Part shown: positions 1 through 64,000 of the stretch, one piece after another
Numbering within the stretch: position 1 is the stretch's first letter
Layout of the letters: every line of letters begins with the position of its first letter
Assembly (NCBI GenBank): GCA_012026655.1
Contig: JAAILG010000005.1
Span: 186,001-250,000 of the forward strand
Source: Hydrolagus affinis
Lineage: Eukaryota
Direction of reading: 5' to 3'
DNA length: 64,000 nt
The notes under the pieces: model-generated
What the model was told of the DNA's origin: nothing
Seen by the model: the letters and a program-made list of their open reading frames with translations, nothing else
The model's database searches: none
Made by a program: the position numbers and the translations under genes

Positions 1-248
1 GTTCTGATGGACCAACCTGGTATCCAACAGCCTGGTGATGAGGTCGCCCTGTTTGCTGGGGGCCCTCATGATCTCATAGACGTTGATGCGGTGGAAACCT
101 TCATCCCAGTTCAACAGGCTGTCGATCCGCTCCCGGTAAACTCTCAGCTCGGCAGAAGAAAGCACTTCGTTCTCGGGAACCGCGCTGATATTAAACACAA
201 AACGAAACGTGAAGTCTTGCCTCCAGCCCGGCACCAACTCCAAGTGGT
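1..248 (-). CDS. bmp4: BMP4 last coding exon, 5' part (prodomain); continues past the window edge
   Basis: Acceptor ctcatttctgttgcgaaacAG at 250-249, with a phase-1 join to the upstream exon. Translates without stops as (D)[82 protein letters not shown], which has the BMP2/4 prodomain motifs RFxFN, SSAELR, GFHRINxYE and [10 protein letters not shown]. Absent from the ORF track because it has no internal start/stop pair. Confidence 0.97.
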
Positions 249-1129
249 CTGTTTCGCAACAGAAATGAGAGACAACCCTTAAAACAACTGATTCATCAAG
301 TGTATGTGAGGTGGAGAGGGGTGGGGGGGGGAGAGGCAAACACACACACACACACACAAACATGTACTGTATACCCATTCATACACACACACAGGACCCG
401 AGTAAATACCCTTTAATTAAAAGATATGATACAACTAGACTAAACCGAGGCCAAACAAAAGGTGACGCCCGCCTCTAAAGTTATTACACCAAAAAACTAG
501 TGTTTTTGACTCAAAAATGTCGAATCGACCACTTAATAACGCAAAACCAGTTTCACACAAGAGCTAAACACACAGCAGCAGGGAAAAAAAACCTTGGCTC
601 GTTTCTTAGAAGTACTTTTGTCACCTGCCACAACTGCTCCCCCCCCCACCCCCCCCACCCCCTCACCCACAACCCCAACTCAGACTCGACTATTAATTGA
701 AATCTGCAATCCTCTCCAGCTTGTGTGAAAGTCTAAATGCGCCAGCCACTCGAATACATTGCACTCACCCAACAATACTCGACTATAATATATATATATT
801 TTTTAAAAACACGTCTGTCTCCCAATACGTGTGCCTGGATTCCTGAACATTCAACATTCAAATGACCTGTTCTGTCTGGGACTGTAAATACACAACTGTA
901 AATACCCATTTCCCCCCCTTCTAAAAACAAAACATTCAGAAAGTCCCTTCTGTATACAGTGTACTCCATTCTTTGTACCCCCCTCCCCCCCCCCAACTTA
1001 GCCCAGTAACCCACTATTGGGGAGAGTATCATTATCATCATCAACAACAACAACAACAAGATTGGTAAGTGAATGGCTCGAAAAAGACAACACAAACGAG
1101 TCATCAAAGTGAGAATCTCAACACTCACT

Positions 1130-1325
1130 GCTATATATACATTATATACACACACATACATAATATACACACACATATACATAATACACACATATTATAT
1201 ATATATATAAATATATACACACACATAATATAAAAATACACACACACACATCGCCAAGGCAAAAGAAGAAAGAGAAGCCCCCGCCCACACACACCCCCCC
1301 CCCCCACACACACACACACCCCCAC
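1130..1325. repeat. (TA)n/(CA)n/poly-C low-complexity intronic tract
   Basis: Directly visible dinucleotide runs. Confidence 0.9.
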
Positions 1326-1355
1326 CTCCCAAGTGAAGTGAAGTGTGTTTAGTAC

Positions 1356-1707
1356 CTTCGTGATGGAAACCCCTCACGGTGTTGGCCCGACTCGCCGATA
1401 TCTCGGGATAATCGAAGTTGATGTCGTGGGTGATCTCGTCCCCAGACTGAAGCCTGTACAGATCCAGCATATACTGGGGAATGACGGCAGATTTGCTGGG
1501 CTGTGGGCGTCGTTGCAATCCGAACATGTTAAGTAAAGTGGCCTCGAATTCCCGTAGCAGTTCATGGTTTTGCGGAGAGCGACGTCCACCCGCCTGGTTT
1601 TGCTCAGCGAACTTCTTCCTTCCTTCCTCGGGTATTAGACTAGCATTACCTCCCAGTAAGACTTGGCATAATAAAATTACCATCAGCATTCGGTTACCAG
1701 GAATCAT
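1356..1707 (-). CDS. bmp4: BMP4 first coding exon (signal peptide and N-terminal prodomain)
   Basis: ATG at 1707 gives [35 protein letters not shown]...[36 protein letters not shown]...[13 protein letters not shown]. The MIPGNRML N-terminus is diagnostic for BMP4 rather than BMP2/BMP16. Acceptor ccgtAG at 1716-1715 (exon starts 1714); donor G|GTACT at 1355; 352 coding nt, phase 1. Confidence 0.98.
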
Positions 1708-1728
1708 GGTGTCTCTACGGAGCGCAAA

Positions 1729-1768
1729 AAACACACATACACACACACACAACACACACACACACACA
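1729..1768. repeat. (CA)n microsatellite, read as (TG)n just upstream of the coding-exon acceptor
   Basis: Directly visible. Confidence 0.9.
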
Positions 1769-1807
1769 AAAGGAGCGAGAATTAGAGTAATCTTCAATCA
1801 ACGCCCC

Positions 1808-1935
1808 AGAGAGAGCGAGGGAGAGAAAGAGAGAGAGAGAGAGAGAAAAAGAGAGTAAGCAAGAAAGAGAGCGAGAGAGAGAGAGAGAGTGAGTGAGAGG
1901 GAGAGAGAGCGCTACACAGAGAAAGAAAAGAAGAG
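1808..1935. repeat. (GA)n purine tract
   Basis: Directly visible. Confidence 0.9.
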
Positions 1936-2319
1936 TGAAAGAGGTATAATTACTTGGTCTGACTCGGTTACAGTTAAATAGCCCCATAATCAGTCAGATA
2001 GCACCATCATGTTACTCTTTGTGTTCCTGGGATCTCAGTAATTACCTCAGGCTGATTTTTCTTTCAGAAGTAAACAGTATAAAATATTTGCAATGAATTT
2101 CTCCCCCTCTTGGCTCAATCGTGTTATTTTTTTGAGGGGGTTGGTGAAGAGGGTGAAGAGTGTTCATACATTGCTCTACAAAACTACTGTCTAAACCCCG
2201 TTTAATTTCTTATCCCTCCCCACCTCCCCACCTCTCACCCTTCCCCCGTGGGCTCCTTTTTGATAAAGACTTGTCCGTAGTGTGTGGCTGGAAACACTTT
2301 GCTTCTTGACAGCCAAGGT

Positions 2320-2346
2320 ACAACAACAACAACAACAACAACAAAA
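2320..2346. repeat. (CAA)n microsatellite
   Basis: Directly visible. Confidence 0.9.
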
Positions 2347-2619
2347 CACAGACCCGAGGAAGCCACTCCACATTCAACAGGGTTTCAATGATAAAAACCA
2401 TGTCGGAAAAAAAAAGGATCGCGAGTTGGAACTCTCACTGGGAAAGAGACTGTCCAGCGCATCTTCTACACATCGCTATCTCTGTCTCTCTCTCTCTCTT
2501 TCTCTCTTTTTTTCTTTTAAAAAAAATCCTGCTCCAACAATTCAAAACAAAACCAGGAACAGAAAAAAAAATGAAATTCTCCCTCCCCCAACTTATTTAG
2601 GAAGAAAGGGGCTACTCAC

Positions 2620-2745
2620 TGACAGAAAACAAGGCAGGTGAAAACAGTCCATGATTCTTGACAGCCCGTACTTGGGGACAAATTCTTGAAAAGCTCAGGG
2701 ACTCTGGAGCTGTGGTCGGCTCGGCTGCTTATTATCGGATCCCTC
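2620..2745 (-). other. bmp4: bmp4 non-coding 5'UTR exon (orthologue of mammalian exon 2)
   Basis: Acceptor gttcttccAG at 2747-2746 and donor CA|GTGAGT at 2619-2614. The 3' half, GGCTGTCAAGAATCATGGACTGTTTTCACCTGCCTTGTTTTCTGTCA, closely matches the mammalian BMP4 5'UTR as I recall it. Confidence 0.88.
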
Positions 2746-2819
2746 CTGGAAGAACATTTGAATATAATGAGCTGAGAGACTCTTCTTTCTGCGCTTTCCT
2801 TTTTCACTTCAGTCCGCAA

Positions 2820-3105
2820 CGTCAGCGGGCCCGCCTTTCACACCGGTCAATCATTGCTTCCCCTTCGCCGAGCGCCCGCCTTGTCTGAAATGTCCCACCA
2901 AAAGTGCAGCGGTGCAATTGGCGGCCCCCGGGCCGCCTTGTCAATCAGCCCGGCAAGCCTCACCTCCCCGCTGTCAATCAAACGATTAAGACCCCGCCCT
3001 CACTCCTCGACACGCCCACCGTGGGAGGAGGGGCCTAGCGCGTGGCCCCGCCCTCCGCCTGTCAATCAATGCGAGGCACTGAGCCCAAGGACTCGGGGCT
3101 GATGC
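2820..3105 (-). promoter_or_regulatory. CpG/GC-rich proximal promoter or enhancer of bmp4 with GC boxes and four TGATTGAC sites
   Basis: High CpG density; CCCCGCCC at ~2992 and ~3046; GTCAATCA cores within 2845-2853, 2938-2947, 2971-2980 and 3059-3068. Confidence 0.7.
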
Positions 3106-4640
3106 TGGAATAACTCATACACACAACACACACACACAAAAGTGCACCACCGCTCCTTACTTCACACTGCACACAGAGGCTTGGGAATCCAGCAGCATTC
3201 ATTGTAGAACTGCCTACATTAGGAACCCAGGCATTTATTCACTCACTCACTCAATCACTCACTCACTTCCACTCAGATGAGTCCACCAAGAGCAAAAGTC
3301 TCCTCGCCTTCTTCCTTCATCTCACAGATGCACAGAGGTTTTCTTATCTCTATCCCCCTCCCTCCACCCTCCACCCCCCAAACCCCCACCTCTCTCCCTC
3401 TCTCTTTTTCTCTTCCTCTCTCCTCGTCTCACCACATCCATCACAGGGTCACACAGACTATATAAACACGACACAACCTTCAAACCACCAGATGCCACAC
3501 GCACAAGCAGAATTGTGATACCAGCGGCGCACACTTGGATTTTGTTCCACCTCAGCCAACACTCAACGCCAGGTTCACATTTAGCAACAACACCTTAAAA
3601 AAATATTTTTCAAGGGAAAAATACTACAGTTTCTCTCATAGCTTTGGCGAACACTCACACACACACAAACACACACTTTTTTTTAAAAACAAATGGTGTT
3701 TTCTCAGTACTTTTTTAATCTCCGTCGCGAGTTTGCAAACTGCAGGCTATTCGCCCGCAAACTCTTCCAATCGCGCAGAGTGTGTAAAGGTTGTAGCATC
3801 ACACAACTAGACCTGTCACAATCCATAGTTTGACCCTCCCCCCCACACACACACACACACACAAAACACATGCCACAATGCTGTTGGAAGGGATGGATAC
3901 ACACCAAAGCCCAGCGGGGCAGAAGCATTTGTACAATTATCCAAACACACTCAACCATATGCAGTGCAAATGTGCAAACATTTTATTTAGTCGAATGCAT
4001 TCGGATATGACTTTAGAAATCAGCGCATTTTCACTTGCAGGTAAAATGCGTTAAAACGACACAATGGATGACTAACATGCCCCATTCTCACCTTTATAGT
4101 TATGCAAGGAATTGAATTGTTAGTTAATGGGCTAACGTGTCCTTTATAAGTTTCGGATTCCAAACTGTCTCCTGATTGTATATATATCCATATCCCTTTC
4201 TATCTAAGTCCGTGACACTACTGACACAGAATGGGAAACCAACTAAAAACTATTATTTTTAGTCTCTGTGCATAGTATCCGCGGTAAAACACACTGCCCT
4301 CGAGTCTTCCGATAAAATATATAGGGATAGGAGCTGGACTGCACAGAAAAACAGCAGCCGTTTTCACGAATAGCCCTCACACACACACACACACAAAGAT
4401 GCGTTTAAAAATGAAATAAGTTCTCAGCCCACTAGACAAAGCACCGCCTTGAATATCGTCCTTTTGCAGCACACGGGGGTCATGCTGGAGTAGTAAGAAT
4501 CAGACGTGCGGCCAAAATAACACATGCATTCATTTACACTGCAGAGAAGCAACAGTATATACTGTACGCAACAATCTCACTGTTTGCAAACGCACGGTGA
4601 CAAACACAGGGTCCGAACAGAAAGTTAGCGACGGACTTAC

Positions 4641-4850
4641 CATACTGCAGTGCCGAGGATTTATCGCATGTTTCACTGTAATCGTCTCTAATTAGTTTGC
4701 ACGATCGCCTCAGTTCGCCATCCTACTTGCTCTCGCTCTCTCTCTCTCTCTTAAGAGTCTATCGCCTTGAAACGCACAGGAGCTGCACGGGTGGCGCCTG
4801 GTGCACAAGAGCAAGCGCGCACAGAAATGCTCGGAAAAGGTCCATTTTAA
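4641..4850 (-). other. bmp4: Probable bmp4 first (non-coding) exon; 5' end approximate
   Basis: Strong donor ATG|GTAAGT at 4640-4635 inside a CpG-rich block, with a GA-rich leader and a TATA-like TTAAAA near 4845-4850 (minus). Confidence 0.5.
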
Positions 4851-5075
4851 GAAACATCGCCGAGGATCAATGGGAACCAACCCAACCTGGTCTGCGGGCC
4901 GCCCAGTCCCATGCAATTTGTTGGGAAGGACGCACGTCACTGGCATTTTAACACGAGTTCATAAAGCCTCGACTCTCTGATCTCTATAATATTTCACTTC
5001 CTTCCCGCTGAAGTGGGTGATAGTTAAGACATGTGCGCAGCAGTGGTCCTGCAAGTTGCCGGCGACTCGTGGTGT
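4780..5075 (-). promoter_or_regulatory. CpG-rich distal promoter region of bmp4
   Basis: CpG enrichment against a CpG-poor background; GGGCGG box at ~4899-4904; TGACGT (CRE/ATF-like) at ~4934-4939; TGGCGCC at 4792-4798. Confidence 0.5.
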
Positions 5076-6614
5076 CACATACAGTGTTTATACAAATATA
5101 TATATTTATATATTAACACGTAAGTGTTAAAGGACGACTGAACCCCCACCACCCCCCGCCCCCCCACCTCCTCTCTTCTCCTCCTCCTCTCTACTAGTTG
5201 TCTCATATGGTTTACATCACATGGACTAAGAAGGACATTATTCCTTTACTGAGGGAGGGCAAACATAATTCCACATCAATTAGGTTGGGTTCCTTTGCAG
5301 CGACCGAACTGTCCCGTGGGGCAAAATAGAGTAAAGTTAAGCTTAAAACAAACAGGAGAGGCAGAGTATATATGTGTGTGTATATATATACATATACACA
5401 CACACACAGACACACACACAGACAATTACATATCAGGAATGGAACGAGAATGTCGAAAGGATGGATGTGAAATTGAATGGACATGAAAAGTGCGTGAGAC
5501 CCTGCGTTTGTACCCAAAAAACGACTGAATAACAGGGCACCAGGTCTCGACTGGACGTGACATGACACGGGGTGAAAGTTTACATCCAATGCTAATCTGT
5601 ACTCTTCCATCTCAAACACTGGGGGCATCTTCCAATCTGCTCTGTACGTTATGGCCCTCCAAATGAATTTGCAAAAATATTAATGTTACGAACAGTTTGA
5701 AGTCCGGCATTAAAACTCTTGTGCTGTTTGAACTATTGTGTTCACAAACACAGCTATAAGCAAACAAGCTGCAGTTATTCGGTGGCTACCTGTACCTGTT
5801 TTCAGGATGGGGGCATTGAGTAAGTAGTCCACTGGCATCTTTAAACCCTGGAAAAGCAGAGTACAGTGCATAGCTTACTTGTTCTGCCAGGTCCTCTAAG
5901 AAACCGTTAAGACTCTGGGTTTTTTTTAAACAAAAGAAAGTTTCAAAGTTTAAAAAGTAGCTTCAGAGTTATAGCATCAGCTACAAAGAGATTACTGTAA
6001 TTGGAAGCAGAAATTGTTTCAGTTTGACACCAAAATGCACAATATATCTACTGTATAACACAATATAGAATAGTTATTTGGGCAAATCTAAACCTCAGTC
6101 ATTCAAGGAAGGGCCAAGGAAACTCTTTGTATCATATAACTCGGATCAAATGGTTTCAATTATGTTAAATGGTCCTATGGTTAGTCAGTGTGCTTGTAAT
6201 TTTATCCAATAAGTAGGTCACATTTATACATATTCATTCTTTGTTCTTATCAGTGGATGAATGATCTCCTATCAACAAGGGTGTAAGTTCAGTTTCAAAA
6301 CTTGGTGTATGGGTGGGCGTGGGAGAGGGCTTGGGGTAAGTAGCGTAATTAAATTGCGGGTAAAATAATACAAATATTGTAGATCATAGTTTATTTACTA
6401 AACAAATAATATACTGAATTGGCAGAAGTTTGTGAATCTGTCACTTGCTCCCTCCCTCCCCTCCCCCCAGTCAGGGAGTGGTGGGCAATGCAGATGACTT
6501 GAAAGAAAGAGAAATTAGGCAAAAATAGATTAAAAACACACCCAAGCTGCTGCCACCCACAGAACCAGACCCAGCGCAAGCAACGAGCTTCAAGAGAAGA
6601 TAATTATAAAAATA

Positions 6615-6760
6615 TTAATAATAACCATTGCATTTGATACAGCACTTTTCACGTCTTCTGGATGTCTCGGAGCCCTTCACAGAATACTACTGTAAAGTGA
6701 ATCGACTGTAGATTTGGCATGTGGCAAACGTGGCAGCCAATTGCGCACAGCAGATGCACA
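6615..6760 (-). mobile_element. 3' fragment of the tRNA-derived SINE family with an L2-like tail
   Basis: Similar to the 3' half of the copies at 7542-7870 and 18345-18715. Confidence 0.7.
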
Positions 6761-7541
6761 AGAGGAGAAAATCAGAGGGGCTAAAATGTTAAAGAAACAC
6801 AGATGAGTGCACACACGCCCTACAAGGGTTGTGTAGGAGAAATCAGCATCTGCTCCAGCACAAACCAATGTCATTGGCCAGGATTCAGCTGAATGTTCTG
6901 CAGTGAGCATTTCCTCCCAGTTACAAGAACATAGCCACACAACTGATGGTGATAACCTTCCGTTAAATTTCCTAAATACTTAATATTTCCTGATCAGCAA
7001 ATGCTTCCAGACCAACTAGTGCTAATTATCTAAGAGGGGATAATCTGCTTACTGCTCGATTGGTGTTGTGATATTTGGCAATGTATGAATACAGTTAGAA
7101 ATTCACGTCATAAGATCACGTTGCCAACATCACTGCTGTGACTGGAAACATATAGGATATCACCTGGCTAACATTTTAAATGGGTTTCTCCTCTTGGCTT
7201 TAGTTCCAAATCAATAAACGTCCAAATTATTTATACAAAGGAACCCAATAATTTTCTCTTTATTCAGTGTTACAAAGTTCAGACAAAGCCACCTAATAAA
7301 TCCTTAAGCTTTACCATTTGAAGCTCTATTTTAGATTCTCCCTAATTCTATGATGACGCATATATGTAATTTACAAATTGAAGGGAACCCCACCCTGGCT
7401 ATACAAATAGAGAGCATTCGATTTTTTTTAGTCAGCCGGGTGTCTGACACATGTGGAAACCCATCACCATGCTTAAGAATATCCAAACCAAACTGAGAAT
7501 TCCATGCGTGCTACAGAAAGCTGGCTTGATTCCGACATTCC

Positions 7542-7870
7542 CTTACTACTACTACTACTAATAATAATCCTTACATTTGATATAGTGCTTTTCACATCTT
7601 ATCGACGTATCAAAGCTCTTCACAGAATATACTGTAAAGTGGATATTTGTGGGCGAATCGCGGCAGCCAATTGTGCACAGCAGTGTCTCACAAACAGTCA
7701 TGGATTGAAATGACCGATTTTTATTATTGTGTTTTTTTTGGACGGATTATTATTAGGCGTGTGGAGTAAGGAAACTTGCCCAAGGTTTCGCCCTGACCTG
7801 CCTGGATTCGAACGCAAGTCTCCTCAGCTTGCAAGACAAGTGCTCTAACCACTGAGCCACAGGAGCTCCC
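7542..7870 (-). mobile_element. tRNA-derived SINE, full length (chondrichthyan SINE2-type)
   Basis: The minus strand starts GGGAGCTCCTGTGGCTCAGTGGTTAGAGCAC...GTTCGAATCC (A and B boxes), has an L2-like tail ending in (ATT)n/(AGT)n, and has several related copies in the window. Confidence 0.9.
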
Positions 7871-10711
7871 TTGCGAAACATGTCACCTTCGAATCAATTC
7901 AGTTTCAAAGACATCCCACTAACCTCCTCCCCAAGGAGGATAGTCACTAGGAGGTTGCTTTACATCCAACAAGCATTGGTACAAGCCCTCACTTGGTAGG
8001 TGGAACTCCCTCCCTGCAAGCTTTCCAGAACATTTTATGGAGTGGCAAAAGCTGGAAATTCTTAACATAGTTTGAGGAATGTTTATGGTGCTTTGTTTTG
8101 AAGTTTTAGGCTATCACTCCTGTGTCCACCTATGTATAGAACAAGAAAAACACAATACTGATTATAAAATCGAGTGTATTGTGGGATTAAGTTGAATCTT
8201 GGTTCATTCCACTGGTTAAATAAATGTTACATTTACTTTCTCTCTCCTCCACCCGCCACCATCCCAAACAAAAATCTGCTTCAAGCAACAGGTAACAATG
8301 TAGACACATTACCTACATAGAGTATTGTACATTTTTTGAGCTTATATTTATTTCTGTGGAAGCTATTATAACAGAAATGTTGGCATGACATGAAAAAAGT
8401 ACTGTTGGACATTCTCCATGTATCATCCCAAAGCTTCCCCAACTATGAAAAGGAGCTTTGAGTATAGCAGCATTCCAGATGAATTTATGGATCTCGTCAA
8501 CTACTATTACCTCTTTCCTGTCCTTTCTCCTAAGTAGAAAATACAGGATTAAAGATTAACATTCTTTTATGTAAAAGAAAAGATTGTATCTTATTCAGCC
8601 TGGTTATCCTCTACCTTTATATTAATATAGTACATTGACTGCAATTTATTACATGAAATAAGATAAGAGCGCATTATTTAGCAAATGATCAATTTGAATT
8701 GAACAATCAGCATTATTCACGAGCTGGATTAACATTGTAACTATACAGCTCCGATCATTCGCTTGTGGAAGATTACTTGTTGTGCTTCTGGCTTTTTACT
8801 AAACATCTCATTTTGAATCAGCTCAAGTATATATTTGGCTCATGTCTACAGAGTACATTTACTAGTCCTGCTGGTCAACACAATACTGTAATGCTGCTTT
8901 GTGATGACTGTGCAGAGTTTCAAGGAGTGAACGGTCAATCTCTTTTGGGACAGTGTAGTTTACCAGTGATTTATACTGGTAGTAGCAAATATATCCACCT
9001 TAAATGACCTTATTTGCCAAAGCTGGGTAACACTATCACAACAGTCTAACCTACACTTCTCTCTTTCTGTCATCTTGGAGTTCAGCACTTTAGTGAATTG
9101 AGGATTTCCAAAGCCTCAGGCCTGATCCTGGGTGTTCTCCAGAACCAGCACTGCTCCCCATAGAGTTAAACATCAACTTGAAAAGGGGATGATAAGAATG
9201 TCAGTCATGCACAGATCACCCTGTAAAACCATAAGACAAAAAAAAAGTTTGGGAGAATTCATACCTAGTACAGAAGTTCAAGGCCAAGGATGAAATTTTA
9301 AAAGCCACCTATAAGGTTTAAATTTCTAGTGTCAACAGAGATATCGATGCACCCTGTAGACAGAAGATGTCAAACTACAGTACTGAGCGAGTTTTGTTTA
9401 ACACAGCGAGTTGTACTCCTCCCATTCCCTTAAAAAAAACTCACGATTTCCTCGGGGGACAAGATGTCTGAAGGGTGCATTGTAGCAGGAGGAGTAATTC
9501 AGAACCATCAAAGAGTATGTGTATGATGGACAAGCCCTTATCCAGGAGAACTAGTTTAGCCCCTAATTAGAAGTTAATTGCAGCTCTTGATATTAGATAC
9601 AGCAGGAATTTAAATGCTGGGACAAAAGGGAAAGAACTAACTACAAAGCACTAATTTAAGAAAACACTAACAAGCGCTGAAACATTTTATTAAAGTAAAT
9701 AAGGCGAGTTTGTGTTGTCGTCTCGAAAACTTGGTGCTTTTCATGGAATCTTGCTTCTTCAAGAGGTTTTATTGTTCGTAATGGTAAGTTGGGATATCAG
9801 AGGTTAGCTTCCTGACTTAAAAGATTATCTTTTGAAACAGAGATAATTCCAGCATCTCTTTCCACAGTTTTTAACCGACTGCTTCAACCAGTTGAGTAAG
9901 GCTCACAGGAAGTACTCTGGCTATCTTTACTAATCTGGGTAAAAATACCCCTTTCCATATACAGTACAGGCTTGTTCATCTCTCTCTTTTTTTTGCTGCT
10001 TTTATTGGGAAGACTTTTCTTGCATGATATTGTCTGTAGCAAGCGTTCCGTTCTTTGTGAATGAATTTGTGCTATCTTTGTAAATGATTACACCTGATCA
10101 TAATGCCAAGGATCTCCTTCTCAAAACAGATTTGGTTTGTACCAAAAATAAATACAGCATGAACTTAATCACAGTTGAAATGCACTGCTGAAATGCTCAT
10201 CATCTGCTAGGAAAGAATGCTCAAACATTGCATCACAATGGAATAAGGGGCCTGAAAATACTCAAGGTCTTCACTTTAAGATTTGGAACCTGGATTTTCA
10301 CAGTTCATCAAAAGAATTGAAAACTTTGAAATTAAGACTGGATTCTTTCAAATTTCTGAAAATTAAGAAATTTTAGGATAATGGACTCATGCCCAAACTG
10401 AAGGATTTGGGTCAAAAGTGTAAACGCTTTCTACTAAAATCATTCTAGTGCCCCCACTAATGTGTCATCTTTATACAACAAACATCACTTGTTTGCTGTC
10501 AGAGCAACAGCGCTAGGACATAATTGGAGGCAAGACACACCGAAGTTCTCTGGTGTCTCAGCATTCACTATATCCACATGAAATCTTTGGTAATCTTTCA
10601 CTCCCCATAGAGCCAATCAAACTCTTTCTTTAACAGGTAGTATTAGGAAAGGGCATAGCAAGGAAACGAGAGAGAAGACCTGGGTGATGAGCAGTAAGGG
10701 CACAGGAGGCT

Positions 10712-10780
10712 ACAACAACAATAACAAAATTACATTTGTGGAGTTCCTTTCACATCAGGAGGACGTCCCAAGGTGCTAAG
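10712..10780 (-). mobile_element. Short L2 3'-tail copy
   Basis: Matches the terminus of the longer L2 copies at 17063 and 50292. Confidence 0.8.
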
Positions 10781-11164
10781 GCCACAAGGATGGTGAACTG
10801 TAGGTAGGGGGAGAAAAGATCATACCTACTATTCATACGCCTGCAGCCTTCTTATTGGAATATTCACACGATGTCAGGTTCATTCTAATTTGCTTACAGT
10901 GTTTCTGTCAGGTATGTGGGTTGGGGGGAAAGCCTGCCTGGACAAAACATTTCTTATCAATATACAAGGGAAAAAGGAAGCTATTGTTTCAACAACAGCC
11001 TAATATCAGCAATTATGACATATGCTTATTGCAGACAATTATGCAACCGATTTATCAATGGCTGCAATCAGGTGAGAAATCCCTTGAACCAGATAGAGAG
11101 TTGAATCCTGTGACGATCACTGACTAAATGTCCACATGGAGGTCATGTTACGAGATTAGCTCCA

Positions 11165-11290
11165 TGGAAACATAGAAAGAGGAGTAAGCCATTCAGCCCC
11201 TCAAGCCTGTTCCACCAATTGTATTCTGGGTGAGCGGATCAAGTTGTGCAATGGACCCATGTTCTCCAGACCCATGCTTGCCTATGTTTA
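11165..11290. mobile_element. CR1-type LINE 3'-end remnants
   Basis: aacatagaaagaggagtaagccattcagcccctcaagcctgttcc resembles 45780-45840 and the reverse complement of 49080-49140. Confidence 0.6.
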
Positions 11291-12254
11291 GCTCCTGAAA
11301 CACATGTCAACTAAGGAAGACCATCCCCTTCATGGGCTGAACCTAGCAGGATGGCCTATGCCAATAGTACTACAGTATTTGGTTTACCTGACCGCTCAGG
11401 TTAGAGAGCTTCTAATGCAACCAAAAGTGTTTTATGGCATTAATAGAACATTATGGAAGAAGCAGCAAATGTATTTTACTCTGCTAAGTTCTGATTATTT
11501 TATAGCAAGCAACGCATCTTTTTGAACCTCTCCCCTTTGTTGCTTTCTCTGAACCTCAAACCCACCACCCCACCTCCCTCCCCACCACCCCTCCCTGCCA
11601 CTGCTCCAGATTTCTACGGAGATTATGAAAGAAAGAAGGACTAAAAACAAATGTATTTCCTGTATGAAGCAAAGTGCATTCAGCATTTCAATCGCAGACG
11701 TTACATAAAATGACAGATGGCTAAAAGAGCACTAGACAGAGGAAAAAAATATAGAGGGATTGGAACTGGTGACAAGGTTCCAATACACTTAGGATGATGT
11801 CATAAAATGTGAGAGCAAACTTGAGGAGTTTGTAAAAATTGCTCCAAACGCCAGGAGTGCTGGTTACACATCTGAACACATTCAAGCCATCTTTTACTAT
11901 ATAATGTACTGTACAGAACCTAACTTTGCTTTTCTCCAGCTGGGTGGTAAACTAGTCGGGATGGGAGGTGGGGGGGAGGTTAAAAGTTTATGACTCTAGT
12001 ACAGGGATGTGTGGTCTTCTCACAGAAGAGGAAGAGAAGGCTTTACTGAAAAATTGAATAATATTTTTATTAATAAAAGTATTAATACGCTTCCTGTCAT
12101 ATCACAGTGCTCCCTTACAAAGACCAGACTTTTCCCGTGAACGACTTATGTCTTTTATTGAAAGACTATCCCGTGTGCCCCATAACAGCGAACACACCAC
12201 CTGGAAAAAACATGAGAAGAGTGTGGCCAGTTATTGAAAATAATTGCATGCCAG

Positions 12255-12970
12255 CTCCCCAGTGGCTCAGTTAATAAAATCACTGCTTGGTGTGAAACTG
12301 ACCCATACAGAAATGGAATGTCCAAGGCCAAACCATGGTCTGTACTATCTAATCTCAGAATGCCGGGGATTGGGGAAAGTTTGGGCAGACACGGGTAGTC
12401 CAGGGCTGCATTGTCAGAGGTGCTGTCCTTCTGAGGAGATATTAAACCAAGGAGGGCTCATCTGACTGTTCAGGTACACGTGGTAGGTAGGTACATACAC
12501 ACACACACTTACGTATGTACATACATACATAGATACATATCCCATGGCACTATTCGAAAGGGAAAAACAAGATTCTAGCCAAATATTCCCCAGATAAAAT
12601 CAGTAATTTTCATGGTTGTGTGTGGAACATTGCTGTGTGCAAATTAGCTTCAAGTTCGCCTACAAATACATTCATTACTGTCACTTTGAGATGTTGCAAT
12701 GACGTGATAATGTACCATATTAAAATCTTAAATGCAAGGATTGTTATATTATTTAAAACAGCCTGGGTTCCTGCTCCTGTCACTATCCCAGTGATGCTGT
12801 GGGATAGTCTGTGTGGGTGGATGCTAGGGATGGCAGGATTATGCTCAGCTGTGGTCAAATAGTCTGCTGATATGAACAATGGCTTCTTGGCTGGGGTATT
12901 GGAAGAGACATCATCCCCATGAAACATTACCTCAGTGTGAGTCAACAACTCCAGGGGAGGAGAGAGAAAA
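12255..12970 (+). mobile_element. Old AmnSINE2-like SINE split by a Deu-domain SINE (~12400-12730)
   Basis: The head (gtggctcagtt...ccatacaga...ggtctgt) and body (cagcctgggttcctgctcctg...gtgagtcaacaactccaggggagg) flank a Deu-like segment (gcattgtcagaggtgctgtcct...ttaaacc...cccatggcactattcgaa). Family names come from recalled consensus sequences. Confidence 0.6.
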
Positions 12971-13020
12971 GATAAATAATTGAAGCTGTACATCAGGTTT
13001 TGGAACCAGCAGTTTGCACC

Positions 13021-13060
13021 TATATATATATTATATATATATATATATATATAAATATAT
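13021..13060. repeat. (TA)n microsatellite
   Basis: Directly visible. Confidence 0.9.
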
Positions 13061-13369
13061 AAAACATAGTTAATAGTGCTCTCTATATAAGAATGTAATT
13101 CTTCTATTCCACAATAATGTAATTCATTTCCTACATGATAATTGCTTATAATAGTTTGTCTAACACATTGGATTGAGTGTGGGATATTGTACTCATTGGA
13201 CACCTATCCCTATTTTTACACTTAATTTAAAAATTTAATTATTGTTCATCTATATTTTGGTTTGTGGAAATGGATCTTTTTTCTAAATTGAGGCTTCCCA
13301 AGGTCAAGTATAGCTCAGCCAGAAAGAGATTATAACATTCTCTTTCTTCATCCAAGATGTTGTCTAAAC

Positions 13370-13790
13370 CCCAAAGTTGAATCCTTAGTCTGTGTTGATT
13401 TAGCTAGGTTTAGCTAGGGCACTATAATTGGTTTCAGAATACTCAGGTTGGGGAGAAGCACAATAATGCAAGGTTCCCACTCCTGGTCATTATCTAAGGA
13501 TGTTTACTTTGGATCTAGGGAAAGAAACGGTAACTGGATGAGGACAGGGTTGGACTCAGCAGCGATGAAGATCTACCTGTGGTCACCTCCCCATTGTCCC
13601 TTGACCAACCCTGCCACTGTGCAGCAGATGATATCCTGCGTGAAGATCATTATATTAAAAGCAAGTTGTTATTGATGCCCTTCCTAGTGGTAAAGCTTGC
13701 CAACACTCACTATCTCAGCTTTACACATGAAGAAGGGCCACCCAATCCTTCAGATCATTGGCCAACGCACCTGGACCCATACCAAAGAGA
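13370..13790 (+). mobile_element. AmnSINE2-like old SINE with an internal LINE-tail insertion
   Basis: tctgtgttgatttagct...ctataattgg...ggttcccactcctg...gaggacagg...ccaacactcact...acacatgaagaagggcca. Confidence 0.55.
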
Positions 13791-14699
13791 AGGAAACAAA
13801 CATTTGCACTATAAAAGGATGCAACCATGGGCTGAATTTTGAATTTTGGTGGGGATAAAAAGGAATTTGATAGTAAATCTGCTGATCTACCAGCCAAGCA
13901 CTAGCGTAGCATTTCTTTCCTTGTGGGACAGCGGTAAATTTACTTGTGGTAAATTCAGCTGCACAAGCAGATCCAAGTTGAAATCATGCTAAAAGACCCA
14001 TAAATGAGCTACTTGACCTTTGCAAGTGAGTCTAGCATAGTTTCCGCAGGCAGTAAGCTCAGAAAAATGGCAAGGGAAAAGTAAGGGAAAAAACACACCC
14101 TTGGGAGGCTGAGGTCAATATTCTGGTGAAATTGGTTCACTTCACACAAAACATACAGCAACACCTTGCGTGGATCATGCAGTTAAGCAGACACTTCTCC
14201 CCACCCCCTCTCGCAAACACACACACACAAATCGTTCAAAATGGGTTCAGAAAAACTGCATGAATCATTCAAATTATGTCACAAACCACTATAGAAAATA
14301 TTGTACAATTAGATAATACTGCATAAGTGAATTTAAAAGACAATAAAAGGTATCTCTTCTACGAATGTAGAAATACCCACAAATGTTTAGTGCGGTGAAG
14401 TGTCCATGGAAGTCTCAAACTCAGCCATATAGACACATGGTACCTTGTGAGAGGCTGATATAATCTATACTGAAGGTATGATACCTCCATATTTTAAGGG
14501 TCTCTAATCGCAAGTTACCTGCTTGACAAAACGCAGCCTAGGAAACCTGAATCAGTAACAAAGATATGTGATAATCCATTGTGGAACTAGGGAGAGCAGA
14601 AGGGGTGGCTTAACCACTGTAGTCAATAGTCTAGGCGTCTAGTTATAGAAAGTTTTGCAGCTTAAACCCAATCAGACAAATATGTTTTAAAAACTGACT

Positions 14700-15035
14700 T
14701 TTTCTTTCCATTAGGATATGATCCCAAAGATTGTAGGCACCCTCCAATTGCTCATAAAAATGGCCATTGTTCACTTATGGCCTATGACGGTCACTGTGAG
14801 CAGGATAAGGGCATCACAGCCAAGCCCCTCCCATTCTTCACCAGTGCCCACACCACCTGGTCGCTCAGCTGGGTTTTCTGGATAGAGATGAGGAGCAGAT
14901 CCCCAGGCTAACTATTCCCATTCCAACCTAATGATATCAAGTTCAATTATAAACTTTAGTTGAGCTTGGCTGAAGTCAGCTAACTCAGCATAGACTGGGA
15001 CTCTGTCTTTGGTGTGGCCCATTTAGCCATTGTGT
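14700..15035 (-). mobile_element. AmnSINE2-like old SINE
   Basis: Reverse-complement motifs tcagctaactcagcataga, ggagcag and ggcatcacagccaagccc are shared with other copies. Confidence 0.55.
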
Positions 15036-17062
15036 GTGAGTCTGTGGGGTGGGGAGTGGGTGGGGTAGGAGCAGACTTTACTCAATGGAATAGATATACG
15101 GTACTGTACATCTAAACCAAATACTGTACATGGAGCTATACAAGTAACTATACCAACTAGCATATACATCTTCTGCATGCACCTTACGAGAACCTCTAAG
15201 TCAGAGCTTCCACAGAGATAACAAATGTTTCAGTGCTAAAATGTTGGAGGAGCTTCAAGCACTGCAGCAAGTAAAGTGTTCCTCAGCTCTGGGTTTGATT
15301 CCATCTAAGGTTTCAGCCTCATTCCAAGTAGTCAAATTGAGCTATAATCAAAAGAAGTAGGTTAGGCAAAAATACTGTACTTAAATGTTATTATAAACAG
15401 CTATTTTCTCAGAGAAGTAGCAAGCAAGCTGTTGACCTTTTTTCCACGGAACCTCGTAACCTAGAAATGGCTGCAAAACAAATCTTGCACTTATTTTGTT
15501 TAACAATTCCAGTGGTATCTCTGTGTTTTTTTATAAAAAAAAGTTCAGTGACTGCAGATTATTTCGAGCCAAGTAATTACTAAGGGACAGGAAAATTGGT
15601 CTTTGCTCCTCTCCACTGCCTTTCTGTGTGCTGCTGCTGTTCAAAGGGGATATGATACTGGGATAGGCACTTTTAGGGCGTAATGGCGATATTAAAACAA
15701 ACTTCAAGTTACAGTATATTAAATAGTCTAAGAGCAATATACTGTATTGTGATTTGGCTCTTTTCCTTGCCTTTCCATCCCTCAATTATTAGCTGAATTG
15801 GCTTTTCTTTTAATGATTCTTGCACTGCCAGTGATTAATGCCAAAATGGAAATGTAAAACTGATGGTAATTGGAGCACAACTATACATCTCCTTTCCAAA
15901 AAATAATTACCGATGGTGTCAAGGCTACCCAAACCTACTAAATTATAAAAGCTAGGTCCAGGCCATTTATAATTTAGGCGCAGACCCAAATCATCCGAGA
16001 GAGAAAAATTTCAAAACTCTCACTTAATGGAATAACAGATGGAGACCTTTAACAAATGGTTTATCTCACTAGCAGTGAAGATTAATTTTAAAGACACATT
16101 GCATACAGTTAACTCTTCAAAGAGCTTACAAATATGGATATGGAATAATAAAAGATCATGCTTTACCATTGAGTTCCATCAACTCTTTTATGGGGACACC
16201 AACCAACCATGAGTGAATGTCCAAGAAGATTAAAGTTCTGTGAAATTTCTCCTGGATCTCCAAGACTAATCAAGCAAAACGCCAATAATTCATCTACAAT
16301 TTTGTCACTATTCCTTATTCTCTATTTATGAATGAGAGAAGCAAAAACCTTGTGCTTTAATTGAGAAATACCATCCAATTGAAATGATAGAAGAATAGTT
16401 GAGCCTGTGGGAGTAGATGTCTGTTCACTTCATTCATAGATGCTGTAAGAGTTGTCTTGGGTAGTGTGCAAAGATTATTATTTTCATACTGTCTATACAG
16501 TTCCTAACTGCCACAACAAGAAATTGATCATAATTTGTCGTCGGCTGGTGGGTGATTCAGAGACCACAAGCCTTGCTGGCTGGTGCAGAAAGTGGAAATG
16601 TCCCACTGGTGTATTAGGGGCAATTTTCGGAGGTTGTGGTTTAGTTGAGAGCACTTCACGTTGCAACCAAGCCATTCAACACATGCTTGATGCTTATATT
16701 AGATAGCAAAGAGAGAAATGTTTTCCATTCCTCAGCATAGATATCCCTCACCCTGTCAAATGCATAACAATGATTAGATAAAGCTGTAACTTGCTTTTGT
16801 TGGGATTGTTGTTAAGTAGAACAACCTGTATTTTTATGTAATGATTTCAGTAAGGTATATTCTGTGAATTTAAATGATCACATACAATTTAATTTTAATC
16901 ACGGTTTGAAGTCCGCATAATCTTTTGGGGCCTTAGTGTATAACAATCATTATGGCATCAACCAATACTAGAGAGTTTCCCATTTCATAGCCAGTTGAAG
17001 CCTTGTGGGTTGATATATAGCATTGGCAGTAATGCCATTGATTTAGCACTAAACCTCTACTA

Positions 17063-17575
17063 AAACAACAATAAAATTATATTTATATAGCGCCTTTCAC
17101 ATCAGGAGGATGTCCCAAGGTGCTGAACAGTCAATGTTTCAAACCCGAGCTGGAGTCGGGAACGGGGAGGGTGGAGGGAGGGAAAGGAGGGGATTTGGGG
17201 TGACCGATGGGACCATGAAAGAGGAGGATCTTGAGGCGGGATTTGAAGGAGGCCAGGGAGGGGGCGAGATGGAGGGACTGTAGGATGGAATTCCAGAGAT
17301 TAGGGGCAGAATGGCTGAAGGGTCACCAACCAGCGATGGGGCGGGTGGGTCAGGGGACATGGAGCGGGCTGGAGCCCGCTGAGTGGAGGGAGTGGGCAGA
17401 TTGGTAGGGGGTTAGGAGGTCACAGAGGTAGGGTGGGGCAAGGCCGTGGAGGGCTTTGAAGGTGAGGAGTAGGATCTTGAAATGAATCCTCTGGGTGATG
17501 GGGAGCCAATGGAGTCGGGCGAGAATGGGGGAGGTGGGGATATGGAGCTTGGAGCAATAGAGGACAGGGACCGCA
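17063..17575 (-). mobile_element. L2-clade LINE 3' fragment (ORF2 C-terminus and 3' tail)
   Basis: Translates LARLHWLPITQRIHFKILLLTFKALHGLAPPYLCDLLTPY, a typical L2 ORF2 end; tail tgaaaggcgctatataaa...(TTG)n. Confidence 0.9.
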
Positions 17576-17989
17576 GTACTTACACTTACATTAAAATCAT
17601 CCAATCCCTTACTCTTTACCAGGTGCAGTAAGGAAACCTAATTAGTTCAATGAACCAGAAATGAGTCACTTGACCTCTGAAAATGCACTGCAAGGGTACT
17701 ACTCTAGCTGAAAGCTTTGGAAAATGTTGAGATCCAAAGCAAGGAAACCCCACTTCAGAGAAGCCAAAGGAGATCTTCTGATTAAAGTCTCCTTGTGATG
17801 AGCAACATTCACAATCCAAGCCAAACCCCGACCACTGGGACAGCCTGAGAGCAAATCACAACATTTATAATTACAGTCTTAAAGAACTAAAGGGGACTGA
17901 GACGACTGCCAAAAGTGATTTAATATCAAGAAGCCTGCAAAGGAAAATACAGCTTATATTGGCAGTGCAGAAGAGCAATTGCAGTAGAG

Positions 17990-18110
17990 TCCCTGAAGGC
18001 AGGAAGGGACAAACCAAGTAACTATAGGCCAGTGAGTTTAAAGTCAGTAGTGGGAAATTTGTCAGAATCCATCATCAGGTTGGAGTAAGGAAGCACTTGA
18101 ATAAGTAAAG
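17990..18110 (+). mobile_element. Degenerate CR1-type ORF2 fragment
   Basis: aactataggccagtgagtttaaagtcagtagtgggaaatttgtcagaatccatcatc encodes NYRPVSLKSVVGNLSESII, the NYRPVSL motif at the start of the RT domain. Confidence 0.65.
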
Positions 18111-18344
18111 GGCAACCCTGTTATTAAGCTTCTCGCTTGAATAAAATATTGCTTGGAATACAGAGTTCCTATGGATACTGTATCCATGTTTGTAGAATAC
18201 ACTGAGCAATGGGCTATGGGTAACAGCTGGCCATTTTACAAACCTGGTTCTTCAGATTTCATTGAATGGACCTTAAATGTTACCTCAAATTTTCCAAACC
18301 AGGGATTACTGACTTGATAGCTGCAAGTGGAGACCTGTAGCAGG

Positions 18345-18715
18345 TGGAGTTCCCATAGCTCAGTGGTTAGAGCACTCGCCTCGCAAGCGAGAGACTTGGG
18401 TTGTATTCCTGGGAGGGCAAAATGTTGGGCACGTTTCTTACTCCACATGCCTCTGCTTACCCAGCAGTTACTAGGAACCCAGTTGGTAGTCGATTGGTTG
18501 ATAGTTTTTCCGGAGATAATAATCCTTTTAAAAAAATTATAATTTGGTCACTGAATCTCTGACTATTTGCGGACACTGCTGTGCACAATTGGCTACCACT
18601 TTGTGCCCACAAATATACAGTCAATTCACTTTACAGTATATTCTGCAAAGCTCTTTGAGACATCTAGAAGACTTGAAAAGCGCAATATCAAACGCAAGGA
18701 TTATTATTATTAATT
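18345..18715 (+). mobile_element. tRNA-derived SINE, full length, long variant
   Basis: Head tagctcagtggttagagcactcgcctcgcaagc, central segment ctctgcttacccagcag, L2-like tail with (ATT)n. Confidence 0.9.
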
Positions 18716-19723
18716 AATGCAGCAAATCTATACTATGAACAAACGAGACCCTGTTGTCTTGAATCATATTAAAACCAGTCAGGGAATAGCGCTGCAATCC
18801 ACCTAGCCCAGTGAATAGATTAATAAGAATTCCCCTTTTAATGCTCTTGTCTAAAATTTGCAACAAGTTTGAAATAAAAGAAACCCTATGAATCTAAGAA
18901 CATTTGTACGATAACTCACTTGTGGAAAGAAAATGTTTTAGAAATCCATGCAGTATCTTGCAATGTTACTATCATATAGATTCTTCGAAAGGCCAGTAAC
19001 AAACTGGCTGATTTGGCAGAGAATGAGATACATTCTCTTTGGACTTAAGGTTAAAAAAAAATTGATCAAGTGTAACATCTGTAAAAATGGACTGTAAATT
19101 GTCGAGCTTCACAAGCAAAAGGTAACATCAAAATGTACACTATCTTTTGAACATTGGCATTGAATACATGGAAGTAAATCATTGTGGGAGCTGTTATTCA
19201 GTCAAGAATGTAATTACATACCTTCAAATAAAACTTAAAAGGACACAACAAGTTATAAAATGTATGTTTTCAGCAGGAGGCATAAAGGAATGTCAAGAAG
19301 GTAAAAAATGCTAACATCCTCATGTTGGCTTCTATCTGAGGATTAAAAGCAAATACTTAAATTCCAAAGGAATATGTAGCTAAGTGCAGGTATGTAAATA
19401 CAGTACCTCTCCGGTAGTCATTATAGTGGTTAAAGTTTTAGTTTTATTATAACATAGAAAAGTTCAAGTTATTTGTTTATCATTTAGAAATATTTTTTTA
19501 CTGTTTACACCTTCAACTAGAAGAGCTCAATGGCCTGGGCCCCAAACACCTTCACCTTTCTCCTCAATGCTGCTCTGACTTTGGTTGGCAGAAGCCTCTG
19601 GGAGGCAGGACTGATCATGTATGGTTATTCACTGTGTTGCCTCCAAAAGCCAAAATTGCTGAAGACAGAACTGGAATGTGCATGATCTGGTCAACCCCAA
19701 CTGAGATCAGCTAATTCATCATC

Positions 19724-19985
19724 ACAACAAACAACAAAATTACATTTATAGAGTGTCTTTCACGTCGGGAGGGCGCTGAACGATGCTGAAAGCGCTGTAC
19801 AGCGCCTTGGGACGTCCTCCCGACGTGAAAGGCGCTCTATAAATGTAATTTGTTGTTGTTGTTGTTACAGTCAGATCGGGAATCGAGCACCGGGTAGGGG
19901 GAAGGGGAAGGAGAGTAAGAGAGGTGGAAGAGTTAGGAGGAAAGTGGAAGGCACGGTCGAAGAGGAAGGTCTTGAGACTTTTCAA
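19724..19985. mobile_element. L2 3' fragment (minus) carrying a second, inverted L2 tail; forms a hairpin
   Basis: LKTFLFDRAF L2 end on the minus strand; arms 19724-19772 and 19816-19866 are near-perfect reverse complements. Confidence 0.85.
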
Positions 19986-20894
19986 CGGCCTGATAAGACG
20001 CTCTATCAACTGCACGGATTGTTTTTACTATGATAATCAAGGGATGAATAAACAGCCGATTGAAAAATAAATTTCACAGAAAAATAATAATGACTGAGGT
20101 CTGTAGATGGTTCACCTGGTAAATTCTGAGAAATTGGAAAACTGGAGATGTACTATCTGAACTCAAACTTATTAAATGGTCACTTGGGTTTATTGTCAAA
20201 CAGCAGGTGGCACCCATGGAACTAGACCCAAATATTAGAGAAATGGAAAGGAAAGACATTGAACCAAAGCAGTCACATTTGTATTGAAAATAATTCATAG
20301 TTTCAGATTTTTGTTTAAAAAAAGCTGTCTTTAGAAAAACCCTTCTCTGTTCTGCCCCTGCAAGGATATAAAGTATTTTCTGATTCTCATGGAGTGATTC
20401 CCTGAACAACTAAATGTTAAGTAAGGATTGTTCCAGCATACAATTGTTATCATATAACTAAATGAAACCAGCTGGTATTGAAAATTCACATTACAAAATG
20501 TGTTTGTATTAACTATGACATGTGTATGTTATTTCAAAGTATAAAACAGCACTTTGAATATTAAGTGCTGAATGTCAGAGGAGCATTGTTGTCAACAAAA
20601 TGCTTTTCAGAACCCTTTATGTTTCAGGAGGAAGTGCAGCTCTGGTAAAGTTATGCCAGATGAAGTGTTAGATTAGTGCAATGAAGTGTAAATGGCAAGT
20701 GGTTGTGCCATGCAAAAAGATGATTAATGTTTTGTTTTATAAGTTACATTTATCAGCTTATCAAATTTAGTTGCTACAACCAATAAAAAGGCCGATGATA
20801 GCCAGTGAGGAGCAGGAACTTGTGAATAATAATTCCCGATGGTAATGGGATGGAAGGCATGGCAATCCATGGAAACATCAGATAGTTCAATGCA

Positions 20895-21150
20895 TAATAA
20901 TAATAATCCTTGCATTTGATATGGTGCTTTTCACATCTTCTAGACGTCTCAAAGCACTTCATGGAATACACTGTAAAGTGAATTAACTGTGGGCGAAATG
21001 CGGCAGCCAATTGCACACAGCAATGTCCCACAAACAGTCGTGGATTGAAAATGACCCATTTTTTTTTGAGGGATTATTATTAGGCATGTGGAGTACAGAA
21101 ACTTGCCCAAGGTTTCGCCCTGCCTGGAATTGAACCCAGGTTTCTTGCAT
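20895..21150 (-). mobile_element. tRNA-derived SINE, 5'-truncated short variant
   Basis: High similarity to 7542-7870. Confidence 0.88.
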
Positions 21151-21289
21151 AGATTATATTTGGAGTGGCAATCCTACATATCAGCATGACGTACATCTGA
21201 CTCTTCACAAAAAAAGGCGGTATATAAATGCAATTTGTTGTTGTTGGTAACCAGCAGGAGTTGGTTTGCTGGATCAAGCTGGGTATGAG

Positions 21290-21635
21290 CTGGCTATATT
21301 CACCTCAGAAGGTTTGAGTACTACAGTAGAACATTAAACTCATATAGTCCAGGCAGACACTCCAATACAGTGTACGGAAAGAGATGCATTACATTGATGT
21401 TAAACTGCCGTCCTTCTACCTGTTCTAAAGACCCATGGCACATACAAAATGATAAGAGAGTTTCTCCTGGTCCTCTGGCCAACAATTCCTCTAGTTAAAT
21501 TTGATTATTCACTTCACATTTTGGGATAGTGCTGAGCCAGGTGGTTGCCTTCAAAATGTACAATCATTATACTTAACATGAATCCCGTGAAGCTCTTTGA
21601 GATGTTTCAACAATATGCTATATTACATGCGAAGG
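21290..21635 (+). mobile_element. Old Deu-domain SINE
   Basis: ccaggcagacactccaatacagt...gatgttaaac...gacccatggca...gagtttctcctggtcctctggccaaca. Confidence 0.6.
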
Positions 21636-23339
21636 TGAAGAATATTATCTTCCTGTTATAATCAGTGTGATTAATCTTTGATTTAGGTTGGCCATTTTTG
21701 CATTTTTCTGATACATCAAATCATTCTATGAGGTGAATAGGGTTGTAAGATGCAACTGAATTGAACTTGAAGTCCAAAGCAAGAGCTCATCAAGATAGAT
21801 ATTGGAAGGTATTCAGATACTGATGAACTCTGCATTGCGTGGAATTAATGTTACACTCAAATCCTCTGCACAGGTGTGGTAATCTCAAAAAATGGCAACC
21901 TGCACAGTGTGCATGCTGTCACTTGTTTTAGGTTTAGCTTCAAACTTTAAAGGCAAGTTTTTTTTAAAAAAAGGAATAAAAATGTACTATTCATCCGAGG
22001 CAAAACCCATCTGTATATTAATTACAGGGTTTACCGATTTGGAGTAGTCATTTAAAACAGCTAACTCATAACTGCCTAGATTCAATATGGACTATTAGAG
22101 TATTGTGCAAGGCATATTAGTGCCCGATTTACATTCCACCTCCTGTCTGGGTGTCTTCGACAATTCATGTGGTTTCACATTCCTATTTTGTAGTCAGCCA
22201 AGCCGAGCTTGCTCTTGGATTGTTAAAACCAATCCAGAGTTCAACTGCTGTCAAAACTGTGGGAAAATTATGTCAAAGTGGTAATTATCGGAAGTCAGCA
22301 AAGTCTTCAGTAACAACATTCGAAAGGAAAATACATTCCAAACTGAATTTGACCTGACCTTAAGCAGAATTACTATCCATCTGGAATACCTACGAGGAGA
22401 TTTTCCACCACAGTTACTGTATTAAGGTTAGTATGTCCTTTATCTTGCCTGCCCTTTCTATCCCTGTGCAATCAAAAGGTTACTCTTTGAACAATTTATT
22501 TGAGGAAGTACATTTCCTGTTGCAGTTAAAAGTTACAAAAACAACCTAGGAACATGGAAAGCACATTAGAGACAATCTACAGTGATGTAAGACACAAGAG
22601 TAATTTTCATCAACAATCTTTTCACTCCTTGTGAAATGGTTAATATACTGTATTACGACCTCAACTAAATACAACAGCAATCAATACACTCACGGTTTAT
22701 ATTTGGAGAAAGTACACAATACCACGTCGCCAGTCTAAGAACGACTTACTGTCTGAACAATAGTAATTAACTACATTATGCTTCAGTGTAAGTTCAGCAC
22801 AGAGGCAAGCTCTGGTTTGGTTTCTCAATAGTAAAGATAAAACAAAACTGCCAAACATCTATCTATGTTTCAACCTGCGGAGAGGCTTACCTCATTTATT
22901 TTGAATTTCATTTTTTTTTATCCTTCCGGTGACACCTTTATGCAAAGGTTCTCCAAAGTAAGTCTTCCCCTGCTCAGCTGAACTCTACCTGTGTCTCTCA
23001 AAAATATTCCCATGGTTACTCTTGGCTTTCACGACTTTTTGTACCAACATAGGTCTGCAAGACCGATTGCGTCATGTCAGTTTTTACCTTCACATAAACT
23101 AGATATTAAAAAATATGGCAAACTGTAATGCAAATATGGAAATAGTTGATCTAATCAAATATGTCTTATAACAACCAATATTGGATCAACTTGATTTTTT
23201 AGCTGGAGACAATTGAAAAATCACACCAGTTGAGAAATAACATAATTATAATCCGACTCCATTGAATAATTTTTTTCTAGTACAGTAATTCTTCCATCAA
23301 ACAAATGATTTGCTTACCCAAACAGTAGTAAGGTTATTG

Positions 23340-23620
23340 CAGTAGGCCTATCAGCAGGGGTTAATCTGCTAGGTTTCCCACTCCTCATTTTTGTCCAATG
23401 ATCCCTGCTGAAAAGTAGGTTTGTGTGGCTGTCAGTTGAATACAAGGATCAAGCTCCACTGTGACACCCATCAAATATGAATTGCCTGCCAACCCTTGTA
23501 ACCTGGGCTGCCCTTACAACATTAAGAATGGATGGAGTGAATGAGATACCAGAGGGTGACTAGCACCTATGGAACTGTACCCCGCATAAACACTGGGAAT
23601 TCAGGAGAGGATTGGTGGGG
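23340..23620 (+). mobile_element. AmnSINE2-like old SINE
   Basis: ccctgctgaaaagt...aatatgaattgcctgccaac...aagaatgg...atggaactgtacccc...ttcaggagagg. Confidence 0.55.
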
Positions 23621-25379
23621 GGACATCATTTTTTAAAAATAAAACAGAAAGGATTTGTTTAAAGCAGCCATGAATTGCATTTTCACATCTCGTTGATTCC
23701 TGAAACAAAAAGCACAACTGTTTTGACAGCAGGAGGAAACATTTCTTCAATTTTCAGTAAACATATTTACATTTCCAGAGAGCGGTTTACGTGGTGGGGT
23801 GGGGTGGGGGGGGGGAATACTGGTTGATCAAAGAATCAACACTCTGCTTGGATCTGGATTTCTGAAACCTCCAGTTACTGGACAGCAGAAATGTCTCAGT
23901 ATTGCAGAGTTCTTAAGCTTACCTTATCTCCCATTATATTTTAATGATAGAAAATTGGAAGGATTGGACAGTAGTTGTACAGATCCAGCTCACGAATTGT
24001 CCTTTATACTTTCACTCAAAGGACAATTCTTTCCACAAGTCTTGTGCTAAGTGAATGTTTCTTCCTGTGTGTAGCCCTTCGTGCCATGTAAACTACTTGA
24101 AGAACTTGGGTGATAACGTTGCCAGCAAGAGCTAAATGCAGGGCATAGAATGATATTCTAAAATGCTTGTTGGTGTTAATTCATAATTTAGGCTTAAGTC
24201 ACTAAATTATTAGACTCTAGAATTTTTCTGAGCTGTTTTGACTCCTCGTAAAAAATAATTTTATCTCACGATGACCTCCATGAAGAGGATAGCTTTAATC
24301 CAATTTATACTTCAATTTCAGAAATGTTTAAGTATACAAACACTGATGAAGTCTGAACCTGTGTCCAAATAAGTAGGAAAACCCACCCCTATTGAATGAT
24401 TCAATGTAAATTGCTACACAGAGTCAGTCTAATATGTTTATCCTGCTGGAGCTTGCAGTAGCCAGGCAACAGAGACCCTAATAGTGCCATCTGACATCAC
24501 CTCATTGGGAGAAACTCTACGTCTTAAAACTACGCAGGCATGTATAGTCTGTTATCTGTAACTGGAGCTTTCCTGCCATGAGGCCCACCTCTTACTTATC
24601 CTGAGCGGCAACACACATAGTCCCAGATTGATCTTAAGCAGAGTCATTCCAAGATACATCTCTTAACAGTGAATAAATGTAACACTTTTGAAGGAGAGCT
24701 ATCTTCAATAGCTTATAAACACACGCAATAAGTCAATTCATTGCCATATTTCATAGAGACCCGTGTGGTTTTTTATTGTATCAATATACTTGACGTTCTG
24801 CATGATCAGAAACTCCAAACAAATAATTAATTTGAAGACTAGCTAGAACAATAATCTAAATAAATATATTACAACATTGTTTCAATATACAGTACTGTAT
24901 GTTGTTTCCATTCTATTCATATCATCTACCCAGATTGTTTTTCAATCTAAAAAACTCATCCTATTCTTCCTCAACTCAATGAACTATACAGTAGTTGCAC
25001 CTGAGGCAACTTTCTCTTAGTACATCTACTCTCAGATGATTGCTCAATGATGCCTGGTGATGTCTCTCTAAGTTTTCTTTGCAAAGATCTGCCTAGCCTC
25101 CACTTAATGCATAGAAATTCTAAGATTTAGTCATGTTTTTGGAGCAAAAATACAAGAGCAGCAGATGGAAATGCAAAAAACACAACATTAACAACAACTT
25201 GCACTTATATAGTGCCCTCCACATATAGAATTTTGACTTTTATATACTCGCTGATACTGAGTAGAAACATATCAAATGCAAATGTTGCAGTTATCAAACC
25301 ATCACACATACACAATTGTTCAAGATTTGTAACTCACCTGTGCCTTTCCACGAACTAGATTGCTGGTCTGTGAGAAGGC

Positions 25380-25870
25380 TGATCACTTACATGCACACAG
25401 CCAGAAATTATGGCAGCAGCGCATTTGGCAGCATCCATTTAGCGAAAAATAGACCAATACCAAATGATGGTTTGCTGTTAAATATTAACCCATTCATGAG
25501 CTTACTTGGTGAATCACTATTAACCTAATTAGAAATGTTATAATGGCATTTAAATTTAATGTCATCCCAGCTATGCACTGCTCATTGATTGTTTATCAAT
25601 TTTCCCCTAGTGAAAGGGTTAAATAAAGAAATGTATGAATGCCCTGATAGATCATGTTACCAGCCATTGAAATTCCTCCAATAAACCTCTTCTTAATTTA
25701 TGGATATTCAATTAGCTGTTGTTCCTAATAACCAAATTTACTTTCCAATTGATAACTGTTTCCATGCGTCTCCCTCTCATATAGTCTGGAGAAGAGATCA
25801 GTTATCTGTAGCAGGATCAGGAGGCAGTACTTGCTAATTCATCTGGAGAGACAGTATTTTGCACACTTCA
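25380..25870. promoter_or_regulatory. Candidate conserved non-coding element/enhancer
   Basis: Repeat-free block dense in homeodomain (CTAATTAG, TTTATGG, CAATTA), forkhead (TGTTTAT) and GATA-like motifs, upstream of a developmental gene. Inference only. Confidence 0.45.
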
Positions 25871-28800
25871 TCTTGCACGCTGGCTGACAAGTGATGCAGG
25901 CTACCGTGCAGTGCTGGGCGCAGTGAAGAGTATGGAACGAAGCTGACTCATGCCTACAATCCCTAGAGGTAAGAAAAGAACATCATGACCACTGAGTTTG
26001 GAGGCCACTTTACAAAGTACGTCTTGTTCTCGTGGTGTATGAATGGTTCGAAAACAATTTTGAGACAAAAAAACAATCTCGATAATGTAGCTGGAGGCTC
26101 TTTTTAATAGTTTGCATGGAAATATTTGTTCCAAAAAAAAATCATTGTCTTTGCACTTTTGTTTCTGTGACTTTGCCTTCCGCACTTTGGCAATCTTTCC
26201 AAACCAAGTTGACTGATAGACATTGGCATTTTAACTCACTGAGAGATGCTTTATTATAGCTTAACTCCCCTTTCTCCCTACATCCCATCACCCCACTCCC
26301 TACCTGGGGCACTATGGATGATCTAAGAGGCCTTACTGTTGCCCAGGCTGAGATCAATGATTCAATGCAGATTACAATTCAAACATGCAATTGTGGTCTG
26401 TGTATCTCAGCACTGTACAGCTTTAACAACTAGGGACATTGGGGATATTTAGCAATTTTCTTTAAAATCCACTTCTCATTACCTCTAAAAGAAGATAGAT
26501 TCATAGATTCACCAGTTTGGTAACATTTAATTGTTTTGTTAATCTCCGAAGTATCATAATATTTTGCAGTCATCCATTAAGCTTTTTAGTGAGATGGTTT
26601 AGCAGTTGAGAGCTTGTCATTGTGCTGTTAACACTGAGCACTGGAATCTGAGCAAGCTTTTCCCCAGCTAAAGAAACAGAAAATTCAGCTGTGATAGAAG
26701 TTTGCGAGTTCTGCTGACATAAATTAAGCTGATATCATCACCATCAGAGGCCTATAAAACTGATTTATTATAAATACTGTTCTCATTTGTTTACAGCTTA
26801 AATTCTTTGGTTCTGGGCAATTAGCACATCAGCCATCTCTCAAAGTGACAGGTGCTTAAAATGTAGGTTACAAAAGCTTTTGGAGGCAAAAAAAAGACTG
26901 AAGGAGGATGGGAAATCAAATACATTTTGAAAAAAAACCTGCTGATACCTCCACTGTTGAAACATTTATAGCACACGACTACACACACCTATATGCTTAC
27001 ATATGTAGCTCAAGATCAGAAGTAAAGTCAAGGATGTAAAGTAGGTCATTTAGCCCATTGAAGGTCAGTCTTCTAGTACAGTAATTCTTCCATCAAACAA
27101 ATGATTTGTACTTTGAGTAACCCCCAATATTTTTGCCATCGTCAATTTGCTTGTAGATTATTCTAAACACTTATCTCTCCTTGAGCAAACTTATTTTCCT
27201 GACATCTGTTCTAAATTGAGATTTCACTCACTTCCTTTTTGTGCTCTGGCTCTCTGGAAGAAGCAAGTCCCTTACCATCTCTCTTTGTTTCAAAAAGAGT
27301 TTGTGTGTCTGTGTGTGGTTGTTGGGTGGGGGGTGAGAGGGGAGGAGCAGGATGGGAGAGGGGAATGTCGGACAAGTCAAAATGTAAAAGAACTGCCTTA
27401 CTTTTGAGGACTGTACCACTTTTAAAAAGATTTGTACATGCGCACACATATACAAACACTCCCTTTCCAGTTGTGCAAGGGCCGGCTGAGGTTGAACTCG
27501 AGAGATAAAGATCATTTGGTAACTGGTACTCAGCCCATAATGTTGTTTAAAATAAACTGAGTTTCAGTGGAGTTATGAAAGATTATTTTTTCATAAGACA
27601 AAGGAATTTAGTGAAGGCTTGAAATCAGTCGGCTTTTCCTGTCACTTTGTTTTGATTGTGAGGCCACCTTATACTGTACCCCAAGTACATGCACATCTTA
27701 TTTATTCAGCTGGATCCATCGGGCCTGTGCTTCTTGTCTGATCCAACATATAAACAGATTTAGCAAGTGGTTGCTTTTTTTTTCTCCTCCCAGTGAGATT
27801 GCCACTTAGGAAAGAGTGTGCGAGAATTAATGGAAGGGCAAAAATTCCACTTTAGAGCCAGCCCTGATGGGAACCACATTGCCATTCACTAAAAATGTGG
27901 AGAAAAAGGTGATGGTTTCTAAAAGAAGTTGACAGTTATTTGACCTCAGGTCTATTATCTCATTATCAAACCTATGAATATGAAACATCTGTGCTAAGAT
28001 TTGGAAATCATATTCCTTTCAATCAGAAACTAATCATATAACTAGTGTAGAATTGAATTGTGACCCAAATCTGAGACACATACCTTTCCCCCCCTCAGCT
28101 GTTTAAAACACAGTTTTGCTTTTTAACTGTTTTATGAAAGTGATAGAAGCTGAAACAATCTTGAGCTGCGAAGAGAGGAACATTCATCATTGAACATGGG
28201 TGCAGTGTTGAACCACACAGATCAGCATGGTCTGAGACTGGGTCCACAGTTTTGGTTACATTAGTCATTCACAGTAAGTGCAGTTGGTGCATTAATGGTC
28301 TCAGTATCTTTAGGTTACAGATGGGGATTCCACCAAGGCTGTTCTCGATTACTGCTAGGTAAACTGTGCTGGATAATATGCATTTGAAGACAACTGGATG
28401 ATCTTACTCGGGTGATGCCAGGAAGAATCTCAGCTGTGATACCATGCCTCTCGCATTCACTTGCTTTGAGACTCATCCTGTAAGTTAATACATGAAGATT
28501 GGTCTCTTGAGCTACAACCCAGTTCTTTGCCTTCAGGAGAACAGAGCAAATAATACAAAGAAAATGCAACTTCGTTCACAGGTAGCAGACCATTTCGAAA
28601 AGGAAGACTGACCGTTGGTACTCTTCCTAAAATGAACTGCAGTATTAAAATTAATTATCTTTTGAGAGCTTTTGCTTCTTCCTTCAGTATTTCTGTAGAC
28701 CTTTATGAATACATTTAAACATGAAAAGCTGATGACATTGCCGTGGAAACTGGATTGTAAGAGATTCTGAGTATGAAAGTGTGAGGGAGTGGAGCTGTCA

Positions 28801-31800
28801 AGTCTTTAAAGTCAGTTGCCGACGAACCTGCAAGTTAATGATTGTATGTTCACTGACATTAACTCAAATTCCCTCACGCTGTCAGCAGCTCCTCCAAATC
28901 AGGTCCCTACATGATATCATTAGCGCTCCCTGTTCAAACAAACCGATTCAGAAACACTCAGAAATGCACGGGGAAACAAAGGGAAAATTACAATTAAGAA
29001 TAATTCATTTTAAAGGCTTGATTCTTTAAAAGCCACCCACCCCCACAACCCACATTCACACAAATAAAACCCCCTATTACCTAGATTAACCATTTATGTT
29101 GATTTAGTGGGTATCTTGTTACTGCATGAAATACTCCAACATGTTTTGCGGAGTAAAACATTTTATCGGATCAAAATCATATTAACATTTACATGACATT
29201 TTGGCAAAACAATGTGGAAACATCAGGTCGTATTTCCTCAACCACAATTCCTTTTTCAAAATTCTGTTTTTCATTTATTAAAATTGTCGAATGTGTACTG
29301 GAATACCCTTGAGACTGAGGTTCATTGTCTGACTTGGAAAAAAAATTGCAAAACTCATAAGCACAGCAAACAAGAGAAAATCAAAATACAAGTGCTTATC
29401 GTTGTTACATTATGACTACAACATGTTTGAAGAGCACAGATAAATTAAACACAACTCAATCGGTTGCCTATCACATACTTTTGAATGCAGCAGACTTTAA
29501 TCCACCCACTCCCCATTTAATGTATTTCAGATGCTTATAGACCTTCCAGCATTTATTTCTGTGTATCTTCACATTTCAGATCTCCATCTCACTGTCTCGT
29601 ATTGAAATACATTATTACACTGATCACTGGGCAAACAAATAACCTTGTGGCTATATTACATATTTGCACAGGTGAAATTTTTCCTCCTTTGACCCCACAC
29701 TTTCTGTGGGGCTAGACAAAAAATCAAATCAAAACACATGACTTTGGCATTCTGCACACATGTACTCAAAACCATTGCAAGATTGTTGCGCAACCCAGCA
29801 ATATTAAAAAAATGTTCTGTTCAGTCTTTCAAGAGGCTGTCAGAGTGCTTTCAACAGACTTGGGCGAGCAAGCCTAGTGCAATGCACCCGCCAGATTTAT
29901 ATAACAATAAACTCTGGATAACTCAACCCTGGTTTCACTTGTAACTACCACTTAAGTTGCCATGTTCTCAGTATCCTGCCTTCTTTCCATGCAAACTGTT
30001 AGTAAGGGAGTTCACTTTATTGCTTAACTCGTAATCGATTGCATTCTGGAAATTCTTATAAGCATTTACAATATAAATTAATTGGAGAACTGGTCCTATA
30101 ACAACAACAAAATTACATTTGTATACCGACTTTCATGTTGGGAGGGAGGATGTCCCAAAGCACTGGCTGGACAGACAGTATTTTTGAATAGTATTTTTTA
30201 ATTAGTCAGTATTTTTTTTAATAAGATGAAGTCTTGCATTGCAGAGGCAATCTGAATATGTGCCCCCAACCTCTGCTGAGCAAACACACAAAGTCACAGT
30301 GCCCCCTTATGCCCAGGAAGACCTATGCATAACTCGCAATTCCAGATAACTATTTGCTGAACTCTTTTCCATTGGAGGGACAAGTTATTCCAGAATTTAC
30401 TATATGTGAATGCAAATTGCATTGCTGCCGATATCATCACCTGGTGGTGTTAGGGTAGGACTCCAGAGTGAATTATGTAGTTTGAACCTCACTTTATCCT
30501 GTACAAAAAAGGAGGGTAAATTGCTACCAAGCATGAATTGTAAACACACAACGTGAGAAAGTATTCGAAATGAAAGCTCTACTTCCCTGTGGGTTATATT
30601 TTCATAAAATACCAGTGGACAAAATTTGAAGGTAATAATCTTAAATACAAGTTTAACTCCCAACAGTAGTCAGGTATGAACTTTCTGTTTTATTGTTCTT
30701 AGTCTCTAACAGTGGTACTATTGACTGAAACAAAAGACAGAAGGGGCGAAAGGAGATAAATGATGAAGCATTATACAAAAGCGGGATTACAAATGACAAA
30801 GGAATTAAATGGTTTAGTTATTACCTTAATATAGACAGCTCCATTGTGCTGCTGCAATTGCCTAAGGCGGTTCATAGTCATCAAATTCCATACTTTTATT
30901 GAGTACTGATTGTAGAAACGTAATGCGAAGCTTATAAATATAGACTCTGATGTCTGCATCATTTTACAATTCAGTATTCTTGTCCAATATGTGTTCTTTT
31001 GTATGAAAGAAAGCTTGCATTTATACTATGCTTTAACCCACAGTCGATTCAACACAAGCCTTTTATTTTCCCTTCGTGTTACAAAAAGATGATCACCTGA
31101 GTCAAGCTGGACTTTGGACATTTCCATTAAACTTTGCTAAAAACATAGAACCTGTGGTCCTCTTCCTGATAGTTTCCTGCACTGGTTTAAAAGTAGTTAC
31201 CTGCTTCAGGTGCCTCTTTGTTTCACATCAATGTCTACATTCCACCCAAAAAAACAGATGACCCAAAGTAAAAATGTTGTAACTGTATTACTCCACAACC
31301 CTTCACAGTGCTAGCACCAACACAGTCTCTTACAAGCTGCTGCATGCGCTCATTAACTGCAGCAAATACTGTACTATGTATGCTATGCAGATGGAAGCCT
31401 TTAAATGAAAAGCAGCATCTTTCAGTGATGTAAACAAAGCAGTTTAGACTATGCCAAGAGGAGATAAATGCACATTTCAGTACTTAAACACAAACAGGTG
31501 ATCAAGATCGTTGCAATTTATCTCAGCCTACAAGGTTTAGGATCAATTTAAGTTTTTCCATAGTTTGTATTTATATATTTAGAAATATAAAAGCTATTAT
31601 TTTGTCATTATGCTACTTTGCTAGTTCCGTGAATCATTGAAACTGCAGACATATAAAGATTGTGAAGTTGGTGGTTCAATAGCATTATTAAGACACCCAA
31701 ATAGGAGTTAATGCCTCCAATTCCCACTATATTACTGCAGTCCAATGTCAGCCTCGTGAGTTATCCTCGTGAGGAAATTCAGGACTGAGCTTAAACTATT

Positions 31801-32477
31801 TTTTCCCCTTGGAAAATCAACTTTTACAAATTTCCTGGTAAGTTAATGTCTCCACCACTGCATTGGATTTCAAAATCCATACCATTAACTGAATTATCAG
31901 CTGCCTTAGAAACCTATGATACTTATTGCAGGTGCATCAGCATAGATCATTGCCAATTCATTCATTCTAATAACATTGCACTTCTCACAATCTGGATTCA
32001 GTAATAAATGGATTGTGATCCCATTGGACTATAATTGGTTTCCTTGCTTTGCTCAGACCAATGCAAACAAGCTATTGTTTTTTCAGGTTTTTGTCATTAA
32101 AAGTGCGAGCGAAGAATGTTGAAAGAACATTTCAAAGAAATGGTACTAAAATCCACATGAGAGTCTTTCATTCCAAAGGAAGTACAGTAGTTCTGGCTTC
32201 TAAAGAGACTAACAATCTAATTGAATGGTATAAACTTTGAAACATTCAATAAATAAAGAAGTGGAGAGTCAGGTTCATGGAGGTACAAGCTCATTAGAAA
32301 AATTCACAGAAGCCAGTTTTCAGAAGAGATCCTGCAAGCACTTGTGGACACTGTAATGGAGCAACGTTGGCAAGATATTTATTGGGAAGGGATGTAATCT
32401 AACATGCAAAGACAAGAAGTGTGGAACCATATGGTAGAAAGAGACAATGATGCTCCCCTTAGTACTTTGTGAGCATA

Positions 32478-32725
32478 GGGTAGGAAATCAGTTGTTAGTG
32501 GATTGGTTGATCGCTTTTCCGGGGGGTAATAATTCCTACAAATAAATAATAAATTGGTCACTCAATCCATGACTATTTGTGGGACACTGCTACGTGCAAT
32601 TGGCTGCCACTTTTCGCCCACAAAATATACAGTCAATTCACTTTACAGTATATTTTGTGAAGTGCTTTGAGACATCACAAAGACTTGTTAAGGCGTAATA
32701 TAAAATGCAAAGATTATTATTATAT
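32478..32725 (+). mobile_element. tRNA-derived SINE 3' two-thirds, long variant
   Basis: Matches 18470-18715. Confidence 0.85.
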
Positions 32726-35700
32726 TTATGCCCTCTGGGGGAAGAAACAAATCTTTGCACTATTGACTTCTCTCTACTGTAATAGTGATACTTCAAAATC
32801 TTCCTCTTCATTCAGCTCACTACATTGGGAGTGACCTTTTGTTAAGCATGCATTTTCAATGAGCCCACTGAGCCACACAAGACACAATAATCTTCACAGT
32901 CTAAATTGTCTCTTTTTCGAGTGCCTTGCATTCTAGCTTCCGAGGGATAAGAATGCTAAACGTGGACAATCGGTCCACAGGCGCAATCTTCTGACATTCC
33001 ATCTGGTTACGCACATCTGCATTGCTGCAAAAAAATTAGCAACCACAGGAATGTCTGGCTCCTTGTGCAAACAACAGATCTGCACAAGATATCAGCAACA
33101 GTTTGCATTTTAACTGATGAAACACTTGTTACCTGTACGCGAGCAGTGAGGATTTTAATCTCAATCTAAATTGCAGGTAGTGTGGAAGCAACAGTCAACT
33201 ACTGTGAGTAGCTCTCGCTACCATATGAATTAGTGATTCCTTGACCAATAGGAGGTGTTTATATTTCTGTTCCCTTGTGCCAGTGGATAAGCATATCAGT
33301 GCTCTTCATTACACTACATGAGTCACTCTATTATTAGTGCGCTTTATAATCAATCTTTATGGCTGCAAATTGCATACCTTAGTTGATGGAAAATAACAAA
33401 GGCGCAAGTGTGTGTGACACTTTCTATCTTATCTTATATAATTGATTCATTGTCTTTTAGCTGCACAAGAGCACAATCAGAGGCCCCAGATTTACCTCTG
33501 GGTGTCAGGATTCAAAACAAAACTATCATCTTGGCTTAGTATGCATCAGTGGTCAGTGGCAATGTGCCATTAATTTGACATATAAAATGTACGCTGAGCT
33601 TGGTTATGTGGGGCAGGAATATATTCCAAGAATCTGTCAAGTAAAATTCAAACATTTCCTGGTGCAGGGCTGGAAATACTCCAGAATTAACCATTCTTAA
33701 AGTGATAAGTGTCAGTAATAACTTTGCAGAATAGTACTGTATGTGTTATTGCTTACAACACATAGCTGAATTAATTTGTTTCTTGAATTTTCACATACCA
33801 AACATCATTTTTGGTTCACATGGATGAACCAGGCCAAAGCATATTCCAGCGATCCCCACACCATCTAAATTCAGATGGGACATCTTCCATCAAGGTACAT
33901 CGTCTCTTTGCAGTGAAGCAGCTGAGACAGAAAATTCAACATAAATTATACCAACAAGCCCATTAATCCTCAACACCACCAGCCACATGATTATTAGTGT
34001 ATTGCAGCGCCAATTGCTTTGCCACTTTGCAAACATTACCTTTTGTTTAAAAGCATATTTTTCTACGCTTCACTTATTTATTGTGTGAGAAGGTGAGCAA
34101 GTAACTTTTGTCCTGGCTTCTGTAAATGCCATATCAATGACTGTCTGCTAAGAAGTGTGAAAACATTGGCCAACTGTTTCTCCCTTTGACGTTCTCTCCA
34201 TTGCTGGTGGCAAATTCCTGACTTATGATCAATGCTCCCATGTCTCCTCACTGCACAACAGACAAGTAGAACAATTCATCATGTGAAGAATCCTGTTGCA
34301 TGGACTATGTACTGTACTACCATGTGATTTAATGCTCAACAATGGGCCTGGTTGTTTAGTAAGTCATTATGTGGCTGGTGGTGTTATGAGGAATATTAGA
34401 CCCAGTTACAATACTGTGATAAAGATTCTTAACTCTAGTGGTTTAATGTGAGTCACAATGGTTTAATAAGTATTGCCCTTATAATTTAAAATCACTTTGA
34501 TTAAAGTGATCCCATGTTGTCTTCAAATCATTCCGCTCCCCTGAATTTTTCACTCCTATTATAATGCCTTTTCAGATTGCTGGACTCTTCTAAGCATATG
34601 TTCCAAATCTGGTGTATAACAACACTTTATAGATTACTGTCCAGTACTGGCATTTACAATATACGCATGTTAGTACTGTAAGGCAGTACATAAAATGTTG
34701 TCATCCACCGGCAGTTAGCATTAAACATCAGGACCAACAGTAAAATGTTATACAATACTTTGGGGAGCATCATGTGGTAATTTCAATCATACTTCATGAG
34801 ACTTGTGTTATACCATTTCCCGCTGTTATGAAGTGGGTTTTGGCTGGTTCTCAAAAACACCAGATTAAAATTAAGGTTTTACTATACACCCCCCGTTCTG
34901 AATTATTACATTTTGGCAAATTCTCGAACATCAGTTATGTTAGAAAATTTACTTCAGCAGTTAAAATACTGATGCATAATATGGTCATTGCAAACTTCCT
35001 GCAATTATTACATTGACTGCTATTGTATTTGGCCCTGAAATTCTGTCCAGTCCTGCTCTTAACAAAAGATTTCAGGCAAAACTAAATAATATCAAAATCG
35101 TGCATTTAGATTAGTTCAAAAATACTCTGAGTATGAAACATTATTGCAGACTAATGTTCATTTCTACTACAGTTTTTTTTAGCTCAGACAACTGATATAC
35201 CAGCTCTAGTATTTTATAAATTTGTCTTTCAATTCCTGAAGTGCAAGAGAAAGTAATCATAGGTCAGGTTTGTGACTTTCACAGATGTAATTGTACAAGA
35301 GTTCTTCTTTCAGGACTGAATTCCCCGGTGTTCAAATGTAAATATTGAATTACATATTTTTCTGCCACATTCAACTTTATTTATTTGGATAGAAGTCATT
35401 TGCCACAACTATTGGCAGGCAATATACATTAGCTAAACATTTTAGAACCATTATAATGCACAAATGACAGGATATAGCTCTGAACTATGAAGAAACTGGC
35501 AGAATTTCACTTCATTAAGAAGAAGCTGAGAAAGGGCAAATGATGAAAGACACAGAAAGAGAAAAATGTGTTTCATATTATGTTTGTAGTCCTTTTATTA
35601 ACATCTTTGGTAAATAAAATATCCATACCCCCTGAAAATCACATATGAAACCCTCGGTCTTCATCTTAGATGTACATATTCCAGCTTAGCTATAAATGGC

Positions 35701-35789
35701 ATGATTCCCCAAAAGACTTAGGGCAGTTAAACGTGTTTTGAACATGTACCCAATCTGTACAACCCACCTTGAGAAGGGCAGTTGCTATA

Positions 35790-36020
35790 GATAACCTCTG
35801 CAACCCCTAGCCTTTGGAATTCTCTCCCTCGGTCCCACTGTCTCGCCCCCTTTATATCTTTCTTCACATCCAGCTCTAAAGCTTAACTCGATGGTGTCTA
35901 TGGTCTCCTCCTTCCCACCTCGCCCTTCCCCACCTGCTCAGTGTCTACATTTCCATTGTAAAGTATTCCGAGACCTTATTCTACTATAAGGGGACTATAA
36001 TAAATGCAAGTTGTTGTCAG
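35790..36020 (+). mobile_element. Old L2 3' fragment
   Basis: ctttggaattctctccctc...ctataataaatgcaagttgttg. Confidence 0.6.
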
Positions 36021-36771
36021 CGTTGTTGTTGAGATTGTGGGATTGTTGAAAACCATGCTCACTCACCTAAATGTTGCCTGAAATTCAAGGTTATGTTCGA
36101 ACTAGTCGTTTGAAATGTGGCCTTCAAGTCAACTGAATCAAAACAGGTACAAGGAAAGCTTAAACGTCATCTGTAGAAGCTTGGGCCTAGTTTCACTCCC
36201 GCTGGGAGTGAAAAAGTAATTGCTTACTGAAGAACTGTTGGTGCTTCACCCCGCTCATCCATTTCAACATCTGCTGTGAACCAGTCTTCGCATGTAATAC
36301 TGATACAAGTGTGAGGAATCCTGAAGAAATCAACACCACTCATAATTTCAATATTCCATACATCAAATGCACGTATAATGTTGCTCTTTTCAGCAGGTTC
36401 AAAAGTAAAGTAGTCTTTTGCTCCTGGACTCAGTAATGTGCTGGGAAGACAACTGGACTCGAAGACTCCATTCTTCTCAAGGCTGCCTATCTTCTCCACA
36501 CTGGAGAAATGTAATCAGGCTGTCAGTCTGTTCAGAGATTTTGAAAAGAGCGAGCAGCACCTTGAGCGTAGCTAATCCATGAGCAGCACTTTTCTGTTTA
36601 TGCTGGGAAAACAGAACCTTCTATCGGCTCGTCGATAGTTTAAATGGCATGTTCACAGCACAGGATAAAACAGAGCCGTACAGAACAGAATATCCTAGGT
36701 TTATTGCTTGATGGGAGTTTAGTATTTGAAGCTCATTTTGTACTACAAAGCCGTTTGCCAATCTAGGTGGC

Positions 36772-36975
36772 ATAATAATAATAATAATCCTTGGCATTTT
36801 GCTACAGCGTTTTTCATGTCTTCTAGACGTCTCAAAGCACTTCACAGAATGTACTGTAAAGTGAATTGATTGTATATTTGTGGGCGAAACGCAGCAGCCA
36901 ATTGCACACAGCAGTGTCCCACAAACAGTAATGGATTGAAACAACCAATTTTATTATTGTGGTTTTTTTGGGAGG
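36772..36975 (-). mobile_element. tRNA-derived SINE 3' half
   Basis: Close match to 20895-21060. Confidence 0.88.
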
Positions 36976-37319
36976 AGTTATAATATAGTTGTGTGGAAGA
37001 TATAGGGGTGTCAGTGTAGTTTCCCGGGTTGTAAAACATCAAAAAAGGTGACAGGCACATTTGAATGTATATTTTTAAAAAATCATGCAACGCCTACATT
37101 TATTAGTAAAGGTAGCTACTGTGTGAATCTAGTACTGAAGGTCTTGTTTTGACCTTTGTTAGCCTGCTAATAAATGACCTGAGCTACAACCAAAGCATAA
37201 ATTCAGTAGGGTTTTGACAACCACTGTAAGCTGAATTCGATAAGATGCAACAAGTATTTTAAGAGACTGAGGAATGTGACATACCCAGCACTTATGGAGA
37301 TGTTCTCTCCTCTAAAATC

Positions 37320-37636
37320 CTATCTAGGTGATAGGCGAGGTTGTGCCTGCTTTTATCTTTACTTAAGTGTACAAACTGCAGAAGATCAAGTGGCCCTCAC
37401 AGTCACCACTCGTTAGAAGATTATGTTCCCGCGTGATAAGCAGAAAGTCGGAAATTAGTTATCAATTCGGAAGTGATAGCTGTGTTTATCATGAGTGTTG
37501 GAAATCCTATCAGGGACACAATCTGAAAACAGTTGCGTTTTCCAATGGGGGAGAACCAAACCTTTTTGAAACCAAGGGAGCATTTCATTATAAGACTATT
37601 CAAAGTCCCTTGCTCTTTGGCAAGGTGCTGTTATCT
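37320..37636. promoter_or_regulatory. GATA/ETS motif cluster, candidate enhancer
   Basis: Nine WGATAR sites, five of them within 37434-37512, plus CGGAAGT at 37468-37474. Confidence 0.45.
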
Positions 37637-38209
37637 AGCTTAAGCATGTAATCATTTAGAAAAATGTATAATCACAGGGAAAAATGTACAAGCATTTTCT
37701 TGAAATATAGTTTGTAAAGACCTAATTTATAACAGTGATTGTTTGTGTTACAGACTCTTGGCATGTAAGGTTAACAAGAACTTGCTGTTCCTTTGCCAGC
37801 CTAGTTAATCAACAGGGCCTTGTGTGCACTATGGCTGATACAGTCTGCACAACAATGCAAGCCTTTTCTAACCAACAGTGCCATTAAGATAGCGGAGCAG
37901 CCTGCTATTTAATCTGTCATTGTTCTTATTGGCAGATTTTGTTGCTGTCACTGTACCACATCAAAACATTTTTTTGCTATCAGATTATACAGCTCTACGT
38001 TGAGCTTGATTGCTCAGTCATATGACAATGCTGGCCACTATCGTAAAACTATGTTAAAAGCTCTCTGCTTGTGCATGAAGGAAACTACTGCAGCTTCAAA
38101 ACCATCAGGACAGGTGTACACACACACACACACACCACGTTACGTTTACTACCATTAGATTAGATAGAGCACTTATCGCAAGTAAAGAAGAAAAATATTT
38201 TTGTATCTG

Positions 38210-38315
38210 GAAAAGCACACACTCTCCTGGCCAGCTGCTTTTATAGTTCCCCCAGCCCGCGGTGACCAGACCTTACGAACATTAAGCAGTGAGAGGCCGA
38301 CGCGAAAGCCAATCT
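38210..38315 (-). promoter_or_regulatory. Candidate Pol II core promoter (TATA and CCAAT)
   Basis: TATAAAAG at 38245-38238 with G-rich flanks, CCAAT at 38309-38313, and a local CpG cluster. Confidence 0.45.
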
Positions 38316-38719
38316 TTAGAAAAAACGTTTTGACATATCCTGATGAGATACAGAGTAGCTTCATGTGTTTAGAATTCCATGCACCCTTTGTGAAAAGTTC
38401 TATAGATCTTTTCAAACTCCTACAAAATGATTTATAACTCTAAGTATAAATGCCTGTGGGGTTACACTTCAGGGAGAAACTTTAGGGCCATTGTATTGCA
38501 GCACACCTGCAGATACTGTATACATGGAGGTATTGGCCACAGAAATGAAAGCTTTTTGGCATAAATGTCCCTTCCCTACATCTTTGGAAACAGTTTAGCT
38601 TGTAATTGAAGTTACAGAGGCACACAAAGAGACAGTATCTCTTCTGTTGTTTGGAGCAACCTGGATTAAAAACATTTTTTTAAAATCGGGCGTAAGTATT
38701 TCAACTTCTTCGCTTACAC

Positions 38720-38780
38720 GTTGGGCGTCCTCTCGACGTGAAAGGAGCTCTATAAATGTAATTTTGTTGTTGTTGTTATT
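38720..38780 (+). mobile_element. Short L2 3'-tail copy
   Basis: ttgggcgtcctctcgacgtgaaaggagctctataaatgtaattttgttgttgttg. Confidence 0.8.
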
Positions 38781-39599
38781 ATACGCAACAACATCATGAA
38801 ATGATCCAACATTGAAAGAATAGAAAGTTAAAGATTCCCCCAAATATATTTATATGACGATTCGATTGATGTTTTTACAATTCAATGGACATTTTGAGAA
38901 TGAATGGACTTCACGAATGAGCTCAGGCTATTTTGAGTGTTTCAGCAAAAAGATCTCTCATTTAGGAGCCACAAGTATGAATCCAGATCATTTAACTAAT
39001 AACATGGTTATGGCTAACGGTCATCAGTGGTTTGAACCAGATTAAGATGTTTGTGTTAAATTAGATACAGTGTATTGGAATCAGCTGTTGAATGAGCCAT
39101 CAAAATAATGCTTCCATTAGAATTTATTTTTGCTGATTTCACCTTCTGCCTTTTGAATGTTGCAAGTTAGAAATAGTCTGTACATTCTGCGGGTAATTTT
39201 CGAATATGTGACAAATGTTACTATCTGCTTACTACAGAGCTGACTATAGTCATTTTAGCAGTAAGCATGTTTTTGATACCAGCCTGCATTCTCCAACAAT
39301 AATTTGACGCGCTGAATGATCACCACAGAAGCAGAATCACCAATTAAGCCAATCATTTAAGGGTTGATCTCATTTGAATTAGTCAGCTTTCTACACTCCA
39401 CAGTCATGTGTCCTATCCTGGCTACACTTCCAGTCTGCAAATTGACCATGTTTTTTAAAATTATCCATCATTAATCTATTTATGAACATCATATCAGGTT
39501 CTTTTATTGCTGGAAAACATTCCACCGCTTTGCTGTCTCCCCCTTCAGTGTCTTGGATGGGGGTTGATGAACAGATGTGCCTTTCTAGCTACATATAGT

Positions 39600-40025
39600 G
39601 CCAGTTTGGCTCAGCTGGTAGTACTCTCGCCTCTAGGTCAATAGGTTGTGGGCTCAAGCCTCACACCAGGAATTGAGCTCATAATCTAGGCTGACACTGC
39701 ATCACAGTCCTGCAGGAGTGTTGCATTGTTAGGCGTTCTGTTTTTCAGATGAGAATTTAACTAAATTCCCATCTGCCTATTCAATTCAACTTAAAGATCT
39801 ACAACACTATTTTTAAAGAATAGTAGCATTTCCTGGTCAATATTCTACCCTCGTCTAAATTCACTTTTTTTTAAAAAACAGATGAATGCTTGTGCGATGT
39901 TGCTGGTGCAAATTGACAGCCGTATTACACATAACAGCTCACACAACACTCAGAGTAACTCAGAATATGAAGTGTTTCAAGATGTTTAAACTGATATATC
40001 AAATGCAAGTATTAATATTATTATT
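39600..40025 (+). mobile_element. Deu-domain SINE, near full length (AmnSINE1/SacSINE1-like)
   Basis: tRNA-like head tggctcagctggtagtactctcgcctct...gggctcaagcc; Deu core gcattgttagg...ttttcagatgaga...aaagatct...cactattt; L2-type tail atatcaaatgcaagt. Confidence 0.75.
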
Positions 40026-42399
40026 TTACATCCACCATTTGACATACCTCCCGTCTGCCTCAGTGAAATGAGACTGCTGCATTCATTTTCTTTGTTATTT
40101 TCTGTGCTGTTCTAATGCTGGTAATAACACACAGCAAGTTGTACAATCAGCTGACTTGTTTCTGGCTCATTAATCTGGTTGAAGGTTTATTGCAATGCCT
40201 TTCTAATTGGATGGCTTGACTTCCCACTAGCAGTAAATTACTATGCAATATTGTGGACAAGTAGAGTTATTGCAGAATTATTGTTCAAAGTATCTTGGCC
40301 CAAAGTACTTACCAGAAAAGAACCACACGTATTGTTTGAATCCTGTCTAGTCTTGAAATATAGTTGGGTAATTGAAAGACAGTGGGTAGTTGTTACATTA
40401 GATAAATATTAATCATATATGTTGATAATGAATTTCTGGATATATATTCAGAACTATATTTGGGAATGTTTAAACGCAAGTCTTTTCCAGCGATGTAGAA
40501 TTTACGTACATTTTTGCAATTAATTTTTCTAAAATGTGTAACGGTATACCGATGACAATATAATCTATTTAAAAAAAGAACAAGCAGCTCACAATTATTA
40601 GCTAAAGATTCTGTTGGTAACTCATATTTCCAATGATATGATATTTTGTATAGTGACGAGATGCTGACCTGCGTGTAGGTGCTAAATAAATGCAAGTTGT
40701 TTTGGTGGTGGTACCTACATTCACAAACCAGATTAATTTTGCCCTGGCTTTTGAACCTCACAAGACGTGTGATTTCAAATATTGGTAAACCAGTCGTTGC
40801 AATTAACACAACAAACATGGCTTGCCAATATCAATTATTTAAATCCAGCACAGACCACATTTTAAAAAATTCTAATCTTTCTTACTTTGAAGGCTCCTGA
40901 GAAATCCTGGTCTATAACAAGTCCCAGAATGTTTCTCTGAGCTCAGCCGATGACTCCACATGAGGAGGAGTGATTGGTCCTGTCCTATTTATACTGCTGA
41001 CTCTCAGTGGGGTGCATAGCATAAAAAAATTAGCACTTTTTTTGTCGAACAAGCAACTGTACTGACCACCATGTACAAACAAAAACAATTTTCATTCCTG
41101 TCTATTTGGCAAGGCAGACGGAATGGATAAAGCGGATGTGGTAGGTGGAAGCAGCAGATGCTGCCGTCAGAACAGGGAGGATGTGGCCACAGATTTGCCC
41201 AGTAAGCATCGTTATTTTCAGATGATGTTCTGTGGTTTGTACTGCATTTTTTTTTCCCTGGTGAGATTTGACCTTTGTACATCTTTTCATTTTCTCCCTT
41301 AGCCCTTCCATTCATAAAGATCGCACAGGAGTATGGTCCTACTTTCTGATGGTTCCTCATCCAAGGATCTGCACCTCATCAGTAAGCCTAGTTAATACAC
41401 AGCGAGTATATTAACTTGTGGATTGTCATCACAAGTAAACTTGAACTTATCCAAATATGTGTCCTTTCTAGCAAGTAGGTGGTGATGGTGGTGTGGGGGG
41501 TTGGGGTGGAAGGAAGTGTCATTGAATAATAATCAAAGAGGACAATGTTGCATTTTCCCTCTCCCAATCCAGAGGTGGTGACACTAAGTTTCGCATCCTA
41601 TCATTATCCTTGCCTCAGCGCAGAATCAAACATGGAATCATCCAAGTCTCTGTAGGGTTCAGTTTCACATCAAGCAATGGTTTTACCATTGGAAGAGTTC
41701 AGCATTTCATTCATCTTCATGATTTTCTTTGATTGTCTTGTTATAGCAACTTAGGTATAAGAAATGTCCGATTCATTTCATTCCTCTCCTCCACCAAAGT
41801 GAGAGGCTTGCACAGCTTGATGGGGGTGACAGAACTCGCCTAGAATCCATTAGTAAAGCATATCAGCAGCATGGGATCCCCTAAATCCATCAACCAAGAA
41901 TGTGACCAGTTAACAATAAGATTCCAAGATGGGACAATCAAACAAAAATACAGTAAATATCAGTTAAATCGTAATATGTTAATCCGATTATATTAAAAGG
42001 TTCTTCAGTTTATTTTAACAAAAAAAATTGAAATCTGGAAAAGATCTAAGTCGCATTTCTGAACAGAGACAGTGCTATTTGCCAGCATTATTCCTCCACC
42101 CTCACTAAACTTTTTCAGGCATTGATCCAGATAGATCAGTTACCAAATCTGTCAAAATCTCCACTGAACTGTCATTCTGTTGAAGTACAGACCACAAGAA
42201 AAATGCACTGATCCACATGAACCCATGGCAGAAGCATCTGGTCTGTCAGCAAAATGATGGTGAATTCGTGACTAATGGCATCTGCATTTTTTTCAGGACT
42301 ATTAGTATATTAGGATATGATTCTGTGTGTGGTCTCGTAAAATAACATTTGGCTGAAAAGAACGCAAAGATTCTAGTAGAGATTAAAGTGTAATAATTC

Positions 42400-42900
42400 C
42401 CCTGATAGTTCAGTTAGCGAAGCTGCCGTATGCACACCCAAAAGGTCCCGGGTTCAATTCCTGATCTGCACTAAATTAATTGATTTGAGTGGGGACAGCT
42501 TTCGGTACACTGTAATTGTTTTCAGTGCCCCTTGGTCTGGTGAAAAGAAAAATCCTGCGCAACTGTACCCTAGGATGAGCAAACACCTCAGGAAACCGGA
42601 AGGGCTGGGGCAGGGGAGAAAAAATAAACATAGTACTGTACTGACTTTACAGAAATCTCTTAATACTGGTCAACATGAGGCTCAGCACTGGGTTAGGGAG
42701 GCAAAAGTTCAGACAGGTTCAGATTACTATCCAGCAAACCTTATTTGAAAGTGCATGTGTAAGTGTGTTAATGGACGTGATTGAGCTCTGATGCTATGTC
42801 CTTCCCAGTGGAATAACCCCTGATGCATGAATGCTAACCACTTGGATGAGGTGTTGGGAGAGGAACCGTTGGCCGTGGAACTATGTCCCAAAATACAAGG
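42400..42900 (+). mobile_element. AmnSINE2-like old SINE, interrupted
   Basis: aaggtcccgggttcaattcctgatctgcact...tgtaattg...cagtgcccc, resuming at gggttagggaggcaaaa...gtgcatgtgt...ccacttggatgaggt...gtggaact. Confidence 0.55.
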
Positions 42901-43639
42901 GGGGAAAGAAGTTGGATTGGGAATGTGCAAATCGAACATTCCTGATCTTGGTTCCTACTTCCAGAACTTCAGTATCTCCATAGTGAGCGACACTGGAAAG
43001 ATCATTTCTACAGAAAACAGGTGGAATCCTTTAGCTCCCACCTATGTGTCGGAAAACATTTTATTTCGCAGAATTTGTGAGGAAGTGCTACTTTCAATGG
43101 ACCTGTTGCGTGACTGTGAAACACATTAAAACCTCTGATCAGTACACTCTAAGAATGGCAAAATAGAACAGCACATGTTGCAATGGTATGAGTGCAAAAC
43201 GCCAATATCCTTCTGCAAAACAACTTGCTCTCAGCAGAAACAGATTGAGCTGAATTACAGACAGCATATGTCTGGTAATTGTTGCTGCTCCATTTACCAC
43301 CACTTGTTTTTGATACTTGCTAAAATAACTTATTCATTTTCAACTTCATTGTTGTTTCTCTCCCTCCATGTTTTTCACTTACAAGTAGCCATAATCTCAC
43401 ATGTGACCCTTAACAGCGAGTGTGGGCACTCACTCTGTCAACCTGTGGGGGCATTACAGATGTGACTGCTTTTGTCATTACTTGACTCCCACACACTTAG
43501 CTCCATTTGGCCCATCTAACTATCTACTTCCACAACCACGCAAAACCTACACTACCGTGAACATTACTACACCCACTCCATTTCCTGGGGGAAAAGTATT
43601 GCACAGATACTCTTTGAACCCAAAGGCAATGAAGCCAAG

Positions 43640-44110
43640 TTCCTGTATACCTTCCATCCTCACATCTTCACAATTCAGTCAACATCCTTCCCTCCCTCCA
43701 TCAACAGCATTGGCCCCCAACCCTAATCAATTTCTACAATCATATTATTCTCTTATTTTTACATTTTGTCTTATCCTTGCCAAGGTCAATTGACTACCAG
43801 TACATTAGAGCCCTTCACTGCAATCCTCAACCTCGACTCATTCAACTCTAGTCAATTGCAGGTTCCACATTCCCTTCACTCCACTGTTCAAAAAACCTTT
43901 CAAACCTTTCACCACTAGCTCCCTGTCCTCTAAAAGCTCGGCTCAAAAATATATGTCACTGCCTTGAAAACCTGCTAAAAACATATTTATTTCACTGCGT
44001 CAACATCTTTGAATGACTTGTTTCTGGATTGTTGTGCACCATTTATCAACCTCTTTGAGATGTTCTTTTACATGTAAAAGTACTGCGGAAATGTAAGCTG
44101 CTGTTGTTTT
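43640..44110 (+). mobile_element. Old L2 3' fragment
   Basis: C/T-rich body, ctgctaaaaacatatttattt, tail ctttgagatgttc...aaatgtaagctgctgttg. Confidence 0.5.
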
Positions 44111-45774
44111 GATCAAAGAGCTATGCCTTAATGTCACTGCATGGATAGATTTTAAAGCAGGGGTTCTGTAATGCTTACTATATCTACATGGGAATTAACT
44201 CAGCCTTTCAGGAATTTCAGAGGGAGCTTTACCAAAAATCATTTTTTTTGTTAGCTCAAGAAAACAAAATGTTTGTGATGAGCTGGTAAGGTGGGCACTA
44301 TTAGTTGTAGTCGCCTCTGCTTTCTTTCTACAGAGACTTTTATGCTGTTATAACTTTGATGTTTTGACCCAGCAATATACATCAGCTATATTTATTTTAT
44401 TTTTATTCTTCTTGTACAGTATCAAGAAAGGCAGAGAAGAAACTCACATGGCATATGCTCTGTCAATGTATAAACAGGGCTCCGATAGGGAAGAGTGAAA
44501 TTCAAATGTTTGGTTGGACACAAACCAAGATAATCTAGATTTCTTCCTCAAAAAATATCCCCAGGTTCTAAAACACAAGTCCTGGCGGAAATAATTTCCT
44601 TGTGGTATTTTCTGCAGGACTGAGCGATAGTAAGAAGCATTAATGAGTGCACTCCAAAAATCTATGAAGCATACAACACCTAAAATTCAATAGATTGGGT
44701 TCGAGCAAGGTCACTCTGCCCTAAGGTCAGGTCAGGTTTGGACCAAGATGCTGACAGTCTCTGACAGCCAAAACGGGAACCCAATCATTTCTGAGGAAAG
44801 ACACCACTAATGAGCCACAAGCGATCTGTGGTTCCCTGATGCAGAAGTACCAAAACAACAGAATTTATGAAGTGTGCTCTGCCTCCATCAGATTATACTC
44901 ATGCCCAGTAATGAATGGAGTTCTTGAAAATGCTGATATTTTAGCTTATGATGGTGGGTTCAAGACAATCAGGTCAGTTTTAGGCTGGTCTTGTTGATGA
45001 TGTTAGCAGGTTGAGGATATGAGGCTCAGCCAATAATGGAATGGAATAAAGAAACGTTACCACAGTTGGGTACAGATTAGTTCAGACCTCTCTTGGCAAA
45101 GACATTACTATCCGTTTTAACCATTTGAAAAGACGGCAAAATTGAAACCACAGCAGCTATAGTCAGATTGCCAAAAAGGGTGTTAAATAATATAAAGCCA
45201 TATCTGGAACAATGTACAATAACTACTCATGGAGCTAGCTTCCAACAAAAGGTCAATGATATCAGTCGAAGGGTTGAAGGCAAAGGTAAAACATTTCACC
45301 TGCAGAACATTTACAGTTCATTCAACATAATTCAATGGCTTTTGGACTCCTTCATGCTTTTTAATCAAATGCACCAGTGCTAGCGAGTTTAAATGCTTGT
45401 TACTGACACCCCAATTTTAAGGAAATCAACACTTATACTATTTGATATACTTTCACAGAGGAAAATGACATCACAATTCCAGATCAAAAACAACAATTTT
45501 CATTTATATAGCAGGCTACACTAGCCATTTGTCCATAGAACTACTATTTGTAGTATATCTTGTAATATATCTTGAGGCATAATCAACTGCAGCCAGCCTT
45601 GCATGAAGGCTTTCAAGGATATTTGAAATTATAACCCAAGTTTTGCAAATTTGCATCTACGTTTATATAATGCAGCATATTCATTTTAATGTCACCAATT
45701 TGTAGTGAAGGTATTCAGGAATCAGAGCAGAGTAAATGATTCAGACCAGAGGTGTGATTCTATGGGTTCTGTAA

Positions 45775-46025
45775 GATGTTAGGAACATATGAACAGGAGT
45801 AGACCATTCAGCTCTTTGAGCCTGTTCTGCCATTCAATCAGATGATGGCCGATCTAATCCTGTCAATTCCAATTTCCCACTTTTTCTCCATATCCGTTCA
45901 TTTCCTGACCTACCAAAAATCTATCAACCTCACTCCTGAAATTGTGGATGGATTCACAACATTTTGGGGGAGAAAGTTCCAGATTTCTATCACCGTTTAA
46001 GTGAAACAGTGCTTCCTGTTTTTAA
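45775..46025 (-). mobile_element. CR1-type LINE 3' fragment
   Basis: gaacaggagtagaccattcagctctttgagcctgttctgccattcaatcagatgatggccgatct...gaaagttccagattt. Confidence 0.75.
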
Positions 46026-47307
46026 CATAAAAAGAAAGTCAAGTGTTTCTAATGGTTTTATTTCACCTTGAATAAAGCTTGAAGCTACAAAATCACCAGC
46101 ATCATAAATTACTGCAATGTGATCTTCCTCAGCTGACCATTGAATAATTCGGAATCCTGTAGTAGCCTCAATTTATTCATTTATTAACACTTCAATTCTC
46201 ATCTCAGCATTTTGACTGGCCTACTCAACTACACAAAGCGATCATTTAAAAAACAGGGTTGAATTAATCCGCCACACAGGCTCATTGTTGCTTTCATTCC
46301 ACGTTTTACCTTGATCTTATTGATTTCATGCATCTTGTACAATTAATAGGAATCTAAGCGCTTAATTTGAATTACTGCATGGCTATTTTCTGTGTAGCAG
46401 TGCAATCTTACAGCCTACAACATGCTGTGATCAATTGGCCACTGTTCAGATGCAACATTTGATGGCATGAATTCGACCCAGTCAGAGCAGTAACTGGTTG
46501 ATGAATCATCCACATGAGCTGAACAATTGTCCACATATTAAAACAGTCTTAATTGGAATCCCCTTTGATCTAAGAGAGTTGTATAAACCTCTAGCACAGA
46601 ACGTCAGAAAAACAATTGAAGAATAATCGGCTATCCGAGTACATGTATTTTGCTGATTAATTTAAATCACAAGCTGTGGCTCAAGATTTATACTTGTTAA
46701 TACATGTGGGCATTTTGACTGTTCCACAAATTTGGCCTTTCACTTACGCTTCACATTGTTGGTAATATTGCCACATTTCAGAAAGATGACACTTTTCTTG
46801 AACAATGGAGACGTACATGGGCAATTGTGTCCAGTGTAAAATGTTATCATCAGCATCACAGATGTTGCCAGCATACCAACCATTCATTCCAAAGATTTTG
46901 CAGATTGGATATAAACAACCACAAAATTAAATTTGGATAATTCCTATGACAAAATAGTTGAGCTATCATTGAAAGATAGAAGCTTCCTTTCTGCTAGTAA
47001 TGTTTTTAAATCAATATCTTGATGTAGATGTAGATGTAGGTTGGCCAGTGTACATGTTGGGACAGAGCTGGAGTTTTAACAAAGCCAAAACCTCATCAAT
47101 TGTCAATGTGGGCACTGTCTGACAAACATTTCATTACTTATCCAGTTGGGTCACTCTACCCTTCAGAGTGAGGGCTTGCTAAGGGTTATAGGAGTCAAGT
47201 GGGGAGAATCCCTACCATTCCAGGTCCACCAATGATTCAGGTTAGCTGGTTTGTCATCGATAGCGCATTGGAGTGCTGCAGACCTGCCTGGACAAGGAAC
47301 CAACAAC

Positions 47308-47372
47308 TAACACAAACAACAAATTACACTTATAAAGCGCCTTTCACGTCGGGAGGACGTCCCAAGGCGCTG
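47308..47372 (-). mobile_element. Short L2 3'-tail copy
   Basis: Near-identical to the reverse complement of the 19800-19866 tail. Confidence 0.85.
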
Positions 47373-49004
47373 ATCATAACACCATCATAACCTCTACCCC
47401 CATCAGTCCCCACCACCACCTCCACAACATGAACATTTCAACATGTAAACGTTACAGATTTCATCCTTATCATATTTTTCTCAAAAGTGTTTTAATGATA
47501 GCCTATTAAATCACTGGAAAGTATCCAGATCTTTAAATGACACCTAATATATCTAAAAAGCCTGCGTGAATGAGATAAAACCTCACAGTCTCTCGCTGTT
47601 TCACAGGGCACAAGTATTGGTCTATTTTCAGCATCACAATAGGGCAGCACCAAAATAGCAGCACTTGTGAATTATCAAAGCTTTATCATCCCTTAATTCA
47701 AAGAAAGTTTTCAAAATCTCACAGCAAAGTTTGAAACTCATTAGAAAGCAATACCTCTATCTCATATTTGACGAGAGAGACCCTGTCACTGGCTCAGGTC
47801 CAAATATCTTCGCATAGGTAATGAAGTCAAAATGATATCCAGTCCTTGATTATCATTCTGTAACACAGAAGGCTTCACAATGTTCCCCACTTCTTAAGAA
47901 ACAAGCAAATAAACAATCAAAGAAAATACATTTTCTTAATGAATTTCCAATGGACTTTATCTCATTAGCCTTGGCTCCCTTACAAATAACAGACATACAG
48001 CAAACTTTTTGTAAACTGCTTTGAAACCAAAATCCAAGTTCCCACACTTCAGAAAACAGTGTCCATTCCAGACACATGGTCACACTTTGTATGCAACAGT
48101 TAGATGATGCAGTTCGCTAATATGTTTGAGAAAGGTAGTTAATTAAGAGTGGATACCATATCTTGCATTTTCCAGCAGTCCACCTCATCAAAGGAAAACG
48201 AGTGCATATTGAAGGAAGCAAGCAATTAAGTTGCACAAATAGTGAGCTCATTGAACTGCAGCTGACTTTTATCATGTCAAAGACCATCTAAACACAGAAG
48301 CAATAAAATGATTGTTTCCATGGTTACCACTGAGAACTGACTGCAATAAAGATGGATTGCTTCCTAAATCAATGTTACTGATTCTATGTACCCAGAAACC
48401 ATTAAAAAATATTTTTTGACATAAATGTAGCATCTAAACTATGTTGATGTCTCTTTGATGAATGTAAAATATTATTACTGTATCAGAGGTTTAACATTGG
48501 GTATTGCTTCAGTTTGGAGATTAATGTTGTCCGTGCATTCTGTACGCGACTTGGGAGCCAGTTCTGAAGTAGTCTCTGGTGGCTGGGTGCTGCTGGGATC
48601 CAAGAACAAAGACTGGGAACTTACTGCGGTACACAGAACCACATGGGGACTGCTCAGGGCTCTTTTCGTCTGTTTTTAAATCTGTAGCTTCACTACCCAG
48701 GGGTTAAATGAGCTCACTGTTTTTGCAACTTTTGTTGTAACAGAACTGAATTCACGGCAATAACATGGAATCCACGCATGTGCAAGAGGTGTACCTACCC
48801 ACCCCAATCAGGAATTGTAACTTCATTTCTAGCCATGAACTCTTCTCCAGTCTCCAGGGAAATTCTGAGCAGGTCACCAGTGATGAAACTCCACTGCTGG
48901 CCTGTGTGGGCATAAACCTGCGTGGGCGCTCAACCCTACCGCAAGCAGAAAAATAAATACAACTAACATAGGTAGTGATCATGGAAGAATCATCCTGCCT
49001 CTCC

Positions 49005-49150
49005 ATGGATAAAGGGATTAAGGGAAATCGGGATAAGGCGGGTAGGTGGAGTTAGATTAGAAGATCAGCCATGATCTTATTGAATGGCAGGACAGGCTCG
49101 AGGGGCCGAATGGCCTACTCCTGCTCCTAATTCTCATATTCTTATGATTT
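49005..49150 (+). mobile_element. CR1-type LINE 3' end
   Basis: agatcagccatgatcttattgaatggcaggacaggctcgaggggccgaatggcctactcctgctcctaattctcatattcttatg. Confidence 0.85.
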
Positions 49151-49184
49151 TGTTGCTCTAAAAATGGGATATACTGTATATAGT

Positions 49185-49293
49185 CACCTTTTTCCCGCTC
49201 CCCTTGGCTCAGGTCCAGGATCTGTTATTGTGAAGTGCTCTGAGACGCCGTCCGGCATGGAGTGCGCTTTATAAATCAAAGTTGTTGTTGTTA
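49185..49293 (+). mobile_element. L2-type 3' tail
   Basis: tgtgaagtgctctgagacg...gcgctttataaatcaaagttgttgttgtt. Confidence 0.65.
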
Positions 49294-49545
49294 TGAGTTC
49301 AGGTAAATGAGTTTCATTTACATAGCAACTCTACCATTGGTGGGAATGGTATATACACATGATATAAGTCCAGGAGACTTCATAGTATTTGCCTATTATG
49401 CTCAACAATTTGAAAGTAGCAATGGATGACGTTTTTCTCACTTCACGGCTCTCTTTATATATTTCCTACGAAATGTCACAGCAAAACATCCTATTAAGCA
49501 CCTTCAGACATTTCAAAGGTATGATAAGGCACTACATCAAATGCA

Positions 49546-49808
49546 AATAATAATAATAATCCTTGCATTTGATATAGCGCTTTTCACATCTGCTAGATGT
49601 TTCAAAGTGCTTTATAGAATATACTGTAAAGTGAACTGACTGTATATTTGTGGGTGAAATGCAGCAGCCAATTACGCACAGCAGAGTCCCACAAACAGTC
49701 GTAGATTGAGTGACCAAATTTTATTGGTTTTGTTTTGAGGGCTTATCATTAGGCTTGTGGAGTAAGGAAACTTGCCCAAGGTTTCGCCCTGCCTGGAATC
49801 GAACCCAT
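49546..49808 (-). mobile_element. tRNA-derived SINE, short variant
   Basis: Close match to 7542-7810 and 20895-21140. Confidence 0.88.
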
Positions 49809-50291
49809 CGACATAAATGTTCACATACATAAACAATGTCTGTGAGCATGGTGAATTTGTGAGAGTCCCAAACTGTTTTCAGAGAACGGTGTACTGTACA
49901 CGTCAAAAGTAGGTCACATCCTTCCGTAACAACATCCACTATAATTTTATTTCCCAACCAAACATATTTGTAATAAACTTTACAATTGTAAAGATCAGTA
50001 TAAAAACTCAAAAGTATTGTGGACCCAAGCTGAGATCAATGAACTCAGCACAAACCTGATCAAATCTTCTGACTTCTTGGTCAATATCTCACCATTATAC
50101 AAGTTATGTAATTAGCCTTTTAGGGAGCTCAACTTCAGTGTCTTACTGTATATTCAAAATAACTGGTAATAGTGTACATAAACTTCTGACTTTTTTTGCG
50201 GAGTTGATCACTGGAATCAATTAATTAAGGATCAATCCATCCTTAATCTTAATGAAAATTTTCTTTTTATTGTTCTCCGTATTCATAGAAT

Positions 50292-51583
50292 TACAACAAC
50301 AAGAACAATAAAATTCCACTTGTATAGCGCCTTTCACGTTGAGAGAATGTCCCAAGCCGCTGGACAGTCAATGTTTCAGACCCAAGCTGGGTTGGGATTG
50401 GGGAGGTTGCAGGGAAAGGAGGGGTTGGGGGTGACCGATGGAACCATCGAAGATGAGGTTCATGAGGTGGGACTTGAAGGAAGCTAGCAAAGGGATTTAA
50501 AGGTGAGGACCAGGTTCTTGAATTGAATTCTCTGAGTGATGGGGAGCCAATGGGGTCGGGCGAAAATGGAGGAGATGCTGTCACAGAGCTTGGTGTAGGA
50601 GAGGACACAGGCTTCAGATTCTGGATGATCTGCAGCTTATGGAAGGAGGAGTTGGGAAGGCTGACAAGCAGGGCGTTGGCATAATCGAGCCTGGATGTGA
50701 TGAAGGCGTGAATGAGAGTTTCAGCGGCCAGAGGGGTGTCGTAGTAGTGGAGTCGGGCAAGTGAGGTGAGGGAAAGCAGAGAGGTTCATGGCTTGGATGT
50801 GGGGGAGGAAAGCCAGTTGAGGATCATGAGGGCCTCAGTCCTGGACTTGATGTCTGACAAGCCTTAATGTCTGACCAGGACTTGATGTCTGACAGGCAGT
50901 CTGTGAGGACAGCAGTGGTCCTGGAATCGAGGGTAGAGGCAGAAAGATAGAATTGGGTATCATCCTCACACATGTGGAAGTTGACCCCATGTCTGCAGAT
51001 GATGTCATCAAGAGGGAGCATGTAGATATTGAAAAGTAGGGGGGCCCAAAGACAGATCCCTGGGGGACGGCCCAAGAACAGATCCCTGGGGGATGCCACA
51101 GGTAACAATGTGGAGGCTGGAGGAGAAGCCGGTGGTGGTGATAAAATGGAGACGGTGAGAGAGGTAAGAGTCGAACGCAAGGGCAGGGCCATGAAGATTG
51201 AGGAGGGAGGAGAGATGGTGCAGGAGGATGGAGTGGTCAACGTTGTCGAAGGCAGCAGAGAGGTCAAGGAGGACAAGGAGGCAGAGAGAGCCCTGATCAC
51301 AGATGTTTAAAATGTCATTAGAGACTTTAACCAGGGCTGTCTCCATGCTATGTGCAGCATGGAAGCCGGATTGTAGGGGTTCAAAGAGGGAATGGCAAGA
51401 AAGGAAGGAGCGAAGCTGGGGCGCAACAACTCATTCTGAGGCTTTGTGTAGGAATGGAAGGTTGGAGATGGGGTAGTAACTGTAGAGTAGGGATGGGTCC
51501 AGGGAAGATTTTTTCAGGATGGGGGTGATGACAGCTGCTTTTACAGGAGTGGGAACAGTGCTGGTGGATAAGGAGAGCTTGAT
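50292..51583 (-). mobile_element. L2-clade LINE fragment with a frameshifted reverse transcriptase
   Basis: RT motifs ETALVKVSND, LLVLLDLSAAFDNVDHSILL, GIPQGSVLGP, LFNIYMLPL and a decayed YADDTQ (CEDDTQ) are spread over two frames. There are small internal tandem duplications near 50843-50895 and 51044-51097, and the 3' tail is at 50292-50360. Confidence 0.95.
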
Positions 51584-52869
51584 GAACAACAACAAATTAC
51601 ACTTATATAGTGCCCTTCATATCGGAAAGATGTCCCAACAGAACAATGACATCGCGTTTTACAGCATGAAAACAGGCAATTTGGTCCAACTAGACTGTGC
51701 TGGGGTTTATATTCCACACAAGCCTCCACCCTTCCTAATCCCCTCTCCCACATCCCTCCCTTCACTTCTCAAGTATGAATCAAGTTTCTTCTTAAATACA
51801 TTGTTGTTTTCTGTTTCAGCCGCACCATCCAGCATTCTCACCGAGTCACCACTCATCTACACAAAAGTTCCTTTTGAGTCTAACATGGCAAATCTTTACC
51901 CAGCAGTGTGGGAGAATAGGATTCAGTGCCTCATGTAGAATCAAGATTAAGTTCAACTCCCGATCTAAATATAGTTTTAGCTGCAACAAACAACAGTTCA
52001 TTTCTAGATGGCCTGGCTCAGGGATATTCATCTACCAATTCACAAGTTTTGAAAAGTGTCATCGGATCTTCAATGTCCATCTCAAATCTTTCAACAAGTT
52101 ATTAAACGTAACTCATTCTGATAGGATTGCAGCACTTCTGTTTGTGGACAATATTGTAATGCGAGTGGACTCACCTGGGGACTTTTTACGCTGCAAACGC
52201 CATCTTGAACACTGGACCAACCAGTGGGACATGGTGATAATGCCCCAAAGTGCAGAATTATGGCTCAAGAAAAGACATCAAGGTTATTGATTGGAAGATT
52301 CAAGGGCAATGGCAGCACAAAGCGCTCATCTCTCTTCAAGGATACCAAGACTTGGTTGTTGCCAATCTAAGCCTAATAATTTCCGGAATTAGGTAAGCAG
52401 GATATGACCTTCCAGGGAGAGAGTGCGTACTCCATTCCAAAAATAAATTTCTGCAATTTCCATGTATAGGTGGGATACCTGGTTCGGACATTCTTAAGCA
52501 TGGCGATGGGTTTCCAGATGTGTCAGACAATGGGCTGACCCCCCCAAAATGCAACTTGTTTAGAGTTCTATTTTATAAGGTTTTGTGTGATTATATCCAT
52601 GGTTGTGGTCCTGTTGAGTTCAATAAAAATAGTTTTGATTGCAATAATGGGCAGGGCAAGGGGGATGGGAGTGGACACAAGTCAGTGAGACTGCCAGTGT
52701 CCATGTGGTTTGGCCACTACAGACGTTTCTTCTCTCTCTTGCTAGTGAAACCGCCCACAACATAAATGAACAGTTTCATCAGCAGGAAGGAAAAACCCCA
52801 AATCTTCAGAAGTGCTTTTCAAAGTGGCTCTTTACTGCATGCGAGGTATAAATGACATCACCCACAGCA

Positions 52870-53100
52870 TGAGCACAGTATTGCCCTTTGACCTTTGAGG
52901 CCTGGCCTTAATTTCAGTCCAGACAAATGGAATGAAAGTTTCTCTCCGTCAGCTGTAATGGTTCTAAGTATAATGAGCTTGGGCAGTCTCAGCCCATTTC
53001 CTGATGGTCATGAGTCAACTACACAAAAAAACTGGCCAAATGTTAGCATTTGATGACCCTCAAAGAGGCCTTAACATGCCTCTGGTGGGAAGTACAAAGA
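52870..53100 (+). mobile_element. Possible LF-SINE-like ancient SINE
   Basis: gccctttgacctttgagg...aatttcagtccag...tgaaagt...aatgagcttgggcagtctcagcccatttcctgatgg...cacaaaaaaactggc resembles the LF-SINE consensus as I recall it. Confidence 0.4.
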
Positions 53101-53149
53101 TGCCCTATTGGTACAGTAGTTAATGTTCTTCTAAGGTTTGTTTTTTTCC

Positions 53150-53460
53150 AGCCAATTTTCTCCTCCTCTCACCAAGGTATTTACACACACTGGGATACTG
53201 GCCGCCCTCTAGTAACTCTTTAAAGAGCCTGATCCTCTCCTCGCCCAATGTCGGCACACGTGCATTTTCCAAATGGAATCACTGGTTTGCAATTAGGAGC
53301 AGGAAATCCCGAGACCAGGGGGCGTTGAAACCAATTATAGCACTCCAACTGTTGCCCTTCTGAGAACAACTAACTCAGTACAGACTTTACACTTACAGTA
53401 CAGATGTGAATCTAAAACCTTATGGTCTTTATAGCTAAGTGATATCCCAGGGCTTTACTG
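53150..53460 (-). mobile_element. AmnSINE2-like old SINE
   Basis: gagcctgatcct...cacacgtgcattttcca...ggagcaggaaatccc...accaattatagcac...ctaactcagtacaga. Confidence 0.6.
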
Positions 53461-53667
53461 GCCAGGTTGTCAAGAAAGGATGCTACTCCCTCAACCCACC
53501 CCCCACTCTCTTCCCCCAAGGCTGTGGTTAAAATGTGTTGGGGTTTACTCAGCATTTAGCCGAGCAGGAAGGGCTTGATTTGATTGTGGGCTTGGAAAGT
53601 ATCAAATGTTCCATTCTCCAACACAGACATTTCTGACTGCTATGAAATATATATGTGAATCTTTTAG

Positions 53668-53727
53668 ACAATAACAAATTACGTTTGCATAGCACCTTTC
53701 ATGTCAGGAGGACGTCCCAAGGCTCTG
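53668..53727 (-). mobile_element. Short L2 3'-tail copy
   Basis: acaaattacgtttgcatagcacctttcatgtcaggaggacgtcccaagg. Confidence 0.8.
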
Positions 53728-56700
53728 AAGAGTCAGGTGGTGGTTGGGATCAGGAGGGATTGACCGCGGAGAGGGCAGGGGCTAGCAGGCAACAGAAGAC
53801 ACAAAGTTATAATAAAGAAAGCGCATATGGTTTTAGATCCTGGTCAGTCCTCTTTGTTGATCACCCTAAAGGGTTTGATTTTGCCTCCTTGCTGCTCCTC
53901 TTCAGTCTGTAAAGTGAATTGACTATATTTTGTGCGTTATATGTCATTTTGTGCAACTTGTGTCTGACTTAGCAGATTCCAATCTCATACCTGCGCCCTC
54001 CTTCCCCAATTGGAGTCTCGGTGATTTCTGGAAATATTTATATTACAGTATATCTGAAAAATATGACAGTTACAAAAGAAGTGCTATGAGTAGCAAATGA
54101 TGAGAGTTGGCCAAGGAATGAATGTATTTTTTTAAAAAAAAACTAATTTTAAAAACATCGGGGCCTGCAAGATGGTTAAAGTCCACATCCAGTAGTCCAT
54201 AAGCCACAGAGAAATGGCTTACAAGGCATGGAGACCTAGTTTGGGAATGTTTGGAATGTTCCTGGCTGTTTACAAACTCTATTTATTCACACCTGTGTGC
54301 TAGAATGCGGTGCTCTCAGGAGTGGCCCCGATTACAAGAGGGTCAAGCACCAAGGAGACCTAATTAAAAGCTCATTACATGAGACAATCACCATTAGCAT
54401 GCCAAAACTCTATGTTAATCCATTAGCACCATGACTCTCTTCGGAAGCTTCAAATTCCAGCTCCACCTCCCACCCCTCCCCCACCCAAAGGGACTAGAAA
54501 CCACAGCTAGACATTGCCTTTTTCATTCAATGAACATCAGGTATCCAAATCAGGCAAGCGGTTTCAGGATCACTTGTCTTTTCGGACAATCCTTTTGAGA
54601 ATAAATGGATAAATCAGCCAAAGTGGCATAAGTCAAAATATTCAATCACCATTGAAGGGAAAATAACCCCAAAAAGAAAGAAAGGAGAATTATGACGTAC
54701 TAGATATTGATGACATACTGTGTGCGGTGGCTTTTTAAACAAATATTCACCCATATTATGATGTTAGTTGATCTCAGCCAGACCAATGTAATTGATTTGT
54801 GTTACATATTTTAACACTGGCAGCAGTGAGTCATTCAAACTTGGAACTTTAAAGGTTTTTGCATAATTTTTCTTTAGGATAGGTTTGAAGACACTAGAAA
54901 ACAACAACAACAACAAAATGACAACTGTATAAAGAATAACATTCTCTCTTTTGTCTCAGTCGCTTTCTTCATATAAAAAATTTAAAAGACAAAATGTTGT
55001 TTTATGGTTTACATGCAACAATTCTCAGCGTTGTTAGCTCTGGACTTTATATATGTTTTGTTCAATGCCCTGTTACAAAAAAAGTTCAAGGCTAGCTAGA
55101 TGCAAGTGTTTCTAGGTACCATAGCGCGTTATCCTTGCAATGTTGTAGATTCTAACAGAGGACATTAAACCTTCTTATGCTTAAAGTCAGTAAACAGTAC
55201 TATTGTTTGAGCCCCAGGAAAAAGCCAATTGATGCAAAGGAAATTACATGCTGTATGTGCTCCTGCACTTTGCTTGGTGGACACTTGTACAAAGGGCTGA
55301 TCTTTCGGTTTAGTTTGGCAGGATCTAACTAGTACTTAACTTGTTTTCTGTCCTACTCTTTTCAACCTTGGTGGCACGTTCCATTGCTAAAACCACACAC
55401 TTTCGTTCACCTAAGTCCTCAACAAAAACAAAATCTGCAAAAGCCAAAAGCTTCCTGTCAGGACTCAACTGAGTTGAAATGGATCAAAGTAACCAGGGAC
55501 AAGTTAAAAGTGGCTATCTGTTGCACGCCCTGCCTCATTAACTGCTGATAGATATATCAGCTTAGTCTTCTGGGATACCAAACACCCAAAGTCCGTAACA
55601 AAATGAACTCTGGGTTATTTCACCTCACGGTTCCATGTCCAAGCTTAGCATTAAACACCTTCTTGACCTCAACCTTTTACATAATATCTGTGCTATTAAC
55701 CAGCTGAAGGAATGATAGATGTATCCCTCAGAAGACCTGCCAAATGCTGGTCATCATCAGAGTTTCGGAAATCAATAAAAGCCATGAAGAGAAACGCTAA
55801 GCTATCAATGGCAAGTGCCGTCCCCTGGGTCTTCCTTTTCCCTTCCTTCTTTCTTTCGCGGCCTGAATAGAATGAGATGGAGATCTCGCCCCCCGTCCTC
55901 AGAAACAGTATCACTATCCCAGTGTGATAGATCCATTCAATAGGGAAAGCGGTCTGAAACTGAGAGGCCTGTCTACCAGAGTTCCAATGCTGTTCCTTTG
56001 ACTAGGACCAGAAGGATCTCAGTATAGTGTAATATTACAGCTCACTCAGACAGGCTGCAGGCCTGCTCCTAAAGAGCCCATCTGGCACAGCCAGAGAATA
56101 GCAATAATTACAAGCTGATGATGGACATGGAAAAAAAAGAACCACTGAGTTATCTTTCAAGAACTACAGAGCAGGACTGTTGGGAAATTACAGGCTAAAG
56201 CTCTTTCTAGTTCAAGCCTTTTGGTGTTCTTAATCACAGACTTTAAACATTGCAATAAACACTGTTACATTTTATTGGCCAACTCTCATGACAGAATCCT
56301 TTTTTTATTGTCATTTCAGATGACCATTTTTATTGGTGTTTTAAAAGATAGACCTATCCTTTCATCAATGATGACAGAAACGTGAATTAGTTACAATAAT
56401 GGATAGTGCAGGATTCCATAATAGTACTTTTACACACTCTGCACAGGCTACAGTTCAAAAGAGTCTATAAATTCTACTGAAGCTCTTTCAGAAATTATTT
56501 GTCTAAATTTTGTAGGTTAACCATCATTTTTTTATGAGCCCACAAATACAGATGGCGGTTATTAACTCCAGCATTTTTACTGCAGAGATTACCTCTTCGG
56601 TTCAGCTGAAAAAAAATCTTCACATTTTGTAGAAAGAAGATGTATGTGAGAACGAATGTCATGTCCATTTTGTTTTTATTGAGGCATCCCAGATAGGCAA

Positions 56701-58174
56701 CAAAGAAAGAGTACTGTCCTTTTAACTTTACAGTCAATAAAGTTTAGTTCTGTCTGGAACGTTGGGATTTCCTGTAATTAATTCTTATATTGGCCATCTC
56801 CATAACAAGTTAGGTTTTGTAGAAACAACACAGATACATGACTGTCTTGCACAGTGCTTTTATTCATATCCTGCACTTACCAGTAAGCACGCTCAAAATG
56901 CAAGAAAGGCTAACTTCAAAATAAATCCATACAAATTGTAGATTAACCATTGAATATGGAGGCTGAATCATACCTCAATGCCAATGGTAATTATACTTTC
57001 ATGGAAACACAGCCCCCTTTAACAAAAGGAAGAATACACCTGCTGTGTTCGGACTTTGAAAGTCAGAATATTCCAAAAAGAGCTGCATTCAGGGAGACCA
57101 TAGGAACTAAACTAATAACAATCAGCTGCTTTCAGGACCTTGTTGACTGAAAAGACTGAACTCATTTATTTTCCCAAGCTACTCAGATATCCATGATGTA
57201 CATATGTTTCACACAGTTACCCAAACAGGCCTATTCACACTACAAGCATAACTTTAGGGTTTATTGGTCCAGGTTTGATCCAGCTGCTCACTGAAACTTT
57301 TTTGTCCAGTTTTTCTCCCTTCCTTTACTGCAAATGGTGACTCTTAATGCGGCAGAGTTCCCCTTGCAGCTTTCTGGGAACCTCACTCACTTCAGTGGTC
57401 ATTCTGGATGTGTCCTACTCAATACTGTTCCCCTAGCTGAGATCAGTTAACTCTGAGGATCAAGCCAGATACCTTCCAAGTCTGTATGGATTTGTGTGGT
57501 TCACTAACACATTTGTATTCTGATTTATTTGGTAAGCCCATAACAACATTAAGTCTCTGATAATACGTTTCATACTAGTGTGAGTCCACTACTGCTTCAG
57601 TGTAAAAACAGACCTGAAGTGACACTGCAGTCTGCCTTTGATGTGGTAGCTTGTCTCCGGCAGTTAAGTGGAGCGAATTGTAACGTCAAACAGTGACCCA
57701 GTGAGTCCGAGTAGAAACCTTAGTTCCTAAATGTGTTTATGTGGCTGTGTGTGTATGCACGCATGTTGTTTACAGAGGTTAAATACAAGCAACACATCTT
57801 TGATTATTTGATCAATTTCTACTGACTGAGTAAACCTTTTCATGTTACAACGAGGAATTGTCAAGTGAAAGACGTGAACCAGAAAGTGTCTGAATCTTAT
57901 CAAAATGCAGCCAGTCAGTGAGGCAACTGTAAAGCTAACCGCATTGTTCGCTAATAGTGAAACATAAAGCAGGTCGCTGCATTAAAATACTGTAAATACT
58001 TAAGATATATTGTACTGCAGGTGCTACCACATCCCTCTTTTCTCCCCATAAAGATGTTCAAATGAACACAAAACCTACATGTATAAACCCTGTTTTTAGC
58101 AAACTTCTTGCCATTCGATTTAATGTAAATTGTTACCATATCACAGTTTTGTTTCTTATAATAAAATAATAAGC

Positions 58175-58460
58175 TTTGGATTTGACAGCTACTTATCACA
58201 TTGAAATGTCTCAACGCATTTGAGTGATTTGGGATTTTCAGGATGGATGAAGCAGCCAATATTCACACAGTCACTAAGTGAATAACCAATTTTTACTGGA
58301 GGATTGTTGTCAGGATATCAGGAGAAATTCCCTTCTCCTTTTGAATAGTGCCCTTGGATCTTCATCAGGCACCTAAACAGACTAATGGGACCATGGCTTT
58401 ACATTTAAAGAATGTCACTCCAACAATGCAGTACTCTTTCATCATATCACATTAGACTGT
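58175..58460 (-). mobile_element. Old Deu-domain SINE
   Basis: gcagccaat...caggatatcaggagaaattccct...tttgaatagtgcc...ggatctt...cacctaaacag. Confidence 0.6.
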
Positions 58461-58904
58461 GATTTTATGTAATCCTGATGCAATTATGCCCACAGTTATC
58501 ATAACATCACCCAACACAACCTTCTCATTATCAATAATTCCACCATATTATGTCATACTATAATTCTATGAAATAATTTTAATTTAATAGAAACTTCATG
58601 AAATTGAGGGTTTCTCAATGGCTCTAACTGCACTGGGTCACGGTTTGGTGCTAAAGTTTTTTTTGTTGAATAACTGATCTAAGGTGAATTGTTGGTGGAG
58701 GAACTTCCATTGGCCTCTTTGCTCTAGAATAAGAAGAATGGGGAAACTAAAGGTTTTTGCTAATTATTGCTACCCAGTGACCCCACTGGCTGGCTAATCA
58801 ATGTGTAGGGCTTCACATCTTAGCCAAAAATACTAATGAAAAAGAGAACTGTCCTATTTATGTTGGTGTTTAATTTCTTTCATCCAGAATTCATACTAAC
58901 ATTG

Positions 58905-59030
58905 TCCAGAATTTTTGCTCATAAAATATATAGTCAATTCATTTTACAGTTTATCCTGTGAAATACTTTGAAATGTCTTGAAGGCATGATAAGGCACTAT
59001 ATGAAAAGATGCCAGGATTATTTATTTTAA
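58905..59030 (+). mobile_element. Degenerate tRNA-SINE 3' end
   Basis: atatatagtcaattcattttacag...tgtgaaatactttgaaatgtc...gcactatat. Confidence 0.6.
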
Positions 59031-59679
59031 TAGGCATTACAACCAGGGAACTCCTCATCTATGTTTTCCCAGAAAACAGAAACAGTCAGAGATCCATATC
59101 AAACAAAATGGTTTCAGGCTCTGCAGAGAGATGGTTGAATAGTGAACAAATGAGAATTCTTCAGTTTTATTTTAATTACGTTCGGAGATTAGCAAGTATT
59201 TATACAAAAACTTTTTCCATTTAATAAAGTGGGTAAGCAGAATACAATGAGGTAATCTTAGCATGGTCTGTAGGAGGAGTATGCTTAATGGCCTAATAAT
59301 CTGACGTAGTCTACCAGACCCTCAACCCATGTTAGCATGGATGTCAGCAAACTATTCAATTATTCTGTCTTCACTTAATACATTCACTTTTCCAATCTCT
59401 GAACTGTTATTAGGGAAAGCAATTGTGGATGATGTTTCTTCCCTTTATCAGGGTCTCTGAGGTCAATTATAAAACATCCATCTCCCAACCTTGCTGAGAT
59501 CAGCAAATTTTGCAGAGACGAGAAATTCACCATATGGCATATTAAGTATATATGTTCCTTTAACTATCCGAGCATCTGAAAACCTACCTAGATGCACCCC
59601 AATAATTCTTGCATATGATACAATACTTATAGTGTCAAATCCTCTCAAAGAGCTATCTGGTAGATTGTTGGGTAGGACA

Positions 59680-59885
59680 GTGGGAAAAACTCCCTTTTCT
59701 TTTTGAAAAATGTCATAGGATTTTTGGTGTTTACTTGAACAAGCAAATGGGATCTTAGTTTAACAACTCATCCAAAGAAAAGTATGGCACTGGAGTGTCA
59801 GCTTAGTCAGCGAGTCTGAGGCCTGATGTGGAGATCAAATGCATAATTCTCTGATCCCACATGTGAGAGTGCAAATGAGCCAAAA
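59680..59885 (-). mobile_element. Old Deu-domain SINE fragment
   Basis: aactccctt...ttttgaaaaatgtcataggat...gtttaacaactcatccaaag...cactggagtgtcagc. Confidence 0.55.
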
Positions 59886-62800
59886 TTACATTTCTACTAT
59901 CTTACACTTCAATATTATAAGTATCATTTTTAATGTGCTAATGCCCTAACTTGTTCTCCATTCCACAATCCCTTTTGCCTTTCTCCCTCCCTTGCCTCCT
60001 TCAAGGCCCAACTCAAGACCCTCCCTTTCGACTGTGCATTCAGATATCTCCTACCTTTCTGCCCTCCCTCATCCCAACCCTAATACAATTTTGTTGTTAG
60101 CACACAGTATGCAGTCACTACTCTCTACATTATATTCTGTGAAGTTCTATTTGACATACCGCTGACTGAATTGCTCTGTATTAAATGTAAGAATTATTTA
60201 CAGTATTACTACATACAGTAATTTGTCTAAAGATTCTGAAGTTAAAAATGGAAATCATCTCAGAGATGCAAAGCAGTTAGAATATATAGAAACAAGGAAT
60301 TGAAATAACATTCTGTATATTATCTACAACATGGTTAGACCATTTAATTTTCTAGCACTAATGAAAGGGCGATTAGATCACAGATATCTTGCTTGCAACA
60401 ACAACAACAAAATTACATTTATAGAGCACCTTTCACATCAGGAATATTGTTGAACTATTATGAAATATTTATTTGTGATGGATAGAACGAAAGGAAACAT
60501 ATAAAAGCAAAATGCATTCGGATTAGTTAAACAATACAAGTACAGTAATTACATTTTCTATGTCACTGCTACTTATAATAGTCTGGGTTGTTTACAAATG
60601 TATAAGTTTTCTACATTAAAGCAAGATTCATCATTAATGCTTTATTTTTATCATTACCTCAGTGATTGACGTTTTCCATGCACATACATACAGGCACATC
60701 AGGGAATTTGCTGGATTGATCTGTAGGGATAAACACAAAAGTGAATGGTGACGAGCAAACTGGCAGGATGTATTCTATTTAGTTTCAAAGATCTCGCTGT
60801 AGATGGAACAATGCACGAGAATAGACTGGTTTCATTGATTTAGCTTTTCATAATCTCTTTGGGCTACGGTCTTGTGTGGTTGGACAGTACTGAAAAGATG
60901 TGAAAAAAGGCAAAAGCGACAGCCAATTGCAGTCATATCCTACATTGAAATGAACTCTAAGAGGGGCCTACTTTTACCTTAGCACTTAAATTCGTGGTAA
61001 CGCACCACCATGAACGTTCCCAAAGAGATACATTTACAAAGCCTAGTATCGGAGAGGCTTGTTTCGTCTCTTGAGATACATGTCATCTTGTTGTTTGGTA
61101 CTGAGACCACTGCTTCTCCCAACTATATACGTGTATAATTATCTTCCCTGATACCTGAGACAGTTTGCAGCAGTCTTATTACTGAACAATCTAAACTATC
61201 CCTCAAGGCAAGATTTAATACCAGAATACAGGTGGTTACATTTTTTTAAAAAGCTTTTGGAAACCAGAGTTGCAGTTACTTTTTTTAAAAGTCGATTGAA
61301 TAATTTAATTCATTTCCTTTCTTGTAAGAAAGAGCTTGTTTATGTTTATATAAAATGAGGCCACAAGTGCATCCCCCACCCCTCCATGCCACACTATTTC
61401 CAAATGGATTTACTCTCACAGAGCTAAGTATCACGCCTGGACATGGAAACTAAACCATACAGTCTAGCAAAATGTCTTTCAAGCAAACCTGGTTCTAATT
61501 TGAAGTATTTCGAGTCCTGGCAAGTAACGTATGTGTCATCGTGGATTCTCACTGAGCTTGATCAGATAAAATGCAATTTGTGTAAGTGTCTATTGCATAC
61601 ACACACACTCCAGAAATCTATGCCCTTAACTATTGGCATGCAGGCACGGTGATTGTTACATTTGCTGATAGCTTCTCTAACCTCGTTTGATCTTACAGCC
61701 TCTGCTCAGGAAATTGCATTCTATTTACCAATGCCTTCAGATAAATTAAGCAGAGTGGGTGCTGTGCATTGTCACCGATTTTGTTCCTTTTACTTAAAAT
61801 GACGAGGCATCCAACTCTGCAAACCAGACCTTACTCTGCAAGCTGTTAGCATTTTACTTCAATAACAGAGTTCTTGAAACTCAATTTTATTTGCATGGAC
61901 ATGCATTTCAAAGTTTGCCTGCCCTTTTCCTCCCCAACGCCCCTTTAAGCCCCCAGCTGAATTCGAGTAATGAGTGGCCATGGAACTCATTGCCCTTTAT
62001 CTTGCTGGGCTACGTGCACCTTTTGAACTGCCATCTGCAAGTGTGCTGATGCACTAACTTGTTAACTATGCCATACTGTGAAGGAAATGGCATGATTTAG
62101 ATCAAGTGCTCAGGACGGCTGTTCATAAGAAACACTTGAGCTGAGCTGTTGCAGTTCAGGATGTGCCCTGGGGAGAGAGGCTTCGTTTCGGGTCACGCTC
62201 TTGTCTTGTATGAGGGCAAGCGCAGAGTAAAGAAATCACAGTATTATGCCAAAGCTGTGAGAGGAAAAACATTAAGAACCCAGAGAAGTGAAGCTGCCAA
62301 ATTAACTTCTCACCTTTTCAATCACACTCCAGAGGGTAGACGCCCAAAATTTATGCTTCTGAAATAAGCTCAGTTTACATTAAGGAAGACGTTACTCCAA
62401 TTTTATAGATTATAACCAGCTTTTACTCAATCAATCCAAACTTTACAACTCATTAATACTTATTTAGTTACCTGCATTATTTAGGCATGATAATGTAATG
62501 ACTTTCGTGTTCAGCAAAAGTCTGGAACCATTTTGAGGAAAACCATTAAAATTCTAATGTTACACAAAACACAGCTAAATTAAGAGTGAGCATTGAAACT
62601 GTTCCAAGTAAATAAAGAACTACAATCTATCTTGGGCTCAATCCAAAACAAGGACTACAAATCAGTTTAAACTTCAATATGTGATCTGAATAGTGTTTAA
62701 GTTACTAAACTGAAAGCAGTTCTTGAATTTCTTAGTCTCTTCATCTGCATTGTTGATCCTGGACATTCAAACATTCAATGTATTTGTCTTATGAGTACAC

Positions 62801-63454
62801 AAATGGATTATTAGAACCATTCTCTCAAACAAATTCACTTTCCCGCACACTCTAAATCTGTTTAGTCACATTTAATGGTGTCAATTATTGGAACAGGCTC
62901 AGGCTATGAATTTCTTAGTAATGGCTTTAATAACATTAGTAAATGAAAAGCAGATGACTCTAAGTTGGCTTACTTTGAAAAGACATATGAGTACTTCTGT
63001 TTTTAATTTATATACTATTCTACATCTGGAATTCCTTATAATTAAAACTAAAAGCTCAACTACTACTTCCACCTCTCAAACATTGAAAAGATGAATACAG
63101 TAATAGGTTTCTAAATAGTTGGAGTACACAAGAGTTCAGTTTTCTTTCTTATCGAGCAGTCAAGCAGATGATCCATGTTAACTCTTTTCCTCAAAACAGT
63201 TAAAGGCCTCAAGTAGCGACTCAAGATACTTTTAAGACCGAAAGGCTTCAATGAATTTTTAAAAATGGACATGTGAAGAAAAACACCACTCCTACTAACA
63301 ATAATTGGGATTTCCTTTTTCTGAAAGTACAATTCCTAAGAAACAGTTTTTGATTGTGATCGTACATTACTGTAGATCAATGCAGCCCCGGAGAATCATT
63401 TGAGCTTTATTTTTATGGTAGTATTTGGGTAATTGATCCCTGCTTTTCTTGTAC

Positions 63455-63585
63455 TTCCCCCCTCCTCCCCTGACGGCGCTGACTCATGCTGGTCTAAGGT
63501 TCCATCGTTGTCGAATGCCCTGCGGTATCTCTCCCTAGTGGCCTTCTTCACAAGTGAGCCCAGACAATGACTTGTCACAATAGGG
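63455..63585 (-). mobile_element. AmnSINE2-like SINE 3' part
   Basis: Minus strand reads cattgtctgggctcacttgtgaagaaggccact...gatggaacc...cagcatgagtcagcgccgtcaggggaggagggg. Confidence 0.6.
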
Positions 63586-64000
63586 CATAGGTAAGGTAAG
63601 GTATAGGCAATTCACCCTCCAGTTTACATCTTTCACTCAGAGAAAGCATCTCATCACAAGTCTTCTTAGTCTGCTGCCTCCGAAACAGAACAGGAGGAGA
63701 GGAACTTGCCAAACAGGCAAAGGATTTCACAGGAGCAACATGTCCTTGTGTAAAGCGACTCACATTGAACCAAAGCATTTTATTCTATAAGTCATCTTAT
63801 TGCATTCTATCTACAGTACCTCTTCCAGGCAGCTGTAGCTACACTGTACTATGACATGTAGGCTTTACTCAGAGATTCTTGCATAATCATAGCTACACAA
63901 TAATAATACTGAAACTATGAAAATAAGCTATTTCATTATTTCATTTTCTCCACCTGCATTCCCCACACCAACCCCCACAAAAGACAATCATACAGTTTTT

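Follow-up and report, generated by a model that had tools for sequence, protein, structure and literature searches.

BMP4 is a dose-sensitive developmental signal. In the window analysed here (64,000 nt of contig JAAILG010000005.1 from the chimaera Hydrolagus affinis), the leader of the bmp4 gene carries an ATG (uATG) that is predicted to open a short ORF running over the BMP4 start codon. Is this uATG an old control element of BMP4 output, and does the encoded peptide matter? The original prediction saw in it a translational throttle common to jawed vertebrates, possibly dependent on the peptide sequence. The reading preferred here, with a probability of roughly 65%, is that a jawed-vertebrate uATG located 40 nt before the BMP4 ATG opens an overlapping out-of-frame ORF (oORF) and likely lowers BMP4 output whatever its peptide.

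The bmp4 leader and the oORF

The bmp4 gene lies on the minus strand of the H. affinis window. Its first coding exon encodes a protein segment with 99% identity to Callorhinchus milii BMP4, but exon 2 differs between the two species. The oORF is built from the following features.

1354..1714, minus strand: BMP4 first coding exon (ATG 1707-1705, Met7 1689-1687, Met9 1683-1681)
1715..1716, minus strand: acceptor AG of the first coding exon
2620..2745, minus strand: non-coding exon 2, 126 nt
2614..2619, minus strand: distal (major) donor GTGAGT, which would yield the out-of-frame oORF
2618..2623, minus strand: proximal donor GTCAGT, 4 nt upstream of the major one, which would place the uATG in the BMP4 frame
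2620..2652, minus strand: oORF codons 1-11 at the 3′ end of the non-coding exon (uATG 2652-2650, with A at -3 and G at +4)
1694..1714, minus strand: oORF codons 12-17 and the TAA (1696-1694), overlapping the BMP4 start out of frame
2635..2637, minus strand: oORF codon 6, CTG in H. affinis, a possible back-up start in the same frame

Splicing from the distal donor gives an oORF of 17 aa, split into 33 + 21 nt and out of frame with BMP4, as had been proposed. The junction is a predicted one in H. affinis, resting on an identical split in human and on protein records; 24 records continue across this junction in the BMP4 frame, and of these P0250 comes from assembled sequencing contigs (18 contigs). 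In this spliced reading, the uAUG lies in the leader, is out of frame, and has its stop within the CDS, which places it in the oORF class. The stop occupies +12 to +14 (A of the BMP4 ATG as +1), i.e. 11-13 nt past that A, and the overlap is 14 nt. The stronger context claimed for the uATG was also recovered: it has A at -3 and G at +4, while the BMP4 ATG has A at both -3 and +4. The original prediction held that ribosomes leaving the oORF cannot simply re-initiate on BMP4. The stop does lie past the BMP4 ATG, but in-frame Met7 and Met9 follow it by 4 and 10 nt, and thus re-initiation may still occur. As a side observation, the next exon junction is 340 nt beyond the oORF stop, and termination at this stop could couple to nonsense-mediated decay.

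The existence of the human oORF is already known. The BMP4 uoORF c14riboseqorf37, with 17 aa and the 33 + 21 nt split, is catalogued as translated (Sandmann et al. 2023, PMC10032668), and the human peptide given in the original prediction agrees with this published row. The catalogue rows for BMP4 assign no function, state conservation only as a label and name no second donor. Two translated BMP4 uORFs are reported in keratinocytes, where BMP4 efficiency was higher on infection and, according to the authors, no causal test was made (PMC13432870). Translation of the uORFs and of the main ORF increased together in that study, which counts against repression. Out-of-frame overlapping uORFs usually repress, as discussed in PMC10275272. 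In the literature searched, no reporter, knockout or functional study of the BMP4 leader element was found; most subscription papers lay outside the search, and this absence is no proof. A usable BMP4 row was not found in the supplements of PMC4568590 (9 of 16 files), PMC8055015 or PMC11473369 (expression rows only). BMP4 is absent from the supplement of PMC12807861, which is uninformative as ATF4 is absent too, and from the main text of PMC11317171.

Conservation of the uATG, its frame and its surroundings

Is the uATG kept elsewhere? I fetched 359 protein records and kept the 304 whose N-terminus could be recognised as that of BMP4; 55 were set aside as BMP2, fragments, other isoforms or unrelated proteins. 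Clusters of up to 486 members were represented by at most 15 members, and all counts are among the records listed. Gene models that read exon 2 in other frames were used to expose its DNA. Two metagenome matches were also considered. One (L001) was dropped as a chance match of 66% GC, and the other (L002), a teleost-like contig, was used.

The junction is read in the BMP4 frame by 25 of the 304 listed records. In all but one of these 25, Trp occupies -13 and the residue at -15 is Glu or Gln; their codons fix T at +2, G at +3, G at +4 and a purine at -3. The fixed bases span chimaera, shark, rays, coelacanth, teleosts, frogs, a turtle and marsupials, in a set that was selected for an open frame and does not fix the A of the ATG. 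Three sources support the ATG directly: 17 records beginning at the uATG Met, the human row, and L002 (ATG with A at -3 and G at +4). L002 is identical to H. affinis at 28 of 33 nt in the exon part of the oORF vs 18 of 42 in the spacer before it. Residue 5 of BMP4 is N, S or K in 304 of 304 listed records, all compatible with the overlapping stop, which further requires BMP4 codon 4 to end in T, a base that proteins cannot show. Codon 6 of the oORF is ATG or CTG in the same frame: ATG in L002, and Met in human and in 9 of the 17 extended records. By these sequence comparisons, the start, the frame and the context are kept in sharks, the teleost contig, frogs, lizards, birds and mammals. Thus, the predicted conservation of uATG and frame across jawed vertebrates is borne out by the human row, the 17 Met-start records, 24 of the 25 junction records and L002. 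oORFs are present in 15% of human 5′ UTRs (PMC11057154), and finding one ATG in 126 nt of exon is nothing unusual. What goes beyond chance is that it holds the same place throughout jawed vertebrates.

Does the 17-aa peptide act through its sequence, by stalling or in trans? This is very unlikely. All 17 extended records share six residues (M-D-C, P7, C8 and L10), and the human ORF is labelled conserved, with a PhyloCSF of +6.95 in primates (PMC10032668). However, of the five differences between H. affinis and L002 over the 11 codons, four are replacements (P7 and C8 among them) and one is silent, the reverse of the excess of silent changes expected of a conserved-peptide uORF, albeit in only 11 codons. 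Positions 4, 5, 6 and 9 vary non-conservatively among tetrapods, and positions 7 and 8 change in teleosts. All 23 records compared agree in the wobble bases of codons 3, 6, 7 and 10, which is a DNA-level pattern. The catalogue row gives a PhyloCSF of -16.30 for mammals and 0 mass-spectrometry studies, and the same source describes PhyloCSF as weak for short sequences (PMC10032668). The suggested dependence on the peptide sequence was therefore not borne out, and by sequence comparison the constraint acts on nucleotides, start and frame. The conserved-peptide uORFs (CPuORFs; Takahashi et al. 2020, PMC7530721) are alike in being deeply conserved uORFs in regulatory genes, but the substitution pattern of the BMP4 oORF is not peptide-like.

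A nucleotide-level pattern, seen in both the 23-record and the L002 comparisons, is also what would be expected if selection held the exon end for the sake of splicing or of DNA-binding sites (TGACAG at 2620 and 2659), with the uORF as a tolerated passenger. The 33-nt exon end is conserved as DNA, and a constraint on splicing, structure or DNA binding could carry the ATG along; this limits the preferred reading, as do the overlap of only 14 nt and the Met7 and Met9 codons after the oORF stop. Besides the two TGACAG motifs, a cluster of other motifs lies nearby.

2846..3068, minus strand: four TGATTGAC motifs, 4 of the 5 in the whole window

The TGATTGAC motif is presumably of the PBX/MEIS type. 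From its position just 5′ of exon 2 and the accompanying GC-box-like sequence, the cluster is likely to be an internal bmp4 promoter. No TGATTGAC motif was found in L002. Donors shifted by 4 nt are the commonest minor type and tandem sites are mostly noise (PMC8055015), which would suit a splicing passenger. Yet the upstream TGACAG is missing from L002, where the ATG and its context are retained. Of the 23 records, 13 differ at -5 and 14 at -2, while -4, +2 to +5 and the purine at -3 stay fixed. The oORF frame is, moreover, catalogued as translated in human Ribo-seq (PMC10032668). A mere passenger is thus unlikely.

A structural constraint was considered as well. In the spliced RNA, the two start regions are predicted to form a stem.

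2649..2657, minus strand: 5′ arm of a predicted 9-bp stem pairing the uATG with the BMP4 ATG region (1709-1701)

If this hairpin were the selected feature, it would join both start regions and gate access to the BMP4 ATG. The stem has a pairing probability of 0.97-1.0 in 4 of 5 folded windows, and its 9-mer is found once in the 61 kb upstream. However, the folding energy is ordinary, with z-scores between -1.7 and +1.4, and the longest folded window no longer contains the stem. With the teleost bases two of the nine pairs fail to form, and one fails in coelacanth, a ray and a turtle; no compensating change was seen. Since CAUG is self-complementary, four pairs come free. The hairpin may be a modulator, but it is quite unlikely to be the main constraint.

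uORF1 and the ATF4-like layout

The original prediction described the oORF incompletely, leaving out a preceding uORF (uORF1) and the proximal donor. In human, c14riboseqorf38 has the last codon of exon 1 as its Met, takes up 51 nt of exon 2 and leaves 41 nt between its end and the uATG (PMC10032668). The corresponding features in H. affinis are as follows.

2695..2745, minus strand: exon-2 part of uORF1, 16 codons and TGA (2697-2695), ending 42 nt before the uATG
4635..4643, minus strand: candidate first-exon end ATG/GTAAGT, which would give the uORF1 start with A at -3 and G at +4 (join to exon 2 predicted)
48155..48159, minus strand: far candidate first-exon end, also ATG/GT, with a tblastn E of 0.006 to residues 1-11 of the C. 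milii model P0002
2755..2757, minus strand: ATG 12 nt 5′ of the exon-2 acceptor in the uORF1 frame, giving 20 aa with the same stop in transcripts that start inside the intron

The uORF1 frame closes after 51 nt in H. affinis exon 2. In L002 it closes after 48 nt, with TAA at codon 16 and a 42-nt spacer; that contig does not reveal where uORF1 starts. Thus, the uORF1 stop lies 41-42 nt 5′ of the uATG in three lineages (chimaera, teleost and human), as TGA or TAA. Each of the three possible 5′ ends in H. affinis (the donor at 4641, the far exon at 48157 and the read-through at 2757) gives an ATG in the uORF1 frame. Donors were scored with an approximate weight matrix and placed among 860 GT sites; on this matrix the donor at 4641 has 10.4 bits (rank 2 of 860), and the prior of an exon-end ATG is about 4%. 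An exon-end ATG would also fit the Trp found at the corresponding junction in records from catshark, Xenopus and several teleosts. The far candidate first exon (48157-48240, minus strand) lies about 45 kb from exon 2. The near one (4641-4960, minus strand) contains several further uORFs, including one of 3 aa (4721) and one of 2 aa (4669).

From the uORF1 stop, the distance is 42 nt to the oORF start and 82 nt to the BMP4 start, and both distances fall in the span that PMC10275272 considers for re-initiation. In the ATF4 and GCN4 leaders (PMC10275272), a first uORF precedes an out-of-frame one that runs over the main start, and the spacing is conserved. The BMP4 leader shares this layout, given the predicted exon-1 join in H. 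affinis. Unlike in ATF4 and GCN4, uORF1 has at least 17 aa, the spacer is about 42 nt and the overlap is 14 nt. Also unlike ATF4, BMP4 has no strong repression at rest and no clear induction by stress. On arsenite, BMP4 efficiency changed by a factor of 0.49 against a median 5.4-fold fall, with a Z of 2.67 (threshold, 4) from 42 and 18.5 reads (PMC4383229). On tunicamycin, ATF4 increased about 7-fold, whereas the BMP4 ratio was 0.61 before and 0.66 after (PMC4341466, with the column order deduced from ATF4). Thus, on low counts, the main ORF of BMP4 was not induced on eIF2-alpha phosphorylation. The raw-count ratio of ribosomes to mRNA is higher for BMP4 than for ATF4, about 3-fold in PMC4383229 and 20-fold in PMC4341466 (same column order), and therefore any repression of BMP4 would be moderate. 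In its stress response, BMP4 has an ATF4-like layout without ATF4-like behaviour; mild buffering or resistance is possible at most.

The second donor and BMP4 output

Among six donor/acceptor pairs tested, only the splice from the proximal donor puts the uATG in the BMP4 frame, adding 12 residues. This donor scores 1.2 bits (66th percentile) vs 5.5 bits (94th) for the distal one among the 860 GT sites, and the L002 donors score -1.4 vs 8.8 bits, all on the approximate matrix. Both GT sites are present and conserved in H. affinis and L002, and the Val codon is found in 5 placental records. The 12-aa extension is found in 17 of the 304 listed records (2 from chimaera, 5 from sharks, 5 from frogs, 2 from birds, 2 from lizards and 1 from possum), all of them predicted models of which none names assembled-read (Logan) sources. 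Among the listed records, none with the extension is from a teleost or a placental. The short form is also listed for several species that have the extended one, and the hydrophobic signal core is the same in the extended form. A gecko record (P0106) starts at a Met within the oORF region in the BMP4 frame, which suggests that an in-frame ATG has newly arisen in its lineage.

Among minor donors, an offset of 4 nt is the most frequent, and tandem sites are for the most part noise (Mironov et al. 2021, PMC8055015). The BMP4 pair resembles the GYNNGY tandem donors described there in having two GT donors 4 nt apart with the minor one weaker. In coding exons, however, the shift usually breaks the frame and feeds decay, while in BMP4 it would turn an inhibitory uATG into an in-frame start. 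The proximal-donor transcript, as predicted by the gene models, is likely minor and would encode an extended precursor.

Other uses of exon 2 were examined. A conserved long N-terminal extension through exon 2 in the BMP4 frame was rejected: the frame is open in H. affinis, but the exon length shifts among 126 nt in H. affinis, 125 nt in human, 123 nt in L002 and the 124 nt implied by C. milii models. A protein search with translated exon 2 gave no match. In five placental models (P0083, P0174, P0175, P0178 and P0180), a downstream acceptor skips the BMP4 ATG, and a hydrophobic N-terminus comes from the third frame of exon 2. A downstream acceptor AG also exists in H. affinis at 1661-1662, and the uATG is out of frame with it. 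The placental type of alternative signal-peptide isoform, read from the exon start, was rejected for H. affinis, where that frame has two stops near the exon start.

How would BMP4 be made behind the oORF? In the preferred reading of a peptide-independent oORF, the uATG would capture scanning ribosomes and so reduce initiation at BMP4. Three routes to BMP4 may exist. Some ribosomes would leak past the uATG. Others, having translated uORF1, may not be recharged at 42 nt but be recharged at 82 nt. On the likely minor proximal-donor transcript, a start at the uATG would give a precursor with 12 more residues, as the gene models suggest. A more elaborate possibility is an ancient two-layer control of dose, in which the timing of re-initiation between uORF1 and the oORF is joined with stress buffering, and a regulated choice between the two donors flips the uATG to a productive start. 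I regard it as less likely than not. If it were true, splicing would set the morphogen dose at an unchanged mRNA level.

While the human oORF is in print, its evolutionary depth, the paired uORF1, the frame-switching donor and the start-region hairpin were not found in the literature searched. A leader element dating to the jawed-vertebrate ancestor would be a precise handle on BMP4 protein output. In human, variants at positions counted as non-coding (the uATG, the uORF1 start and stop, and both donors) could alter BMP4 dose unnoticed. If the 4-nt donor shift from an inhibitory to a productive start is true, splice events of a kind mostly regarded as noise would acquire a function.
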